A stretch of 64,000 nucleotides of DNA from Kofleriaceae bacterium (GTDB taxonomy: Bacteria > Myxococcota_A > Polyangia > Haliangiales > Haliangiaceae), in contig CBDCCZ010000060.1 in NCBI GenBank assembly GCA_965215005.1, positions 1 through 64,000 on the forward strand, in the 5' to 3' direction. Made by a program: the position numbers and the translations under genes. How positions within the stretch are numbered: the first letter of the stretch is position 1; each line of letters opens with the position of its first letter. Below are positions 1 to 64,000 of this stretch, piece after piece. Under the pieces are notes generated by a model. It did not search any database. It saw only the letters and a list, made by a program, of their open reading frames with translations, and was not told the origin of the DNA.

Positions 1-1377
1 GTAATCGGCCCACTGCAGGTCATCGATGAAGAGCACCATGGGTCGCAGCGCAGCGACCTCGGCGAGGATGGCGCGCAGGGCGGTCATGGTTCGTTGGCGC
101 AGCGTAGGCGGGTCCATGCCGGTGGTATCGAGAGCCTCGCCGACCGCGCGACGCATCACCGGAAAGATGCGCGAGACCAACGAAGCGTCGGCCGGCAAGG
201 CGTGCGCAAACCGTGAGCCGAGTCGAACCAACTCGTGCGTCAAATCGTCGATCAGGCCGTCGAATGCCTTGTACGGTAGGCTTTCGCGTTCGTGGCAGCG
301 GGCACTGAGAATGAGCGGCGGCTGGGTCGATTCGGTCAATGAGGCCAAGAACCGGCGGATGAGGGTGGTCTTGCCCAAACCCGATGCGCCACGCACCAGC
401 GTGAGCACGGCGGGACCGGCAGCCGCTCGTCTGTAGGCGTCGCTAAGCACCTCGAGCTCATCGTTGCGGCCAACGAACGCGGTCGCAGCGCGCTCGGCGA
501 GAGCCGCTTGACCGGCGCCGAGGCACTCGAGGATTTCGCTGGCCAGCGGCCGCTGCGAAGGACGGCGGCTGAGCAGCCGCATGCACAGCGTGTCGAGCTC
601 GGCAGGCACGCCCTCCACGCGCTGCGCTGGACGCAGTGGCTCGCGGCGCTGTTTGGCGTCGAGGATTTGCGCTCGACGTCCCTCATATGGCAACCGTGCC
701 GTGAGCGCCAGATAGAGCAGCACGCCGAGAGCGTAATAGTCGATGGCGGCGGTCGGTGCATCACCCGCGGCTTGCTCAGGCGCCATATAGCTCGGCGTGC
801 CGATCGCGTCGCTGGCCGCAAACGGTCGCGGTCGAGCGGCTTCCGCGATGATCCCAAAGTCGACCAGCACGATACGACCCGCCGGGGTCACGCGCACGTT
901 GCCCGGCTTGAGGTCGCGATGCACGATGCCGGCTGAGTGCAGCGTTGCCAGTGCCTGAGCAAGTTGCGCAAAGCCGCTGCGGAGACGCTCGAGATCCACG
1001 ACCGACTCGATGACAGGTCGTGCGTCATCGGCAGAGGGTTGCCGGCCATTGCGAATCCAGGTGTGGAAGTCGGAGCCTTCGACGAGCTCCATGGTCAGCA
1101 GCCACTCCTGACCATCGGCGATGAGCTCGTGCAGCGCGACGACATTTGGATGGGTGAGCCGCGAGAGCGCGCGGAATTCGCGTTTGAAGCGAAACAACGC
1201 CGCAGGCTCGAGATGGCGGAGCGCTTTCACGGCCACGCGCATGTCGCGCGCGCGGTCGTGCGCCTCATAGACGACGCCCATGCCTCCCTCGCCGAGCTTG
1301 CGGACGATGGTAAAGCGCTCGGAGTCAGCTAACGGCATCGGTTCATCATCTAGCGGGGAGAGCATACCTGCGGGCAT
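1..1377 (-). CDS. Ser/Thr protein kinase fused to AAA/P-loop ATPase domain (partial, runs off window start)
   Basis: Not in ORF track. Manual minus-strand translation gives RFTIVRKLGEGGMGVVYEA, VAVKAL, HRDLKPGNV, DFG and GTPSYMAPEQ, then FVGRNDELEVL and Walker A GASGLGKTT. In-frame ATGs at 1377/1365/1338. Confidence 0.9.
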   Translation of the reverse strand, partial: MPAGMLSPLDDEPMPLADSERFTIVRKLGEGGMGVVYEAHDRARDMRVAVKALRHLEPAALFRFKREFRALSRLTHPNVVALHELIADGQEWLLTMELVEGSDFHTWIRNGRQPSADDARPVIESVVDLERLRSGFAQLAQALATLHSAGIVHRDLKPGNVRVTPAGRIVLVDFGIIAEAARPRPFAASDAIGTPSYMAPEQAAGDAPTAAIDYYALGVLLYLALTARLPYEGRRAQILDAKQRREPLRPAQRVEGVPAELDTLCMRLLSRRPSQRPLASEILECLGAGQAALAERAATAFVGRNDELEVLSDAYRRAAAGPAVLTLVRGASGLGKTTLIRRFLASLTESTQPPLILSARCHERESLPYKAFDGLIDDLTHELVRLGSRFAHALPADASLVSRIFPVMRRAVGEALDTTGMDPPTLRQRTMTALRAILAEVAALRPMVLFIDDLQWADY

Positions 1378-1513
1378 CGGAGCCGGCGAGGACCGCGTCG
1401 CGGCTGCGTCTCTGTGTACCAGCAGCTGTTAGCAGGGGAGCCGGCGAAATGCTTCACCCGCCGGCAGCTCCGCGCCTAGGCTCCGGCTTCGCTCTTGAAG
1501 GGAGTTGCGAATC

Positions 1514-2092
1514 ATGACGCGCTATCTGATGACGATTTTTGCAGCAATTGGTCTGGCTACGGCGATTGGGTGCAGCAGCGACGACGACGATGCCGGCAAC
1601 GAATCGTTGCCGGATGCCGGCGAGGTCAGCTCGCCCGACGGCGGGGAGCCGATCGAGCCTTCTCCTACCGAGGATGCGGGGACGGGCGGCATGGATGACG
1701 CCGACGGCGGCTCGACAGGGGGTGACCCCGGGGTCAATGCTCTTGGCACTCCGTGCACCGGTGATGGCATGCTCGGGCAGGGCAGCTGCCCCGATGGCCA
1801 CCGATGCCTCACGCTGCAGTCGGGCAGTTGGTGCTCAAAAGAGTGTGGTGACTTGATGGATCCCGTCTGCTCGACGGGCTACACGGGCCCCGGCTTCCCC
1901 GCGTGTTTCGTGCAAGTTCAGGATCAGAACCAGGCTCTCTTGCAGGCCTGCGGCGTCATCTGTGGTGAAGAACAGCCGGGTTCCATCTGCCCGCCGGGAG
2001 CGACTTGTGATGGCACCTGTCCCGGCCAAATGACGTGTGAGGCGCCGATTAATAATCAAATGATGCAGAAAGTCGCAACCGCCTGCCAATAG
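1514..2092 (+). CDS. Cys-rich lipoprotein
   Basis: Signal peptide with lipobox (LATAIGC), acidic linker, 14 Cys in the C-terminal part; GAAGGGAG RBS upstream. Confidence 0.8.
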   Translation: MTRYLMTIFAAIGLATAIGCSSDDDDAGNESLPDAGEVSSPDGGEPIEPSPTEDAGTGGMDDADGGSTGGDPGVNALGTPCTGDGMLGQGSCPDGHRCLTLQSGSWCSKECGDLMDPVCSTGYTGPGFPACFVQVQDQNQALLQACGVICGEEQPGSICPPGATCDGTCPGQMTCEAPINNQMMQKVATACQ

Positions 2093-2141
2093 CAGCAACG
2101 GCTGCTAATAGCAGCAACCGTCGTCCATAGCAGCTGCTGCA

Positions 2142-2180
2142 GCTTCTCGCCCGCCCCGGTTGGCGGATGGGCGAGAAGCG
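2142..2180. terminator. Hairpin between convergent genes (possible terminator)
   Basis: GCTTCTCGCCC...GGGCGAGAAGC inverted repeat between the stops at 2092 and 2266; no clear U-tract. Confidence 0.35.
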
Positions 2181-2265
2181 CTACAAAAGGCCGCTGCTTG
2201 CGGCGCAATGTCCTCGCTTGCTTGTAGCAATGCGCGAGGATCTCGCTACCTGTGGGCTGCTATGA

Positions 2266-2664
2266 CTACGGAGCCTGACTCGAGCCGATGGTGCAGCTCA
2301 CGAAGTTGCAACTGTTGTAGTGATAGCCAGTCCCGCCGCAGTCCCACTTGTCACAGATAGCAACCTCTTGGCCGAAGCACAGGTCGCCGTTGAACGTGCA
2401 GACGTACTTGCAGTTGCTAGAGCTCTTCTTTATGTATTCTCGGCCCTTGTAACAGCACGCATTGCGCGGGTTGCATGACGGGTCGCCGAGGTCGGCTTTG
2501 GGATCGGCAACCGGTCCCTCGACCTCGACCTCATCGCTAGAGAAGATTTCGCTATCGCCGGGCGGGAGACCATCGTCAGGACGAAGCTCGTCTTCGCCCT
2601 CCATGACGCACGCTGGTACCGCGGCAAATAGAGCGAACAGGCATAGCAATAGTAGTTTGCGCAT
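2266..2664 (-). CDS. Small Cys-rich lipoprotein
   Basis: MRKLLLLCLFALFAAVPAC signal/lipobox, acidic spacer, 10-Cys C-terminal domain; AGGAG RBS. Confidence 0.8.
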   Translation of the reverse strand: MRKLLLLCLFALFAAVPACVMEGEDELRPDDGLPPGDSEIFSSDEVEVEGPVADPKADLGDPSCNPRNACCYKGREYIKKSSSNCKYVCTFNGDLCFGQEVAICDKWDCGGTGYHYNSCNFVSCTIGSSQAP

Positions 2665-2724
2665 CGAGGTTACTCCTGTGAAGGTTGTTGGTCGTACGGT
2701 GGGCGCCGTACGGCAGCTCCTTAG

Positions 2725-2740
2725 AGCAGCTTCCATGCCG
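2725..2740 (-). promoter_or_regulatory. Putative sigma54 -24/-12 promoter for the 2266-2664 gene
   Basis: CGGCATGGAAGCTGCT on minus strand (GG-N10-GC). Confidence 0.35.
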
Positions 2741-2962
2741 CCGGATGACTATCCGAAGTGGCCGCTAAGAGCTGCGCATTCACGCAAGACTTCTCTATTG
2801 GGCGGCCTCTGATGACCACTAAGGACCGCTCGATGTCGTGTATGGCTAGTGTGCCTTCCAGCGTCGCAGGTTCGAGTTGAACCTCGTGCACTCGAGCTGT
2901 CAGCCGAAGACCCTGTTGCCCCGACCGTCTCAGTCGTGAGCTCGTTTGCACCTCACGACGCT

Positions 2963-3487
2963 TCAGCCAGAATCGCGGGCGAGGAGCTGCTGGTAGAGGG
3001 CGGTCGCGACGTCGTCGTACGTGCAGAACGTGACGACAGCTGGCCTATCGTGCTCGGCGAGAAAGGCCGCGGTGGTCGACACCGCGATCTCCGCCGCCAG
3101 CGCCGGCGGATAGCCATAGATGCCGGTGCTTATCGCAGGAAACGCAATCGTCTCGAATCCATGGCCAGCGGCAAGCTTTAGGCTATTGCGATAGCAGGCC
3201 GCCAGTAGCGCGGGCTCACCATGCGTTCCGCCGCGCCACACCGGGCCAACGGTATGAATCACGTGTCGCGCTCGCAACTCGTAGCCGCGAGTGAGCTTTG
3301 CCTCGCCGACCTTGCAGCCATTTAGCAGTCGACACTCTTGAACGAGCTCCGGCCCCGCGGCGCGGTGAATCGCTCCATCGACTCCGCCGCCACCGAGGAG
3401 CGAGGAGTTTGCGGCATTGACGATCGCATCAACTTGTAACGCGACGATGTTTCCTTGCCATACGGCGAGGCGCTCTCTCGGGACCAT
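2963..3487 (-). CDS. ymdB: Macrodomain O-acetyl-ADP-ribose deacetylase (YmdB-like)
   Basis: [26 protein letters not shown] and [13 protein letters not shown] motifs; GGAGG RBS before ATG 3487. Confidence 0.93.
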
Positions 3488-3840
3488 CGGTTCCTCCGGT
3501 TCGAGCCGGCAACGGCTCTTCGACCGCACTGTCATGCATGCAGCGCGCTTGGTCTAGCTTCCGTCTGCCTGGTTCAATGAAAGGTGAGCACCGAGAGTGT
3601 TCGCGGCGGGTAAAACTTCCCGGGCATTTGGCCCCGCGGACATTCGGCTGGCCAGCATCCGGCACCGTGCTTTCGACGCTCGGGCCGAGGTGGCGCGTGG
3701 GTCGGGATGGCGACCACGCCGGCGCGAGCGGCGCGGTACAGCCTTGAGAGTCTCCGATTTCCGGACGGGGTGTTCGAAGCTCGTATGGGTGCGTTAGCCC
3801 CAAAACGGCGGCAGCGGGCGAGAACGCCGTGGTGCGCGGG

Positions 3841-3856
3841 TGGCACAGCATGTGCC
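3841..3856 (+). promoter_or_regulatory. Putative sigma54 -24/-12 promoter
   Basis: TGGCACAGCATGTGCC; the C of the GC dinucleotide lies 14 nt before ATG 3869. Confidence 0.45.
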
Positions 3857-3868
3857 TGGGAGTAGGGC

Positions 3869-4642
3869 ATGCACGCAGAAGGACAGGCGCTTTACGTCTC
3901 CGAGAATGGAGTCGAGGGTTCGCTGGCCGACGCGCCCCTCGATGAGCTGCTCGCGAGGTGCCGGCAGGTCGCGCTCACTGGCTTCATTCGAGTGTACGCC
4001 GTCGGCGAGGTCGGGGTGGCCGAGCTGCGCGCTGGAGTCCTCACCGACGCCGACTTCCTCGGCTTTCGCGGCGAGGCAGCGCTGCTGCGCATGCGGGCCC
4101 TGCGCAACGGTGGCTACGATATCGTGCAGCGGCTCCCCGAGCTCGACGGAGCGCTCGGAAGCGCCGACGAGTTTCGCGGTGAGGTCGCAGACGTGCCGCT
4201 CGTGGAGGTCATGCGCCACTGCGAAGAGAACGCCTTGTCGTGCACCATCACGGTCATCCACGACTTTGACCGCGGCCAAATCCACTACCGCGGCGGAGAG
4301 CTCGTGGACATCGACTTCAACGGCGAACACGATGAAGGCAAGATCCTCGCGATGGTTCGCTTCCCGGAAGCTCGTTTCCGGGTGAAAGCGACCCCGCTCG
4401 CGCTCATGGTTGACGGCCAACCTCGTGAACCCCGTTCGCCTGCGGAGCCAGAGCTCGAGCCAGAAGAGCTCGGGCCGGAGCCAACGGTGCTCGCGCCACC
4501 GGTGACGGTGCGGCGCCCTGCTCCCAACGTGTACATCGCATTCTTGGACACGGCGGTGGGCAAGCGCTTGCTGGCCAAGGCCGCTCGGGTGCGGGGTCGC
4601 CTGCGTGCGCTGTCGTCTTCCCTGCGCTCTTTAGCGCAATGA
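3869..4642 (+). CDS. DUF4388/PATAN-like tandem domain protein
   Basis: Two repeats of the GSLAD(A/V)PL-E(L/V)...TG/SC-I-V...G-I-(L/Y)R-G pattern typical of DUF4388. Confidence 0.7.
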   Translation: MHAEGQALYVSENGVEGSLADAPLDELLARCRQVALTGFIRVYAVGEVGVAELRAGVLTDADFLGFRGEAALLRMRALRNGGYDIVQRLPELDGALGSADEFRGEVADVPLVEVMRHCEENALSCTITVIHDFDRGQIHYRGGELVDIDFNGEHDEGKILAMVRFPEARFRVKATPLALMVDGQPREPRSPAEPELEPEELGPEPTVLAPPVTVRRPAPNVYIAFLDTAVGKRLLAKAARVRGRLRALSSSLRSLAQ

Positions 4643-4827
4643 AGGAATATCGCTTTAGCCTAACGTGTTCCTAGCCTGAGACGATCCTCCTGGGTGTGGT
4701 GTTGCTCTCGCCACATCCTGGCTCGCCGCGTCGCCACAACCGCGGCGAGCCACGTGTGCAACGCGTGTGTGTGTGGAAGATGCCCGCCGGTAATGGTGCC
4801 GGCGGGCATCCTTCCCGATCTCGAACG

Positions 4828-7052
4828 TTACGCTGTCGCGCGAACGACGCGCTCACCGTGCTCACCGGGAACTGCGCGCTTGGCCTCATCCGCTGCGTAG
4901 AACGAGAGTCTCCGGTCGGCCATGTCCACGAGCACCGGCGCGGGCGCGAATCGCTTGCCAAGCTGCGTCTGCAGGCCGCGCAGTGATTCCACCAGGGCAC
5001 CTATGCCGACCGTATCGGCATAGCGGAACGGGCCGCCGCGGAAGGGTGGGAAGCCGAGCCCAAAGATGGCGCCGATGTCGCCGTCGCGTGCGCTCCGCAG
5101 GATGCCTTCACCGAAGCAGTGCGCTGCTTCATTGACCATCATGAGGGTGCAGCGTCGAGCGATCTCCTCCGCTGGCAACGAGCTGCGTGGATCGAGCTCC
5201 AGCAGCTGGTAGACGCTCTCATCGACGCCTTTCTTGTCACCGTAGAGATAGAAGCCCTTGCCACTTTTACGACCCAATCGCTCATCGGCGATGAGTGCAT
5301 CCATGCCACCAGCGGTCTCGAGGCGGTGGCCGTACGCCTCTAGCACCACTCCGCTGGCTTTTTGCGCGACGTCGATTCCAACTTCGTCGAGCAGCTTCAC
5401 CGGACCCACCGGAAACCCGAAGTCGACGAGCGCGCGGTCGATCTTGTCGATTCGCACGCCCTCCGCGAGAACGTGAAACGCCTCGTTCATGTACGGACCG
5501 AGGATTCTGGACGTGTAGAAGCCCACCCCGTCGCGCACGACGATGACGGTCTTGCCCTGTTTCTTGCCGAGCTCCACGCACGTAGCGGTCACCCAGTCGG
5601 CGGTCTGGTCGGTCTTGATGATCTCCAAGAGCGGCATCTTGTGGACCGGCGAGAAGTAGTGCATGCCGATCACCGTTTCGGGATGCTTAGAAGCCTCGGC
5701 GATGCGCGTGATGGGAATGGTCGAGGTGTTCGACGCAAAGATTACGTCGTCGGGCCCTGCTGCCTCGACCTCGCGCAGGATCTGCTGTTTTAGCTGCAGA
5801 TCCTCGAACACCGCCTCGATAACCACCTGCGCCGACTGCAGGCCGGTGTAGTCGGTGGTCGGCAGGACCGAGCTCATGAGCTCGTCGCGCTCGCGTTTGC
5901 TCATACGACGCCGCTTCACCCGACCGTCGACGATGTCTCGCACGTAGGCGAGCCCGGCCCCCACGCTCTCGCGATCGCGATCCTTTAGACGCACCGGGAT
6001 GCCTGCGTTCGCCGCCGTGACATACGCAATTCCGGCGCCCATCAATCCGGCGCCCATCATGCCCACGCGCTCAACCGCTCGCGGGGCGACCGACGCATCG
6101 TCAACGCCGTTGTCTTTCTTGAGGGCAGTTTGGGCGCGGAAGATGGAAATGAGCTGCTTGGCTTCGTGGCTGACCACGAGCTCACCAAAGAACCGAGCCT
6201 CTGCCTCGTAGCCCTTTTGCTCGTTGCTGGCGCCGATACGCATCGCTTCCAGTGCCTTCTCTGGTGCTGGATAGTTGCCTTTAGTCTTCTTCAAGAGTTG
6301 CTTGCGAGCCTGATCGAAGAGCACCTTTCGGCCCACCGGGTTGTCCTCGAGGACGAGCTCCTGAAAGTCGCCTTTGGAAAACAGATGTCGGAAGGCGCCA
6401 GCGACTCGATCGAGCGGCGTCTCGGCTTTGCTGCTGGGGCGACTAGCCAGAGTAGAAGCGAGCTCGATTGCCGCTTTCTCGAGCAGCGGTGCCGGCACGA
6501 CCTCATCGACGAGGCCGAGTTTCTTGGCTTTCTTCGCCGGCACCTGCTTACCGGTTAGGATCATATCCAGCGCCGCCTGCAACCCGATGAGGCGCGGCAG
6601 CCGCTGCGTACCGCCAGCACCGGGGAGTAGCCCCAGCTGCACCTCGGGAAGCCCGAGCTTGGTCTTGGGATGATCACTTGCAACGCGCGCGTGGCACGCA
6701 AGCGCGAGCTCGAGGCCGCCGCCGAGGCACGAGCCATGAATGGCTGCAACCACCGGCTTCTTGAAGCTGGCGATTAGGCCCATGGCAGTTTGCCCGTTCT
6801 TTGAGGCTTTCTCGCCTGCGGCCGCGTTGTCGAGCTGCTCGAGAAGCTTGATGTCTGCACCGGCGATGAAGTTGTCCTTCTTGGCCGAGATGACGACCAC
6901 GGCTCGCACGCCTTCGTCACCTTCCGCTTGCGCCAAACCGCCCGCAAAGTCATCCGAGAACCGCGGATTGAGAGTGTTGACCGGCTCATCGGGAGCATCA
7001 ATCCGCAGGATGGCGATCTCGCCTCGTTTTTCGAACGTGACAGTCTTGGACA

Positions 7053-7053
<1 letters not shown>
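4828..7053 (-). CDS. fadJ: Fatty acid oxidation complex alpha subunit (enoyl-CoA hydratase/3-hydroxyacyl-CoA dehydrogenase)
   Basis: FIAGADI, CLGGGLELALAC, LPEVQLGLLPGAGGTQRLPRL, GAGLMGAGIA, GMHYFSPV; TGATG overlap with fadI. Confidence 0.95.
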
Positions 7054-8354
<1,301 letters not shown>

Positions 8355-8370
8355 GACTGTCTCCTCGCCA

Positions 8371-8388
8371 ACTGAATGGCTATTCAGT
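8371..8388. promoter_or_regulatory. Palindromic operator upstream of fadIJ (TetR/FadR-type box)
   Basis: ACTGAAT-GGCT-ATTCAGT, perfect 7-bp arms, just upstream of the fadI RBS (GAGGAG). Confidence 0.65.
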
Positions 8389-8471
8389 CAGGAACGCTAG
8401 TGCCTATGACGTGCTGCGTCAAGGGCCGCCGCCTCGTCATGCATGGCTGCCGACAACCCCGGCTCGTGAAG

Positions 8472-9389
8472 CTAATAGCGCTCGCACACGAACTCGTTCT
8501 CGACGCCGCACGGAGCATCGTTCCAGCGACCATCGGCTCCCATCTCTGCACAGTCTTCGGTGCCGTCGTCGTTGGGCTCGCCACCATCCCATCGCGTGAA
8601 GGCGCCGCCTACCGCCTGCCCGCGTGAGCCGCCTTGCCAGAAGATCGTGCCGTCCTCCCATACCCACATGCTCTCGGCGGAAGTGTCACTAGCGCCGATC
8701 CAGATGTCATCGTCGTTGCGGTTGACGTTGTTGGCTGTTTCTCGAATCCACTGGTTCTCTGCTTCGTCGTCGACGCGTGTCATTCTCATGCCCTCTGCGT
8801 TGCAAACTCGCTGCGCGTCGCTCCAAGAGGCGTCTGCTTCGCAAAACAGATACACGCGACCGTCGCGCGTGCGCGGCTCACAGCGGGATACGCATAATTC
8901 GGAGGTGGCCGGGTTGCAGTCGTTGTCGAGGCCATCGCAGAGCTCGCTGCGCCCTGGGTTCACCCATTCGTCGGCGTCATTGCAGTCCCCGCTCATAGCG
9001 ACACGGCCCGGCGGCGCATCGCACGCCTGCACTCCATCGACCTCATTGCCATAGCCATCGCCATCGGTATCGACGTACCATGTTGGCGGCTGCACCACGT
9101 CATCGACGATGCCGTTGCAGTCGTTGTCGATGCCGTCGCAGGTCTCGTCCCCAATGCCGCTTTCTCCTTGGCAGCCACTCCATTGGCCGGAAGGCTCGCA
9201 CCGCCGCACACCTTGCGCGCACTCGGCGCGCATCGAGGCGCAGCTCGAGGTATCGCCCGGGGTGCACGAGGCGCCGTCGGCAGAACCGGTGGCGCTGCTT
9301 GAGGCATCGCTGGCATCATCGCCGGCCGTCGCACATCCAGAGAGCAAGACTGCAAACGCAAGGGCTGTTGCTCGAGTGCCCAGGAGCAT
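8472..9389 (-). CDS. Lipoprotein with myxobacterial Cys/Asp repeats and C-terminal C-type lectin domain
   Basis: Lipobox LLSGC; ExCDG(I/L)DNDC(N) repeats and YVDTDGDGYG; CTL motifs WIG, EPN, EDC, WND, FVCE. Confidence 0.88.
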   Translation of the reverse strand: MLLGTRATALAFAVLLSGCATAGDDASDASSSATGSADGASCTPGDTSSCASMRAECAQGVRRCEPSGQWSGCQGESGIGDETCDGIDNDCNGIVDDVVQPPTWYVDTDGDGYGNEVDGVQACDAPPGRVAMSGDCNDADEWVNPGRSELCDGLDNDCNPATSELCVSRCEPRTRDGRVYLFCEADASWSDAQRVCNAEGMRMTRVDDEAENQWIRETANNVNRNDDDIWIGASDTSAESMWVWEDGTIFWQGGSRGQAVGGAFTRWDGGEPNDDGTEDCAEMGADGRWNDAPCGVENEFVCERY

Positions 9390-9393
9390 CCTG

Positions 9394-9547
9394 CTAGTGT
9401 TTCACGGCGGAAGTCGTGAACCGCTAGAAAAACGACAATCGCTTGGGGAGACGCCGAAGGGGGCGCCTGAGCAGCAGAAATCTGCCGCCCTTGCCCCGCA
9501 TCGGGGCGGCGGATTTCTGCGTCATCAATCCCGCGGCGGCGTACGAG
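9394..9547 (+). repeat. ~150-bp structured intergenic repeat, copy 1
   Basis: Near-identical to 29371-29520 and related to 39598-39749; 5' hairpin plus long 3' stem-loop. Confidence 0.9.
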
Positions 9548-9674
9548 TGGTTCACGGCGTGAGTCGCGATACCACAAAAAACCGCCAGCGCACTTCAACC
9601 TACAAAGTTGCCGCTCGTGTGGCTTTCTGCGCTCGTGTCGCCTTGCAGCGGTCGTCAAGCTTTCAGCGTACTAG
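9544..9674 (+). repeat. Variant repeat module in tandem with copy 1
   Basis: Starts GAGTGGTTCACGGCG and ends CGTACTAG like the main family, but the interior differs. Confidence 0.55.
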
Positions 9675-9839
9675 CCGAAGGATGTCTCAGGTGAGTCCAT
9701 TCCTAATGCCCTGCAGTGAGCCGCCAGCAGCTCGTGCTGCGCGACAGGGCACCGCCTTGCTTCACGTATCCCGAGGCAGGCTGCCCGACTGCGCGTCGGT
9801 CAAAAACTCGGGTGGAGCGCGCGCCGAGGCACCACGTCG

Positions 9840-11726
9840 GTGACGCGATACCTGCAGCTCGACGAGATGGATACTGGCAATCGCACGCTTGCAGAGTCGC
9901 TGGGCGGGCGCAGCTCCCAGGCCAAGGATTCAGCCTCCGACGGTGCGGTCGTGCCCAACGCCGCGGCAGAACAGACTCGCGTGCTTCCGCCGCGGCTCGA
10001 TCCTGACGCGTCCTCCGGGGGTCCTGACTGGTCGACGCCTGGTTCGGTGTCGGGACTCGGCTCACGACTGGAGTCGCACTCAGGAGTGGATGGACGTACG
10101 ACGTTGCCGACCGTGGTATCAGCCGCGGAGCGGTGGCGGGAGCCAGTCGAGCAAGCTCTGCGCGCGGAGGAGGTAACCCGCGCACGAGTGTGGGCCGCGA
10201 TCGTCTTTCTGCTGTCGAGCGTCGCACTCGCTTATTTGCCATTGCTGCCGGGTTCCGCGAGCCAGAAGGCTGCTTTCGCCGTCAGCCTCGGGTGGCTGGT
10301 CATCGCCTCTGCTTGGGCTTGGATACGCACGCGCAACGTTGCCGACTATACGCCGCTCGTGTTTCGAGTCTTCGGCTGGTCCTGCGTCCTTGCCTCTGCG
10401 GAGATTGTCTATTTTATGGGCGTATTTTCTCCCACTCCGCTCGTCGTCACACTCGGCATTATGTTCATAGGCCTTGGTCTCGATCGCATCTATGCCGTGG
10501 TGATGCCCAGCTGCGCGATCGTTATCTACACGACCCTTACCTGCCTAACGATCGTTGGAGTAATCCCCGACAATGGCCTTATATCTGGGGCGTCCTCGAC
10601 GATCTTCTCGAAGGTGTTTTTAGTCACCGCTGCCTCTCTAGTCCTGACGATGGCGCTTTGGCTGGCGCGGGTATCGCGCCGGTCCATGATCGAAGCCGTG
10701 CGCCGCTCTATGGAGGCAATGCTGGTGGCCGGCGAGCGCGAGGCGCAGCTCGCGGAGGTGCGTGACGACCTCGAACAGGCGCTGCGGGCGGCGGCGGGGC
10801 AGTCGGGTCGTTACAGCGGTGCTGCCGCGGGCCGTTATCAGCTCGGTGAGGTCATTGGACGAGGTGCGATGGGCGAAGTGTACGCAGGAGTGGATCCTAC
10901 GACCGGAGAGCGAGCGGCGGTGAAGGTGCTGCGAGGCGACTTGGCCGCGGCTCCAAACTCCGTGGCGAGATTTCTTCGCGAAGGCGAGCTTGCCGGTTCC
11001 CTGCGCTGCCCGCACGTCGTGAAGGTTTACGCCACCGGAGCATTGACCGATGGCGTGCCGTTTCTGGCGATGGAGCTACTCGAGGGCGAGGATCTGGCGG
11101 CGCTATTGCGGCGCAAACGGAATCTCGAGCGAGATGAGATCCTCGAGCTATGCAGTCAAGTGTCACGCGGCCTCGATGCCGCTCACGCCGTGGGCATCGT
11201 GCACCGCGATCTCAAACCGCATAACCTTTTCTACAATCGCGCCATTGGTGAGGCGCGAGGCCAATGGAAGGTTCTCGACTTCGGCATCTCCAAAACCACG
11301 GGCTCACAAGGCACACTCACGCAGCGGGGAGTTCTCGGTACGCCCGGCTATATGTCGCCAGAGCAGGCGCGCGGTAAGAAAGTTGACCGGCGCGCTGACG
11401 TCTTTGCGCTGGGCGCCGTCCTCTATCGTTCCATTACCGGTCGTCCACCGTTTGGCGGCAATGACCTGCCACAAGTGCTCTTCGATGTGGTCTACAAGAG
11501 CCCGCTGCGGCCCTCGGGGCTCGTCGAGCGCCTGCCGGAGGACGTCGAGGCGGTGCTCGCCATCGCGCTCGCAAAAGCGCCCGACCACCGTTTCGACAGC
11601 GCCCATGAGCTCTCCGATGCCCTCCGCCGCGCGTACTCGCATCGGCTATCCAATCGCTACCGTCAGCTCGCCAAGCAGTTGGTTGCGGAGCGGCCCTGGG
11701 ATCAGCTGGCAGAGCCAGTCGGCTAA
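9840..11726 (+). CDS. Membrane-anchored Ser/Thr protein kinase (multi-TM N-terminus, C-terminal kinase)
   Basis: About six hydrophobic helices, then IGRGAMGEVY, AVKVL, HRDLKPHN, DFG, GTPGYMSPEQ. Start may be ATG 9867. Confidence 0.92.
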   Translation: MTRYLQLDEMDTGNRTLAESLGGRSSQAKDSASDGAVVPNAAAEQTRVLPPRLDPDASSGGPDWSTPGSVSGLGSRLESHSGVDGRTTLPTVVSAAERWREPVEQALRAEEVTRARVWAAIVFLLSSVALAYLPLLPGSASQKAAFAVSLGWLVIASAWAWIRTRNVADYTPLVFRVFGWSCVLASAEIVYFMGVFSPTPLVVTLGIMFIGLGLDRIYAVVMPSCAIVIYTTLTCLTIVGVIPDNGLISGASSTIFSKVFLVTAASLVLTMALWLARVSRRSMIEAVRRSMEAMLVAGEREAQLAEVRDDLEQALRAAAGQSGRYSGAAAGRYQLGEVIGRGAMGEVYAGVDPTTGERAAVKVLRGDLAAAPNSVARFLREGELAGSLRCPHVVKVYATGALTDGVPFLAMELLEGEDLAALLRRKRNLERDEILELCSQVSRGLDAAHAVGIVHRDLKPHNLFYNRAIGEARGQWKVLDFGISKTTGSQGTLTQRGVLGTPGYMSPEQARGKKVDRRADVFALGAVLYRSITGRPPFGGNDLPQVLFDVVYKSPLRPSGLVERLPEDVEAVLAIALAKAPDHRFDSAHELSDALRRAYSHRLSNRYRQLAKQLVAERPWDQLAEPVG

Positions 11727-11798
11727 GCTCGCCCATCCGAGGCCATTGATGCCTCCGGTCGAGCAATTCTCCTCCTTGCTGTGTCTAGAGTAGGGCCC

Positions 11799-12671
11799 GT
11801 GACTTCGGAGATCTTGCTCATAGACACGTTCTCTCTGCTCTTCCGCGCTCATCACGCGTTGCCAGCCATGAATCGCCGTGATGGGTTACCCACGGCGGCG
11901 CTCTACGGAATGAGTGTTCTCCTCCTCAAGCTGCTGCGTGAGCGCCGGCCGCGCGGAATTGCCTTCGCCTACGAGGGCGGAGACAACCTTCGACGACAGC
12001 GCTTACCTACTTACAAGGCGTCGCGCCCGCCGATGCCGCAGGAGCTCGTCGCGCAGCTGCCGCACGTGGAGACGCTACGAGCCGCGTTCGGTGCCCCGAG
12101 ACTCGCCGCTCATGGCTTCGAGGCCGACGACGTGCTGGCGACGGTGGCGCGTGAGCTGCGCGATCGTGGCGAGGCCGCATGCATCGTGAGCGGAGACCGC
12201 GACTTGCTCGCGGTTGCCAAGGGATCGACCCGCGTGTTGTTCATTGGACGACGCGGCCAAGACCATGTCGAATACGATCAAGCGGCGGTAGAACGGCGCT
12301 TTGGCGTCACGATTGAGCGGATGGCCACGTTCATCGCGCTGATCGGCGACCCCAGCGATAATCTCCCCGGTGTTCCGGGTGTTGGCCCCAAGACGGCCGC
12401 GCGCTGGATCTCGTTGCACGGTGACATCGACGCCATCGTGGCCGCTGCCCCGGCCCTCGAGCCAGCGCGGCTTTGCAGCGTGGTGCGCGCTCACGCCGAC
12501 GCGCTGCGGGCTGCCGAAGACGTGGCCCGCCTCGAGGAGGCATTGCCGCTCGTGCCGACCCCGCGCTACGCTCTCGTGACGAGCCATGTGTGGCCGGCGT
12601 TGCGTGAGCTCTTCGAGGACCTCGAGTTCACCAGCCTGCTCGCGCGTCTCGACGAGCTAGCTAGCTCGTGA
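11799..12671 (+). CDS. Stand-alone 5'-3' exonuclease/flap endonuclease (Pol I N-terminal-like)
   Basis: LLIDTFSLLFRAHHA, YKASR, FEADD, SGDRD and the H3TH motif GDPSDNLPGVPGVGPKTA. Confidence 0.92.
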   Translation: MTSEILLIDTFSLLFRAHHALPAMNRRDGLPTAALYGMSVLLLKLLRERRPRGIAFAYEGGDNLRRQRLPTYKASRPPMPQELVAQLPHVETLRAAFGAPRLAAHGFEADDVLATVARELRDRGEAACIVSGDRDLLAVAKGSTRVLFIGRRGQDHVEYDQAAVERRFGVTIERMATFIALIGDPSDNLPGVPGVGPKTAARWISLHGDIDAIVAAAPALEPARLCSVVRAHADALRAAEDVARLEEALPLVPTPRYALVTSHVWPALRELFEDLEFTSLLARLDELASS

Positions 12672-12820
12672 CGAAGGCCGACCGACCGTAGGTTTTCGAT
12701 GCACTATAGTTCAAGAGACGGCCGCATCATACGGCCGCTCGAGCGATGGTATTGCCCGAATTTGCTGAGGAAACCTCGGCTCGCCTTGATCGATGGCCAA
12801 TGGCGCGCGATAAGGACGCT

Positions 12821-13324
12821 ATGTCGGAGTCGATTCTGCTGTCGTTTCAGCTCAATGGCGAGCCGGTGGAGGTCGCGGCGCCAGCTCACTGGACCGTCCT
12901 CGAAGTGCTGCGCTACAAGCTCGACCTGATCGGCACCAAGCAGGGCTGCGACAAAGGTGACTGCGGTGCTTGCACCGTACAACTCGATGGCCGGCCGGTA
13001 CTTTCTTGCATCACCCTTGGTGCCCATGCGCATGGCCATGATGTCACCACGGTAGAGGGGCTCACAGGGCCGGCCCTGCACCCACTGCATGATTGTTTCG
13101 ATCGCTGGGTCGCGGCGCAGTGCGGGTTCTGCACGCCGGGTATATTGATGGCAGCCGAGGCGTATCTACGCAAAGTCGGGCGGCCTATCACGCGCCAAGA
13201 GGCTGCCGCCGCGCTGGCCTCTAACCTGTGTCGCTGTACCGGCTATACCAAGATTCTCGACGCAGTGGTCGAGGCATCCGAGCGCATGGCCGTTGGCGAG
13301 CCTGCCCGCCAGGGAGACGCGTAA
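12821..13324 (+). CDS. Xanthine dehydrogenase-family [2Fe-2S] subunit (HcrC-like)
   Basis: GTKQGCDKGDCGACTV, QCGFCTPG, NLCRCTGY. Confidence 0.93.
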   Translation: MSESILLSFQLNGEPVEVAAPAHWTVLEVLRYKLDLIGTKQGCDKGDCGACTVQLDGRPVLSCITLGAHAHGHDVTTVEGLTGPALHPLHDCFDRWVAAQCGFCTPGILMAAEAYLRKVGRPITRQEAAAALASNLCRCTGYTKILDAVVEASERMAVGEPARQGDA

Positions 13325-15732
13325 TGGGAGACTTTTCAAAAAAAGGCGATGGTCGCAGCGAAGGCCACGCCGACCACTGGCAGCTCGGCAGAGCGCATCG
13401 CAAGGTCGACGCCGTCGATCGCATGCGCGGCATCATGCGCTACACCGACGACCTGAAGTTGCCCGGGATGCTGCATGGAAAGATCAAGCGCAGCCCGCAT
13501 CCCCACGCCAGAATCAAGCAAATCTCGACAGAACGAGCTCTGACGTTGCCGGGTGTGCACGCCGTGGTGACCGGACGCGATTTTCCCATCCCCTATGGAG
13601 TCATTCCCTGGACTCCTGATGAGAATGCGCTAGCAGTCGAGAAAGTCTGCTACGTGGGCGATGGCGTAGCCGCGGTTGCGGCAGTCGATGAAGACACGGC
13701 GATCGCCGCACTCGAGGCCATTGAGGTTGAGTACGAGCTATTGCCGCCATTCTACGAGCCCGAAGAGGCACTCGCAAATCGCGACCCAACGCTGCAGATA
13801 AATCCATACTCGCGCAAGGGCAACCTTTCCAAGCACGTTCTATTGGAGTTTGGTGACGTAGAGGATGCAATCGCCAAGGCCGATGTGGTCATCGAGGATG
13901 AATACTTCTTCGAAGGAACCACGCACGCAGCAATAGAGCCGCACTGCGCGGTGGCGAACGTGGATCAAAATGGTGTGCTGACCGTATGGTCGGCCACCCA
14001 AGTATCCCATTATCTGCACCGGGAGCTCGCCAAGGTTCTCGAGCTCCCCGCGCACCGCATCCGCGTGATTCAGCCGCCGCTCGGGGGCGCCTTTGGCGGC
14101 AAGTCGGAGCCGTTCGACCTGGAGTTCTGCGTCGCCAAGATGGCACTTGCCACCGGCAGACCGGTGAAGATCCTCTACACGCGCGAGGAGGTCTTCTATA
14201 GCCACCGAGGCCGGCATCCCATGAAGATGCGCTATCGCACAGGGCTCGACGCCAGCGGCAAGATCACTGGCGTCGACGCCAAGACCATCATCGATGGCGG
14301 TGCGTACTCGAGCTTTGGCTTGGTTACGACCTATTACTCAGGGCAGCTCTTGTGCGCGCCCTACGTGTTCCCGACATATCGTTTCGACTCGACGCGCGCC
14401 TATACCAATAAACCAGCATGCGGGCCCAAGCGCGGCCACGGCAGCGTGCAGCCGCGGTTCGCTATCGAATGTCAGCTGGATAAAGCCGCCGAGCGGCTCG
14501 GCGTCGATCCGATCGAGCTGCGCCGGCGAAACTTTATCGGCTCCGACACCACCACCGTCAACGAGTTTCGCGTCGGCTCCAATGGATTTCTCGAATGCCT
14601 AGAGCGAGTCGAGCGCGCCAGCGAATGGCGGAGCCGGTATGGAAAGCTCGACTACGGTCGTGGCCTCGGCGTGGCAGGCTCAACGTACATTAGCGGCACC
14701 AACTACGCCATTTATCCCAACGAGATGCCGCAAGCGGCGGTGCAGGTAACACTCGATAGGTCTGGTCGGGCGCGGGTGTTTTCTGGCGCCAACGACATTG
14801 GCCAAGGCTCCAACACGATGTTGGCAGTCATCGTTTCGGAAGAGCTGGGCCTTGATCTCGATGACATTCGCGTGCTCAGCGCCGATAGCGATTTATGTCC
14901 AGTCGACTTAGGTGCCTATAGCTCGCGCATCACGCTCATGGTTGGCAACGCGTGCTTGGCGGCGGCGCGGCAACTGCGCAAGCTGGTCTGTGAATCCGTG
15001 GCGCGGCGTTGGGAAGTGCCGACTCGGCGGATTACTCTGGCTGGTCGCAAGGCCCTCGATATCGAGGATCCGGGTCGGAATCTAGATCTTGCCGAGGCGT
15101 TCCAAATGGCAGAAACCGACCACGGCCTGTTAGCAGCCGCCGGCAATTACGATACGCCCAAAGACCGGCATGGAGACTATCGCGGCGGAACGATTGGCGC
15201 ATCGCCCGCATATAGTTTCACGGCGCATGTGGCCGAGGTCGAGGTCGACACTGAGACCGGCATCGTGGTGGTGAACAAGGTTTGGGTGGCGCACGACTGC
15301 GGGAAAGCTCTCAGTCCCAAGATCGTCGAGGGGCAGATGGAGGGCAGCGTGTATATGGGGTTTGCCGAGGCGATCATGGAGCAACACATCGTCGATCCTG
15401 CGCACGGTGGAGTTCACACCGGTCCGAGCTTGCTCGATTATCGCCTCCCGACGTTCGAGGATACCCCGGAGATCTTCAGCTCGATCGTCGAGCATCCCGA
15501 CGCCAATGGCCCTTACGGCGCCAAGGAAGCGGGAGAAGGACCGCTTCATCCGATCATACCGGCCATTTCCAATGCTATTTACGATGCGATCGGCGTGCGC
15601 ATGAACGCAACGCCGTTCAGCCCGCCGCGCATCCTGGCGGCGCTGGAGGCGCGGCGAGAACATGAAGCCTCGAAGCAGCTCGAGCCGCACAAGGGCCATC
15701 CTCTAGCGACTCCCACGCAGGAGGTTGCCTGA
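13324..15732 (+). CDS. Xanthine dehydrogenase-family molybdopterin subunit (HcrA-like)
   Basis: GGAFGGK, RGHG, DIGQGS, YSSR, GQMEG, KEAGEG; TAATG coupling to the upstream gene. Confidence 0.92.
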   Translation: MGDFSKKGDGRSEGHADHWQLGRAHRKVDAVDRMRGIMRYTDDLKLPGMLHGKIKRSPHPHARIKQISTERALTLPGVHAVVTGRDFPIPYGVIPWTPDENALAVEKVCYVGDGVAAVAAVDEDTAIAALEAIEVEYELLPPFYEPEEALANRDPTLQINPYSRKGNLSKHVLLEFGDVEDAIAKADVVIEDEYFFEGTTHAAIEPHCAVANVDQNGVLTVWSATQVSHYLHRELAKVLELPAHRIRVIQPPLGGAFGGKSEPFDLEFCVAKMALATGRPVKILYTREEVFYSHRGRHPMKMRYRTGLDASGKITGVDAKTIIDGGAYSSFGLVTTYYSGQLLCAPYVFPTYRFDSTRAYTNKPACGPKRGHGSVQPRFAIECQLDKAAERLGVDPIELRRRNFIGSDTTTVNEFRVGSNGFLECLERVERASEWRSRYGKLDYGRGLGVAGSTYISGTNYAIYPNEMPQAAVQVTLDRSGRARVFSGANDIGQGSNTMLAVIVSEELGLDLDDIRVLSADSDLCPVDLGAYSSRITLMVGNACLAAARQLRKLVCESVARRWEVPTRRITLAGRKALDIEDPGRNLDLAEAFQMAETDHGLLAAAGNYDTPKDRHGDYRGGTIGASPAYSFTAHVAEVEVDTETGIVVVNKVWVAHDCGKALSPKIVEGQMEGSVYMGFAEAIMEQHIVDPAHGGVHTGPSLLDYRLPTFEDTPEIFSSIVEHPDANGPYGAKEAGEGPLHPIIPAISNAIYDAIGVRMNATPFSPPRILAALEARREHEASKQLEPHKGHPLATPTQEVA

Positions 15733-16739
15733 TGCTGCGACTTCCTAAGTTCGAGGTCATTGCCCCAACCAACATTGGCGATGCGGTGGCGGCACTGCAG
15801 CAACCGGGGGCGCGGCTGGTCGCCGGCGGTACCGACATCCTGCCGAATCTCAAGCATCGGCTCGACCAGCCGCCGGTGCTGGTGACCCTCAACCGGCTCG
15901 AGGCCCTGCGCCACGTCACCGTCGATGAAGCGGCGGGGCTGGTGCGAATCGGTGCTGGCGTCACTCTCACCGAGGTGGCCGAGGAGATGACGGTGCGCGA
16001 GCGGCTGCCAAGCTTGGCCCGTGCGGCCAGCTTGGTGGCCAGTCCTTCCATTCGCAACATGGCGACTCTTGGCGGCAATATTCACCTGGATACCCGTTGC
16101 CGCTATGTAAATCAGTCGCATTTCTGGCGAGAGGCGATTGGTGGCGGTTGCCTCAAGTCTGAGGGCAGCGTGTGTCATGTGGTGCCCAAAGGCCGCAACT
16201 GCGTAGCCGCCATGTCGAGCGACTGCGTTCCCGCATTGGCGTCGCTGGATGCCGAGCTCGTGCTGCTTGGCCCCGAAGGCGAGCGGCGAGTAGCCATCGC
16301 CGAGTACTACAACAGCGACGGCATAGCGCACGTAAACAAGCGCCCCGGTGAGCTGATGACCGAGGTGCGAGTTCCGCTGCCGCGAGGGCCACGGCGAGCG
16401 ACCTACGCGAAATGGACGGTGCGGCGCTCCATCGACTTCCCGCTGGTGAGTGTGGCGTTGCGTTTCGATCTCGATCGCGACGCTACGAGTGGTTCTATCG
16501 TCGACGCGCGGGTCTGCGTTGGTGTGCTCAACGCGGTGCCGCGGGTGCTCAAACGCACAGACGCCCTTCACGGCAAGGCTCTCCATGACCCGCAGGTGAC
16601 GGCAAAGCTGTGCGAGCTGGTGCACGCGCAGTGCAAACCGCTCGAGAACGTTCCCTACGAGGCCCCTTACCGGCGTAAGATGCTGCCGGTCTACACCAGG
16701 CGAGCGATGACACAGCTCATCCAAGGAGAGCGCGCGTGA
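15732..16739 (+). CDS. FAD-binding subunit with [4Fe-4S] insert (HcrB-like)
   Basis: AGGTD and IRNMATLGGN; Cys insert CRYVNQSHFWREAIGGGCLKSEGSVCHVVPKGRNC; RRSIDFPL. Confidence 0.9.
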   Translation: MLRLPKFEVIAPTNIGDAVAALQQPGARLVAGGTDILPNLKHRLDQPPVLVTLNRLEALRHVTVDEAAGLVRIGAGVTLTEVAEEMTVRERLPSLARAASLVASPSIRNMATLGGNIHLDTRCRYVNQSHFWREAIGGGCLKSEGSVCHVVPKGRNCVAAMSSDCVPALASLDAELVLLGPEGERRVAIAEYYNSDGIAHVNKRPGELMTEVRVPLPRGPRRATYAKWTVRRSIDFPLVSVALRFDLDRDATSGSIVDARVCVGVLNAVPRVLKRTDALHGKALHDPQVTAKLCELVHAQCKPLENVPYEAPYRRKMLPVYTRRAMTQLIQGERA

Positions 16740-17083
16740 AAAACCGAAGCATGCTTGCGGTCTTGCTGTTGCCGATCATCACGTTTGGCATCTATCCGCT
16801 CTTTTGGTTCGCGTCGACCAAACGAGAGATGAATCGCTTGGGAACGGATATCCCCACGGCTTGGCTCGTCATCATTCCGCTCATCAACTTCTGGTGGATG
16901 TGGAAGTGGAGTGAAGGCGTCGAGCACGTCACCAACGGCAAAATGTCCGGTCCCGTCGCATTCCTGTTGATGTTGGTGATCCCGTGGCCGGGACTGGCCG
17001 TCGTTCAAGATTCCTTTCACAAGCACGCGCTGACCGCGCCGAGCAGCGAGCCGCAACTACCCAACGCGCGCATCGCCTCCTGA
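16736..17083 (+). CDS. Small membrane protein (DUF4234-like)
   Basis: LLLPIITFGIYPLFW signature; three TM segments; GTGA overlap. Confidence 0.75.
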   Translation: MKNRSMLAVLLLPIITFGIYPLFWFASTKREMNRLGTDIPTAWLVIIPLINFWWMWKWSEGVEHVTNGKMSGPVAFLLMLVIPWPGLAVVQDSFHKHALTAPSSEPQLPNARIAS

Positions 17084-17104
17084 GGCCATCACAGAACCGT
17101 TCCC

Positions 17105-17599
17105 ATGAGCCGTGTGCTCGCGTCGGGTTGGCTTCTGCGGGCGGGGCTCGCTGTCGTGCTCATCAGTGGTTGCAGCCGCGGAGCGCGCAGTCGGCGGGTT
17201 GTCTTGGAACAGCAAATCGGCGCCGGCATCGAAAAGCAGCTCGGTGTCGTGGTTGAACAGGTTAGTTGCCCTCGGCTTTCCATCGGCGCCGCCTGCGACG
17301 TGCAGTTGGCGACAGGGGAGCGGTTGATCGTCGACCTCGACGACCTCAACCGCAGAAACGTCCAGTGGCGCACGCGCGGGCTCGTCATTCGCGTCGATGA
17401 GCTCGAGGAACACCTGGCTAACCAGCTGGGCGGCTCGGAGGTTCAGCCACGCGTAGACTGTGGTGGCGCAGTGCGAGCGGGCGAGGTTGGGATGAAGGTG
17501 GAGTGCAGTATTGACTTCGGTGAGGGCCGGACCGCGCGAGCGGTGGCGACGATCCTCAATGACGCGGGCGAAGCGAGCTTCACTATGCAGGAGCCGTGA
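17105..17599 (+). CDS. Lipoprotein (DUF4333-like)
   Basis: Lipobox LISGC; two V(S/D)C...C repeats. Confidence 0.65.
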   Translation: MSRVLASGWLLRAGLAVVLISGCSRGARSRRVVLEQQIGAGIEKQLGVVVEQVSCPRLSIGAACDVQLATGERLIVDLDDLNRRNVQWRTRGLVIRVDELEEHLANQLGGSEVQPRVDCGGAVRAGEVGMKVECSIDFGEGRTARAVATILNDAGEASFTMQEP

Positions 17600-17670
17600 G
17601 AGCTCAGACGCCCGTGCGCTGCGCTCCCTGCGGCTTTGTTCCTCGAGTCCTCATGGGATAGCGTTCTTCA

Positions 17671-19410
17671 ATGAAGTCGACTGTCCTGCTCGCGTTGCTC
17701 GCGGTCGCCGGTTGCGGTAACGCCCCGCCCGCACTCGAACCAGCAATGCTGCCCGCAGCGCCAGCCGCGGCACCGCAGCGCGCCGCAGCTCTCGCTTCGC
17801 CTATGACGATCTCGATCATCGGCACGAGCGACCTGCACGGTGCGCTCGAGCGCTTGCCGATCCTCGCTGGATTCATCGATGCCTTGCGAGCGAGCTACGA
17901 AAGCCGTGCCGGTGGCGTGGTGCTAATCGATGCTGGCGATATGTTCCAGGGCACGCTCGAGTCGAACCTCAATGAGGGCGCCGCAGTGATCGCAGCCTAC
18001 GGAGCCATGGGGTATCACGCGGCGGCGATTGGCAACCATGAGCTCGATTTCGGGCCTGTGGGTCCGCGATCGGTTCCCGAGTCGGCGGGTGACGATCCGC
18101 AAGGAGCACTCAAAGCTCGAGCGCGTGAAGCCTCGTTTCCGCTGCTCGCCGCCAACCTCGCGGGCGCCGCCGGCGGCGAGCTCATCACGTGGCCCGGCAC
18201 TGCTCCCTCTGCACTCGTCGACGTAGCCGGCGTGCAGGTTGGCCTCGTCGGCGTGACGACCATCGAGACCCCCACAACGACCATGCCGCTCAACGTACAC
18301 AACCTGCGCGTGCTTCCCTTAGCCGAGGCGATAGGTCGCGAAGCCACCTCGCTTCGACAGCGCGGCGCCGCGATCATTGTGGTCGCAGCGCACGCCGGTG
18401 GCGCGTGCGGCGCGTTGGAGCAGCCCGATGATCTATCGTCTTGTGAGCCCGATGCCGAGATTTTTGAGGTGGCGCGCGCGCTTCCCAGCGGCCTCGTTGA
18501 CGTCATCGTCGCCGGCCATACCCATCGCGCGGTGGCGCATTGGGTCAACGGCATCGCGGTGGTTCAGGGGTATGCCAATGGTACGCACTTCTCGCGCGTC
18601 GACTTGACGGTCCGTGCTGGTCAGGTGGTCCAGACGACGATCTTTCCGCCAATGCCTACTTGCGCGAATGACCCCCAGACGGCGCCGAAGGAGTGCGTGG
18701 TGCCCTCGTATGCGGGCCAGGCGGTCGAGCGGTCCGCGGCAGTCGCCGCCGTGATCGCGCCGGCCCTCGCGGCTGCCGCCGAGCAGCGCGCCCAATCGCT
18801 TGGCGTACGAGTCGCGGCCCCCGTCGAGCGCGCGTATGACCAAGAATCCGCGCTGGGGAATCTGTTTGCTGACCTGATGCTCGCCGCCCAGCCTGGTGCG
18901 GACGTCGCGATCATCAATGGTGGCGGCTTGCGCGCCGACTTGCCTGCAGGGCTACTCAGGTATGGCGAGCTGCATCGCGCCCACCCATTCGACAATCGCT
19001 TCGCGCGCATCGCGATGACCGGTTCCCAGCTCGAGGCGCTAGTTCGCTTCAATCTCGAACGTGATGACGGCATCTTCTCGTATTCGGGCGTGCTGGTGCG
19101 CGCGCACTGTCGCGCCCACGATCTCGCCATCGAGCTGCGCCGCAGCAATGGCACCCGCATCACTCCCACGGAGCGCTTGTTCCTCGTCACCAGTGACTTT
19201 CTCGCCAGCGGTGGCGGCGGCGCTTTCGACGCCCTCGCGCTTCCTCCCGGCGCCATTGAAGTCGGCACCGAACCGATTCGCGAGGCGATGGCACGCCTTC
19301 TGCGTCGTCGCCAGGCGCCGCTTTCCGGGGCAGACGCCGCGATCGACCCGCGCAAGCGCCGTCGTCTGGACTTTCCTGGCCAGCGCCCGGTCCGTTGTAG
19401 CCAAGACTGA
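17671..19410 (+). CDS. Bifunctional metallophosphatase/5'-nucleotidase lipoprotein
   Basis: Lipobox VAGC; SDLHG, DAGDMFQG, GNHE, GHTH, ESALGNL, NGGGLR, PFDN. Confidence 0.92.
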   Translation: MKSTVLLALLAVAGCGNAPPALEPAMLPAAPAAAPQRAAALASPMTISIIGTSDLHGALERLPILAGFIDALRASYESRAGGVVLIDAGDMFQGTLESNLNEGAAVIAAYGAMGYHAAAIGNHELDFGPVGPRSVPESAGDDPQGALKARAREASFPLLAANLAGAAGGELITWPGTAPSALVDVAGVQVGLVGVTTIETPTTTMPLNVHNLRVLPLAEAIGREATSLRQRGAAIIVVAAHAGGACGALEQPDDLSSCEPDAEIFEVARALPSGLVDVIVAGHTHRAVAHWVNGIAVVQGYANGTHFSRVDLTVRAGQVVQTTIFPPMPTCANDPQTAPKECVVPSYAGQAVERSAAVAAVIAPALAAAAEQRAQSLGVRVAAPVERAYDQESALGNLFADLMLAAQPGADVAIINGGGLRADLPAGLLRYGELHRAHPFDNRFARIAMTGSQLEALVRFNLERDDGIFSYSGVLVRAHCRAHDLAIELRRSNGTRITPTERLFLVTSDFLASGGGGAFDALALPPGAIEVGTEPIREAMARLLRRRQAPLSGADAAIDPRKRRRLDFPGQRPVRCSQD

Positions 19411-19482
19411 GCATGGCTGGAAACGCCGATCGCCGCCGCCGACGCAGTGGTGTACGCTGTCGGCAACTGCCCGAGGATCACA

Positions 19483-20844
19483 ATGAGCAAGTGGACTCCC
19501 ACTTCTTGGCAAGCAAAGACTTCCACCCAACAACCCGTGTATCCCGACGCCGCGCGGTTGGGGCGCGTGGTCGAGCAGATGACTCGCCTGCCGCCGCTCG
19601 TCACCTCTTGGGAAATCGAGGCGCTGCGTAGCAAGCTGGGACGAGCCGCGCGCGGGGAGATGTTCCTTCTGCAGGGTGGGGATTGCGCCGAGAGCTTCGA
19701 TGACTGCGGCTCGGAAGGTATCGCCGCGAAGCTCAAGATCCTCTTGCAAATGAGTTTGGTGCTGGTGCACGGCACCCGCAAGAGCATCATCCGCGTGGGT
19801 CGTATTGCGGGGCAGTATGCCAAGCCGCGCTCTTCCGACGTCGAGATGCGCGGTGACGTCAGCTTGCCGAGCTATCGCGGGGACATCATCAATCGCTCCG
19901 GTTTTACTACCGAAGAGCGCACCCCCGACCCGGAGCTGATGCTGCGCGGCTACGAACGCGCAGCTCTCACGCTCAATTTCATTCGCGCGTTGGCCGCCGG
20001 CGGCTTTGCTGACCTGCATCATCCAGAGTACTGGAATCTCGGCTTCATCGAGCATGCGGAGCTCGCCGAGGAGTACGAGCGCATCGTCGAGTCGATTCGC
20101 CAGTCCATCGACTTCATGGAGGCGGTTGCCAATCAGCACATCCACAAGCTCGATCGCGTCGATGTGTATACGAGCCATGAAGCGCTAGCGCTGCTCTACG
20201 AACAAGCGCAAACGCGACGCGTGCCGCGACGAGACGGTTGGTACAATTTGTCAACGCACTTGCCATGGATCGGCATGCGCACCGCCGCACCCGACGCGGC
20301 GCATGTCGAATACTGTCGCGGGATTCGCAATCCTATTGGCGTCAAAGTTGGCCCCGCGATGACGCCGGAATGGCTTACGGAGCTGATTGACATCCTGCAT
20401 CCCGACGACGAGCCTGGGCGGCTGATGCTCATCCAACGCATGGGCGCGACCAAGGTGGCCGAGAAGCTGCCGGCCCTGATCGAGGCCGTGCGCAAGACCG
20501 GCAAGACGGTTCTTTGGTGCGTAGATCCCATGCACGGCAACACCGAAACCACCGCCAGCGGCATCAAAACGCGCCGCTTCGACACCATCATCGCGGAGGT
20601 CGAGCAGTCGTTCGAGGTTCACGACGAGATGGGCAGCATACTCGGCGGCGTGCACTTTGAGCTCACCGGCGAAAACGTTACCGAGTGTATTGGTGGTGCG
20701 CGAGGGCTCGATGAGATCGATCTCGAGCGGGCGTATCGCAGCCAGGTCGACCCGCGGCTCAACTATGAGCAGGCCCTGGAAATGGCGATGCGAGTGTCTC
20801 GACATCTCTCGAGCCGACCGCGGCGGGGCAACAGTCGCGGATGA
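19483..20844 (+). CDS. Class II DAHP synthase (3-deoxy-7-phosphoheptulonate synthase)
   Basis: QGGDCAESF, RIAGQYAKPRS, WIGMRT, DPMHGNT, HFELTG, DPRLN. Confidence 0.95.
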   Translation: MSKWTPTSWQAKTSTQQPVYPDAARLGRVVEQMTRLPPLVTSWEIEALRSKLGRAARGEMFLLQGGDCAESFDDCGSEGIAAKLKILLQMSLVLVHGTRKSIIRVGRIAGQYAKPRSSDVEMRGDVSLPSYRGDIINRSGFTTEERTPDPELMLRGYERAALTLNFIRALAAGGFADLHHPEYWNLGFIEHAELAEEYERIVESIRQSIDFMEAVANQHIHKLDRVDVYTSHEALALLYEQAQTRRVPRRDGWYNLSTHLPWIGMRTAAPDAAHVEYCRGIRNPIGVKVGPAMTPEWLTELIDILHPDDEPGRLMLIQRMGATKVAEKLPALIEAVRKTGKTVLWCVDPMHGNTETTASGIKTRRFDTIIAEVEQSFEVHDEMGSILGGVHFELTGENVTECIGGARGLDEIDLERAYRSQVDPRLNYEQALEMAMRVSRHLSSRPRRGNSRG

Positions 20845-21587
20845 GTAATCAGGCGCGTCTAGTCGACTGGGCGATGCTCGCTATGCTCGCCATCGGCTAC
20901 ACGATTCTAATGGCCAGCGGCATGCCGCTCATAGCCAAGATTCTGGCTGCGCTGGGATTCGCGCTCGTGCTGCTGCTCTGGTTTACGGCGCGCGAGCTGC
21001 GTTCTCACGCCAACATCCAGCGCGCCAGCGCGGTGGGAGATCCGGCGGAGATCTTGCGCCTCACTGAGGTGCTTCTGGCGCGTCGGCGGTCAACAAATCG
21101 CCGCGCGCCGCTGCTCATCTATCGCGCGACAGCGCAGCTGCTCGAGGGCCAATTCGAGGCTGCGCTCGCAACCCTCGATGCGGTGCAGCTCCAGCGCTTG
21201 CGCCCGCGCCGCCGACGCGGTTGGCAGCGCCTTTACGCTGCGACTCGGCTCACGGTGTTGGCTCTGCTGGGTCGCGCTGCGGAGGCACGGCAGGTGTTCG
21301 CCGGTCAGCTCGAGCCACTGGCGGCGTCAGCTCCCACCGCAGCCGATGCGTTGCTGCTGCAAGAGGCCACCGCAAAACTCGACTATGTAGAGGGGCGCCG
21401 CGCAGCCGCGCGCGAAGGCCTCAAGAGCTTGGTTGAAAATGTTCGCATCGCCGAAAGCGCGCGCGCCATTCATTGCTACTTCCTCGCGTCGCTCGCCCGC
21501 GATGAAGGAGAGCCCGCGGAGGCCAATGCGTGGCTTGCGCGCGGCGCAGCGCTGGGCCCGACCACCTTCGTCGCCGCTAAGCAGTAG
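20841..21587 (+). CDS. Membrane protein with TPR-like helical domain
   Basis: Two N-terminal TM helices, Ala/Leu-rich helical repeats; ATGA overlap. Confidence 0.7.
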   Translation: MSNQARLVDWAMLAMLAIGYTILMASGMPLIAKILAALGFALVLLLWFTARELRSHANIQRASAVGDPAEILRLTEVLLARRRSTNRRAPLLIYRATAQLLEGQFEAALATLDAVQLQRLRPRRRRGWQRLYAATRLTVLALLGRAAEARQVFAGQLEPLAASAPTAADALLLQEATAKLDYVEGRRAAAREGLKSLVENVRIAESARAIHCYFLASLARDEGEPAEANAWLARGAALGPTTFVAAKQ

Positions 21588-21599
21588 TTGCACGCGACC

Positions 21600-22301
21600 C
21601 TAGCCGTCATCACCGGGCAGCTGTGGGATCGCGCGCTGGCGCTCTGCTCCATCGCGTAGCGCTTTGCGTTCGCGCTTGCGCCGCTTGCGTGCCTCCCGCG
21701 CGGTCTCGCCGGGTAGTCGAACGCTCACGCTCACTCCGCCCATCACGGCGATGCCGCTGATTCGAAGGATAGTACGGCTTGCGAGCGCCTCTGCGGGATT
21801 GCGCTCGGCGTCCTCGAAGCCGCCGAAGATGCCGATACCTTCGCAATCGACGGCCAGCTCCGGTGGAACGATGATGTCAATGCCGCCCATGAGCGCGACG
21901 ACTCGCACGTGAACTTCGCCTGGCGGCAATCGGCAGTCGCGGAAGTCGAGGTCGGCTCCACCCATGATGGTGACGACGTTGAGCTGCTCGGGCACGATCC
22001 AATGTCCTTTGCGCTCCACGCCTCCCATCAGCGCAACCGCCCAGCGACGCCGCGAGCGAGGCGGCGCCATGGCAGCGTCTGGCGCGAGCGCGATGGCGCG
22101 CGGCATCTCCTCGGGTGCTGCGAGGTCATCGACGATCACCGTTAGCTCGGCAACGGTGGTGGCGCGATGGGCTAGCTCGACCCGTCGATCGAGCTCATCG
22201 ATATCAAGCAGGTCTCTGGCGAATCCCTCGCTCAGCAGCTCGAGTACGCGTGCTCGCTCATCGCGCAATGCAAGCAACGAGGGCTTGTCAGAGGTGGCCA
22301 T
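21600..22301 (-). CDS. DUF1707 (SHOCT-like) plus LiaF-like beta-domain protein
   Basis: DERARVLELLSEGFA...L...EL..RV..A..ATT..EL; repeated (A/I)(L/I)MGG segments. Confidence 0.82.
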   Translation of the reverse strand: MATSDKPSLLALRDERARVLELLSEGFARDLLDIDELDRRVELAHRATTVAELTVIVDDLAAPEEMPRAIALAPDAAMAPPRSRRRWAVALMGGVERKGHWIVPEQLNVVTIMGGADLDFRDCRLPPGEVHVRVVALMGGIDIIVPPELAVDCEGIGIFGGFEDAERNPAEALASRTILRISGIAVMGGVSVSVRLPGETAREARKRRKRERKALRDGAERQRAIPQLPGDDG

Positions 22302-22319
22302 CGCTCAGAGAATAGCGGC

Positions 22320-23141
22320 GTGCGTGTCGAGCTGCACTGTCATTCCACGTGCTCCGATGGCTCCGATGCGCCCGCCCAAGTGGCGATGCTCGCGCGCGAG
22401 GCGGGCGTGGAGCTGTTCTGCCTTACCGATCACGACACGACGGGTGGCTTTCATGCTGCTCGAGCAGCGTTCGCGCCGGGGCGTTCGCTCCGCGCGGTCG
22501 AGCTCAGCTGCACTGCCGAGGGCCGCACGGTGCACCTTTTGGCGTACGATGTTGGCGGCGGCGATTGGTCGTCCATCGAGGCGCGGCTCGATGAGCTCGC
22601 GCTGGCGCGTGTCGCCCGGCTGCGTGACATGGGCGCTCGGCTGCGACGACGCGGCATCGACCTCGATATCGAGCAACTGCTGCAGGCTGCGGGCAATCGA
22701 GTCGTCGGCCGCCCGGATCTTGCGCGGGCGATGGTGGCTGCAGGCGCCGTTGGATCGCTAGACGAGGCGTTTCGCTATCATCTCTACGATGGTGGTCCCG
22801 TGGTCGTGCCCATGAATCGCCTCGAGGTGACCGACGCCCTTGCGATGGTCCACGCGGCGAAGGGGCGAGCATCCATTGCTCATCCTCACACCCTCGGCAG
22901 CAACGCGGCGGCCATGATTCGGCAGCTGCGGGAGAGGGGCCTTGAAGCGATCGAGGCGCTATACGGCATGTACACCAAGAAAGAGCGGCGGCGATGGTTG
23001 GCGCTTGCGGACCAACTCGACCTCGTCGCCACTGGCGGCTCCGATTATCATGGCGATGCAACCCCGGCGGTGAAGCAGCCCGGTATCGAGATAACCGGGC
23101 CGCGTGCCGAGCGCCTCCGCGCGTGGCTCGAGCTCGATTAG
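22320..23141 (+). CDS. PHP-domain phosphoesterase (YciV/TrpH-like)
   Basis: LHCHSTCSDG, TDHDT, VHLL, AHP, GGSDYHG. Confidence 0.92.
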   Translation: MRVELHCHSTCSDGSDAPAQVAMLAREAGVELFCLTDHDTTGGFHAARAAFAPGRSLRAVELSCTAEGRTVHLLAYDVGGGDWSSIEARLDELALARVARLRDMGARLRRRGIDLDIEQLLQAAGNRVVGRPDLARAMVAAGAVGSLDEAFRYHLYDGGPVVVPMNRLEVTDALAMVHAAKGRASIAHPHTLGSNAAAMIRQLRERGLEAIEALYGMYTKKERRRWLALADQLDLVATGGSDYHGDATPAVKQPGIEITGPRAERLRAWLELD

Positions 23142-23201
23142 CGTCGCGGTGGCGCCGTGTGGCATGGCAGATGATATCGTGCGCGTCTCGAGCTGCCACC
23201 C

Positions 23202-23933
23202 ATGGGCACCAAACCGCGACCGCAACCATTTCCTGATGCACGTCAGTGGCTTGGCCACCAGCGACTGCGTCTCGAGCCGCTCGCGCGCCGTCATGCTCCG
23301 GCGCTCTTCGAACTGGTACGGCAAGAGCGAGCTCGACTGCGCCAATGGTTGCCGTGGCTCGACGGCACGCGAACCGTAGACGATACCGATTGCTTCATTC
23401 GTGCCTCGCGCGCAGCCGCGGTCGCCGGTCGGGCTCTGCGGCTGGCAATCGTCGTCGATGACGTGGCGGTGGGCACCTGCGGCATCGAGGATCTCGATTG
23501 GCATGATCGGCGCGGTGCAATTGGGTACTGGATAGGGGAGGCATGGGAGGGAGAAGGGTGGATTTCGGCCGCGGCCGCCCTGCTTTGCCGGTATGGTTTC
23601 CACCGCTTGCAACTCAATCGCATCGAGCTCTACGCGCAGCCGAGCAATCATCGCAGCTGCGCCGTGGCCGAGCGACTGGGATTCCGCCGCGAGGGAATTC
23701 TGCGCGAGCGAGCGCGCCTCTACGACCAGTTCATCGACCTGGCTCTCTACGCGGTCGTGGCGGCGGATGCACTCGTGCACGATGATTGCTGGTGGCGGGC
23801 CATCGAGCGTGAGCAATTGCCGCGCGAGACGATAGTCTGTTCAGCGCAGCCGCTGCGCACCAATCACCAGGCTGATCAATGCAGCGGGCGTGGTCAAGAT
23901 ATCGCTCGGGTCCGCGGTGAGCATCACAGGTGA
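23202..23933 (+). CDS. RimJ/RimL-family GNAT N-acetyltransferase
   Basis: LRQWLPW, IGYWIG, NHRSCAVAERLGFRREG; 3' end overlaps the convergent gene. Confidence 0.85.
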   Translation: MGTKPRPQPFPDARQWLGHQRLRLEPLARRHAPALFELVRQERARLRQWLPWLDGTRTVDDTDCFIRASRAAAVAGRALRLAIVVDDVAVGTCGIEDLDWHDRRGAIGYWIGEAWEGEGWISAAAALLCRYGFHRLQLNRIELYAQPSNHRSCAVAERLGFRREGILRERARLYDQFIDLALYAVVAADALVHDDCWWRAIEREQLPRETIVCSAQPLRTNHQADQCSGRGQDIARVRGEHHR

Positions 23934-24323
23934 GACCGGGGGCGTGGGTGCACCGGAAATCGCGGCGCGAGCAGCCACCAATGGCCACTGCGCCGCCCCC
24001 CAAGCCAGCTGAACCGCTTCCATCGCCGGTATCCACAGCTGCACCAACGAGAACACGATGACAGTTGCAGCGCAACACACGGCCAGTGGCGCGAGGCTCC
24101 TCCCCGGCTCGCGCCTGCAGAGCAATCGTAGGTACTGCCAGATCGCGTGAAGCAAGAGTGGAAAGAAGATGAGCCCAGCGCAATCTGACAACTTCCCCGT
24201 GAGCCAAGCCGGTGCTGTGCCCTTGAGCACGTGATCATTGAGCACCAACACCGCAATGGCAGCCAAGGCAACAGGATGAAGCAGCAGCGCGCCGGGGGCG
24301 GGATGAGGCGGTCTCATCGGCAT
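23841..24323 (-). CDS. Hypothetical membrane protein
   Basis: LLHPV...LVLNDHVLK...WLTGKLSD.AGL...DPSD pattern; several TM segments. Confidence 0.75.
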   Translation of the reverse strand: MPMRPPHPAPGALLLHPVALAAIAVLVLNDHVLKGTAPAWLTGKLSDCAGLIFFPLLLHAIWQYLRLLCRREPGRSLAPLAVCCAATVIVFSLVQLWIPAMEAVQLAWGAAQWPLVAARAAISGAPTPPVSPVMLTADPSDILTTPAALISLVIGAQRLR

Positions 24324-24374
24324 TTAGCGCGCACCGCCGCCAAATGCGCGCTACCGTCACTGAGGTCGCAGCGG

Positions 24375-24923
24375 CTAGAAGATGATGAGTCCAGCGGTGC
24401 AGCGGGTGTAGCCACACGAGCGATAGTAGCCAACTCCTTGGTCAACGTCGTACGCAAACTGCTGAGCGAACGTGTACGTTGGCGCGACAGTGGTGTTGTT
24501 GCGGACGGTCGCGTTGGGATAGGTGGCAAGGAACTCATCGATTGCGCCGAAACCACCGTGCCTGAAGCCGGCTTCGGTTGTGGCCGTGAAAGCGTTGATG
24601 ACGCGTAGCTGACTTACGGTTTCCTGTTCGTCATAGATTACTGCGAGGCGCGCATCCTCGCGGTCGTTCTCGGCACCAATTCCTGGCAGCTCATTTAAGT
24701 AATAGACGCAACCTGTATACCACGGGCACGATTGTGACGCGCCCAGCTGCTGTTCAACCTGTTGCTTAGAGTCGCCAAGATGAATACCCGCGACTTCACT
24801 TCCTTCGATCACGAGGAGCGGCTCATCGGCGTGCGCGGCCGGCACGGCGAGGGCGAAAGTCGAAACGGCAATCGAGGCGATCAGCCCAAAGGAGACACGC
24901 TTGCTTGCTAGATTCTGTTGCAT
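24375..24923 (-). CDS. Hypothetical secreted protein
   Basis: Signal peptide ending AHA; globular domain with paired Cys. Confidence 0.7.
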   Translation of the reverse strand: MQQNLASKRVSFGLIASIAVSTFALAVPAAHADEPLLVIEGSEVAGIHLGDSKQQVEQQLGASQSCPWYTGCVYYLNELPGIGAENDREDARLAVIYDEQETVSQLRVINAFTATTEAGFRHGGFGAIDEFLATYPNATVRNNTTVAPTYTFAQQFAYDVDQGVGYYRSCGYTRCTAGLIIF

Positions 24924-25300
24924 ACGTATCTATATAGGGCGCCGACGGCTGCTCACAACGAAGCAGGACGGGTTCGGCCGGCAAGGATAGTGATTCAGTC
25001 CGTTTCGACCAATCACGGTTTCGGCGACACGACTACCTCGTGGTTTACGGCGCTCCGCTTCGTCCACTTCGGGATAGATGCATTCCGCCGCTAGTCCAAT
25101 TCGGAACGACGCGTAGCACGAGCCTGAACTCGTGTTTCTGGAAGACGCTTCGGGGAGCGCAGGGGGCGCATTCGAGCTGCATGCAATGCAGTTTAATGCT
25201 TGCTGGCCTCACGCCTTCGATCTGCCGCGTAGGCGAGTGAGCGAGCGGCCCGCAGTAATTGAGCACTATAGTGCCCTCTCGACGCCGCAAGAGTCCTTCG

Positions 25301-25328
25301 TTGACACGTCGCGTTAGCTCTGTAAGAT
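25301..25328 (+). promoter_or_regulatory. Putative sigma70 promoter of the ilv operon
   Basis: TTGACA-16 nt-TAAGAT. Confidence 0.55.
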
Positions 25329-25480
25329 ATTGAATCTATGGAGCTATTGCGCCAGTTTTCCCGTCTGCCCCGCGCTGTCTATGCCGCCTCGCCAAGCCGT
25401 CGACGTAGCTTCGGAACGGGACACTCCTGGTGCAGGGTAGCAGTGCGTGAGTCCGCGAAGCGCGGCCTCGCGAGGAACTC

Positions 25481-27217
25481 ATGAAGAGAACCGGTGCCCA
25501 GATCATCTGGGAGTCTCTCGTGCACCACGGCGTCACCACCGTCTTTGGCTATCCAGGTGGCGCGATCCTGCCCGCTTACGACGCGATGCTCGAGTATCCA
25601 ATCCATCACGTTCTGGTGCGACACGAGCAGGGGGCGGCTCATATGGCCGACGGTTACGCCCGTGCTTCAGGACAGGTGGGGGTGTGCATCGCCACCTCGG
25701 GACCGGGGGCCACCAATCTCGTTACTGGGATCGCGACTGCGATGATGGACTCGATCCCGATGGTGGCAATCACTGGTCAAGTTGCCCAAAGCGGTCTCGG
25801 CAAGGACGCATTTCAAGAAACCGACGTGACCGGTGTGACGCTGCCGATCACGAAGCACAACTATCTCGTTACGCGTGCTGAGGATATTGCGCCGGTCTTG
25901 CGTGAGGCCTTCTACATCGCTAGCTCGGGTCGGCCGGGACCGGTGCTGGTGGACATCACCAAAGACGCTCAGCAGGCGACGGCCGACTATCAGCGTTGCG
26001 ATCAGCCGGTAAAGTTGCCGGGCTATCGGCCCGATCACAGCCCAGAAGCGGGGGAGTTCGAGCGAGCCGCGGCGCTCATCAACCGGGCCAAGCGCCCGCT
26101 GATTCTGGCTGGACATGGCGTCATCAAGTCGGAGGCCTCCGCCGAGCTCATTGCGTTCGCCGAGAAAGCAAAGGTGCCAGTGAGCTCGACGCTGCTCGGC
26201 CTCGGCGGCATTCCACACGACCACCCCTTGCACCTCGGGATGATGGGCATGCACGGCGAATCGTGGGTCAACACCGCCATTCAAGAAGCCGACTTGCTGC
26301 TCAGCTTCGGAATGCGATTCGACGACCGAGTTACTGGTAAGCTCGAGACGTACGCCCCGAGCTCGAAGAAGATCCACGTGGAGATCGATCCCGCGGAGAT
26401 CAATAAGAACGTGCGGGTTGACATTGCACTGGTGGGCGACCTCAAGGAGGTGCTTGCAGAGTTGACACCGCGGGTGCAAGTGGTGGTCGAGTCGCCGTGG
26501 GTGGCGCATATCGAGGCGCTCAAAGGCGAGTCTTCCGTACGTGACATTCAGCGATTGCCCGATGACGGGCATCTGTACGCTGCGCACGTGATCAATGACT
26601 TGTGGCGTATTACCGGTGGCAACGCGCTCGTGGTAACCGATGTCGGCCAGCATCAAATGTGGGCGGCGCAATACTACAAGCACCCTTCGCCGCGGAAGTT
26701 GATCACTAGCGGCGGCCTGGGCACCATGGGGTTTGCGCTGCCCGCGGCCATCGGAGCGCGCTTCGCCAAACCAGACGAGGAGATCTGGGTGATTGCTGGC
26801 GACGGTGGTTTTCAGATGACGGCGTGCGAGTTATCGACGTGTGCACAGGAGCAACTCAATCTCAACATCGCCATCATCAACAACGGCTATTTAGGCATGG
26901 TTCGCCAATGGCAAGAGTTCTTCTACGATCGACGTTACGCGGCCACTCCCATCCACAGCCCCGATTTCGTGCTGCTTGCTCGGGCGCATGGTCTCCAGGG
27001 GCTGCGGGTCGAGACCCGCGGGGCGATCGAGGAAACCGTGGCGCAAGCCCGAAGCCACCGCGGCACCAGCATCATCGACTTCCGCGTGGAGCAGCAAGAC
27101 GCGGTCTATCCTATGGTTCCGGCGGGGCGAGACCTCGACGACATGATTCGGCGCCCCGAGCGGGTGGTGGCTGAAACCAGTCCCAATCCGATTTTCGAGA
27201 CCGCCTCGGATCCTTAG
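25481..27217 (+). CDS. ilvB: Acetolactate synthase large subunit
   Basis: FGYPGGA, RHEQGA, TSGPGATN, DVGQHQMW and ThDP motif GDGGFQM...NN. Confidence 0.96.
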   Translation: MKRTGAQIIWESLVHHGVTTVFGYPGGAILPAYDAMLEYPIHHVLVRHEQGAAHMADGYARASGQVGVCIATSGPGATNLVTGIATAMMDSIPMVAITGQVAQSGLGKDAFQETDVTGVTLPITKHNYLVTRAEDIAPVLREAFYIASSGRPGPVLVDITKDAQQATADYQRCDQPVKLPGYRPDHSPEAGEFERAAALINRAKRPLILAGHGVIKSEASAELIAFAEKAKVPVSSTLLGLGGIPHDHPLHLGMMGMHGESWVNTAIQEADLLLSFGMRFDDRVTGKLETYAPSSKKIHVEIDPAEINKNVRVDIALVGDLKEVLAELTPRVQVVVESPWVAHIEALKGESSVRDIQRLPDDGHLYAAHVINDLWRITGGNALVVTDVGQHQMWAAQYYKHPSPRKLITSGGLGTMGFALPAAIGARFAKPDEEIWVIAGDGGFQMTACELSTCAQEQLNLNIAIINNGYLGMVRQWQEFFYDRRYAATPIHSPDFVLLARAHGLQGLRVETRGAIEETVAQARSHRGTSIIDFRVEQQDAVYPMVPAGRDLDDMIRRPERVVAETSPNPIFETASDP

Positions 27218-27232
27218 GCGAGGAAACCAGAC

Positions 27233-27811
27233 ATGACACAAGCCAGAGCCACTATTGACCCGCAGCTGGCCAGACGACACATTTTTGTCGCCTACGTAGA
27301 AGACGTTCCAGGTGTTCTCAATCGCGTGGCGTCGCTGTTTCGCCGGCGTGGCTACAACATCGAGTCTCTCACTGTAGGCAAGTCAGGGGAGCTCGGCGTT
27401 TCTCGTATGACCATCGTCCTCGAAGCAGACGACACCACGGCGCGGCTGATGGAGGCAAACCTCTACAAGCTGGTCAACGTGCTTCGCGTCGACGACGTCA
27501 CCTATGCGAACGCGATCGTTCGCAACCTCGCGCTCATAAAGGTAGCGGTCAACGCGGAGATGCGGCCGCAGGTGATGCAGGTGGCAGACGTGTTTCGTGC
27601 GCGCGTGGTGGATGTGAGCACAGAAGCGCTGGTTTTCGAGATCACGGGGACCGACGACAAGATCACCGGACTGATCGGCGTGCTCGAGCCATTTGGGATT
27701 CTCGAGATGGTTCGAACGGGGGTGGTGGCGATGGGGCGAGGCGCCGCGGCGGCTACCGTTAAATCAAGTGATGGGCTCGTATCGCCCGGCTCGAAGGCCG
27801 CGGCCATCTAG
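27233..27811 (+). CDS. ilvN: Acetolactate synthase small (regulatory) subunit
   Basis: PGVLNRVASLFRRRGYNIESL ACT domain; EMVRTG. Confidence 0.95.
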   Translation: MTQARATIDPQLARRHIFVAYVEDVPGVLNRVASLFRRRGYNIESLTVGKSGELGVSRMTIVLEADDTTARLMEANLYKLVNVLRVDDVTYANAIVRNLALIKVAVNAEMRPQVMQVADVFRARVVDVSTEALVFEITGTDDKITGLIGVLEPFGILEMVRTGVVAMGRGAAAATVKSSDGLVSPGSKAAAI

Positions 27812-27831
27812 TTTGAAGAAAGACAGAACAC

Positions 27832-28845
27832 ATGGCTACGATCTACTACGACAACGATGCTGAGCTCGCGCTCATTCGCGCCAAGAAGGTTGCCGTCATT
27901 GGGTACGGCTCGCAGGGGCACGCTCACGCACTCAACTTGAAAGAGAGCGGAGTCGAGGTGGTGGTCGGTCTCCACGCCGCCTCGAAGAGCCGAGCCAAGG
28001 CCGAGTCCAAAGGTCTCGAGGTGTGGGACGTAGCCAAGGCCGCGGCTTGGGCCGACGTGGTGATGATGCTCGCGCCAGATACCGCTCAGGCAAGCATCTT
28101 TGAAACAGCCATCAAGGACGGCCTTGCTCCGGGAAATCTGCTCCTCTTTGGCCACGGGTTCAACATTCGCTATCAAACCATCGAGCCGGGCGCAGAGCTG
28201 GATGTCGCCATGGTTGCGCCCAAGTCTCCGGGGCATCGGGTCCGTGAGACGTTCGAGGCAGGGCAGGGCGTGCCTGGTCTCATTGCCGTACATCAAGACG
28301 CGACTGGCGGCGCCAAGGCGCTCACGCTCAGCTACGCCAAAGCCATTGGCTGCACCCGCGCCGGCTGCATCGAAACTACTTTCAAAGAAGAGACCGAAAC
28401 CGACCTTTTCGGCGAGCAGGCAGTCTTGTGTGGCGGCGCCAGTGCGCTCATCAAAGCGGCGTTTCAGACGCTCGTCGATGCGGGTTATCAGCCAGAGATT
28501 GCCTACTTCGAGTGTCTGCACGAGCTTAAGCTCATCGTTGACTTGATGTATCGCGGCGGGCTCAACTACATGCGGTATTCGGTTAGCGACACGGCGGAGC
28601 AGGGCGACTATGTTGCGGGGCCGCGCATCGTCACCGACGACACGCGCTCGGCAATGCGGCAGCTGCTGGCGGAAATTCAGGATGGCAGCTTCGCCAAGCG
28701 CTGGATCGAAGAGAACGAAGCTGGTCGCCCGACATTTGAGAAGACGCGTCGCGCGGAGCAGGAGCAACCGCTCGAGAAGGTGGGGGCAACGCTTCGGCAA
28801 ATGATCCCGTTTCTCGACCCGGTGACCATCAAGCCCGGCGAGTGA
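27832..28845 (+). CDS. ilvC: Ketol-acid reductoisomerase
   Basis: [38 protein letters not shown]. Confidence 0.97.
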
Positions 28846-28866
28846 GCGATGACTGGGAGGATGGGG

Positions 28867-29016
28867 ATGAACGAATCAGCAGCCAGCAGCTATGTTCACG
28901 TGTTCGACACCACGTTGCGCGATGGCGAACAGTCGCCTGGCGCAACCATGACCTCACGCGAGAAGCTCGAGGTAGCGCGGGCGCTCGCACGACTGGGCGT
29001 CGACGTCATCGAAGCG
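28867..29016 (+). pseudogene. leuA: Truncated 2-isopropylmalate synthase (N-terminal ~50 aa only)
   Basis: [25 protein letters not shown]...[19 protein letters not shown]. Similarity stops where GFP is expected; the frame runs on to a stop at 29235. Confidence 0.85.
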
Positions 29017-29077
29017 TTTGGCGACATCAAATCTACCAGCCGTTGCGGTTTGGGCGCTGGCGAGCTATCTGTTTCGA

Positions 29078-29374
29078 GTGACTCGTCGCGTCGTCTACAT
29101 CTGCAAAGGCTCCGACTGCAAAGAACGGCGAGCGGAGCGTGCGGCGGTGTGCAGCGCCGTCGAGCCAATCGCCAAGGTCGCAACGGTGGGTTGTCAAAAG
29201 ATCTGCAAAGGACCGGTGGTGGGCTGCATGATTAGCGATCGGCTGCAGTGGTTCAAAAAGGTCGATTCCCCAAAGGCCGTCCGCGCATTGGTCCACCTCC
29301 TCCAGGAGGGTGAGCTGGGCAAGGGTCTGCGCAAGCGCCTGGTGGAGAAGCGCGCTGGAAAGCTCCGCGAGTAG
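29078..29374 (+). CDS. Thioredoxin-like [2Fe-2S] ferredoxin domain protein
   Basis: VYICKGSDC...[12 protein letters not shown]ys pattern; GTG start assumed. Confidence 0.7.
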
Positions 29375-29520
29375 TGGTTCACGGCGGAAGTCGTGAACCG
29401 CAAAAAGCAACAATCGCTTGGGGAGACGCCGAAGGGGCGCGTGAGCAGCAGAATCTGCCGCCCTTGCCCCGCATCGGGGCGGCGGATTTCTGCGTCATGA
29501 GTCCCGCGGCGGCGTACTAG
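29371..29520 (+). repeat. ~150-bp structured intergenic repeat, copy 2
   Basis: Begins at the TAG stop of the ferredoxin gene and ends CGTACTAG, followed by a degenerate restart TGGTTCATGGTGGAAG. Confidence 0.9.
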
Positions 29521-29709
29521 TGGTTCATGGTGGAAGCAGCTCCTTGCGTCCTACATTGTAGTTGCTCGCGCACCTGACGCTGACGGGCATGCCCGCCAAT
29601 TGCCCGTAGCGTGGCCTGCACACGTGCGTGTGGAGCGATCGCTGCCGTACACTCCTCAAGCCGGGAACTGGGCCAAAGGAGTTCGCACGTGAGATCGCTT
29701 GCAGGAGCC

Positions 29710-31893
29710 TTGAGTATCGACACCACTGCCGGTGGCAGTCCTAGCGCCCTTGCGCGGCGCGCAGGTTGGATCATTTCGTTGCTCGTCCTGTACGGCTGCG
29801 GCGGTGGCGGCGGCTCGGACTCGCCAGGCAAAGACGAGGTCGATGCCGGCGGTCGAGTGCTTCTCGAGCGTCCGCCCAACTCCAGTTGCCTGGCGCCGGA
29901 GCGCCCTGCCGTTGGCTCGATTGGGCTCACGCTCGAGCCCGCGTTCACGGAGCTCACCGTCGAGCGGCCCCTCTACTTGTTGCAGGCGCCCAGTGATGCC
30001 GAGCACTGGTACATCATTGAGCAGCCCGGTCGCGTGCTCCGCTTTAGTGGCAATGGCGCCGACGCTGCGGTCGTCCTGGACATTCGCGACCGCGTCGACG
30101 ATGGTCCCAATGAAGCAGGCCTACTCGGCCTCGCGTTTCATCCCGATTTCGCAGCCAACGGCCAGGTCTTTATCTCCTATACGGGCAATGATGGCGGGCT
30201 CGAATCGCGTATCTCACGCTTTCAGGCCGCCGACGGCGGCGCTAGCATCGATGCCGGGAGCGAGACCGTGCTGTTGCGGCAGCCGCAGTTTGCGGGCAAT
30301 CACAATGGCGGCTGGATCGGCTTTGGTCCCGACGATTTTCTGTACATCGCGTTTGGCGACGGCGGTGGCGGTGGCGATCCGCAGCGCACGGGCCAGGACA
30401 CCAACACGTGGCTCGGCAAGCTCTTGCGCATCGACGTCGACGGCCAAGCGCCTTTCGGCATTCCTGCCGACAATCCATTCGTCAATGGCGGAGGCCGGCC
30501 GGAGATTTACGCGTATGGGTTTCGCAATCCATGGCGCATGAGCTTTGATAGCGCAACGGGGCGGCTATGGGCTGGCGACGTTGGGCAGGGTGAGGTCGAA
30601 GAAGTCGATATCGTCGAGCGTGGCGGCAACTACGGCTGGAGCATCAAAGAGGGCACCAGGTGCTTTCGCGATGCCGACTGCGACGAAGCCGGCCTCATTG
30701 ATCCGGTCGCCGAGTATAGCCGCGACGAGGGACGGTCGATCACCGGCGGCTTCGTCTACCGCGGCTCCGAGATTCCCGAGTTGGTCGGCGCGTATCTCTA
30801 CGGCGACTTCGTGAGCGGCCGCCTTTGGGGGCTCTTTCCAGACGGTGATCGCGAGTTGCGCGTCGAGCAGCTGTTGGAAACCGGTAAGAGCATTGCGTCG
30901 TTTGCGCAAGGGCCTACTGGAGAGCTCTACATCCTCGACCTCGGCGGCGAGATTTTCCGCATCGCGGGCGGCGAATTGCCCGACGAGAGCGACTTCCCCA
31001 AGCGGCTTTCCGAGACTGGCTGCGTGAATCCAAATGATCCTACGCAGGTGATCGAAGCGATGATTCCCTATGAGGTCAACGCGCCGCTCTGGTCAGACGG
31101 CGCCGAGAAAGACCGCTACTTCGCTATTCCCGATGGAACTCGCATTGCCATTGGCGAGAACGGAGACTTCGAGCTTCCGATTGGCTCGGTGCTGCTCAAG
31201 ACGTTCTCACTGCAAGGCATCCGCATCGAAACACGCTTATTCGTGCATCATCCCGATGATACGTGGGCTGGCTACACGTACCGCTGGAACGATGAGCAGA
31301 CCGACGCCGAGCTGCTCAGCGCCGATCTGCGAGTCAATGTGGCGGGGCAGAGTTGGCTCATTCCATCGCGCGCGCAGTGCATGCAGTGTCACACCGCTGC
31401 GGCTGGTCGCTCGCTCGGCCTCGAGCTCGGCCAGCTCGAGCGTGAGGTCAGCGATGGCGCCGGCGGACGCGTGAATCAGCTCGAGCGTCTGAGCAAGCTC
31501 GAATTCTTCTCCGGTTCGCTGCCGGCTGAGCGCAGTGCCTATCCCGCCTACGACAGCGACGCGCCGCTGGCCGAACGGACCCGCAGTTATCTGCATTCCA
31601 ACTGCTCCAACTGCCATCGCCCCGAAGGCCCTGGGCGAGGCGACCTCGACCTTCGCTTCAGCACTCCACTGGCGGCGATGAACGTGTGCGATCAGGTGCC
31701 CTCCAACGGCGAGCTCGGCATCGAGGACGCGCGCATCGTTGCGCCGGGCGCACCAGAGCGCTCGGTAATGCTCGCCCGAATGCTCAGTCTAGCTGCGCCG
31801 CGCATGCCACCCTTGGCCACCGACGAAGTCGATCCCACCGGCACGGCGCTGGTGGAAGGCTGGATTCAAGCGATCAGCGAGTGTCCGCAATGA
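29710..31893 (+). CDS. Lipoprotein: glucose/sorbosone (PQQ-type) dehydrogenase beta-propeller fused to di-heme cytochrome c domain
   Basis: Lipobox LYGC; GLLGLAFHP, NHNGG, GKLLRID, GFRNPWR, GGNYGW; LSETG, PLWSDGAEK; CMQCH and CSNCH. Start uncertain. Confidence 0.88.
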   Translation: MSIDTTAGGSPSALARRAGWIISLLVLYGCGGGGGSDSPGKDEVDAGGRVLLERPPNSSCLAPERPAVGSIGLTLEPAFTELTVERPLYLLQAPSDAEHWYIIEQPGRVLRFSGNGADAAVVLDIRDRVDDGPNEAGLLGLAFHPDFAANGQVFISYTGNDGGLESRISRFQAADGGASIDAGSETVLLRQPQFAGNHNGGWIGFGPDDFLYIAFGDGGGGGDPQRTGQDTNTWLGKLLRIDVDGQAPFGIPADNPFVNGGGRPEIYAYGFRNPWRMSFDSATGRLWAGDVGQGEVEEVDIVERGGNYGWSIKEGTRCFRDADCDEAGLIDPVAEYSRDEGRSITGGFVYRGSEIPELVGAYLYGDFVSGRLWGLFPDGDRELRVEQLLETGKSIASFAQGPTGELYILDLGGEIFRIAGGELPDESDFPKRLSETGCVNPNDPTQVIEAMIPYEVNAPLWSDGAEKDRYFAIPDGTRIAIGENGDFELPIGSVLLKTFSLQGIRIETRLFVHHPDDTWAGYTYRWNDEQTDAELLSADLRVNVAGQSWLIPSRAQCMQCHTAAAGRSLGLELGQLEREVSDGAGGRVNQLERLSKLEFFSGSLPAERSAYPAYDSDAPLAERTRSYLHSNCSNCHRPEGPGRGDLDLRFSTPLAAMNVCDQVPSNGELGIEDARIVAPGAPERSVMLARMLSLAAPRMPPLATDEVDPTGTALVEGWIQAISECPQ

Positions 31894-31897
31894 TCTT

Positions 31898-32428
<531 letters not shown>

Positions 32429-32469
32429 GGCCGCATCCTAAACCATGGGCAACCCCCGAAGAGGGCCTC

Positions 32470-35400
32470 TCAACGCGGCGTCATGCGAGCTACGGCGGCA
32501 CACGTTCCGCCGGCGATTGGGCTCGTGCCCGCGCACGCTTCGTTGGCCTCGGCGAGAAGCGAGCTGGCGCTCGCCGGCTCTAAGCGCGCCAGTGCCAGCG
32601 CGCTCGCCGCATGCTCGAGCGGCGCATCGAGCGTGCGCCGCAGCTCGAGAGCTGCCCGCAGATCCCCGCGCGCGGCCCTCGTGTTGCCCAAACTCGCCCG
32701 CGCCGTCCCGCGTAGGTGGAGAGCCTTGGCCAGCACGGTGTCGTCGTGCGTCTCCTGCTGCGTTGCCGTTTCAATGAGTGCGTCGAGCTCTGCAATCGCC
32801 GCATCGCTGCGTCCTTGCGCTATCGCGAGCTCGACCTGCGCTTGCCGTATGACCAGCATGAGGGGGTGGGTGGGGCCACGGGAGCGCGTCAAGCGACGCT
32901 GCGCTTCCGCCAGCGAGCGCGCCGCCTCGGGCCAGCGACGCTGTTGCATGCGAATGTTCGCCACGAGTAGCAGTGTTTGCGCGAGGTCAGGATCGGCGTC
33001 GGGTGTTGCTGCGAGGATATCCAAGGCGCGAGCGCAATTGGCATCGGCTTCATCGAAGCGCCGCAGCGCGGTGAACGTCTCGCAAAGATTTACGACCGAC
33101 ATCACCACCGCGTGACCCTTGGCGCCAAGCACGGTTTCTCGCAACGCCAGCCCGCGCTGATGAATCGGCAGTGCCTCGCCAGGCCGACCGAGCAGCACGA
33201 GCGCCGAGCCGACGTTGTGCAGGAAGTAAGCAAGCCGAGGAGCATTGGGACCGAGTAGGGCTTCTTGTGCAGAAAGTGCCTTCTTGAGGTACGGCAGCGC
33301 TTCTCTGAGCCGGTGAAGCTGCCCGAGCATGCTGCCAATCGCGTTCAAAGCACCAACCGTGAGCTCCGCATTCTCACCGAGCGAGCTCTGATAGATCGAC
33401 AACGCGCGCTGGTAGTGTTCGAGCGCCGCAGGATAGTTGCCTTCACCGCTGTAGTTGAATCCGAGCGCGTATTCGAGGCCTCCGAGCTGCGGGTGCCAAG
33501 GCCCGAGCTGGCGGCGCAACACCTCGCCTGATGCGGCCAATAGCGCGCGCGCCTCGTCAAAGCGACTCTGCTGTCGCAGCGTTGCGGCGAAATAGGTCGT
33601 TGCGTGGGCAACGTCTGGATGGTCGGCACCCAGCTCATCCGTCAACAGCTCGAGCTCGCGTCGTTGGTGCTCGGCCGCGCGATCCAAGTTACCGCGAACT
33701 AGAGCGTCACGCCCTTGCACCCCGTGAAGTCGTGCTCGCAGCCGTGGCGGCTCTCCCGCGCGCACGATTGCTGTGCTCGATACCTCGATGAGGGCCGTTG
33801 CGGCTTCGGCGCGGCTTTCACGTCGTTGCACCACATCGGCGAGACTGACCCATGCGTCGGCCAAGCGCAGGTCATCACCAGCACGCGCTGCTTCCGTGGC
33901 ACTCGCGAGCAGAGACGACTCTGCCAGCTCGTCCTGACTGAGGAAATAGTGGCTTCGTCCGAGCAGGAGCAGCGCATCGGCGAGAAGAAACGGGATCGCT
34001 GCTTTGCGGGCGAGCTCCACCGCTCGTTGAGCGGTCGCAAGGGCGGCGGGATAGCGGGAGAGCTCAAGGTCCGTGCGAGCTTGCGCCAGCTCGTGCTCGA
34101 GCTCGTCCACCGCCGCGCGATCACGAGCGGCCGCGGGTAGCGAATACTGTGACAACAGGCGCGAATCGTCGCACTCCGCGGCGCTGGGAAGTGAAGCCGC
34201 TGCGCGCAGTGCGTTGGCGACCAGTTCAGCATCGACGTCAATCTGAATCGAGCGGATCAGAGCGTCTACCTCGCCGAGGCGCTGGTCCAGGCAGTGGACG
34301 CGGCGATCGAGCATCAGTCCCGATTGCGTTCCAGCGCTATACGTAGCCTCGCAGGCATCCCGGTGCGTCGCCTGCCAAGTCTCGCGATACTGAGTAAGTC
34401 GCTCCGCAAGCTGAGCAGCAGCGACGCGGCCACTGCTGCCCAATGCATCGTTCCAGACCGAGCGCAGCTCGCCGGCCTCCGTCGCATTCCAAGCGCGGTC
34501 GAAGCGGCTGCCGCTGTCGATGCAGCGCGCGGTCGCGCTGCGTTCCTCACGCTGCGCCAGTGCCACCGCACTAACGATGAGCATGCTCGCGACAGCCAAA
34601 CCACCAGCAATGATCATTGCGCGGCGAGGTGGCGGTGCGATTGCCGCTAAGAGCGCGTCCATGGTCGGGAATCGCTCATTTGGCTCGGCGCGCAGACCGC
34701 GGTCGAGGGCGCGCTGCAGCCGTCGATTCGTGCTCTTTGGCGGCTGTTGGCGTCGGCCAGCCAGGATGTTATCGCGAATCCCCTTGACCGTTTTACCGGC
34801 GAACGGACGTGCTCCACACAGCGCTTCCCATGCGGTAACGCAGAACGACCATTGATCAGAGCGCACATCCCCCTGCTCATACCGCAACCTCTCGGGAGGC
34901 ATGTACGCTGGGGTTCCGGCGATGGAGCCAAACCTCGTCAGCTGACGGTTGAGTAGTCTTTGTGGCTCCTCGAGATCCCGCGCGGTTATGGTCGGCTCAG
35001 CGTCTTGCGTCTCGTAGGTTGCCAGATGAGAAGCTCCTGACGACTCATTCGACTCTTGCCAGACCTCATTCCCGGATGAAGCGCCCTGCCGCGGATCGCT
35101 GGAGTCTTCTGCCATGAGGCGTGCAAGCCCGAAATCTGCGATGCGAACCCGCCCGTCGTCGGCCACTATTATATTGTCAGGTTTGATATCACGATGAACC
35201 AGCCCGGCGCGGTGAACGGCGGCCAGCCCGCGACCTGCGGCGGCCAGCGCACGCAAGATCTCACTTCGCGAACGCTGCTCGAGTCGTAGCCAGGTTCGCA
35301 GCGTCGGCCCGCTCACGAGCTCCATGGCGATGAAGACGTCGTCGTGCGCGGTGCCGACATCATGCACTGCAACCACGTGAGGGTCGCGAATTTGCGCCAG

Positions 35401-35739
35401 CGCTTGCGCCTCGCGCAGTACCCGGCTGCGCCGTTGTCCGCGCGCTGGATGTAGCTTGAGCGCTATGCGACGGTCGAGCTGCGGGTCATAGGCCTCATAC
35501 ACGATGCCCATGGCGCCAGCGCCGATGCGCGAGAGCAGGACATAGCGGCCAACACAGCTGCCTTCCCGGTACTCGAGCTGCTCACAATCGGCCGCGCGTT
35601 CCGGCGAGGCCGAGGTCTTGGTAGGTGCCTCGGCTGGATCGGCCGCGCCCGTCGGCGCGTCACTCTCGGCCTCGCCTCGAGCGGGCGCGATACCACCCTC
35701 GAGTCGGCCCTGACCCGCATCGATCTTGCCGCTAGTCAC
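32470..35739 (-). CDS. Ser/Thr protein kinase with TM helix and TPR repeats
   Basis: IGAGAMGIVY, HRDIKPDN, DFG, GTPAYMPPE; TM segment; kinesin-light-chain-like TPRs (LGADHPDVA). Confidence 0.93.
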   Translation of the reverse strand: MTSGKIDAGQGRLEGGIAPARGEAESDAPTGAADPAEAPTKTSASPERAADCEQLEYREGSCVGRYVLLSRIGAGAMGIVYEAYDPQLDRRIALKLHPARGQRRSRVLREAQALAQIRDPHVVAVHDVGTAHDDVFIAMELVSGPTLRTWLRLEQRSRSEILRALAAAGRGLAAVHRAGLVHRDIKPDNIIVADDGRVRIADFGLARLMAEDSSDPRQGASSGNEVWQESNESSGASHLATYETQDAEPTITARDLEEPQRLLNRQLTRFGSIAGTPAYMPPERLRYEQGDVRSDQWSFCVTAWEALCGARPFAGKTVKGIRDNILAGRRQQPPKSTNRRLQRALDRGLRAEPNERFPTMDALLAAIAPPPRRAMIIAGGLAVASMLIVSAVALAQREERSATARCIDSGSRFDRAWNATEAGELRSVWNDALGSSGRVAAAQLAERLTQYRETWQATHRDACEATYSAGTQSGLMLDRRVHCLDQRLGEVDALIRSIQIDVDAELVANALRAAASLPSAAECDDSRLLSQYSLPAAARDRAAVDELEHELAQARTDLELSRYPAALATAQRAVELARKAAIPFLLADALLLLGRSHYFLSQDELAESSLLASATEAARAGDDLRLADAWVSLADVVQRRESRAEAATALIEVSSTAIVRAGEPPRLRARLHGVQGRDALVRGNLDRAAEHQRRELELLTDELGADHPDVAHATTYFAATLRQQSRFDEARALLAASGEVLRRQLGPWHPQLGGLEYALGFNYSGEGNYPAALEHYQRALSIYQSSLGENAELTVGALNAIGSMLGQLHRLREALPYLKKALSAQEALLGPNAPRLAYFLHNVGSALVLLGRPGEALPIHQRGLALRETVLGAKGHAVVMSVVNLCETFTALRRFDEADANCARALDILAATPDADPDLAQTLLLVANIRMQQRRWPEAARSLAEAQRRLTRSRGPTHPLMLVIRQAQVELAIAQGRSDAAIAELDALIETATQQETHDDTVLAKALHLRGTARASLGNTRAARGDLRAALELRRTLDAPLEHAASALALARLEPASASSLLAEANEACAGTSPIAGGTCAAVARMTPR

Positions 35740-35826
35740 AGGACACCATGTTACGGACGCCAGACCACTGATCCTAGCCCAACGAGCTCAACGGCTCCTC
35801 GGGCGCGGTCGCTGGTCCACCCACCT

Positions 35827-37062
35827 CTACTCGACGCTGCTCGAGCTCCGAAGCACCGGTTGTGACAAGTCGGGTTGGCTGGCCACGGTTGTGCTATTGC
35901 CGCCGCAGGCGATGGGGCCCGACTGCGGGCACATCTTGCCGTAGCGATTCTTGCGAACCTTGCGACAGTCTTCGGAGTTCAAGATGTTCCATAAGGCGAC
36001 TTTGCCGGGGCAGTCGCGACGGTTGCGTTTGCGCACCCGGTCCCACAGCATATCGACGAACATGCAACACTGTGGGCAGGCGGGGATGCCGCTCTCTTGA
36101 CCATTTTTCCCGATCCAATAGGCGTCCCAGCTCTTGATTCCGCACAGCGTGTCGTCGAGCTTCTTACTGGTATCGACGCGGCAGCGGTCGAGCACCTTGC
36201 GAAAGACCTGCTTCTCGGCGCAGTTGAGCATCGATACGGGCGCGCGTTTGTTCATCAGGCACTCCTTGACGTTGTCTGGGAGTGATGACCAGTCGCCGGT
36301 GGCGCCGCGGACGATCGACTCGAACATCGGCGGCCACGAGTATCGATTCAAGGTCTCGCCCTCGTTGCCGCGGCTGCACTGGGTGAGGGCGTCGAGCCCC
36401 GAGAGGCCCTCTTCCTCTACCGTGGTTCCGTCGAGGCACTGAACCTTCAAAGCCGACTTGGCTTGGAACTTCTTCCGTGGCGGCGGGAAGGGAGCCTCTG
36501 GCGGCTTTTCCTCATCGGGATCCGGCCGAGATTCTGTCGAGCCACGCGGCTGGCAGATCAACTCCGAAGCCGCGTATCCGACGACGAAGCCGACGCCGGC
36601 CGCAGCGGGAACGCCAACCGGCTGACAAATGAGAGCTCCAGGCCCCGTGGCCACGCACGATACGGCTGCGGTAGCGCCGCCAATCACCGCACCACCGGCA
36701 CCAGCTTTGAGGCGGCAAGAGATGACCTCCGCCTGGCGCTGGAAGTCGCGCCAGTTGAGAGCGACCTGCTGCTCTGGATCGCCACCGCCACCTCCGCCGC
36801 TAAGCCCTTCACCGCCGCCATAGAGTCCACCAGTGTTACTGGCTGCAACGCACATCTGGCTTGTCGTTAGCGGCCTGCTATTGTCTGAAGTGGCCTTCTC
36901 GACCTGCCACTCAGGCACCAACGACTGGATTGCGTGACCCGTTACCGTCTTGTGGTAGCCGAGATAGCCAACTCCAATGGCCATTCCAATCCCGGAGATG
37001 ACCAATGTGCTGACAGCGGTGGTGCCGCGGGTATTTCGCAGGAGATGTAGGAGGCTCTGCAC
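35827..37062 (-). CDS. Prepilin-like N-terminus + glycine zipper + putative deaminase-fold domain (candidate toxin)
   Basis: LLRNTRG|TTAVSTLVISGIGMAIGVGYLG; GAGGAVIGGATAA...AAAGVGFVVGYAA; NCAE (aa 280-283) and PACPQC (aa 327-332). Confidence 0.6.
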   Translation of the reverse strand: MQSLLHLLRNTRGTTAVSTLVISGIGMAIGVGYLGYHKTVTGHAIQSLVPEWQVEKATSDNSRPLTTSQMCVAASNTGGLYGGGEGLSGGGGGGDPEQQVALNWRDFQRQAEVISCRLKAGAGGAVIGGATAAVSCVATGPGALICQPVGVPAAAGVGFVVGYAASELICQPRGSTESRPDPDEEKPPEAPFPPPRKKFQAKSALKVQCLDGTTVEEEGLSGLDALTQCSRGNEGETLNRYSWPPMFESIVRGATGDWSSLPDNVKECLMNKRAPVSMLNCAEKQVFRKVLDRCRVDTSKKLDDTLCGIKSWDAYWIGKNGQESGIPACPQCCMFVDMLWDRVRKRNRRDCPGKVALWNILNSEDCRKVRKNRYGKMCPQSGPIACGGNSTTVASQPDLSQPVLRSSSSVE

Positions 37063-37074
37063 GTGGACGCGCTG

Positions 37075-37090
37075 AGCAGATCACGTGCCA
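37075..37090 (-). promoter_or_regulatory. Putative sigma54 -24/-12 promoter
   Basis: TGGCACGTGATCTGCT on minus strand, one mismatch from TGGCACG-N4-TTGCW; the C lies 14 nt before GTG 37062. Confidence 0.6.
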
Positions 37091-37184
37091 TCGTCTCCCA
37101 CTGGGCCGCTCTTGAAGAACCGGCGAGCGCGCCTGTGCTCGAAGTGCGCGCTCTTTTCTTGAAGGAAGCTAACTGAGCTTCACG

Positions 37185-37835
37185 TTAACTTGTCATCTTG
37201 CCAACGGCTACTTGGGCGGGCCGAAGGCTTTCTGCGCCGATCACGTAGCCTTCTTTCATGACGCCTAGCACGCGTCCATGCTGGCGAGGATCGACGATGG
37301 GCACAACGCTTACCGCCTCGTGCAGGCTGGGGTCGAAAACCTGGCCGAGAGCAGGCACGTGTTGAACTTGGTGCTCGGCGAGCTTCCGGAGGAACTCACT
37401 GCGGACGAGCTCGAGGCCCTCCAGTAGCGCCGGTGGCGCCTTGTCGCTGCGCGCCGCGTGCAAGGCGCGGTCGAGGTTGTCGAGAACCTCGAGGAAGCTC
37501 CGGAGCAGCGTGCGAGTCCGCCCTTCGACCTCCTTGCGCGCCTCTTTGCGAATGCGTTCGCCGGCGCGGTCGACGTCTTCTCGAGCTTGCCGCGCTTCGA
37601 CCGCAGCGCGACGTGCGGCGCGGTCCTTTTCATCGGCCAAGGCGGTCAACCGCTCGACTTCCGACTCGAGAATTTCCGTGTAGCTGTCGCCGCTGCGCCC
37701 GCCGCTGCGATCGGTGTCGCCCAGCGCGTCGCGAAGCTCTTCGGCGGCGGCGACCGCATCGAAATGCTCGAGCTCATCGCGTGCTTCCGCCGAGGTTTGA
37801 GGGCGATGCGGATGTTGCTTGCCGTCTGCAGTCAC
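37185..37835 (-). CDS. grpE: Nucleotide exchange factor GrpE-family protein
   Basis: Coiled coil, LEVLDNLDRAL, GQVFDPSLHEAV, GY...LRPAQVAV. Confidence 0.85.
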   Translation of the reverse strand: MTADGKQHPHRPQTSAEARDELEHFDAVAAAEELRDALGDTDRSGGRSGDSYTEILESEVERLTALADEKDRAARRAAVEARQAREDVDRAGERIRKEARKEVEGRTRTLLRSFLEVLDNLDRALHAARSDKAPPALLEGLELVRSEFLRKLAEHQVQHVPALGQVFDPSLHEAVSVVPIVDPRQHGRVLGVMKEGYVIGAESLRPAQVAVGKMTS

Positions 37836-38806
37836 AGCTGTCCTCCGTAGTCACGCAAGTGGGATGCGTCAAGGTGCGCCGCTCCGCGCTGCGACTGCAG
37901 CGGCACCAGGCAGCGCAGGTCGAAACCCGCCGAGATCGCATGCACCTCATCAACGAACCCAGCGAGGCGCACGTTGGGCGAGAACTTCATAGGGGCTGAG
38001 AGCGGCCGGAAGAAATCATCGTAATGATGCGGCACGATGATACGCGGCTGCAGCTTGCGCAGTATTCTACTGACGTAGGCGCGAGAGAATCCGCGGCCGG
38101 CAATGCCGCACAAGAAGATATCGACGTCGCGATGAGTGACCGCGTCATCGATGAGGTCGGCGCTGCCTTGGTGGTAAAGGGTGATGCCCGCGACGCGAAC
38201 GTGGATCCCCCAAACCTGCCCGCAGCCAAACGCGCTAGGAGCGAGCTCGTCGAAGTGCTCGCAGCTGATGTCGTGATCATAGGGAACACGCAGTCCGAGA
38301 AGTAGCTTGGAGTGCGCACTGGGGACGAACGTCACCTGAAACGGGCCGATCTCATAGATGCGATATGGCTCGACCACCACGGAAGAATCGTTCAAGCCAT
38401 AAAGTCGCAGCAAGTTGGCTACAGAGTTTGAACCGTAGACTTTTGCGCCGTAGCGGGCTGCGATGAGTGGCGCATCGAGAACGTGATCGAAATGCGAGTG
38501 ACCGATCAGAACCGCATCAGACGCGCCAACGTAGCGCTCGATGAGCGATTTTCGTGGTGGCGTCGCGCGGCCGGAAACCAGCGCGCGCAGCGGTACCCGC
38601 GTTACGTACGGATCGATGAGCAGCTGGTGATTTGCGTAACGCAGGCGGAACCCCGAGGTTCCTAGCCACTCGAGCTCGAGGCCTGAGGGTAAGTCATGGC
38701 CATCCTGCCAGCTCAGCTCAGCAGCACACTGTGTGTCACTCTTGCTCTCTTCGCGCCGGTTGAAGACATGGCGCGCCAGCGAGAGCAGTTGTCGAGCACC
38801 GGACAT
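37832..38806 (-). CDS. MBL-fold metallo-hydrolase
   Basis: WLGTSG, LIDPY, GHSHFDH, PHHYDDF; GTGA overlap with grpE. Confidence 0.88.
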   Translation of the reverse strand: MSGARQLLSLARHVFNRREESKSDTQCAAELSWQDGHDLPSGLELEWLGTSGFRLRYANHQLLIDPYVTRVPLRALVSGRATPPRKSLIERYVGASDAVLIGHSHFDHVLDAPLIAARYGAKVYGSNSVANLLRLYGLNDSSVVVEPYRIYEIGPFQVTFVPSAHSKLLLGLRVPYDHDISCEHFDELAPSAFGCGQVWGIHVRVAGITLYHQGSADLIDDAVTHRDVDIFLCGIAGRGFSRAYVSRILRKLQPRIIVPHHYDDFFRPLSAPMKFSPNVRLAGFVDEVHAISAGFDLRCLVPLQSQRGAAHLDASHLRDYGGQL

Positions 38807-38904
38807 CCTTCGCGGAGTGTACACTGGCTGGGCGCGCGCTCTATGGCTACACGCTGCCAATGCATTGGCGGCTGGATATGCAAATAGAGCAGGGGGAGCA
38901 GAGC

Positions 38905-38934
38905 TTGACACCCCGGTGGCCTGGCTTCCATGCT
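38905..38934 (+). promoter_or_regulatory. Possible sigma70 promoter of sodB
   Basis: TTGACA-18 nt-CATGCT. Confidence 0.35.
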
Positions 38935-39010
38935 ACGAGCCCTGCGGCGCGCACGTCGCGCTGCACGATTCCCATCTACGGAACCTTCTAGTCCTAAGGA
39001 GAGGCACCTC

Positions 39011-39601
39011 ATGGCATTCAAACTTCCCGAGCTACCGTACCCCAAAGATGCACTGGCGCCGGTGATGTCGGCGGAGACGCTCGAGTATCACCACGGCAAG
39101 CATCACGCCGCTTACGTGAACAAGCTCAACGGCATGATCGAAGGCAATCAGTACGCGAGCATGAGCCTCGAGGACATCATCAAGAAGTCTCACGGCCAAG
39201 CGAGCGAGAAGGGCGTGTTCAACAACGCGGCTCAGGTCTGGAATCACACGTTCTTTTGGCACTGCCTATCGCCGAGCGGCGGTGGCGAGCCCACTGGAAA
39301 AGCCGCAGACGTCATCAAGAAGTCATTTGGGAGTTTTAAAGACTTCAAAGAGAAATTCTCTACTGAGGCAGCAGGCCGCTTTGGCAGCGGCTGGGCGTGG
39401 GTCGTCCCCAAGGGCGACGGCATCGAGATTGTGACCACGCAAAATGCCGAGACGCCGGTCCAAGACGGCACCAAGCCGCTCCTCACCCTCGACGTTTGGG
39501 AGCACGCCTACTACATCGACTATCGCAACGCGCGTCCCAAGTTCATCGAAGAATTCTGGAAGATCGTCAACTGGGATCACTTCAACAAGCAGCTCGGCTA
39601 G
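39011..39601 (+). CDS. sodB: Superoxide dismutase, Fe-type
   Basis: HHGKHH and DVWEHAYY; FNNAAQVWNH (the AAQ signature favours Fe over Mn). Confidence 0.95.
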   Translation: MAFKLPELPYPKDALAPVMSAETLEYHHGKHHAAYVNKLNGMIEGNQYASMSLEDIIKKSHGQASEKGVFNNAAQVWNHTFFWHCLSPSGGGEPTGKAADVIKKSFGSFKDFKEKFSTEAAGRFGSGWAWVVPKGDGIEIVTTQNAETPVQDGTKPLLTLDVWEHAYYIDYRNARPKFIEEFWKIVNWDHFNKQLG

Positions 39602-39749
39602 CGGTTCACGGCGCAAGTCGTGAACCGCTAGAAAGCAACGGTCGATGAGGGAGACGCCGAAAGGGGGGCATGAGCAGCGTTTCGCGCCCGCCCTCGCCGC
39701 CGAAGGGGCGGGCGAGAAACGCGTCACGACTCTTGCGGCGTCGTACTAG
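39598..39749 (+). repeat. ~150-bp structured intergenic repeat, copy 3 (diverged, covarying)
   Basis: Starts at the sodB TAG stop; perfect CTAGCGGTTCACG/CGTGAACCGCTAG hairpin; ends CGTACTAG. Confidence 0.88.
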
Positions 39750-39827
39750 CGGTCAGTGCGTCTTTCTGGGCGCGGCCGCGCTTCCTGACGCGGCCGTGAT
39801 CTCGGAAGTTGGTCGCCGCTGAATCGC

Positions 39828-40310
39828 TCACGCTGCCGCATCACCGGCAAAAAAGTCAATTTCGTCGATGGTGCTGTGCTCCATATCGATGAGCAGCGCG
39901 CCGGCGGCTTCGTAGGCGATGACGTACTCCAGGAGCTGTCGGCGGGTCGCTGAGTTATAGATAGACGGCGCGAACTCGCCCGTCTTCACCTCTGCGACCA
40001 GCACGCGCCCATCGACGTCCTCCACCAGCAGATCGGCGCGGATCTCGATGATGCACGCTTGGTCACCGACGCCGACCTCCCACGAGAGCGGCACCTGTCG
40101 ACCAAGGATTTTATACCCGGCTGTGAGCAGCAGCGCAGCTGCCTCATGCTCGCCAGCGATGGCACGAGTGGCGCGCGCCTTTGCCACTCGACTGGCGAGG
40201 CGGTGATCGCGATGCACCCTAAGCCACTGCGCCAAGAGAGTGACCAACAACAGGGCGGCAAATCCCGCCGCAAGAACATAACCGAGGTGTGGACCGAGAA
40301 GCTTAGGCAC
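39828..40310 (-). CDS. TM-anchored PD-(D/E)XK nuclease-like protein (YraN-like core)
   Basis: N-terminal TM; GEHEAA...GYKIL...RADLLV...VAEVKTG. Confidence 0.6.
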   Translation of the reverse strand: MPKLLGPHLGYVLAAGFAALLLVTLLAQWLRVHRDHRLASRVAKARATRAIAGEHEAAALLLTAGYKILGRQVPLSWEVGVGDQACIIEIRADLLVEDVDGRVLVAEVKTGEFAPSIYNSATRRQLLEYVIAYEAAGALLIDMEHSTIDEIDFFAGDAAA

Positions 40311-40343
40311 TCCACGACCATGCCATGACGATCTGATGCCGCA

Positions 40344-40904
40344 TCAGCGGCCGAGAGCCTGGGGTTTCGCTTTGCGATTGGCTTTGGGCGTCGTCGCGAA
40401 CGCCTCTACTTCGGCACGGTGGACGAGCTGATCGCCGTTGGCATCCACCGCTGCGAACCAGCGATGGAGCTTTTCCAGTCGGCGGGCTCTGTTCGGATGC
40501 TTTGCAGTCTTGCTGGCAGTAGGCAACTCCGCAAGCGCGAGCGCGGCATCGCCATTGGTGTCTAGCTTCGAGAGCAGCCGCTCGTATCGGGCAGTGGCGC
40601 GCTCGGTGCGCATGACGATGCGCTCGGGCTCTTCAATGTGGCCGCTGTGGTCAGCATCATAGCGAGCCAGAATACTGGCCTTGCGGTCCGCGCGCAGCGT
40701 CGCGCGCTCGTCGGGATCGAGAGCTCCATTGCCGTTGCGATCGTAGCGGGTGAGCAGCTGCGTGTGCTTCGCAGCGCGCTTCTGCTCATGAGCCGCGGAG
40801 GCGTGCTCGTGCTTTGCGGGCTTGCCAGCAGGCTCGGCCGAGGCCGCTGCGGCGAGAAGTGAGGTAGTGAGAGCAACAGCGAGGCAGGACTTCCAATGGT
40901 TCAT
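40344..40904 (-). CDS. Secreted EF-hand protein
   Basis: Signal peptide; DRNGNGALDPDE, DADHSGHIEEPE, DTNGDAALALAE, DANGDQLVHRAE. Confidence 0.85.
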   Translation of the reverse strand: MNHWKSCLAVALTTSLLAAAASAEPAGKPAKHEHASAAHEQKRAAKHTQLLTRYDRNGNGALDPDERATLRADRKASILARYDADHSGHIEEPERIVMRTERATARYERLLSKLDTNGDAALALAELPTASKTAKHPNRARRLEKLHRWFAAVDANGDQLVHRAEVEAFATTPKANRKAKPQALGR

Positions 40905-40934
40905 GATCTCTCGACCCGTGGGCGCGATTGCAGG

Positions 40935-42116
40935 TTAAGTAGCTTCTATGGCGGCAACGGTGATGCGGTACAGCTCGGCCCCTGCTCCGTTTAGCTCGTA
41001 GCTCGAATCTCCGCCGCAGATGAAGGCACTCTCACCCCTACACAGGTGCAGGTGCGACCCCGCCGAGGTGACGGTGACGCTACCGGTCATGCACAAGAGG
41101 ATCTCCGGCCCCCACGGCTCGAGCGTGATCGGTTGCTCTGGCGTCAGCCGCCACAATCGAAATTCGTTGGCGCTGGAAGGCCATTGCTTGCTCTGCGCAT
41201 CCCCCACCGACAGGATTGGCTCGCAGGGATATGGATGGCAGTCCACGATATCGAGCAGCTCGCGTACATCGACGTGCTTACCGGTGAGGCCGCCGCGAAG
41301 AACGTTATCGGAGCTCGCCATCAGCTCGACACCGGCGCCGCTTAGATACGCATGTAACTTTCCTGCAGGTAGGTACAGCGCCTGGCTCGGCTGCAGCCGA
41401 ACTCGGTTGAGCAAGAGCGCCGCGACGACGCCGCGGTCGCGGGGATAGCGGCGGGCCAACGTTAGCGCGAGCGCGGCCGCCTCCCTCCACGGCCCGTGCT
41501 GAAGGCGCGCGCACGCAGCGACTACTTCGTCCACGAGCTCGGCTGGTTTGGGCTCGGTGAGAATCGCCGCCAACGTGACGCGCAGACCATCGTCGGCGGT
41601 GAGCTCGGCGGCTAGCCGCGTGAGTCGCGGAGAGCCAATGGCGGCGAACAATGCTGCGGTCTCGCTGGGTTCTCGAAAGCCACAGAGGGCATCGAAGTTG
41701 GTCAAGGCACAGAGAAGCTCAGGCTTGTGGCTCGCATCTTTGTAGTTTCGATGCGCGGCGTCGCGCGGAACACCCGCGGCTTCTTCGGCGGCAAATCCGC
41801 GCTGCGCTTGCGTTTGCGACGGGTGGGCTTGTAGCGACAGCGGCTTGGCGGCCGCGAGAACTTTAACGAGAAATGGCAGCCGACCATAATCATCGGCGAC
41901 TCGCTCGCCGAGTGCGGCGCTGGGATCGGCGGCAATGAGCTGATCGAGGGGTATCAAGCCGGCGGGAGTTTCGGCCAGAGAGGGCGCGTTTGGATGCGCT
42001 CCGAGCCAAAGCTCTGCTTCGGTTCGCGGCGCCGGCGATGCGCGACCCTGGAGCTCGGCGATGACGGTTCGCGAGCCCCACGGGTAGTACTGAATGATTC
42101 CGTGAAGGCGATGCAT
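40935..42116 (-). CDS. manA: Mannose-6-phosphate isomerase, class I
   Basis: YPWG, AELWLGAHP, PLSLQAHP, HKPEL, HAYLSG, ELMASSDNVLRGGLT. Confidence 0.95.
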   Translation of the reverse strand: MHRLHGIIQYYPWGSRTVIAELQGRASPAPRTEAELWLGAHPNAPSLAETPAGLIPLDQLIAADPSAALGERVADDYGRLPFLVKVLAAAKPLSLQAHPSQTQAQRGFAAEEAAGVPRDAAHRNYKDASHKPELLCALTNFDALCGFREPSETAALFAAIGSPRLTRLAAELTADDGLRVTLAAILTEPKPAELVDEVVAACARLQHGPWREAAALALTLARRYPRDRGVVAALLLNRVRLQPSQALYLPAGKLHAYLSGAGVELMASSDNVLRGGLTGKHVDVRELLDIVDCHPYPCEPILSVGDAQSKQWPSSANEFRLWRLTPEQPITLEPWGPEILLCMTGSVTVTSAGSHLHLCRGESAFICGGDSSYELNGAGAELYRITVAAIEAT

Positions 42117-43202
42117 TCAGCTGCGAAACAGTTGCTCGATGTCCTGCTCGATACGCTCTGCGGCGGCGGGCGAGACCTGCACGGGCACGCGCGTACGCGG
42201 ACTGCGCAAGTAGTATTCGGGTTGCGGCGCCATCGCGGCGGTTGCTTGGGGCGCAGCACTATCCACCGCGACCGGGGGGATGGCCGGTGTAGCGGGCTTC
42301 TTATACAGCTCGAGCCAGCCGAGCTCGCGACTGCCTTTGCCCGCGTACTCGACTCGAAGTAGCCGCTCGAGCTCGGTGGGCGCGATCATGCTGTCGAACT
42401 TCATCAGCTCGAGGCTTTTCAGCGACGATAAGAAGTTGGCCATGGTTTGATCGTTCTTGCCGGGCGCCGACTCCAGGGCCCAACCCTGCTTGGTTTGACC
42501 ATTGTCGTCATAGCTGAGGCGTTGCAGGCGTTTTTGCGTGGAGCCCGCTTCGATGACCGCCGCCGCGACCTCGTCCTCTTTGAAGCCAAATGGATCGGTG
42601 ATTTTGAGCGTCGACTCGCCGAGCTCGAGCGGCTGCACGATCGAGCCTGCGAGAACGAAGCCTTGCTGAAGGATCGGATCGAGAGCGTAGCGATCGATGC
42701 CGCCCTGCACCCGGCCGCCTACGGTGAGAGTCTTCTTGCCGTCACCGAGCTCGACCGTTAGCACATCCGTGGCGTTTTCGAGCTCGTACTCGGCTTTGGC
42801 GGCATCATCGAGCTTGCCGAGCGCAACGAGCGCATGGAGGTCGGCCAGCGATTCGATGAGCTCTTCGCCTTTTTCGCCCACCGCAAACTCGCGGGTGTGC
42901 GTGGTCGCTTCGCCGCCTGCCTCACCCCCGCCTGCCTCACCGTCGCCTGCCTCACCGACTGGTGCGGCAGTGCGCGTTTGCGTGCCCCAGAGATAACGAG
43001 CGCCATTCTGCTCGCGCCGCTCCACACGCACGGTGAAATTTTCTTTGTCGTAGCTCACCGCCGTGACGTCATCCGCGCGGGCCCGCCACACCGGAACATC
43101 GCCGGTCTTGGTCTCGGCGACGTCATCTCGAGTCCACGTCTGATACGCGATGAGCAGCGAAACAGCCAGCAGTGTGCCGTAAACTATGGGCCCCGTCTTC
43201 AT
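42117..43202 (-). CDS. DUF4340-like periplasmic protein of the Gld-type ABC operon
   Basis: N-terminal TM/signal; position downstream of the GldG-like gene with ATGA overlap. Confidence 0.7.
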   Translation of the reverse strand: MKTGPIVYGTLLAVSLLIAYQTWTRDDVAETKTGDVPVWRARADDVTAVSYDKENFTVRVERREQNGARYLWGTQTRTAAPVGEAGDGEAGGGEAGGEATTHTREFAVGEKGEELIESLADLHALVALGKLDDAAKAEYELENATDVLTVELGDGKKTLTVGGRVQGGIDRYALDPILQQGFVLAGSIVQPLELGESTLKITDPFGFKEDEVAAAVIEAGSTQKRLQRLSYDDNGQTKQGWALESAPGKNDQTMANFLSSLKSLELMKFDSMIAPTELERLLRVEYAGKGSRELGWLELYKKPATPAIPPVAVDSAAPQATAAMAPQPEYYLRSPRTRVPVQVSPAAAERIEQDIEQLFRS

Positions 43203-45130
43203 GCTGTCCTCCGCGCGTTGCGCCGGCGGCGCACGTAGCCGATGCCGAGACCAAACCCAAGGATCAGCAGCGGAGCGCCGACGATGCTCGAATATAGGAG
43301 AATGACGTCTTCGCTCTCGCTGTGCTTGATGAGCACGTCTTCCTCGGAAATCGTCTCGCCAGCGAGGTCCTCTTCGCCACCGAGCCACATCACCGAGTCG
43401 GCGAGTAAGTGGTTGCTGAGCGGCACGAGCTGCTGGATGGGGTCACCGAAGAGGTCACCATCGGCGACGACCACCGCGCGCATCCCTTTGGTGAGCTCCG
43501 TTTCCGTGTTGCCCTCGCCGGCAGGAGTGGCTTCGACGGCTGCGGCGATGTTGTAGCGAGCGCGGGTTTCGGTGTCCGAGTCGAACTCCAAGTCATTGTC
43601 GAGATCCGCCCAAGCGTTGGGCGTGGATCGAATGACGAAGGTCCGCTGGATAGCGTCGGCGCCGGCAGTGGGAGGAGCTTCGCTGAGAGACCCGGAATTG
43701 GCGACCACGATCCCTGCGCGAGCGCTGGCGCGGCTGAGGGTGGTCGTCGATGCGTGTGCAGAGAATTGATTGGTGAGGATGAGGCGCCGATCAGAGCTGT
43801 TGCCGCGCTGACGCAGGTGCTCGCGATCGTCGGTGAGGGGCGTGGGATCGAAGTCGAGGCCCAGGCGCCCTCCGAGCGGCCCCAGCCGCGCCTCCGAGTC
43901 TGGATCGAGCGCGATCAACATCGCGCCGCCGCGCTCTAGATACCGATCTAACGTGGCCAGCTCCTCGTCTCGAAGCGGCGTCCGCGGCGCCAGCATCACC
44001 ACCAGCGTCGCGTCGCCAGGGACCTCACTGGCCAGTCCCTGCGCCAACCCGAGCTCCTGCACCGAATAATTGAGTGCCTCGAGGATTCGCTTGGTGATAC
44101 TTGCGCGGCCCTCCGGTTGCTGCGCGGCCAACTGTCCCAGCGAGGAAGGATCATTTAGCTCACCATGGCCCACGGTGAAGTAGGCGACGTGGCGCGCGCG
44201 GACCACCTTCAACAGTGCTGTGTTGACCTTGGCGTCGAACGTACGCAGCTCGGTGCGCCGCGCGCGCTGAAAATCAGGACTGACCGCCAGCTTCTCGCTC
44301 TTATCGCCGCGCGAAATGATGATGGTGCCGTCGCTCGTGATGCGGTGCTTGCGGGCAAGCGTTGCGGACACCATCCGGTCGTGCATCTCGACGTTGACGT
44401 TGCCAGTGCGGCGAGCGAGCTCTTTGAAGTACTGCTGCACTTCCTTGCCAACTTGATTCGACTCGGGGAAGAACAACAGCACCTCCAGCGGTTCGCTGAT
44501 GCTGCGAGCAATCTTGACGGTGGATGGACCCGGGCTCGAGGTCTTGAAATAGCTGAGATCTCCACGAACGTTGCGCTGCTCGGCGATGTTGCACGTCACC
44601 ATCAAGAAGCCCGCGGCTAAGGCGATGCTAAGCCCGGAGGTCGACATCTCGAGCACCCGAACTAGCTCCACTGCCTCGTCGTGCCCGCGACCCGCAGAGG
44701 CCGCCAGCCGCCCGCGCTGCGCAACGCCGAGCGACAGCTCGACCATGAGCAGAGGCAGGAGTGAGATGGCGAGGATCACGCAATACAGCACCGTCATTGG
44801 TACCAGGTAGCGCTGAAGGCCCGCCTTATCGAGCGCGTCGATTCCGAGCAGGTGCATGGTCCACGGTGTTGTGAACCAATAGCCAATGAGTCCCAGCGCA
44901 ATGCCCGCATGGCAGGCAAGGAAGATGGCCTCGACGCGCCGGCGGGCGCCGCGAGTGACGGCGAACGCCCAGATGCGCAGCGCTGTGGCCGTGAGGATGA
45001 GCATGAGCCCGCCTATCGAAAGAAACCGCGCTCCCCCGAAAGTGTCCAGCGCCCGCTCGCCGACAAACAGCGCCGCTAGGCCCGCGAGAAGGATGGCCGA
45101 TAGCCACCACGGGGAGGCGGTTCGCGTCAT
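43199..45130 (-). CDS. GldG-like ABC transporter auxiliary protein
   Basis: N-terminal TMs, YFTVGHGE, LDRYLERGG, VVADGD, C-terminal TM. Start 45130 or 45136. Confidence 0.85.
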   Translation of the reverse strand: MTRTASPWWLSAILLAGLAALFVGERALDTFGGARFLSIGGLMLILTATALRIWAFAVTRGARRRVEAIFLACHAGIALGLIGYWFTTPWTMHLLGIDALDKAGLQRYLVPMTVLYCVILAISLLPLLMVELSLGVAQRGRLAASAGRGHDEAVELVRVLEMSTSGLSIALAAGFLMVTCNIAEQRNVRGDLSYFKTSSPGPSTVKIARSISEPLEVLLFFPESNQVGKEVQQYFKELARRTGNVNVEMHDRMVSATLARKHRITSDGTIIISRGDKSEKLAVSPDFQRARRTELRTFDAKVNTALLKVVRARHVAYFTVGHGELNDPSSLGQLAAQQPEGRASITKRILEALNYSVQELGLAQGLASEVPGDATLVVMLAPRTPLRDEELATLDRYLERGGAMLIALDPDSEARLGPLGGRLGLDFDPTPLTDDREHLRQRGNSSDRRLILTNQFSAHASTTTLSRASARAGIVVANSGSLSEAPPTAGADAIQRTFVIRSTPNAWADLDNDLEFDSDTETRARYNIAAAVEATPAGEGNTETELTKGMRAVVVADGDLFGDPIQQLVPLSNHLLADSVMWLGGEEDLAGETISEEDVLIKHSESEDVILLYSSIVGAPLLILGFGLGIGYVRRRRNARRTA

Positions 45131-45841
45131 TGCCATCGCTTCGCTCCCATCGTCTTGGTGGCAACCAACAAGAAGAAGTAGATCACCGCGACGTAATAAA
45201 CGACATCCACGAGGTTGAGAATGCCGACCATGAAGCCTTGGACGAAGTGAATCCACCACAGGTCGAGCTGCTCGAGCACTCCTTTGAGCGGCGCATCGAG
45301 GCGCACAGCGAGCGGAAACAGCAGCACCAACACTCCATTGATAGTTGCAGCGACCGCCAATGCTACGAGCTGCTGACGAGCCAATGCACTAGCAAATGTG
45401 CCTATCGCAAGGCTGGCCGCTCCCAGCAGCAATAGGCCGAGATAGCCGACGAGGAGCTGCCCAAAGGCGATCTTGCCGTTTACCAGGATGAGGAGCGGCA
45501 TATAAATCGAAAGGAGCAGCATGCCGGCCAGGAACACCAGCGCAGCAAAGAACTTGCCCAGAACGACCTCGATATCGCGCACTGGCGAGGTGCTGAGCAA
45601 GACGATGGTGTGCTGGCTGCGTTCCTCTGCGATCAGTCGAAACGACAGCACGATGCCGGCGATTTGCGTAATCACGCCGGTGTACATGAAGAAGTCACGC
45701 AGCACATCAGCGGAGACTCGCGGCCGCGAGCCGATCGCGAACGTCTGAAATAGAATGCCATCGATGAACAGCAGCAGCGCCGCAATGACGTAGCCGATGG
45801 GCGAGCGCAGATAAGCCCCGAGCTCGCGGCGAAAGATGATG

Positions 45842-45855
<14 letters not shown>
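45127..45855 (-). CDS. ABC-2 permease (GldF/PilI-like)
   Basis: IFRRELGAYLRSPIGY, AEERSQHTIVLL.TSPV...VVLGKF. Confidence 0.9.
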
Positions 45856-46792
<937 letters not shown>

Positions 46793-46825
46793 TGATTACG
46801 CGCGTCTCTTTCCGTGGTGGGAGCT

Positions 46826-46879
46826 TCACTCATGATCGCTTCTTTCTAGCGGTTCGCGACGTTCGCCGTGAACCATTAG
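46826..46879 (-). repeat. Partial repeat copy (5' hairpin) inside the 3' end of the radical SAM gene
   Basis: Minus strand CTAATGGTTCACGGCGAACGTCGCGAACCGCTAGAAAGAAGCGATCATGAGTGA matches the start of copy 3. Confidence 0.8.
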
Positions 46880-47950
46880 CGGCAACGGGAGCTGATTTCC
46901 GATGGCCGTAGGAACCTTGCGACGATCGGTCGCGAGCGGCGGAGCAGGTTGGTCGAGGCCTAGCCGGCGAGTCGCGAGGGCGAACCGGCGCGCCAGGAGC
47001 TCAGCGTATGGGCCGGTTCCACGCATGCGCTGATCAAATGCGGAGCGATACAACGCGCCGTCGCGGGTTTGGCGAATGAGCGAGAGGACCCGCTCCGCAC
47101 GGTCTGGATAATGAGCCCGTAGCCATTCTGCAAACAGCTCTTTGACCTCATGTGGCAGCCGTATCAGGATGTATGCTGCAGTGACAGCGCCGGCGCTGGC
47201 AGCACTCTCGAGAATCCGCTCGAGCTCAACATCGTTGAGCGCGGGGATCATCGGCGAGGCCAAGACGCCCACGGTGACTCCGGCATCGCTGAGCCGAGCG
47301 ATGGTCTCTATGCGGCGCTGCGGCGCCGCAGCGCGCGGCTCCATGCGCCTGGCGAGGGCGCGATCTAGCGTGGTGACGGAAACGCGGACGCTCACCAGCC
47401 GCTCGGCGGCCATGGCTGCGAGAATATCGAGATCGCGTAGTATCAGGCTCGACTTGGTGACGACGACCAGTGGTTGGCCGTGCTCGTGCGCAACCTCGAG
47501 GAGTTGGCGCGTGAGTTGGAGTTTTCGCTCGATCGGTTGATAGGGATCCGTGTTGGAGCCAAGCGCGATGACCCGACATTCGTTATTTCGCCCCAGAGCG
47601 CGCCGCAACAGCGCGGGCGCGTTTGGCTTGAAGAACAGCCGGCTTTCGAAGTCAAGCCCTGGCGATAGGCCGACGTATGCATGACTCGGGCGGGCAAAGC
47701 AGTAGATGCAGCCGTGCTCGCAGCCGCGGTAGGGATTGATCGATTGATCGAAGGGAATGTCGGGTGAGTCGTTGGTGCTGATGATCGTGCGCGCGGTCTC
47801 TTCGGAGAGCACCGTCTCCAGCGCCGGCAACTCCTCATCGAGGCTACCCCAGCCGTCGTCGAAGCTCTCGCGCGCGCAGCTCTCGAAGCGCGAGCTGCGA
47901 TTACTAACCGCACCGCGGCCCTTGCGCAGATCGGGCAACGACTCACTCAT
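46826..47950 (-). CDS. PA0069/Rv2578c-family radical SAM protein
   Basis: SINPYRGCEHGCIYCFARP, NTDPYQP, TKS, MEPR. Confidence 0.93.
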   Translation of the reverse strand: MSESLPDLRKGRGAVSNRSSRFESCARESFDDGWGSLDEELPALETVLSEETARTIISTNDSPDIPFDQSINPYRGCEHGCIYCFARPSHAYVGLSPGLDFESRLFFKPNAPALLRRALGRNNECRVIALGSNTDPYQPIERKLQLTRQLLEVAHEHGQPLVVVTKSSLILRDLDILAAMAAERLVSVRVSVTTLDRALARRMEPRAAAPQRRIETIARLSDAGVTVGVLASPMIPALNDVELERILESAASAGAVTAAYILIRLPHEVKELFAEWLRAHYPDRAERVLSLIRQTRDGALYRSAFDQRMRGTGPYAELLARRFALATRRLGLDQPAPPLATDRRKVPTAIGNQLPLPLMVHGERREPLERSDHE

Positions 47951-48936
47951 GGCTCCGCGTACCAGTTTTTGCTCCAGGTGTGGTCCTCGAGCTTGGCCAA
48001 GAGTCTACTACTGAGCGTGCGGCCATCGCTCACCGCGATGTTGGCGTCGACGTGCTCGCGGCGACGCATGCCGGTGATGACGGTACTGACCTCGGGGCGG
48101 TGCAAGCAGAAGCGAAGCGCCAGCTCGGCCATTGTCTGCGCTTCGTCGCCCAGCAGTGGGCGCAATGCATCAACTCGCGCGGCGACCTCGGCCTTGCGGG
48201 CGCCGGCGAAGTAGCGGGCGCGGAAGTCGTCGGCAGGAAACGAGGTTTGAGCGTCGATGGCACCGCTGAGGGCGCCCTCGTCGAGCGGCACGCGGGCAAT
48301 GACGCCAACGTCGCGCTCCATGGCGCGTGGCAGCAACGTCTCTTCGGCCGATTGGTCGAAGATGTTGAAGATGACCTGGACGGTTCCGATGATCGACTCA
48401 TCGAGGATGCGGACCGCGTTGTCGGCTTCGTGCGCATTGGCGGAGATGCCCCAATGAAGCACCTTGCCTTCGCGCACCAGGCGCTCCATCGTGCCGCGCA
48501 GCTCGGGCCACGCCGGCGAATCGAGCCATTCGTCGCGCCACACGTGCAGCTGCTCGAGGACGAGAATTTCAGCGCGCAAGTTGCGCAGTGACTGCTCGAC
48601 GCACCGAGTGACATAATCGACTGGAAACTCTTCCTCGAGCTTAGCTCCCGCCGGCGCTGGCCAACGTTTACCGCGAGGTGGCACCTTGGTAGCGACCACG
48701 GCCCAGTCGCGGGCCCGCAAGTCGCGGACAACCTCTCCTACGAGCGTCTCAGCAGCGCCGTCGCCATACGACAGCGCGGTATCGACGAAGGTCACACCTG
48801 CGTCGAGGGCATGATAGAGGGCGCGTTGAGCAGCGCGAGGATCGACGCCTCGCCAAGAATCGCCGCCGAGCCCCCACGTGCCGTAGCCGAGCTCTGTTAC
48901 ATCGAGCTGAGTGCGTCCGAGTCGCCGGGTCTTCAT
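47947..48936 (-). CDS. Aldo/keto reductase
   Basis: RRLGRT...LGYGTW, DTALSYG, ATK, SLRNL, ARVPL. Confidence 0.93.
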   Translation of the reverse strand: MKTRRLGRTQLDVTELGYGTWGLGGDSWRGVDPRAAQRALYHALDAGVTFVDTALSYGDGAAETLVGEVVRDLRARDWAVVATKVPPRGKRWPAPAGAKLEEEFPVDYVTRCVEQSLRNLRAEILVLEQLHVWRDEWLDSPAWPELRGTMERLVREGKVLHWGISANAHEADNAVRILDESIIGTVQVIFNIFDQSAEETLLPRAMERDVGVIARVPLDEGALSGAIDAQTSFPADDFRARYFAGARKAEVAARVDALRPLLGDEAQTMAELALRFCLHRPEVSTVITGMRRREHVDANIAVSDGRTLSSRLLAKLEDHTWSKNWYAEP

Positions 48937-49100
48937 CGATGGGAGAATAGCCGAAGCGCGCGCCGCGAGCGCAACCTCTGGCTGCACTGACTGCGTCGCT
49001 TTGGGAGGCAACGCGCTAGACTAGCGGCGATTCGTATGCGGTGGTGCAGAGGCGATAGGAACCAGTGTGTCGCGAGGATGCAAAGCGTCGCGAGGACGCG

Positions 49101-49951
49101 ATGAGGCGCAACCGCCGAACGCGGCTCTTCGTCCGCAGCGTGATCGTGGTGTTGGTGCTCGCCGGCAGCTGGATCGGCGTGATGACGGCGCTGCAGCTGC
49201 TTAGCTCCAAGGACTATGAATTCCGCAACGAAGCTGCAGCGATCTTCACGCGCTTGAGTCGCGGCGATGGTGGCGAGCTCTGGGAGGCGTCTTCGGCGGG
49301 CTTGCGCGAGCGCATCGGCAAGCAGCGCCTAGTTGCGCTGTCACGCCAGGTTCGCGATCGACTCGGCGAGTTTCGCGGCATCGCCAGTGTCACGAGCACC
49401 TACTCCGCCTCGGATCTGGGGCGAGTCGCGATGCGGGTAGAATTCGCCAACGCGACCATCCCCGCGGCTCTGAGCTTCATCCGCGAAGACGAGCGTTGGA
49501 AGTTGCTCGGATTGACGATTGAGGTGCCGCGGGCGTTGAGCGCCGCGTTCGCCGCCGATGAGACCAAAGATGAGAGTTTCATGGCTCCCGGGCAGTTTTG
49601 GAAGAGCTTCGTGGGCTCCTAGAGCGCGAGCGTCGAGGCCACTGGGAAGACATCTACGATGCGTCCTCCGAAGCGTTCCGCGAGTCGATCGACCGTGGCA
49701 TTTTCGAGAAGCTCCTCACCAAGCGCACGCAAAGGCTCGGCCGCTTCGTGCGCATCGCCGACCTCTCCACCACCTGGCGCAGCCCACGCGGCAACCAAGC
49801 AGAAGTCGTTGCTGCTTTGCAGTACGAACGCGCCACCGTCACCGCGACGGTAGAATTCATCTACGAAGACGGCGGCTGGAAGCTGCTTGGATACAAGATC
49901 GTGTTGCCGCAGCCGAGCGTGCCTAACAGCTCAACCCCGCGAGCGGAGTAA
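49101..49951 (+). pseudogene. Tandem DUF3887/DUF4019-like domain protein split by a frameshift near 49590
   Basis: ORFs 49101-49622 and 49598-49951 each carry the same domain (xxASxxxR.SI...LG.F..I...F..ED..WKLLG) and overlap in shifted frames. Confidence 0.6.
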
Positions 49952-50010
49952 AACCAGCCAACGCGGTGACCGCAGGGTGCAGCCGCCGCGTTGGCACAGG
50001 GCACTTCGCA

Positions 50011-50517
50011 TTAGACAGTGCGATGGTGGGCTTCGTGACGGCGCATGATTTCGAAGGCTTCGTCGGTACGATTTCCAGCCTTGACGATTACCACTGTGCG
50101 CCCTTTGCGGAATTCTTCGTCGTAGTAAGCGGCGTCTTCATCGCTGACACCGAGGCCGGTCAACGCGCCAACGACGCCACCCGCGGCGGCGCCAGTTGCC
50201 GCACTCGCTGCAACCGCAGCGAGTATACCGCCAGCGATCACCGGACCGATGGCCGGCAAGATTCCGGCTGCGATGCCGAGCGCCCAGAGTGCGCCACCGC
50301 CGGCTCCCACTGCTGCGCCCGCGGCTGCACCAGCACCCGCTTTATTGCCCGACATCTCTTTGAGCGACTTGATGTCTGCATCGCCTTCTTTGTCGTGAGA
50401 GAGCACGCCGACGTCGCTCGACGAGAATCCGGCTTCACGAAGTGACTCCAGGGCAGCACGAGCGTGGCCGGAAGTACGGAATGCTCCAATTACGAGACTC
50501 TTATCGGTCGTCTTCAT
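50011..50517 (-). CDS. General stress protein-like glycine-zipper membrane protein
   Basis: VIGAF...A..AL..L...[17 protein letters not shown]...EDA..Y...G..VV.V. Confidence 0.8.
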
Positions 50518-50529
50518 GCAAAGCGTGGG

Positions 50530-50545
50530 AGCATTTCGCATGCCA
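50530..50545 (-). promoter_or_regulatory. Putative sigma54 -24/-12 promoter
   Basis: TGGCATGCGAAATGCT on minus strand; the C lies 14 nt before ATG 50517. Confidence 0.55.
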
Positions 50546-50629
50546 GACTCTGACGCCGCTCCGTGGGGGATTAACTCCGGGCTAACGGCAGGAGCGACAC
50601 AGCGGGGCATGCTTGTGCAGAACGGCTCG

Positions 50630-51505
50630 TCAAAGCGTGCTGCTGAAGGGCCACAGCTGCGCCACCCACTCCCGTGGAACGACTGGCGTCGCTCCGCGTT
50701 GCGAGGCGATGAACGAGCCGTAACGATTGGCTGCCGCGGCAATATCGTTGAGCGGCTTGCGTGCGAGCAGCCCGCTCGTCAACACCGCTGTAAATGCATC
50801 GCCGGCGCCGACGTTGTCGCCACCCGCTGCCGCAAGCACGCCGGGTTGATCCGCGACCTCGCCGCTAGCTGCTCGGAGCTGACAACCCCGCGGTCCGCGG
50901 GTCACCGCGACGAGCTCGACGCCGAGGTGTTCGAGGAGCCATGCTGCGGCGTCGTTTGCGCCGGTGTGCGCAGCAAGGAGTCTTTCCTCGGCATCATTTA
51001 GCTTCACCACGTTGGCCAGGCGCATGCAGCGGATCGATAGCTCGAGCTCCGCGTATTGCGGACGCAGATTGATATCACAAACCTTCAAACATTCGGCTGG
51101 CAGGGCGGAAATGGCCGTCTCGAGACGGCGCATTGCTGCTGGTTCTAGCTGGCTCAGGGTTCCAAAGCAGAAGCCAGTTGCTGGGGCCAGGAGCTCGATA
51201 GGAGCGTCGATATATTCCCACGCACAACCGCGGCGGAGGGTGTAGCGCGCTTCGCCATCGACGACGGCGACTTGCACCGATCCTGTCGGTAAGCTCTCGC
51301 GCGTGTTAACGCCTCGGATGTCGACGCCGCTCGCTGCAAGTCGCGCCCGCGCTTCGTGGCCGCGCGCGTCATCACCAACCGCACTTACCATGAGCACCGG
51401 CTCGCCGAGCGCAGCCAGATGATAAGCCACGTTGGCCGGTGCGCCGCCGAGGCGAGGCTCGTCAGGATAGAGGTCCCAGAGAATTTCGCCCCAGCAGACG
51501 ATCAT
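50630..51505 (-). CDS. PfkB-family carbohydrate kinase (fructokinase-like)
   Basis: [31 protein letters not shown]. Confidence 0.92.
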
Positions 51506-51656
51506 GGCGAATGGTAACTGCACGGCATGCCGAGCGGTCAATACAGCGCGCCAAACACCGCCCCGTAAGCGACATGCGCGGCGACTCCCAATAAGCTGAG
51601 CTCGAGAAGTGCGTCAACTGTGATGGCCGAGTCGCGCATCCAACAAATATCGATAC

Positions 51657-51836
51657 CACTGAGCCGCTGTCGAAGTGAGGCCAGCACAGCCAGTCGAGCG
51701 AGCCGTTGCGGGAGATGAGCGCTGCGGTTCGGCAGCCGCCGAGGAGGGCGTAGTCGCGAAGTGGCGTGTAGCCAGCGCGGGCAGCGATGAGCGGCGAGTC
51801 GCCAATTGGCGGAGCGACGTGCTGAAGGGGTCGCAT
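51657..51836 (-). pseudogene. N-terminal fragment of GH15 trehalase/glucoamylase-like gene
   Basis: [38 protein letters not shown], then similarity is lost. Confidence 0.7.
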
Positions 51837-52015
51837 CGCTGCTCGGGCTGCAGAGAATATTCCGCGTGGTGAGCGCGTTGCAAGATTTCTAACTGGCTAC
51901 CGTCGTGGTCTTATCGGGATGGAATGGCCGCCGACGAGAGGCATAACCGACCCTTTGTGGCGAAACCGCACGAACGGCGCCGAGCTCGCACAGCAGCGGA
52001 TTGTTGCAATCGAGG

Positions 52016-52939
52016 ATGGCAGTGAGCTTGCTCTTGTTCTCGACCGCCGCGTACGAGTACCTGCGAGACGCTATGAGCGCAGTTGGCGGCTATGATGTTG
52101 GCGAAGTCGAGCGCTGCGTCTTCCCCGATGGGGAGCGTTATCAGCGTCTGCTCGGCGACTGCCTCGATCGTGACGTCGCCGTAGTCGGCGGAACCATCAC
52201 CGACGCCGATACGCTCGAGCTCTACGATTTAGCCTCGGCGATCGTTGGCTACGGCGCGGCGCGCCTCTCGGTGATCATTCCCTACTACGGCCACTCCACC
52301 ATGGAGCGGGCCGTTAAAATCGGCGAAATCAGCACGGCAAAGACGCGCGCGCGATTGCTGTCGGCCATTCCAGCAGCGGGCATGGGCAACCGCGTCTTCT
52401 TGCTCGATTTGCATGTCGCCTCGACAGCGCACTATTTCGAAGGCGCGGTGCGTCCAGTTCACGTCTACGGCAAACCAGTGATCTCTGCGGCGTTGCGACG
52501 CCTGGGCGGCACCGATTTCGTGCTTGCCTGTACCGATGCCGGGCGCGCAAAGTGGGTCGAGTCGCTGGCCAACGACCTCGAGGTAACTGCCGCGTTCGCC
52601 TACAAGCGGCGCATCAGCGGCGAGAAGACCGAGGTCTCAGGCGTGAGTGCGCATGTCAGCGGCCGGCGCGTGATCATCTACGACGACATGATCCGGACTG
52701 GCGGCTCACTCCTGGGAGCGGCGCGAGCGTATCGCGAAGCGGGCGCTGCCTCGATCGCCGCGGTGGCGACGCACGGCGTATTTCCCGGGCAGTCGCTGCA
52801 GCGATTGCAGGCGGCCAAGCTCTTCGAGACGATCGTCTGCACTGATAGTCATCCGCGAGCACAGTCGCTGGCCGGGGAGTTTCTCGTGGTCGATAGCATT
52901 GCAGCACTGCTCGTTGAACAACTGGAGCGTAACCGATGA
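52016..52939 (+). CDS. prs: Ribose-phosphate pyrophosphokinase (variant)
   Basis: [27 protein letters not shown]. Confidence 0.9.
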
Positions 52940-54933
52940 AGCTCATTAAAGTAGGCGCCGCGGTTCTCAATCAGACTCCGCTGAGCTGGCAGCAGAATCA
53001 ACGCAACATCGCAGCTGCCATTGCGGCGGCTCGGGCCGACGGTGTGAGCATCCTGTGTATGCCGGAGATGTGCATTACCGGTTACGGCTGCGAGGACGTG
53101 TTTCTATCACCGGGACTTCATCGCAGCGCCGCGCAGATGCTCTGCGAGCTCGCGCCGCTGACCGAGGGCATGGTGGTGTCGCTGGGCCTGCCCCTCTATC
53201 ACGAGAAAGCAGTCTACAATGCTGCTTGTCTCTTGATCGATGGAGCGGTGGCGGGATTTGTGTGCAAACGCTTTCTCGCCGGTGATGGTGTCCACTACGA
53301 GCCGCGATGGTTCAAACCGTGGCCGGCCGGCATGCAAGGCACCATCGACTTCAATGGCGCCGAGGTGCCAATTGGCGACTTGTACTTCAATGTTGGCGGC
53401 ATCGGGATCGGCTTTGAGATCTGCGAAGATGCGTGGGTTGCCAATCGCCCGGGTGCAGAGCTAGCGCTGCGCGGCGTCGACGTCATCTTGAATCCGAGCG
53501 CGAGCCATTTCGCCTTCGATAAGGTCGATATTCGCAAGCGCTTCTGCATCGAAGGATCGCGTGCCTTCGGCGTGGTGTACGTTTATGCGAATCTCTTGGG
53601 CAACGAGGCGGGCCGCATCATTTATGACGGCAGTGCGCTCATCGCCAGCGAAGGTCGACTCGCCGCCGTGGGGCCGCGGTGCTCCTACGCTGACTTTCTT
53701 CTGACCTCAGCGGTCGTGGACATCGAAGCCAACCGCATCGAACAATCCCGACGCGGCAGTCACACGCCGCATCACCAAGCCACGGAGCGGGTGCGGGTGC
53801 GCAAAGACTTCGACTATCCGGAGCTAGCGCCCCAGCGGGTCGAGCTGGCGCCGCTCGCGAGCTGGGAAACCAGCCCACATCGTGCTGAAGAAGAGTTTGC
53901 TCGCGCCGTGGCGTTGGCGCTGTTCGATTACCTGCGCAAGAGTCGAACGCAGGGGTTCGTGGTGTCGCTTAGCGGCGGCGCCGATTCGACCGCCACCGCT
54001 GCTCTAGTGGCTCTAGCGATAGAGCTGGCGGTGGCCGAGCTCGGGGTCGAGGGTGTCAAGAAACGGCTTTCTCACGTGCGCGGGATCGAGGGGGATGGTG
54101 ACGCTCGCAGCATCGTGCATCGCGTGCTGACCTGCGCGTATCAAGGCACGCGCAACAGCTCAGACACCACGCGCAACGCGGCGGCAGTGGTGGCCAAGGC
54201 GCTCGGCGCCGAGTATCACGAGCTCGAGGTCGATGCCCAGGTCGATGGTTACGTGAAAATGATCGAACGCGCGATAGGTCGTGAGCTGACGTGGGAGCAC
54301 GACGACGTGACGCTGCAAAACATCCAAGCACGGGTTCGCAGTCCGTCGATCTGGATGCTCGCCAATCTTCGCGGCGCGCTGCTGTTATCGACGAGCAATC
54401 GCTCGGAAGCGGCGGTGGGCTATGCCACCATGGATGGCGACACCAGCGGTGGCGTTTGCCCCGTCGGTGGCATCGACAAGGCGTTCTTGCGGCGCTGGTT
54501 GCGCTGGCTCGAGCGCGAAGGTCCTAGCGGTCATCATCCCGTTCCCGCGCTTGCGGCAGTGACGGCGCAGCAGCCGACCGCTGAGCTGAGACCGCGCGAG
54601 AGCGAGCAAACCGATGAGGGCGATCTCATGCCGTACGAGCTCCTCGATGCCATTGAAAACGCCGCGATTGGTGCCAAACACACGCCGCTCGAGGTGTATC
54701 GGGAGATGCGCGCCTTCTTCCCACAATACGAACCGCGGCAGCTCGGCGTATGGATCGAGCGGTTCTTCGTGTTGTGGTGTCGCAATCAGTGGAAACGCGA
54801 GCGTTATGCTCCGTCGTTCCACGTCGACGATAAGAACCTCGATCCCAAGACCTGGTGCCGCTTTCCGATCCTCTCGGGCGGGTTCGACCGCGAGCTCGCC
54901 GAGCTAAGGGCGCACGTCGCAAAGGAAGCGTGA
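52936..54933 (+). CDS. nadE: Glutamine-dependent NAD+ synthetase
   Basis: Nitrilase domain (PEM, K, EICED) plus SGGADS, QNIQAR, SNRSE, PTAEL, NQWKR; ATGA overlap with prs. Confidence 0.95.
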
Positions 54934-54970
54934 AGCGGCTGCAGATGGCAAGGGCTCGTTGCCGGCACGA

Positions 54971-55606
54971 TTACTCGCGCGCAGGGCACTCTCCCACCGG
55001 CATCGGGAGCGCCTCGCCGATGGTTCCCGCCTCGATGGCGATCGCGCCAAACGTCGATCCCTCGAGCGTCATTCCGGTTCTAATTTCCATGCCGGTCAGG
55101 CGGCCACAGAAGAGCATTCCGCTGCGAATCTCGGCCCGCAGCTCTGCGTCCGCGGCCTCGAGCTCTAGCCCCGGAGCAATCGTATCCGCGGCTCCCGGAA
55201 TGACCTGGTCGAAAGGCACGATGAACTCGCCGCTCGCGTTGATGGGCAGATCGGTCACCGTGATCGACGGGCCGGCACCGATCAGCTGGCCGTCGGCGAC
55301 GGCAACCGGTTGCGATGTCAGCCGGGTCACCAGCCCGCCGCCGGGCATGACCGTGGCCTCAACGTTGACGATGAACCGAATCAGTTTTCCTTCATCGACC
55401 GGCTTTGGATCCACCGCCAGCAGATACTGGCCGCTGATGTCGGGGATGTCGTCGAGAACGGGTGCGTCGATCAGATCCGAGGGGCCCGCGTCGACCACGC
55501 GGTTTCCAAAGTTCGTCAGCTCCGCCTTAGGATCGACGCAGCCGACCGAAGACAGCGCGAGCAGTGGCACGATAGCGACCAAGGGGTTTGACAAACGATT
55601 CAGCAT
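54971..55606 (-). CDS. Hypothetical lipoprotein
   Basis: Lipobox SVGC; divergent from the FadL gene. Confidence 0.75.
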   Translation of the reverse strand: MLNRLSNPLVAIVPLLALSSVGCVDPKAELTNFGNRVVDAGPSDLIDAPVLDDIPDISGQYLLAVDPKPVDEGKLIRFIVNVEATVMPGGGLVTRLTSQPVAVADGQLIGAGPSITVTDLPINASGEFIVPFDQVIPGAADTIAPGLELEAADAELRAEIRSGMLFCGRLTGMEIRTGMTLEGSTFGAIAIEAGTIGEALPMPVGECPARE

Positions 55607-55676
55607 AGATTGAAAGTTACAGCCTACTTTGGCGCTGTGGGTCAAGGTAGATGTACCTGGCTCCAGAAAGGTTTGC

Positions 55677-57116
55677 ATGCAGTTCTTACGATACGTGGCT
55701 TTCCCCATCACGCTGCTTGCAGTCTCACCTCTCGCCGTTGCCGGAGGATTTACGACCGCGCGCTTCGGTGCCGAAGATGGCCACGCCGCCACCGATCATC
55801 CTACATCGATTTACTACAATCCCGCGGGGTTGGCGCTCTCCCACGGCACCCACGTCTATCTCGAGGGGCTGCTAGCCTATCGCTCTGCCGAATATCAGCG
55901 CCCGGTCGAGGCCATCGACAACCTGCGTCAAGGCCCCACGGGCGCGGGAACGCCGGAGGCGGCCGTGACCGCCAACTCGGGTAAGGCGCGCCTGCAGAAT
56001 GTCTTGGCGTCGCCATTTTTCGCGGTGACCAGCGATCTTGGCGTCGAGCACCTCGGCGTCGGCTTCGGAGTCTACGTCCCCTTCGGTGGCCAGGCGAGCT
56101 GGGACGAGAACGATGAGTATCGCGGCAGCGAAGCCTTCCCTGGTGCTGTTTCCGGCGTGCAGCGTTGGTCGGTGATCGAGGGGTCGCAACGGGCCCTCTA
56201 CGTCACCCTCGCCGGCAGCTACGAGATTCCTGGCAGCGGCGTTTCCATCGGCGCGGGTCTCAATCTCGTTCGGCAGGAAATCGAGTCCATCCGCGCTCGC
56301 ACGGGGTCGGCTACCGATGACTTGGTTACCGCGGTGGGCTCGGTTGCCGAAGGGCGCAGTCTGCTCGACGTCGCGGACACCACGTTGGCCGCTTCGATAG
56401 GCGTGATTTACCAGCCGCTGCCCGTACTTCGCTTCGGCCTCTCCTATCAGAGCCAGCCCGGCTTCGGCAAGACCACGCTAGAGGGCACGCTCACCAATCG
56501 CTTCGGTACCGCGGGGCCGCAGCCTCTCGATGTCGAGCTCGAACAAAGCTTGCCCGACATCGCGCGGTTCGCGGCCACCTGGCGGCCCATTCCAGCCGCC
56601 GAGGTGCGTCTTGCTGGCGATTATCAGCGCTGGAGCACTTACGAGCGGCAGTGCATCTTGGACCGCACCATGCCCGACCGCGCCTGTGAGCTCACCGCCA
56701 CCGGTGGTCTCGATGAAGAAGCCGGTGGCGCGAGCGTACTGGTGTCGCTGCCGCGCGACTGGCACGACACGTTCGGCGTCCGTCTGGGCGGCTCATACTG
56801 GGTCGTGCCGGCGGTGGAGCTGTTCGGCAGCGCTTCGTTCGACTCCAACGCGGTTCCCGACGAGACTCTCGAGCCCGCGCTCATCGACTCGAACAAGGGC
56901 ATCTTTCAAGGCGGCGCCACCTTCCGCGTAAGCCGCATGGTGTCGCTCAAAGCGGCGTTGGCGTACGTGTTATACGCCGATCGCGAGACCTCTCCGCGGC
57001 CCCGTGGCGAAGATGGGGAGCCGCTGATCGAGCGACCGAGCCGCAATCCAGACGGCGCCGGTCGCTACGAGCAATCGCTGTTCTTTCTGACTCTCGGCGC
57101 GATGGCCTCGTTCTAG
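55677..57116 (+). CDS. FadL/OmpP1-family outer membrane transporter
   Basis: Signal peptide ending AVA-GGF, SIYYNPAGL, YVPFG, SLPD, W.DT...RLG, C-terminal Phe. Confidence 0.88.
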   Translation: MQFLRYVAFPITLLAVSPLAVAGGFTTARFGAEDGHAATDHPTSIYYNPAGLALSHGTHVYLEGLLAYRSAEYQRPVEAIDNLRQGPTGAGTPEAAVTANSGKARLQNVLASPFFAVTSDLGVEHLGVGFGVYVPFGGQASWDENDEYRGSEAFPGAVSGVQRWSVIEGSQRALYVTLAGSYEIPGSGVSIGAGLNLVRQEIESIRARTGSATDDLVTAVGSVAEGRSLLDVADTTLAASIGVIYQPLPVLRFGLSYQSQPGFGKTTLEGTLTNRFGTAGPQPLDVELEQSLPDIARFAATWRPIPAAEVRLAGDYQRWSTYERQCILDRTMPDRACELTATGGLDEEAGGASVLVSLPRDWHDTFGVRLGGSYWVVPAVELFGSASFDSNAVPDETLEPALIDSNKGIFQGGATFRVSRMVSLKAALAYVLYADRETSPRPRGEDGEPLIERPSRNPDGAGRYEQSLFFLTLGAMASF

Positions 57117-57427
57117 CGTCGGCCCGAATTTCGGCCGCGGCCGAGCAATCCGCGCGCGGCGCGGCGCGCTAGCGAAGGCGCGGCAAAGAGTGCCTTCGCT
57201 AGCGACAGCGCCAGCTGCACGGGACTGTCGCCGCGAGCCTCGATAGCCACACTCTGTCCCGAGCCCACGTCTTCCATCGCTCCGCGCGCCACGGTTCGAC
57301 TGCCATCCGAGCGGATTTCGACGACCAATCGCGCAACCACCGGCGGCTCATTTTCCAGCTCGGTGCCCGCATCGATCGCCACGGGCGCCCCGGGTTTGGC
57401 GGCGGGTGAATGGTCGTCGTCACGCAC
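57113..57427 (-). CDS. Hypothetical protein
   Basis: Compact ORF (PPVVARLVVEIRSDGSRTVARG); GTG start assumed. Confidence 0.6.
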   Translation of the reverse strand: MRDDDHSPAAKPGAPVAIDAGTELENEPPVVARLVVEIRSDGSRTVARGAMEDVGSGQSVAIEARGDSPVQLALSLAKALFAAPSLARRAARGLLGRGRNSGRR

Positions 57428-57456
57428 GGAGGCTACAGAATAGTACACTCGCGGCG

Positions 57457-58011
57457 ATGAAGCTTCGTGATCTGGCTCTCACTGTGTTCGCGCTCGCTGC
57501 CGCCGCGGCGTGCGGCGGGAATCAAAGCGCTCCACCCATGGCTCCAGCGGCGTGTCCCGAGCCCATCGAGCGTGAATGTCCCGCCTGTCCGACCTGCCCA
57601 GAGTGCCTCATGGAGAGTAGCGGCCTGGTCACGATTCCGAGTAGCAACGAGTTTGCGATCACCGTAAAGCGTCTGGAGAAGGCGATCCGCAGCAAAGGAA
57701 TGGTTCTTCTCGCCAAGGTCGACCACAAGGCGAACGCCAAGAAGGCCAAGCTCGAGCTCTTGCCCACCACGCTGCTGCTGTTCGGCAATCCGGCTGCCGG
57801 AACGCCACTCATGCAAGCACAGCGGTCGATAGCCATCGACTTGCCGCAAAAGATCCTCGTTTGGCAAGACGAGGCCGGCAAGGTGTTCTTGACCTACAAC
57901 GCCGTGGAGTATCTGCGGGCGCGACACGACCTCGAAAACCAGGATGATGTCCTGGGCAACGTCTCAGCGGCGCTCGAGGCCCTCGCCAACGAAGCTGCCA
58001 CCGCTAAGTAG
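57457..58011 (+). CDS. DUF302-domain lipoprotein
   Basis: Lipobox [30 protein letters not shown]. Confidence 0.88.
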
Positions 58012-58017
58012 CGCCCG

Positions 58018-60231
<2,214 letters not shown>

Positions 60232-60265
60232 ACGTTCGCGGCAGCAACAGTGATATCTTGAAACG

Positions 60266-61768
60266 GTGGCTGGAAGGGATGAGGCCGAAATTCTGGCTCG
60301 AGCGCTCGCGCACGTCCCGGACAGCGTCGAGGTCACGGATGCCTCGGATCGCATTTGTTACGCCAACGCCGCCTTCGAGCGATTAACTGGCTTCGGCCGT
60401 CGTGAGTGGCTCGGCCGCGCGTCGGCGGAGCTACTCGTCGACCATGCGCCTGCGCAGCGAGAGGAGCTCGAGCGAACTACCGCCGCTGGAAGCGCGTGGT
60501 GCGGGCGCGTTACGAGCCGCATCAAGAACGGTGAAGAGCGCACGTTCGATACGGTGGTAACGCCGATCGTCGACGACTCTGGCGTCATGAGTCACCGCAT
60601 AGCCGTGCGCCGGGACGTCACCGAGAGCAACGCGCGGCAGCGGCAAGATCTGCTGGCTGATCGACTTCTGACCGTCGGCCAGCTTGCCGCCGGCGTTGCT
60701 CACGAGATCAACAACCCGCTGTCGTACGTAAGCGCCAACCTCGGCTATCTGCAGGAGCTCGTCACCGAGGCTCTCGCTCTGGCGACACCCGTGCTGCGTG
60801 AGGAGGTGTTGACCACCATTGCAGACATGCAACACGGTGCTGCTCGCATTTGCAACATCGTGCGAGAGCTGCAGACCTTCTCTACATCCACCGACCCTTA
60901 CCTTGGTCCGGTGGATGCGTCGGTCGTATTGCAGTCGACGCTCAAGCTCCTCGACAACGAGATTCGTCATCGTGCTCAGTTGCGCACGGAGATTGCCCCA
61001 TTACCAGTCGTCTGGGCCGAACGCGCCCGACTGAGCCAAGTGTTCTTGAATCTGCTTCTCAACGCGATCCAGTCGCTGCCCGAAGGTCACAGCGCCTGCC
61101 ACGAGATCGTCGCGCGGGCGGCGTCGGACGACGCTGTCCAACAAATCGTGGTGGAGATCAGCGACACCGGCAGCGGCATTGCCAGCGAAGACCTGCCGCG
61201 CATCTTCGACCCATTCTTCACCACTCGCCCGGTGGGGCAAGGCACGGGGCTTGGCCTCTCGGTGGCCCACAGCATCGTCACCAGCATGCGCGGCACCTTA
61301 GCGGTGAGCAGCCAGCGCGGGGCGGGCACGAGAGTGACGGTGCGCCTGCCACGGGCGCCAGTGCAGCCAGAAGCCCCAGCGAGTCGAGCCAGCGGCGACT
61401 CAGTGGTTCGCGGCGGTCAGATCCTGGCGATTGACGATGAGAGCGGCGTTCTCCGCGCGATCCAGCGCATCCTGCGTCACTATGACGTCGACGTGTGCGA
61501 GTCGTCGGTGGACGCGCTGGCCCTCCTCGAGGAGCGCAACTTCGATCTGATCTTCTGCGATCTGATGATGCCGCAGGTGACCGGGATGGAACTGTTTGCG
61601 GAAGTGGTTGCCTCGCGACCCGATCTGCGCGAGCGGTTCGTCTTCATCACCGGCGGAGCGTTCACCGAAGGCGCGGCTCAGTTCGTGAAAGAAGTGGGGC
61701 GCCCCACCGTCGAGAAGCCATTCGGGGTTCGTGAGCTACGGGCGCTCGTCGCTTCGATGCTCGGCTGA
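60266..61768 (+). CDS. PAS-domain hybrid histidine kinase with receiver
   Basis: PAS (YANAAFERLTG), AHEINNPL, QVFLNLLLNA, DTGSG, FDPFFTT, GTGLGL; receiver DDE, CDLMMP, KPF. Confidence 0.95.
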   Translation: MAGRDEAEILARALAHVPDSVEVTDASDRICYANAAFERLTGFGRREWLGRASAELLVDHAPAQREELERTTAAGSAWCGRVTSRIKNGEERTFDTVVTPIVDDSGVMSHRIAVRRDVTESNARQRQDLLADRLLTVGQLAAGVAHEINNPLSYVSANLGYLQELVTEALALATPVLREEVLTTIADMQHGAARICNIVRELQTFSTSTDPYLGPVDASVVLQSTLKLLDNEIRHRAQLRTEIAPLPVVWAERARLSQVFLNLLLNAIQSLPEGHSACHEIVARAASDDAVQQIVVEISDTGSGIASEDLPRIFDPFFTTRPVGQGTGLGLSVAHSIVTSMRGTLAVSSQRGAGTRVTVRLPRAPVQPEAPASRASGDSVVRGGQILAIDDESGVLRAIQRILRHYDVDVCESSVDALALLEERNFDLIFCDLMMPQVTGMELFAEVVASRPDLRERFVFITGGAFTEGAAQFVKEVGRPTVEKPFGVRELRALVASMLG

Positions 61769-62201
61769 GCGCACCTCCCGCCGCCTCGCCCTCATCGATC
61801 GCGTCACCAGCCGTCACTCGTCGACTTGAACGTCGTCACGGCGAGAAGCTATTGGCTCCGCAATGATGCGGCAAATTGTCGCGAGCTCGAGCCTGGATGC
61901 ATCGGTTGGCGACTCGCCGCGCGATGGGCTATTCCGCGGCAGCTGCGGCGAATTGTCGCGTAAAGGGCCACCGACTCGTGAGATTTCCAGTAGCTGCTGC
62001 GCATAGGGATCTCGCTGCGACCGAATGCCACGCGCCATCGGGAAGCAATTTCGCATCAATAGGGCCGTTGACGGCGATGCAGCCCACCTCTCAAAACGGT
62101 GACTTCCCCCTTGCAGACTCAGCTCCCGATGTGGTGAGTCATGAGCGCTTTTTCGCGTCCTCGCGTGGCGAGGGTTGGTCGAACTGAAAGCGGACTGGAA
62201 C

Positions 62202-62867
62202 ATGGCCCGTTTCGTATTTCCCGAATGGACTGAGACCCTCAAGAAGTGGGTCGGGTTGCTGGTGCTCGGAGCGCCGGTGTATCTGGTGGCCCTCGTTGCA
62301 TACGGCGTCACGCCGGAAGCGTTACGAATCGGCTACGCCCCTGAGCAGCCGGTTCCCTATAGCCACGCGCTGCACGTCGGCGAGCTCGGCATGGATTGCC
62401 TCTACTGCCACAACACCGTGGATCAGTCGGCGCATGCAGCCGTGCCCCCGGCGGAGACCTGCATGAACTGCCACGCGCGGATTCATGCAGAGAGCCCGAG
62501 CCTGCAGCCGGTGCGGGATGCCTTCGTCAAGGACGAGCCACTCAAGTGGGTGCGCGTCCACGACACGCCCGACTACGTGTATTTCAACCACAGCGCGCAC
62601 GTGATGCGCGGCGTCGGCTGCGAGTCCTGCCACGGCCGCATCGACCAGATGGAAGTCGTCTTCCAGGCCAAGCCCTTGACCATGCAGTGGTGCCTCGACT
62701 GCCACAACGCGCCCGAAGACTATCTTCGTGAGCCCAGCGAGGTCACCGTCATGGGACTGAGCGAAAAGCTCGGGTTATCGAGCGAAGAGCAGCGCAAGCG
62801 TGGCCTCCAGCTTCGCGCGGCCTACAACATCAATCCTCCAAGGGACTGCTCGACATGTCATCGCTAG
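62202..62867 (+). CDS. actA: Alternative complex III penta-heme cytochrome c
   Basis: N-terminal TM, QPVPYSHALH, five CxxCH (CLYCH, CMNCH, CESCH, CLDCH, CSTCH). Confidence 0.93.
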   Translation: MARFVFPEWTETLKKWVGLLVLGAPVYLVALVAYGVTPEALRIGYAPEQPVPYSHALHVGELGMDCLYCHNTVDQSAHAAVPPAETCMNCHARIHAESPSLQPVRDAFVKDEPLKWVRVHDTPDYVYFNHSAHVMRGVGCESCHGRIDQMEVVFQAKPLTMQWCLDCHNAPEDYLREPSEVTVMGLSEKLGLSSEEQRKRGLQLRAAYNINPPRDCSTCHR

Positions 62868-64000
62868 ACAAAAAGACCCAAGACGTCGGGTTCTGGCGCA
62901 GCCTCGACGAGCTCGAGCGCGACGCGGCAGTCGACGAGCTCGTGGTTCGTGAGTTCCCCGAAAACGCGGATGAGCTCACCGATCCGGTGTCGCGCCGCGG
63001 CTTTCTTCAGGTCATGGGCGCCTCCATGGCGTTTGCCAGCGTCACCGGTTGTCGTCGCTGGGAGCGAGAAGAAATCGTTCCCCTGGGCCGACGCCCCGAG
63101 GACTACGTTCCTGGCGAGCCGCGGCACTACGCTTCCGCCATCGACCTCAGCGGCTGGGCGCACGCCATCACGGTGAGCACGTTCGATGGCCGTCCGGTCA
63201 AGGTCGAGGGCAATCCGGATCATCCCTTCTCGACCGGCGCTTCGACCACGTTTGCACAGGGCAGCCTGCTCAACCTCTACGACCCGGACCGCTCGGCGCA
63301 GGTGCAGCGCGCACGGGGCGCCGGCACCTTCGAAGATTTCGAGATCGAGATGGGGCGCCTCATGGAGGCGACGCGTGGCAAAGGTGGCGGTGGATTGGCC
63401 ATCCTCACCGACGGCTCCACCTCGCCCACCATGTTCTATCTGCTCAGCAACGTGCTCGGGCAGGTGATGCCGCAGGCGCGTTGGTACGACTGGACCCCGC
63501 TCAACCTCGACAACATCCACCAGGGCACCAAGCAGGCTTACGGCCGGGCGCTGCGGCCGATTGCCAAGCTCGACCAGGCCAACATCATCGTCGCGCTCGA
63601 CGTGGATCTGTTCAAGGATCATCCGGCGGCACTTCGTTACGCTGCCGACTTCGCCAAGCGTCGCAATCCAGACGATGGCGAGATGAATCGGCTCTACGCT
63701 ATCGAGAGCACGTTCACGACCTCCGGCGTGCTCGCAGATCATCGACTACCACTGCGCGCCGACCTGATGCTGCCGCTGCTGATGGCAGTCGATGCCAAGC
63801 TCGGTGGTGGTGCCGCGCCGGCATCGGCGTTCTTGCGCGACCCAGACATCGCGCTGTTCGTCGACGCGATGGCCGAAGACCTGGCGGAAAATCGCGGTCG
63901 CGCGGTGCTCGTGGCCGGTATCGGACAGCCGCCGGCGGTTCACGCCTTGGTCGCCAAGATCAATCACACGCTGGGAGCGCCGGGCGCCACGCTCACCTAC
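62855..64000 (+). CDS. actB: Alternative complex III ActB (TAT-variant molybdopterin oxidoreductase-like), partial
   Basis: Not in ORF track. MSSLDKKTQDVGFWRSLDEL, twin-Arg SRRGFL...SVTGC, GRPVKVEGNPDHP, LYDPDRS; runs off the window end. Confidence 0.93.
   Translation, partial: MSSLDKKTQDVGFWRSLDELERDAAVDELVVREFPENADELTDPVSRRGFLQVMGASMAFASVTGCRRWEREEIVPLGRRPEDYVPGEPRHYASAIDLSGWAHAITVSTFDGRPVKVEGNPDHPFSTGASTTFAQGSLLNLYDPDRSAQVQRARGAGTFEDFEIEMGRLMEATRGKGGGGLAILTDGSTSPTMFYLLSNVLGQVMPQARWYDWTPLNLDNIHQGTKQAYGRALRPIAKLDQANIIVALDVDLFKDHPAALRYAADFAKRRNPDDGEMNRLYAIESTFTTSGVLADHRLPLRADLMLPLLMAVDAKLGGGAAPASAFLRDPDIALFVDAMAEDLAENRGRAVLVAGIGQPPAVHALVAKINHTLGAPGATLTY

What the first reader, a model, noticed from the sequence alone, without database searches (positions are those of the whole stretch)
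35827..37090. Candidate Tad/Flp-pilin-fused toxin: prepilin leader + glycine zipper + deaminase-like domain under a sigma54-like promoter
Seen: the 411-aa ORF begins with a basic leader ending in G and a hydrophobic helix (LLRNTRG|TTAVSTLVISGIGMAIGVGYLG). This is the layout of type IVb/Flp prepilins, although the usual E5/Y6 are replaced by S/T. After a Gly linker comes a Gly/Ala zipper hairpin (aa ~119-170), a Pro/acidic linker, and a domain with GLSG, NCAE (C281, E283) and PACPQC (C329, C332). A near-consensus sigma54 motif sits at 37075-37090. Known: [H/C]xE...PCxxC is the Zn-binding and catalytic signature of nucleotide deaminases, including polymorphic-toxin deaminases. Myxococcus uses a Tad-like Kil apparatus for contact-dependent killing, and its pilA is sigma54-driven. 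Inference: a pilus-displayed or pilus-exported effector with export, membrane-translocation and nucleic-acid-damaging modules. No small immunity ORF follows (an 87-bp gap, then a kinase-TPR gene), which would fit an anti-prey or anti-eukaryote effector, or one kept inactive until export.
Basis: partly seen in the sequence, partly recalled or inferred. Interest (0 to 1): 0.8.

Follow-up and report, generated by a model that had tools for sequence, protein, structure and literature searches.

The report
Pilin-fused polymorphic toxins for Tad pili
This gene joins a pilus-subunit-like front end to a predicted nucleic-acid-base deaminase, and its few relatives in myxobacteria carry the same front end on different, likely toxic back ends, so it is likely a weapon that a contact pilus would carry into other cells, a delivery route I did not find described.

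Summary
The 411-aa ORF, its motifs and the sigma54-like site are real. Seven proteins share its front end (leader, G, hydrophobic helix, YH..TG..I..LVPEW) but end in five different back ends: deaminase-like (3), Ntox16-like, Ntox16-like plus GHSQG hydrolase-like, beta-rich, and hydrophobic-helix. Two lie at the end of syntenic Tad clusters with an FHA-fused ATPase, one of them in this genome. The front end aligns in register with Polyangia Flp pilins (HH probability 74%; 0 of 200 shuffles reach its score) but lacks E5/Y6. A model of aa 195-390 matches cytidine and blasticidin-S deaminases best (Z 5-6; the top 23 rows); E283 is invariant in 4 of 4. The GTG start lies where this genome's sigma54 sites place leaderless start codons. 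No immunity gene was found. Best reading (0.5): an E5-less pilin-toxin fusion, cut by the Tad peptidase and carried by a Kil-like pilus; export and disulfide locking would replace immunity. Processing, delivery and toxicity are untested, and a binding role or a membrane-anchored enzyme remain open. I found no paper on pilin-fused toxins; the scan's notes list only Flp-adhesin and TadG-hydrolase fusions on other DNA.

The parts
37075..37090 (-). sigma54-type -24/-12 promoter motif TGGCAC-N5-CTGCT; the predicted start of transcription lies 2 nt before the GTG, i.e. a leaderless message (inferred)
   Evidence: same motif upstream of the L008 homologue and a similar one upstream of the L011 gene; RpoN in the genome
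35827..37062 (-). 411-aa ORF (P0001), pilin-like front end plus deaminase-like payload; 18 Cys, all after aa 54
37024..37062 (-). aa 1-13, basic prepilin-like leader ending in RG
   Evidence: G-1 in 5 of 5 members aligned from DNA, RG in 4 of 5; RG also in P0008 and P0012; same xxRG| layout as the Tad pilins on contig C4
36901..37023 (-). aa 14-54, Flp-like alpha1 helix without E5/Y6, ending in the family signature G..[YF]H..TG..I..LVPEW.V
   Evidence: continuous helix aa 15-48 in the model; 12 invariant positions in 7 of 7 rows; hhalign to 18 Flp-type N-termini, probability 73.6, score 27.0, shuffle maxima 13.9 and 15.7
36718..36900 (-). aa 55-115, linker with conserved C71 and a Gly run
36553..36717 (-). 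aa 116-170, Gly/Ala-rich hydrophobic module with four conserved Cys; candidate membrane-inserting segment (inferred)
   Evidence: Cys and Gly invariant in 4 of 4 rows, also in P0008; hydropathy; model pLDDT 44-62
36481..36552 (-). aa 171-194, Pro/acidic linker
35929..36480 (-). aa 195-378, predicted Zn-deaminase-fold payload with a helical insert between strand 2 and the CAE helix and two C-terminal helices
36214..36222 (-). C281-A282-E283: first predicted Zn ligand and predicted catalytic Glu
   Evidence: C and E invariant in 4 of 4; at the start of helix H88-99 of the model
36064..36084 (-). PACPQCC (aa 327-333): predicted Zn ligands C329 and C332, plus an extra invariant C333
35875..35907 (-). 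aa 386-396, C-x(5-8)-[VI]A-x-P 'clasp' that follows the payload in both deaminase-type and Ntox16-type members
   Evidence: found in 5 of 7 family members; alignment of P0007 with P0008
35740..35826 (.). 87-bp gap to the kinase-TPR gene; no immunity-like ORF
   Evidence: ORFs of 25 aa or more

Best explanation
The gene encodes a fusion of a Flp-like pilin helix and a predicted zinc deaminase, one of a small family with a shared front end and interchangeable back ends, and it is likely a toxin that the cell's Tad pilus would carry to another cell. Steps: (1) shown in sequence, not in RNA: a sigma54-type promoter with the GTG at the position typical of leaderless messages in this genome. (2) Inferred: Sec insertion leaves the leader inside and everything after aa 35 outside, and the A24 peptidase of the Tad cluster cuts after G13. 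(3) Inferred: the E5-less helix enters the Flp filament at or near the tip, where E5-less subunits sit in type 4 filaments. (4) Inferred: on contact the pilus brings the protein to the target, and the Gly/Cys module helps it through a membrane. (5) Predicted: in the reducing cytoplasm C281, C329 and C332 bind zinc and E283 deaminates cytosine in nucleic acid or in the nucleotide pool. Self-protection is likely by export and by disulfide locking of the zinc cysteines rather than by an immunity gene.
For: Modularity: seven proteins share the core (12 invariant positions over aa 30-54; searches) with five back ends: deaminase-like (P0001, P0003, P0004), Ntox16-like (P0008, Pfam E 0.0047), the same domain plus a GHSQG hydrolase-like domain (P0007), beta-rich (P0011), and beta domain plus hydrophobic helices (P0012). 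The deaminase-like domain also occurs behind a different, lipoprotein-like front end (P0006). Tad link: P0007 is the last gene of a complete Tad cluster in this genome, and P0011 holds the same position in a syntenic cluster of a Polyangia genome from another family. The cluster's ATPase is FHA-fused, which PMC8460266 names as a Kil signature. Flp register. PMC10191384 (passage) says the tip complex is capped by a subunit lacking Glu5, and this cluster's TadG-like pilin lacks E5 too. Fold: top 5 of 48,161 chains are deaminases (best 3oj6, Z 5.9, rmsd 3.9, 92 aligned); top 23 of 997 are cytidine or blasticidin-S deaminases (Z 4.6-6.2); the ESM Atlas first hit is a cluster with 24% YwqJ-deaminase members (0.91, 178 of 256 features). 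Export: all Cys lie after the helix and the total is even in 7 of 7 members (18, 18, 18, 20, 14, 16, 8); three VKOR genes. No immunity ORF here or in L008.
Against: No E5 or Y6, and no Pfam, NCBIfam or solved-structure sequence match for P0001. A Flp HMM scores P0001 at only 0.6 bits and the best member, P0012, at 7.7 bits. The window's gene is not near the Tad cluster (contig C60 against C4), and neither is P0003 in the 12 kb held. Fold Z-scores are under 8, Foldseek found nothing (best E 0.09), the model's mean pLDDT is 62 on 4 sequences, and the structural matches begin near residue 20 of the targets, so helix 1 seems missing. The nearest solved folds are free-nucleoside deaminases; the DNA toxin DddB ranks 16th (Z 3.7). 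With three Cys on zinc, 15 Cys remain, an odd number, so the exported protein may have no zinc site at all. The Ntox16 match is below Pfam's cut-off (17.6 against 25 bits), and the other payloads have no family match. The family is rare: clear matches in 2 of 401 genomes of the class. The even-Cys count rests on about five independent architectures.
Confidence: 0.5

Rival explanations
1. Pilin-borne recognition or adhesion module: the protein is processed and sits on the Tad pilus, but its back end is a fully disulfide-bonded binding domain built on a deaminase scaffold, used like the variable Kil tip domains to grip or sense prey, not to poison it.
For: 18 Cys, an even number, in all three deaminase-type members; helix 1 apparently missing and Z under 8; Kil tips expose variable, disulfide-rich domains without known catalytic activity (PMC12075869, parts 1-3 read); unchecked scan notes describe Flp-lectin fusions in other phyla; P0011's beta-rich end could be a binding domain.
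Against: E283 is invariant in 4 of 4 homologues down to 29% identity, including one with a different front end. An adhesin has no reason to keep it. Other payloads resemble an RNase toxin family and a serine hydrolase.
Confidence: 0.2
2. Membrane-anchored periplasmic enzyme: the helix is an uncleaved signal anchor, and the domain deaminates free nucleosides or nucleoside antibiotics for feeding or detoxification.
For: Closest solved folds are cytidine and blasticidin-S deaminases with three-Cys zinc sites; no E5; the gene stands alone under a sigma54 promoter, like several predicted lipoprotein genes of this genome; no immunity gene is needed.
Against: G-1 is kept in 5 of 5 DNA-aligned members; two members end Tad clusters; a housekeeping enzyme would not swap payloads with Ntox16-like and hydrophobic-helix domains; the rarity of the gene fits a conflict gene.
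Confidence: 0.17
3. Toxin as in the best explanation, but exported by another type 4 filament system (type IVa pilus or type II secretion) after cleavage by the PilD-type peptidase, or released from the membrane without riding a pilus.
For: The genome has a second A24 peptidase (C3) and RG|F..E pilins on C11, C12 and C40; PilD cut both PilA and Flp1 of Bdellovibrio when expressed in E. coli (10.64898/2026.07.08.737194, passage).
Against: Gene position ties two members to Tad clusters; the helix matches Flp in register, including G17-x-G19 and, in P0004, P0012 and L011, G25.
Confidence: 0.13

Closest known systems
Kil (Tad-like) pilus of Myxococcus xanthus with KilP, adapters KilK/KilO and KilLMN tips (PMC8460266, PMC12075869)
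   Same: Tad cluster with FHA-fused ATPase and FHA genes in a myxobacterium; pilin-type subunits that carry variable, disulfide-rich distal domains; dispersed pilin genes outside the main cluster.
   Different: Kil tips are TadE/F/G-type trimers whose distal domains have no known catalytic fold, and the toxins are unidentified (proposed to come from a needleless T3SS, or to be carried by Tip4). Here a single Flp-like helix is fused directly to enzyme-like payloads; the cluster has two CpaF-like ATPases; the only FHIPEP-family gene found in this genome (92.8% complete) is flagellar.
Polymorphic toxin systems (PMC3482391), including deaminase toxins of the YwqJ clade (PMC3239186, PMC13648612)
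   Same: [quoted passage not shown]
   Different: The trafficking module is pilin-like; 'pilin', 'prepilin' and 'Flp' have 0 occurrences in the 300,000 of 357,715 characters held of PMC3482391. No immunity gene. No PF14431 match, no Gx[CH]xE, and ten extra cysteines. The payload seems inserted between the front module and a C-terminal Cys clasp rather than being the free C-terminus.
Tetrameric cytidine deaminases and blasticidin-S deaminase (PDB 3oj6, 1wn5, 3dmo, 7zob)
   Same: Best structural matches (Z 5.7-6.2, 88-98 aligned); three-Cys zinc motif CxE...CxxC.
   Different: Those are cytoplasmic stand-alone enzymes with helix 1 and strands 4-5; identity is 12-19%; this domain has large inserts, likely disulfides and an export leader.
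SitA lipoprotein toxins of myxobacteria (PMC5562445, PMC8546572; search listing and abstract starts only)
   Same: Myxobacterial envelope-sorted polymorphic toxins; P0006 carries this deaminase-like domain behind a lipoprotein-like signal.
   Different: SitA toxins pass by outer membrane exchange between kin and have immunity genes (abstracts; gene layout recalled); this family has a pilin-type leader and none.

Membership tests
Flp/Tad (type IVc) prepilin | basic leader ending in Gly, followed by a hydrophobic helix | tested here: met
Flp/Tad (type IVc) prepilin | Glu at +5 (G|XXXXE, PMC12075869) and Tyr at +6 (recalled) | tested here: not met
   S5/T6 in P0001; Q5 in P0004, P0012 and L011; no E5 in any of 7. 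Hence filed as Flp-like, not as a Flp
Flp/Tad (type IVc) prepilin | short (50-80 aa), all-helical protein | tested here: not met
   411 aa; only aa 14-48 fits
Flp/Tad (type IVc) prepilin | profile similarity to Flp pilins | tested here: inconclusive
   hhalign probability 73.6, 0 of 200 shuffles reach the score, but no Pfam Flp hit and an HMM score near zero for P0001
Flp/Tad (type IVc) prepilin | cognate Tad machinery and peptidase in the genome | tested here: met
   C4:224078-237119
Flp/Tad (type IVc) prepilin | cleavage by a prepilin peptidase and assembly into the filament | not testable with these tools
Zn-dependent deaminase superfamily | [H/C]xE at the start of helix 2 and CxxC at the start of helix 3 | tested here: met
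   invariant in 4 of 4; helices H88-99 and H136-149 of the model
Zn-dependent deaminase superfamily | core fold (strands 1-3 with helices 2-3) | tested here: met
   top 5 of 48,161 and top 23 of 997 rows are deaminases, Z up to 6.2; modest Z, Foldseek blank
Zn-dependent deaminase superfamily | C281, C329 and C332 meet in one zinc site; catalytic activity | not testable with these tools
YwqJ-deaminase clade (PF14431) | match to the family profile | tested here: not met
   only an ESM Atlas lead
YwqJ-deaminase clade (PF14431) | Gx[CH]xE in helix 2 (PMC3239186, Table 1) | tested here: not met
   LNCAE, LNCAE, INCGE, VACAE
YwqJ-deaminase clade (PF14431) | [quoted passage not shown] | tested here: met
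   secondary structure of the model
YwqJ-deaminase clade (PF14431) | conserved His in the strand 2-helix 2 insert | tested here: inconclusive
   His in P0003 and P0004, Pro in P0001
Canonical polymorphic toxin system | shared N-terminal trafficking module with variable C-terminal domains | tested here: met
   7 proteins, 5 architectures
Canonical polymorphic toxin system | C-terminal domains of recognised toxin families | tested here: inconclusive
   Ntox16 below cut-off; deaminase by fold; hydrolase by motif and Atlas rows under 0.9
Canonical polymorphic toxin system | adjacent immunity gene | tested here: not met
   none after P0001 or P0003. It works like such a system but is not filed as a canonical toxin-immunity pair
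Canonical polymorphic toxin system | toxicity to a target cell | not testable with these tools
   needs experiment
Kil-like Tad system (cluster on C4) | ATPase fused to an N-terminal FHA domain; FHA-domain genes (PMC8460266) | tested here: met
   proteins 11 and 14
Kil-like Tad system (cluster on C4) | a single ATPase (PMC8460266) | tested here: not met
   two PF00437 ATPases in the cluster
Kil-like Tad system (cluster on C4) | partner needleless T3SS | tested here: inconclusive
   one FHIPEP match, in a flagellar cluster, in a 92.8% complete genome; G336 has two matches, not examined
sigma54 promoter | GG and GC elements at -24/-12 spacing; RpoN present | tested here: met
sigma54 promoter | mapped, RpoN-dependent start site | not testable with these tools
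   needs RNA from the organism

The most novel reading that the evidence does not exclude
Some myxobacteria arm their Tad pilus with self-contained pilin-toxin fusions: a prepilin leader and E5-less Flp helix serve as the trafficking domain of a polymorphic toxin family, the payload is swapped inside a disulfide clasp, and the zinc cysteines stay disulfide-locked until the target's cytoplasm reduces them, so no immunity gene is needed. This would be the first type 4 filament that polymerises its own toxins, and would name candidate effectors for Kil-type contact killing.
Probability: 0.4. Interest if true: 0.88.

Novelty: new variant of a known kind. Interest (0 to 1): 0.72.

Why it matters
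How Kil-type Tad pili kill is open: PMC12075869 ends by saying that Tip4 either binds an unknown toxin or is toxic itself, and the 2025 review PMC12428579 calls effector delivery hypothesised. A family in which a pilin helix is fused to recognisable enzyme payloads makes the idea 'the pilus carries the toxin' directly testable, and adds a trafficking route to the catalogue of polymorphic toxins. The deaminase is also of a sequence clade that no profile library held here recognises, which is of interest for base-editing enzymology. Limits: the family is rare, known only from uncultured genomes, and M. xanthus itself was not shown to have it.

Tried and rejected
No match for P0001 in Pfam, NCBIfam (71) or solved-structure sequences (48, profile A1, 0 at E 10); PADLOC gave one short E2 match at E 0.008 over aa 324-388, set aside as chance. 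Foldseek against PDB and BFVD gave nothing at E 0.001. A full-length homologue search returned only the protein itself. P0005 is a repeat-rich chance hit and was dropped. Weak genome rows (E above 1e-4) were not counted; ten were read out, on one strand only, and none showed the family signature there. No viral locus (130, 0 of 137 candidates). L009 (E 3e-5) showed no matching ORF and was dropped. hhalign of A1 with two YwqJ-like proteins was uninformative (probability 0.2; shallow alignments, N-terminal columns included). The fold search with the N-terminal model returned only generic helices (Z 3.5 or less). The downstream gene was rejected as immunity: it is a 1089-aa kinase-TPR protein. 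The gene upstream of P0007 was rejected as immunity: a gene occupies that slot in the other two clusters too, with or without a family gene behind it (7, 34, 94; homology judged by eye). The gene caller's start at M27 (P0002) was rejected: it removes a conserved leader, and the promoter spacing points to the GTG. For the Flp alignment 18 of the 28 rows were used; three false matches (L044, L063, L066) and seven near-duplicates were left out. Literature searches without a description of pilin-fused toxins; the library lacks most subscription papers. Supplements were not read; the pilin alignments in the supplement of PMC12075869 and the additional files of PMC3482391 could bear on the E5 and novelty claims. 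The genomic context of P0004, P0006, P0008 and P0012 could not be obtained.
Full report
Observation. The window is contig C60 of a 6.2-Mb genome, 92.8% complete. A genome of the same class carries the record title 'Polyangia bacterium', so the organism is a myxobacterium of that class. It lies between grpE and a 1089-aa kinase-TPR gene, with an 87-bp gap and no small ORF that could be an immunity gene. Its GC content (62%) is close to the window's (63%).

Promoter and start. TGGCAC-N-[CT]TGC[AT] occurs 34 times with a 5-nt spacer against 7-18 times with the nine other spacers. With the looser first half-site, 11 of 53 five-spacer sites have an ATG 12-13 nt after the motif, against 1 of 91 control sites; this gene's GTG is at 12 nt. 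By standard sigma54 geometry (recalled) that places the codon 2 nt after the start of transcription. RpoN is present. So the promoter is likely real and supports the GTG start, which matters because a public gene call starts at M27 and loses the leader. The three stand-alone family genes whose DNA I hold (window, L008, L011) all have such a motif upstream, and the two cluster-terminal genes do not.

The front end defines a family. A paralogue at C4:222189-224081 shares aa 12-71 at 59% identity. Searches found seven proteins in all, with 12 invariant positions in G..YH..TG..I..LVPEW.V across the 7 rows; P0012, found later, has FH and V at two of them. Back ends: the deaminase-like domain in P0001, P0003 and P0004 (42% and 35% identity); an Ntox16-like domain in P0008 (E 0.0047, below cut-off); that domain plus a GHSQG hydrolase-like domain in P0007; a beta-rich domain in P0011; and a beta domain with two hydrophobic helical segments in P0012. 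A relative of P0012 is split into two frames in L011. The deaminase-like domain also appears behind an unrelated, lipoprotein-like front end (P0006). In five members a C-x(5-8)-[VI]A-x-P motif follows the payload, and the front module has five cysteines, an odd number, so the payload looks inserted inside a disulfide clasp (pairing inferred). The family is rare: clear matches in 2 of 401 genomes of the class, and none outside this genome in 401 genomes of the phylum under a stricter first look with a less suitable model.

Link to Tad. P0007 is the last gene of a cluster with two Flp-like pilins, an A24 peptidase, three TadE/G-like pilins (named by layout; no Pfam match), RcpC, secretin, FHA-ATPase, two T2SSF platform genes, an FHA gene, a TPR-like gene, a second ATPase and a predicted lipoprotein. 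P0011 holds the same last position in a syntenic cluster of a genome from another family. The FHA-fused ATPase is a Kil signature (PMC8460266, passages), although Kil has one ATPase. The family profile aligns without gaps, from the leader on, with 18 Flp-type N-termini of the class: probability 73.6, score 27.0, against maxima of 13.9 and 15.7 in 100 full and 100 block shuffles. The shuffles destroy the RG motif, so this shows 'prepilin-like' better than 'Flp'. E5 is absent in all members; three have Q5. PMC10191384 (passage) states that the tip complex of type 4 filaments is capped by a subunit lacking Glu5, and the TadG-like pilin of this cluster lacks it as well. The model gives one helix over aa 15-48, the length of a Flp alpha1 (mean pLDDT 53).

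The payload. No sequence library recognises it. The AlphaFold2 model (4 sequences; mean pLDDT 62, with ten-residue means of 70-93 over the core strands and helices and 30-52 over the insert) has two strands, an insert, the CAE helix, a short helix, a third strand with a hairpin, the CxxC helix and two further helices. Foldseek found nothing. The wide structural search put deaminases at ranks 1-5 (best Z 5.9, rmsd 3.9, 92 aligned), and 29 of its 50 rows are deaminase-fold enzymes by title or by my recall of the name. The second look put cytidine or blasticidin-S deaminases at ranks 1-23 (Z 4.6-6.2). The Z-scores are modest, but the ranking is specific and agrees with the motifs. C281, E283, C329, C332 and C333 are invariant in 4 of 4. 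The inserts and the loss of strands 4-5 fit the YwqJ clade as tabulated in PMC3239186 (passages), and the Atlas lead points the same way. The Gx[CH]xE signature and the Pfam profile are not met, so I call it a new clade near YwqJ and CDA, not a YwqJ. YwqJ itself is an ssDNA cytidine deaminase toxin with an immunity gene (PMC13648612; abstract and section 5). I could not measure the zinc geometry. Helix 1 seems to be missing.

Cysteines and self-protection. All cysteines lie after the membrane helix, and the total is even in 7 of 7 members, as expected of exported, disulfide-bonded proteins; the genome has three VKOR genes. In the three deaminase members the total is 18. Three on zinc would leave an odd 15, so either one thiol is free or the exported form is fully oxidised and zinc-free. 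The second reading gives a simple reason for the missing immunity gene, but it also feeds the rival that the domain is only a binding scaffold. The invariant glutamate argues against that rival.

Mechanism and odds. Shown: promoter motif, leader and helix, modular family, Tad adjacency of two members, motifs, absence of an immunity ORF. Predicted: deaminase fold. Inferred: cleavage, tip assembly, membrane passage through the Gly/Cys module, reduction, deamination, killing. I put about 0.7 on processing and Tad carriage, 0.85 on a catalytically intact deaminase fold, and 0.5 on the whole chain. Rivals: pilus-borne binding domain 0.2, anchored nucleoside deaminase 0.17, other type 4 filament route 0.13. 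The target (prey bacterium, competitor or eukaryote) is not determined by anything here.

Comparison and novelty. In PMC12075869 (parts 1-3 of 13 and passages) the Kil pilus carries TadE/F/G-type tips, may penetrate prey, and has no identified toxin; 'deaminase' does not occur in its main text. In PMC3482391 (term search of the 300,000 characters held) 'pilin', 'prepilin' and 'Flp' do not occur. Six searches found no pilin-fused toxin. PMC10196010 (passages) reports Tad genes in some Polyangiales. Passages were also read in PMC13755416, PMC12754779, PMC12428579 and 10.64898/2026.07.08.737194. The scan's own notes hold no look-alike, but list Flp-adhesin and TadG-hydrolase fusions in other phyla (unchecked). 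Verdict: a new variant of a known kind, polymorphic effectors with a pilin-type trafficking domain; interest 0.72.

Noticed in passing
G000:C4:222189-237119 (L001:4190-19120, - strand): Complete Tad cluster with FHA-fused ATPase and a second ATPase, ending in family member P0007 (Ntox16-like plus GHSQG hydrolase-like domains, 20 Cys).
   Followed up: yes
L064:13-1650 (-), genome G006: A 546-aa Flp fusion (Q at +5, Pro/Thr linker, unknown domains, no LVPEW, no Pfam match) about 3.5 kb past a syntenic Tad cluster and beside an FHA-AAA+ activator gene: a second, independent kind of Flp fusion.
   Followed up: partly
L049:1228-1638 (-), genome G086: Flp-like pilin followed by a low-complexity linker and a C-terminal membrane helix.
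   Followed up: no
L011:1349-2300, genome G336: Family gene in two overlapping frames (63-aa front end, then the rest); P0012 is an intact relative. It follows a sigma54-activator gene.
   Followed up: partly
whole genome G000: Many sigma54-type sites have a start codon 12-13 nt after the motif (11 of 53 against 1 of 91), i.e. likely leaderless sigma54 messages, several for predicted lipoproteins. One search found no paper on this in myxobacteria beyond a sigmaA-type case.
   Followed up: partly
P0006 (no locus): The same CAE...CxxCC domain at the C-terminus of a 510-aa protein with a lipoprotein-like signal, possibly a SitA-like toxin.
   Followed up: no
G000:C4:94060-125254: A large flagellar gene cluster with several flagellin-like genes in a myxobacterial genome (names by recall from the translations).
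   Followed up: no
window 28849-29374: A leuA-like ORF breaks off after about 57 codons into unrelated sequence, overlapping a short Cys-rich ORF (names by recall).
   Followed up: no
G000:C50:771, 3851, 8973, 12052: The same 45-nt stretch recurs four times at multi-kb spacing on a 17-kb contig, inside long ORFs; probably a repetitive giant protein gene.
   Followed up: no
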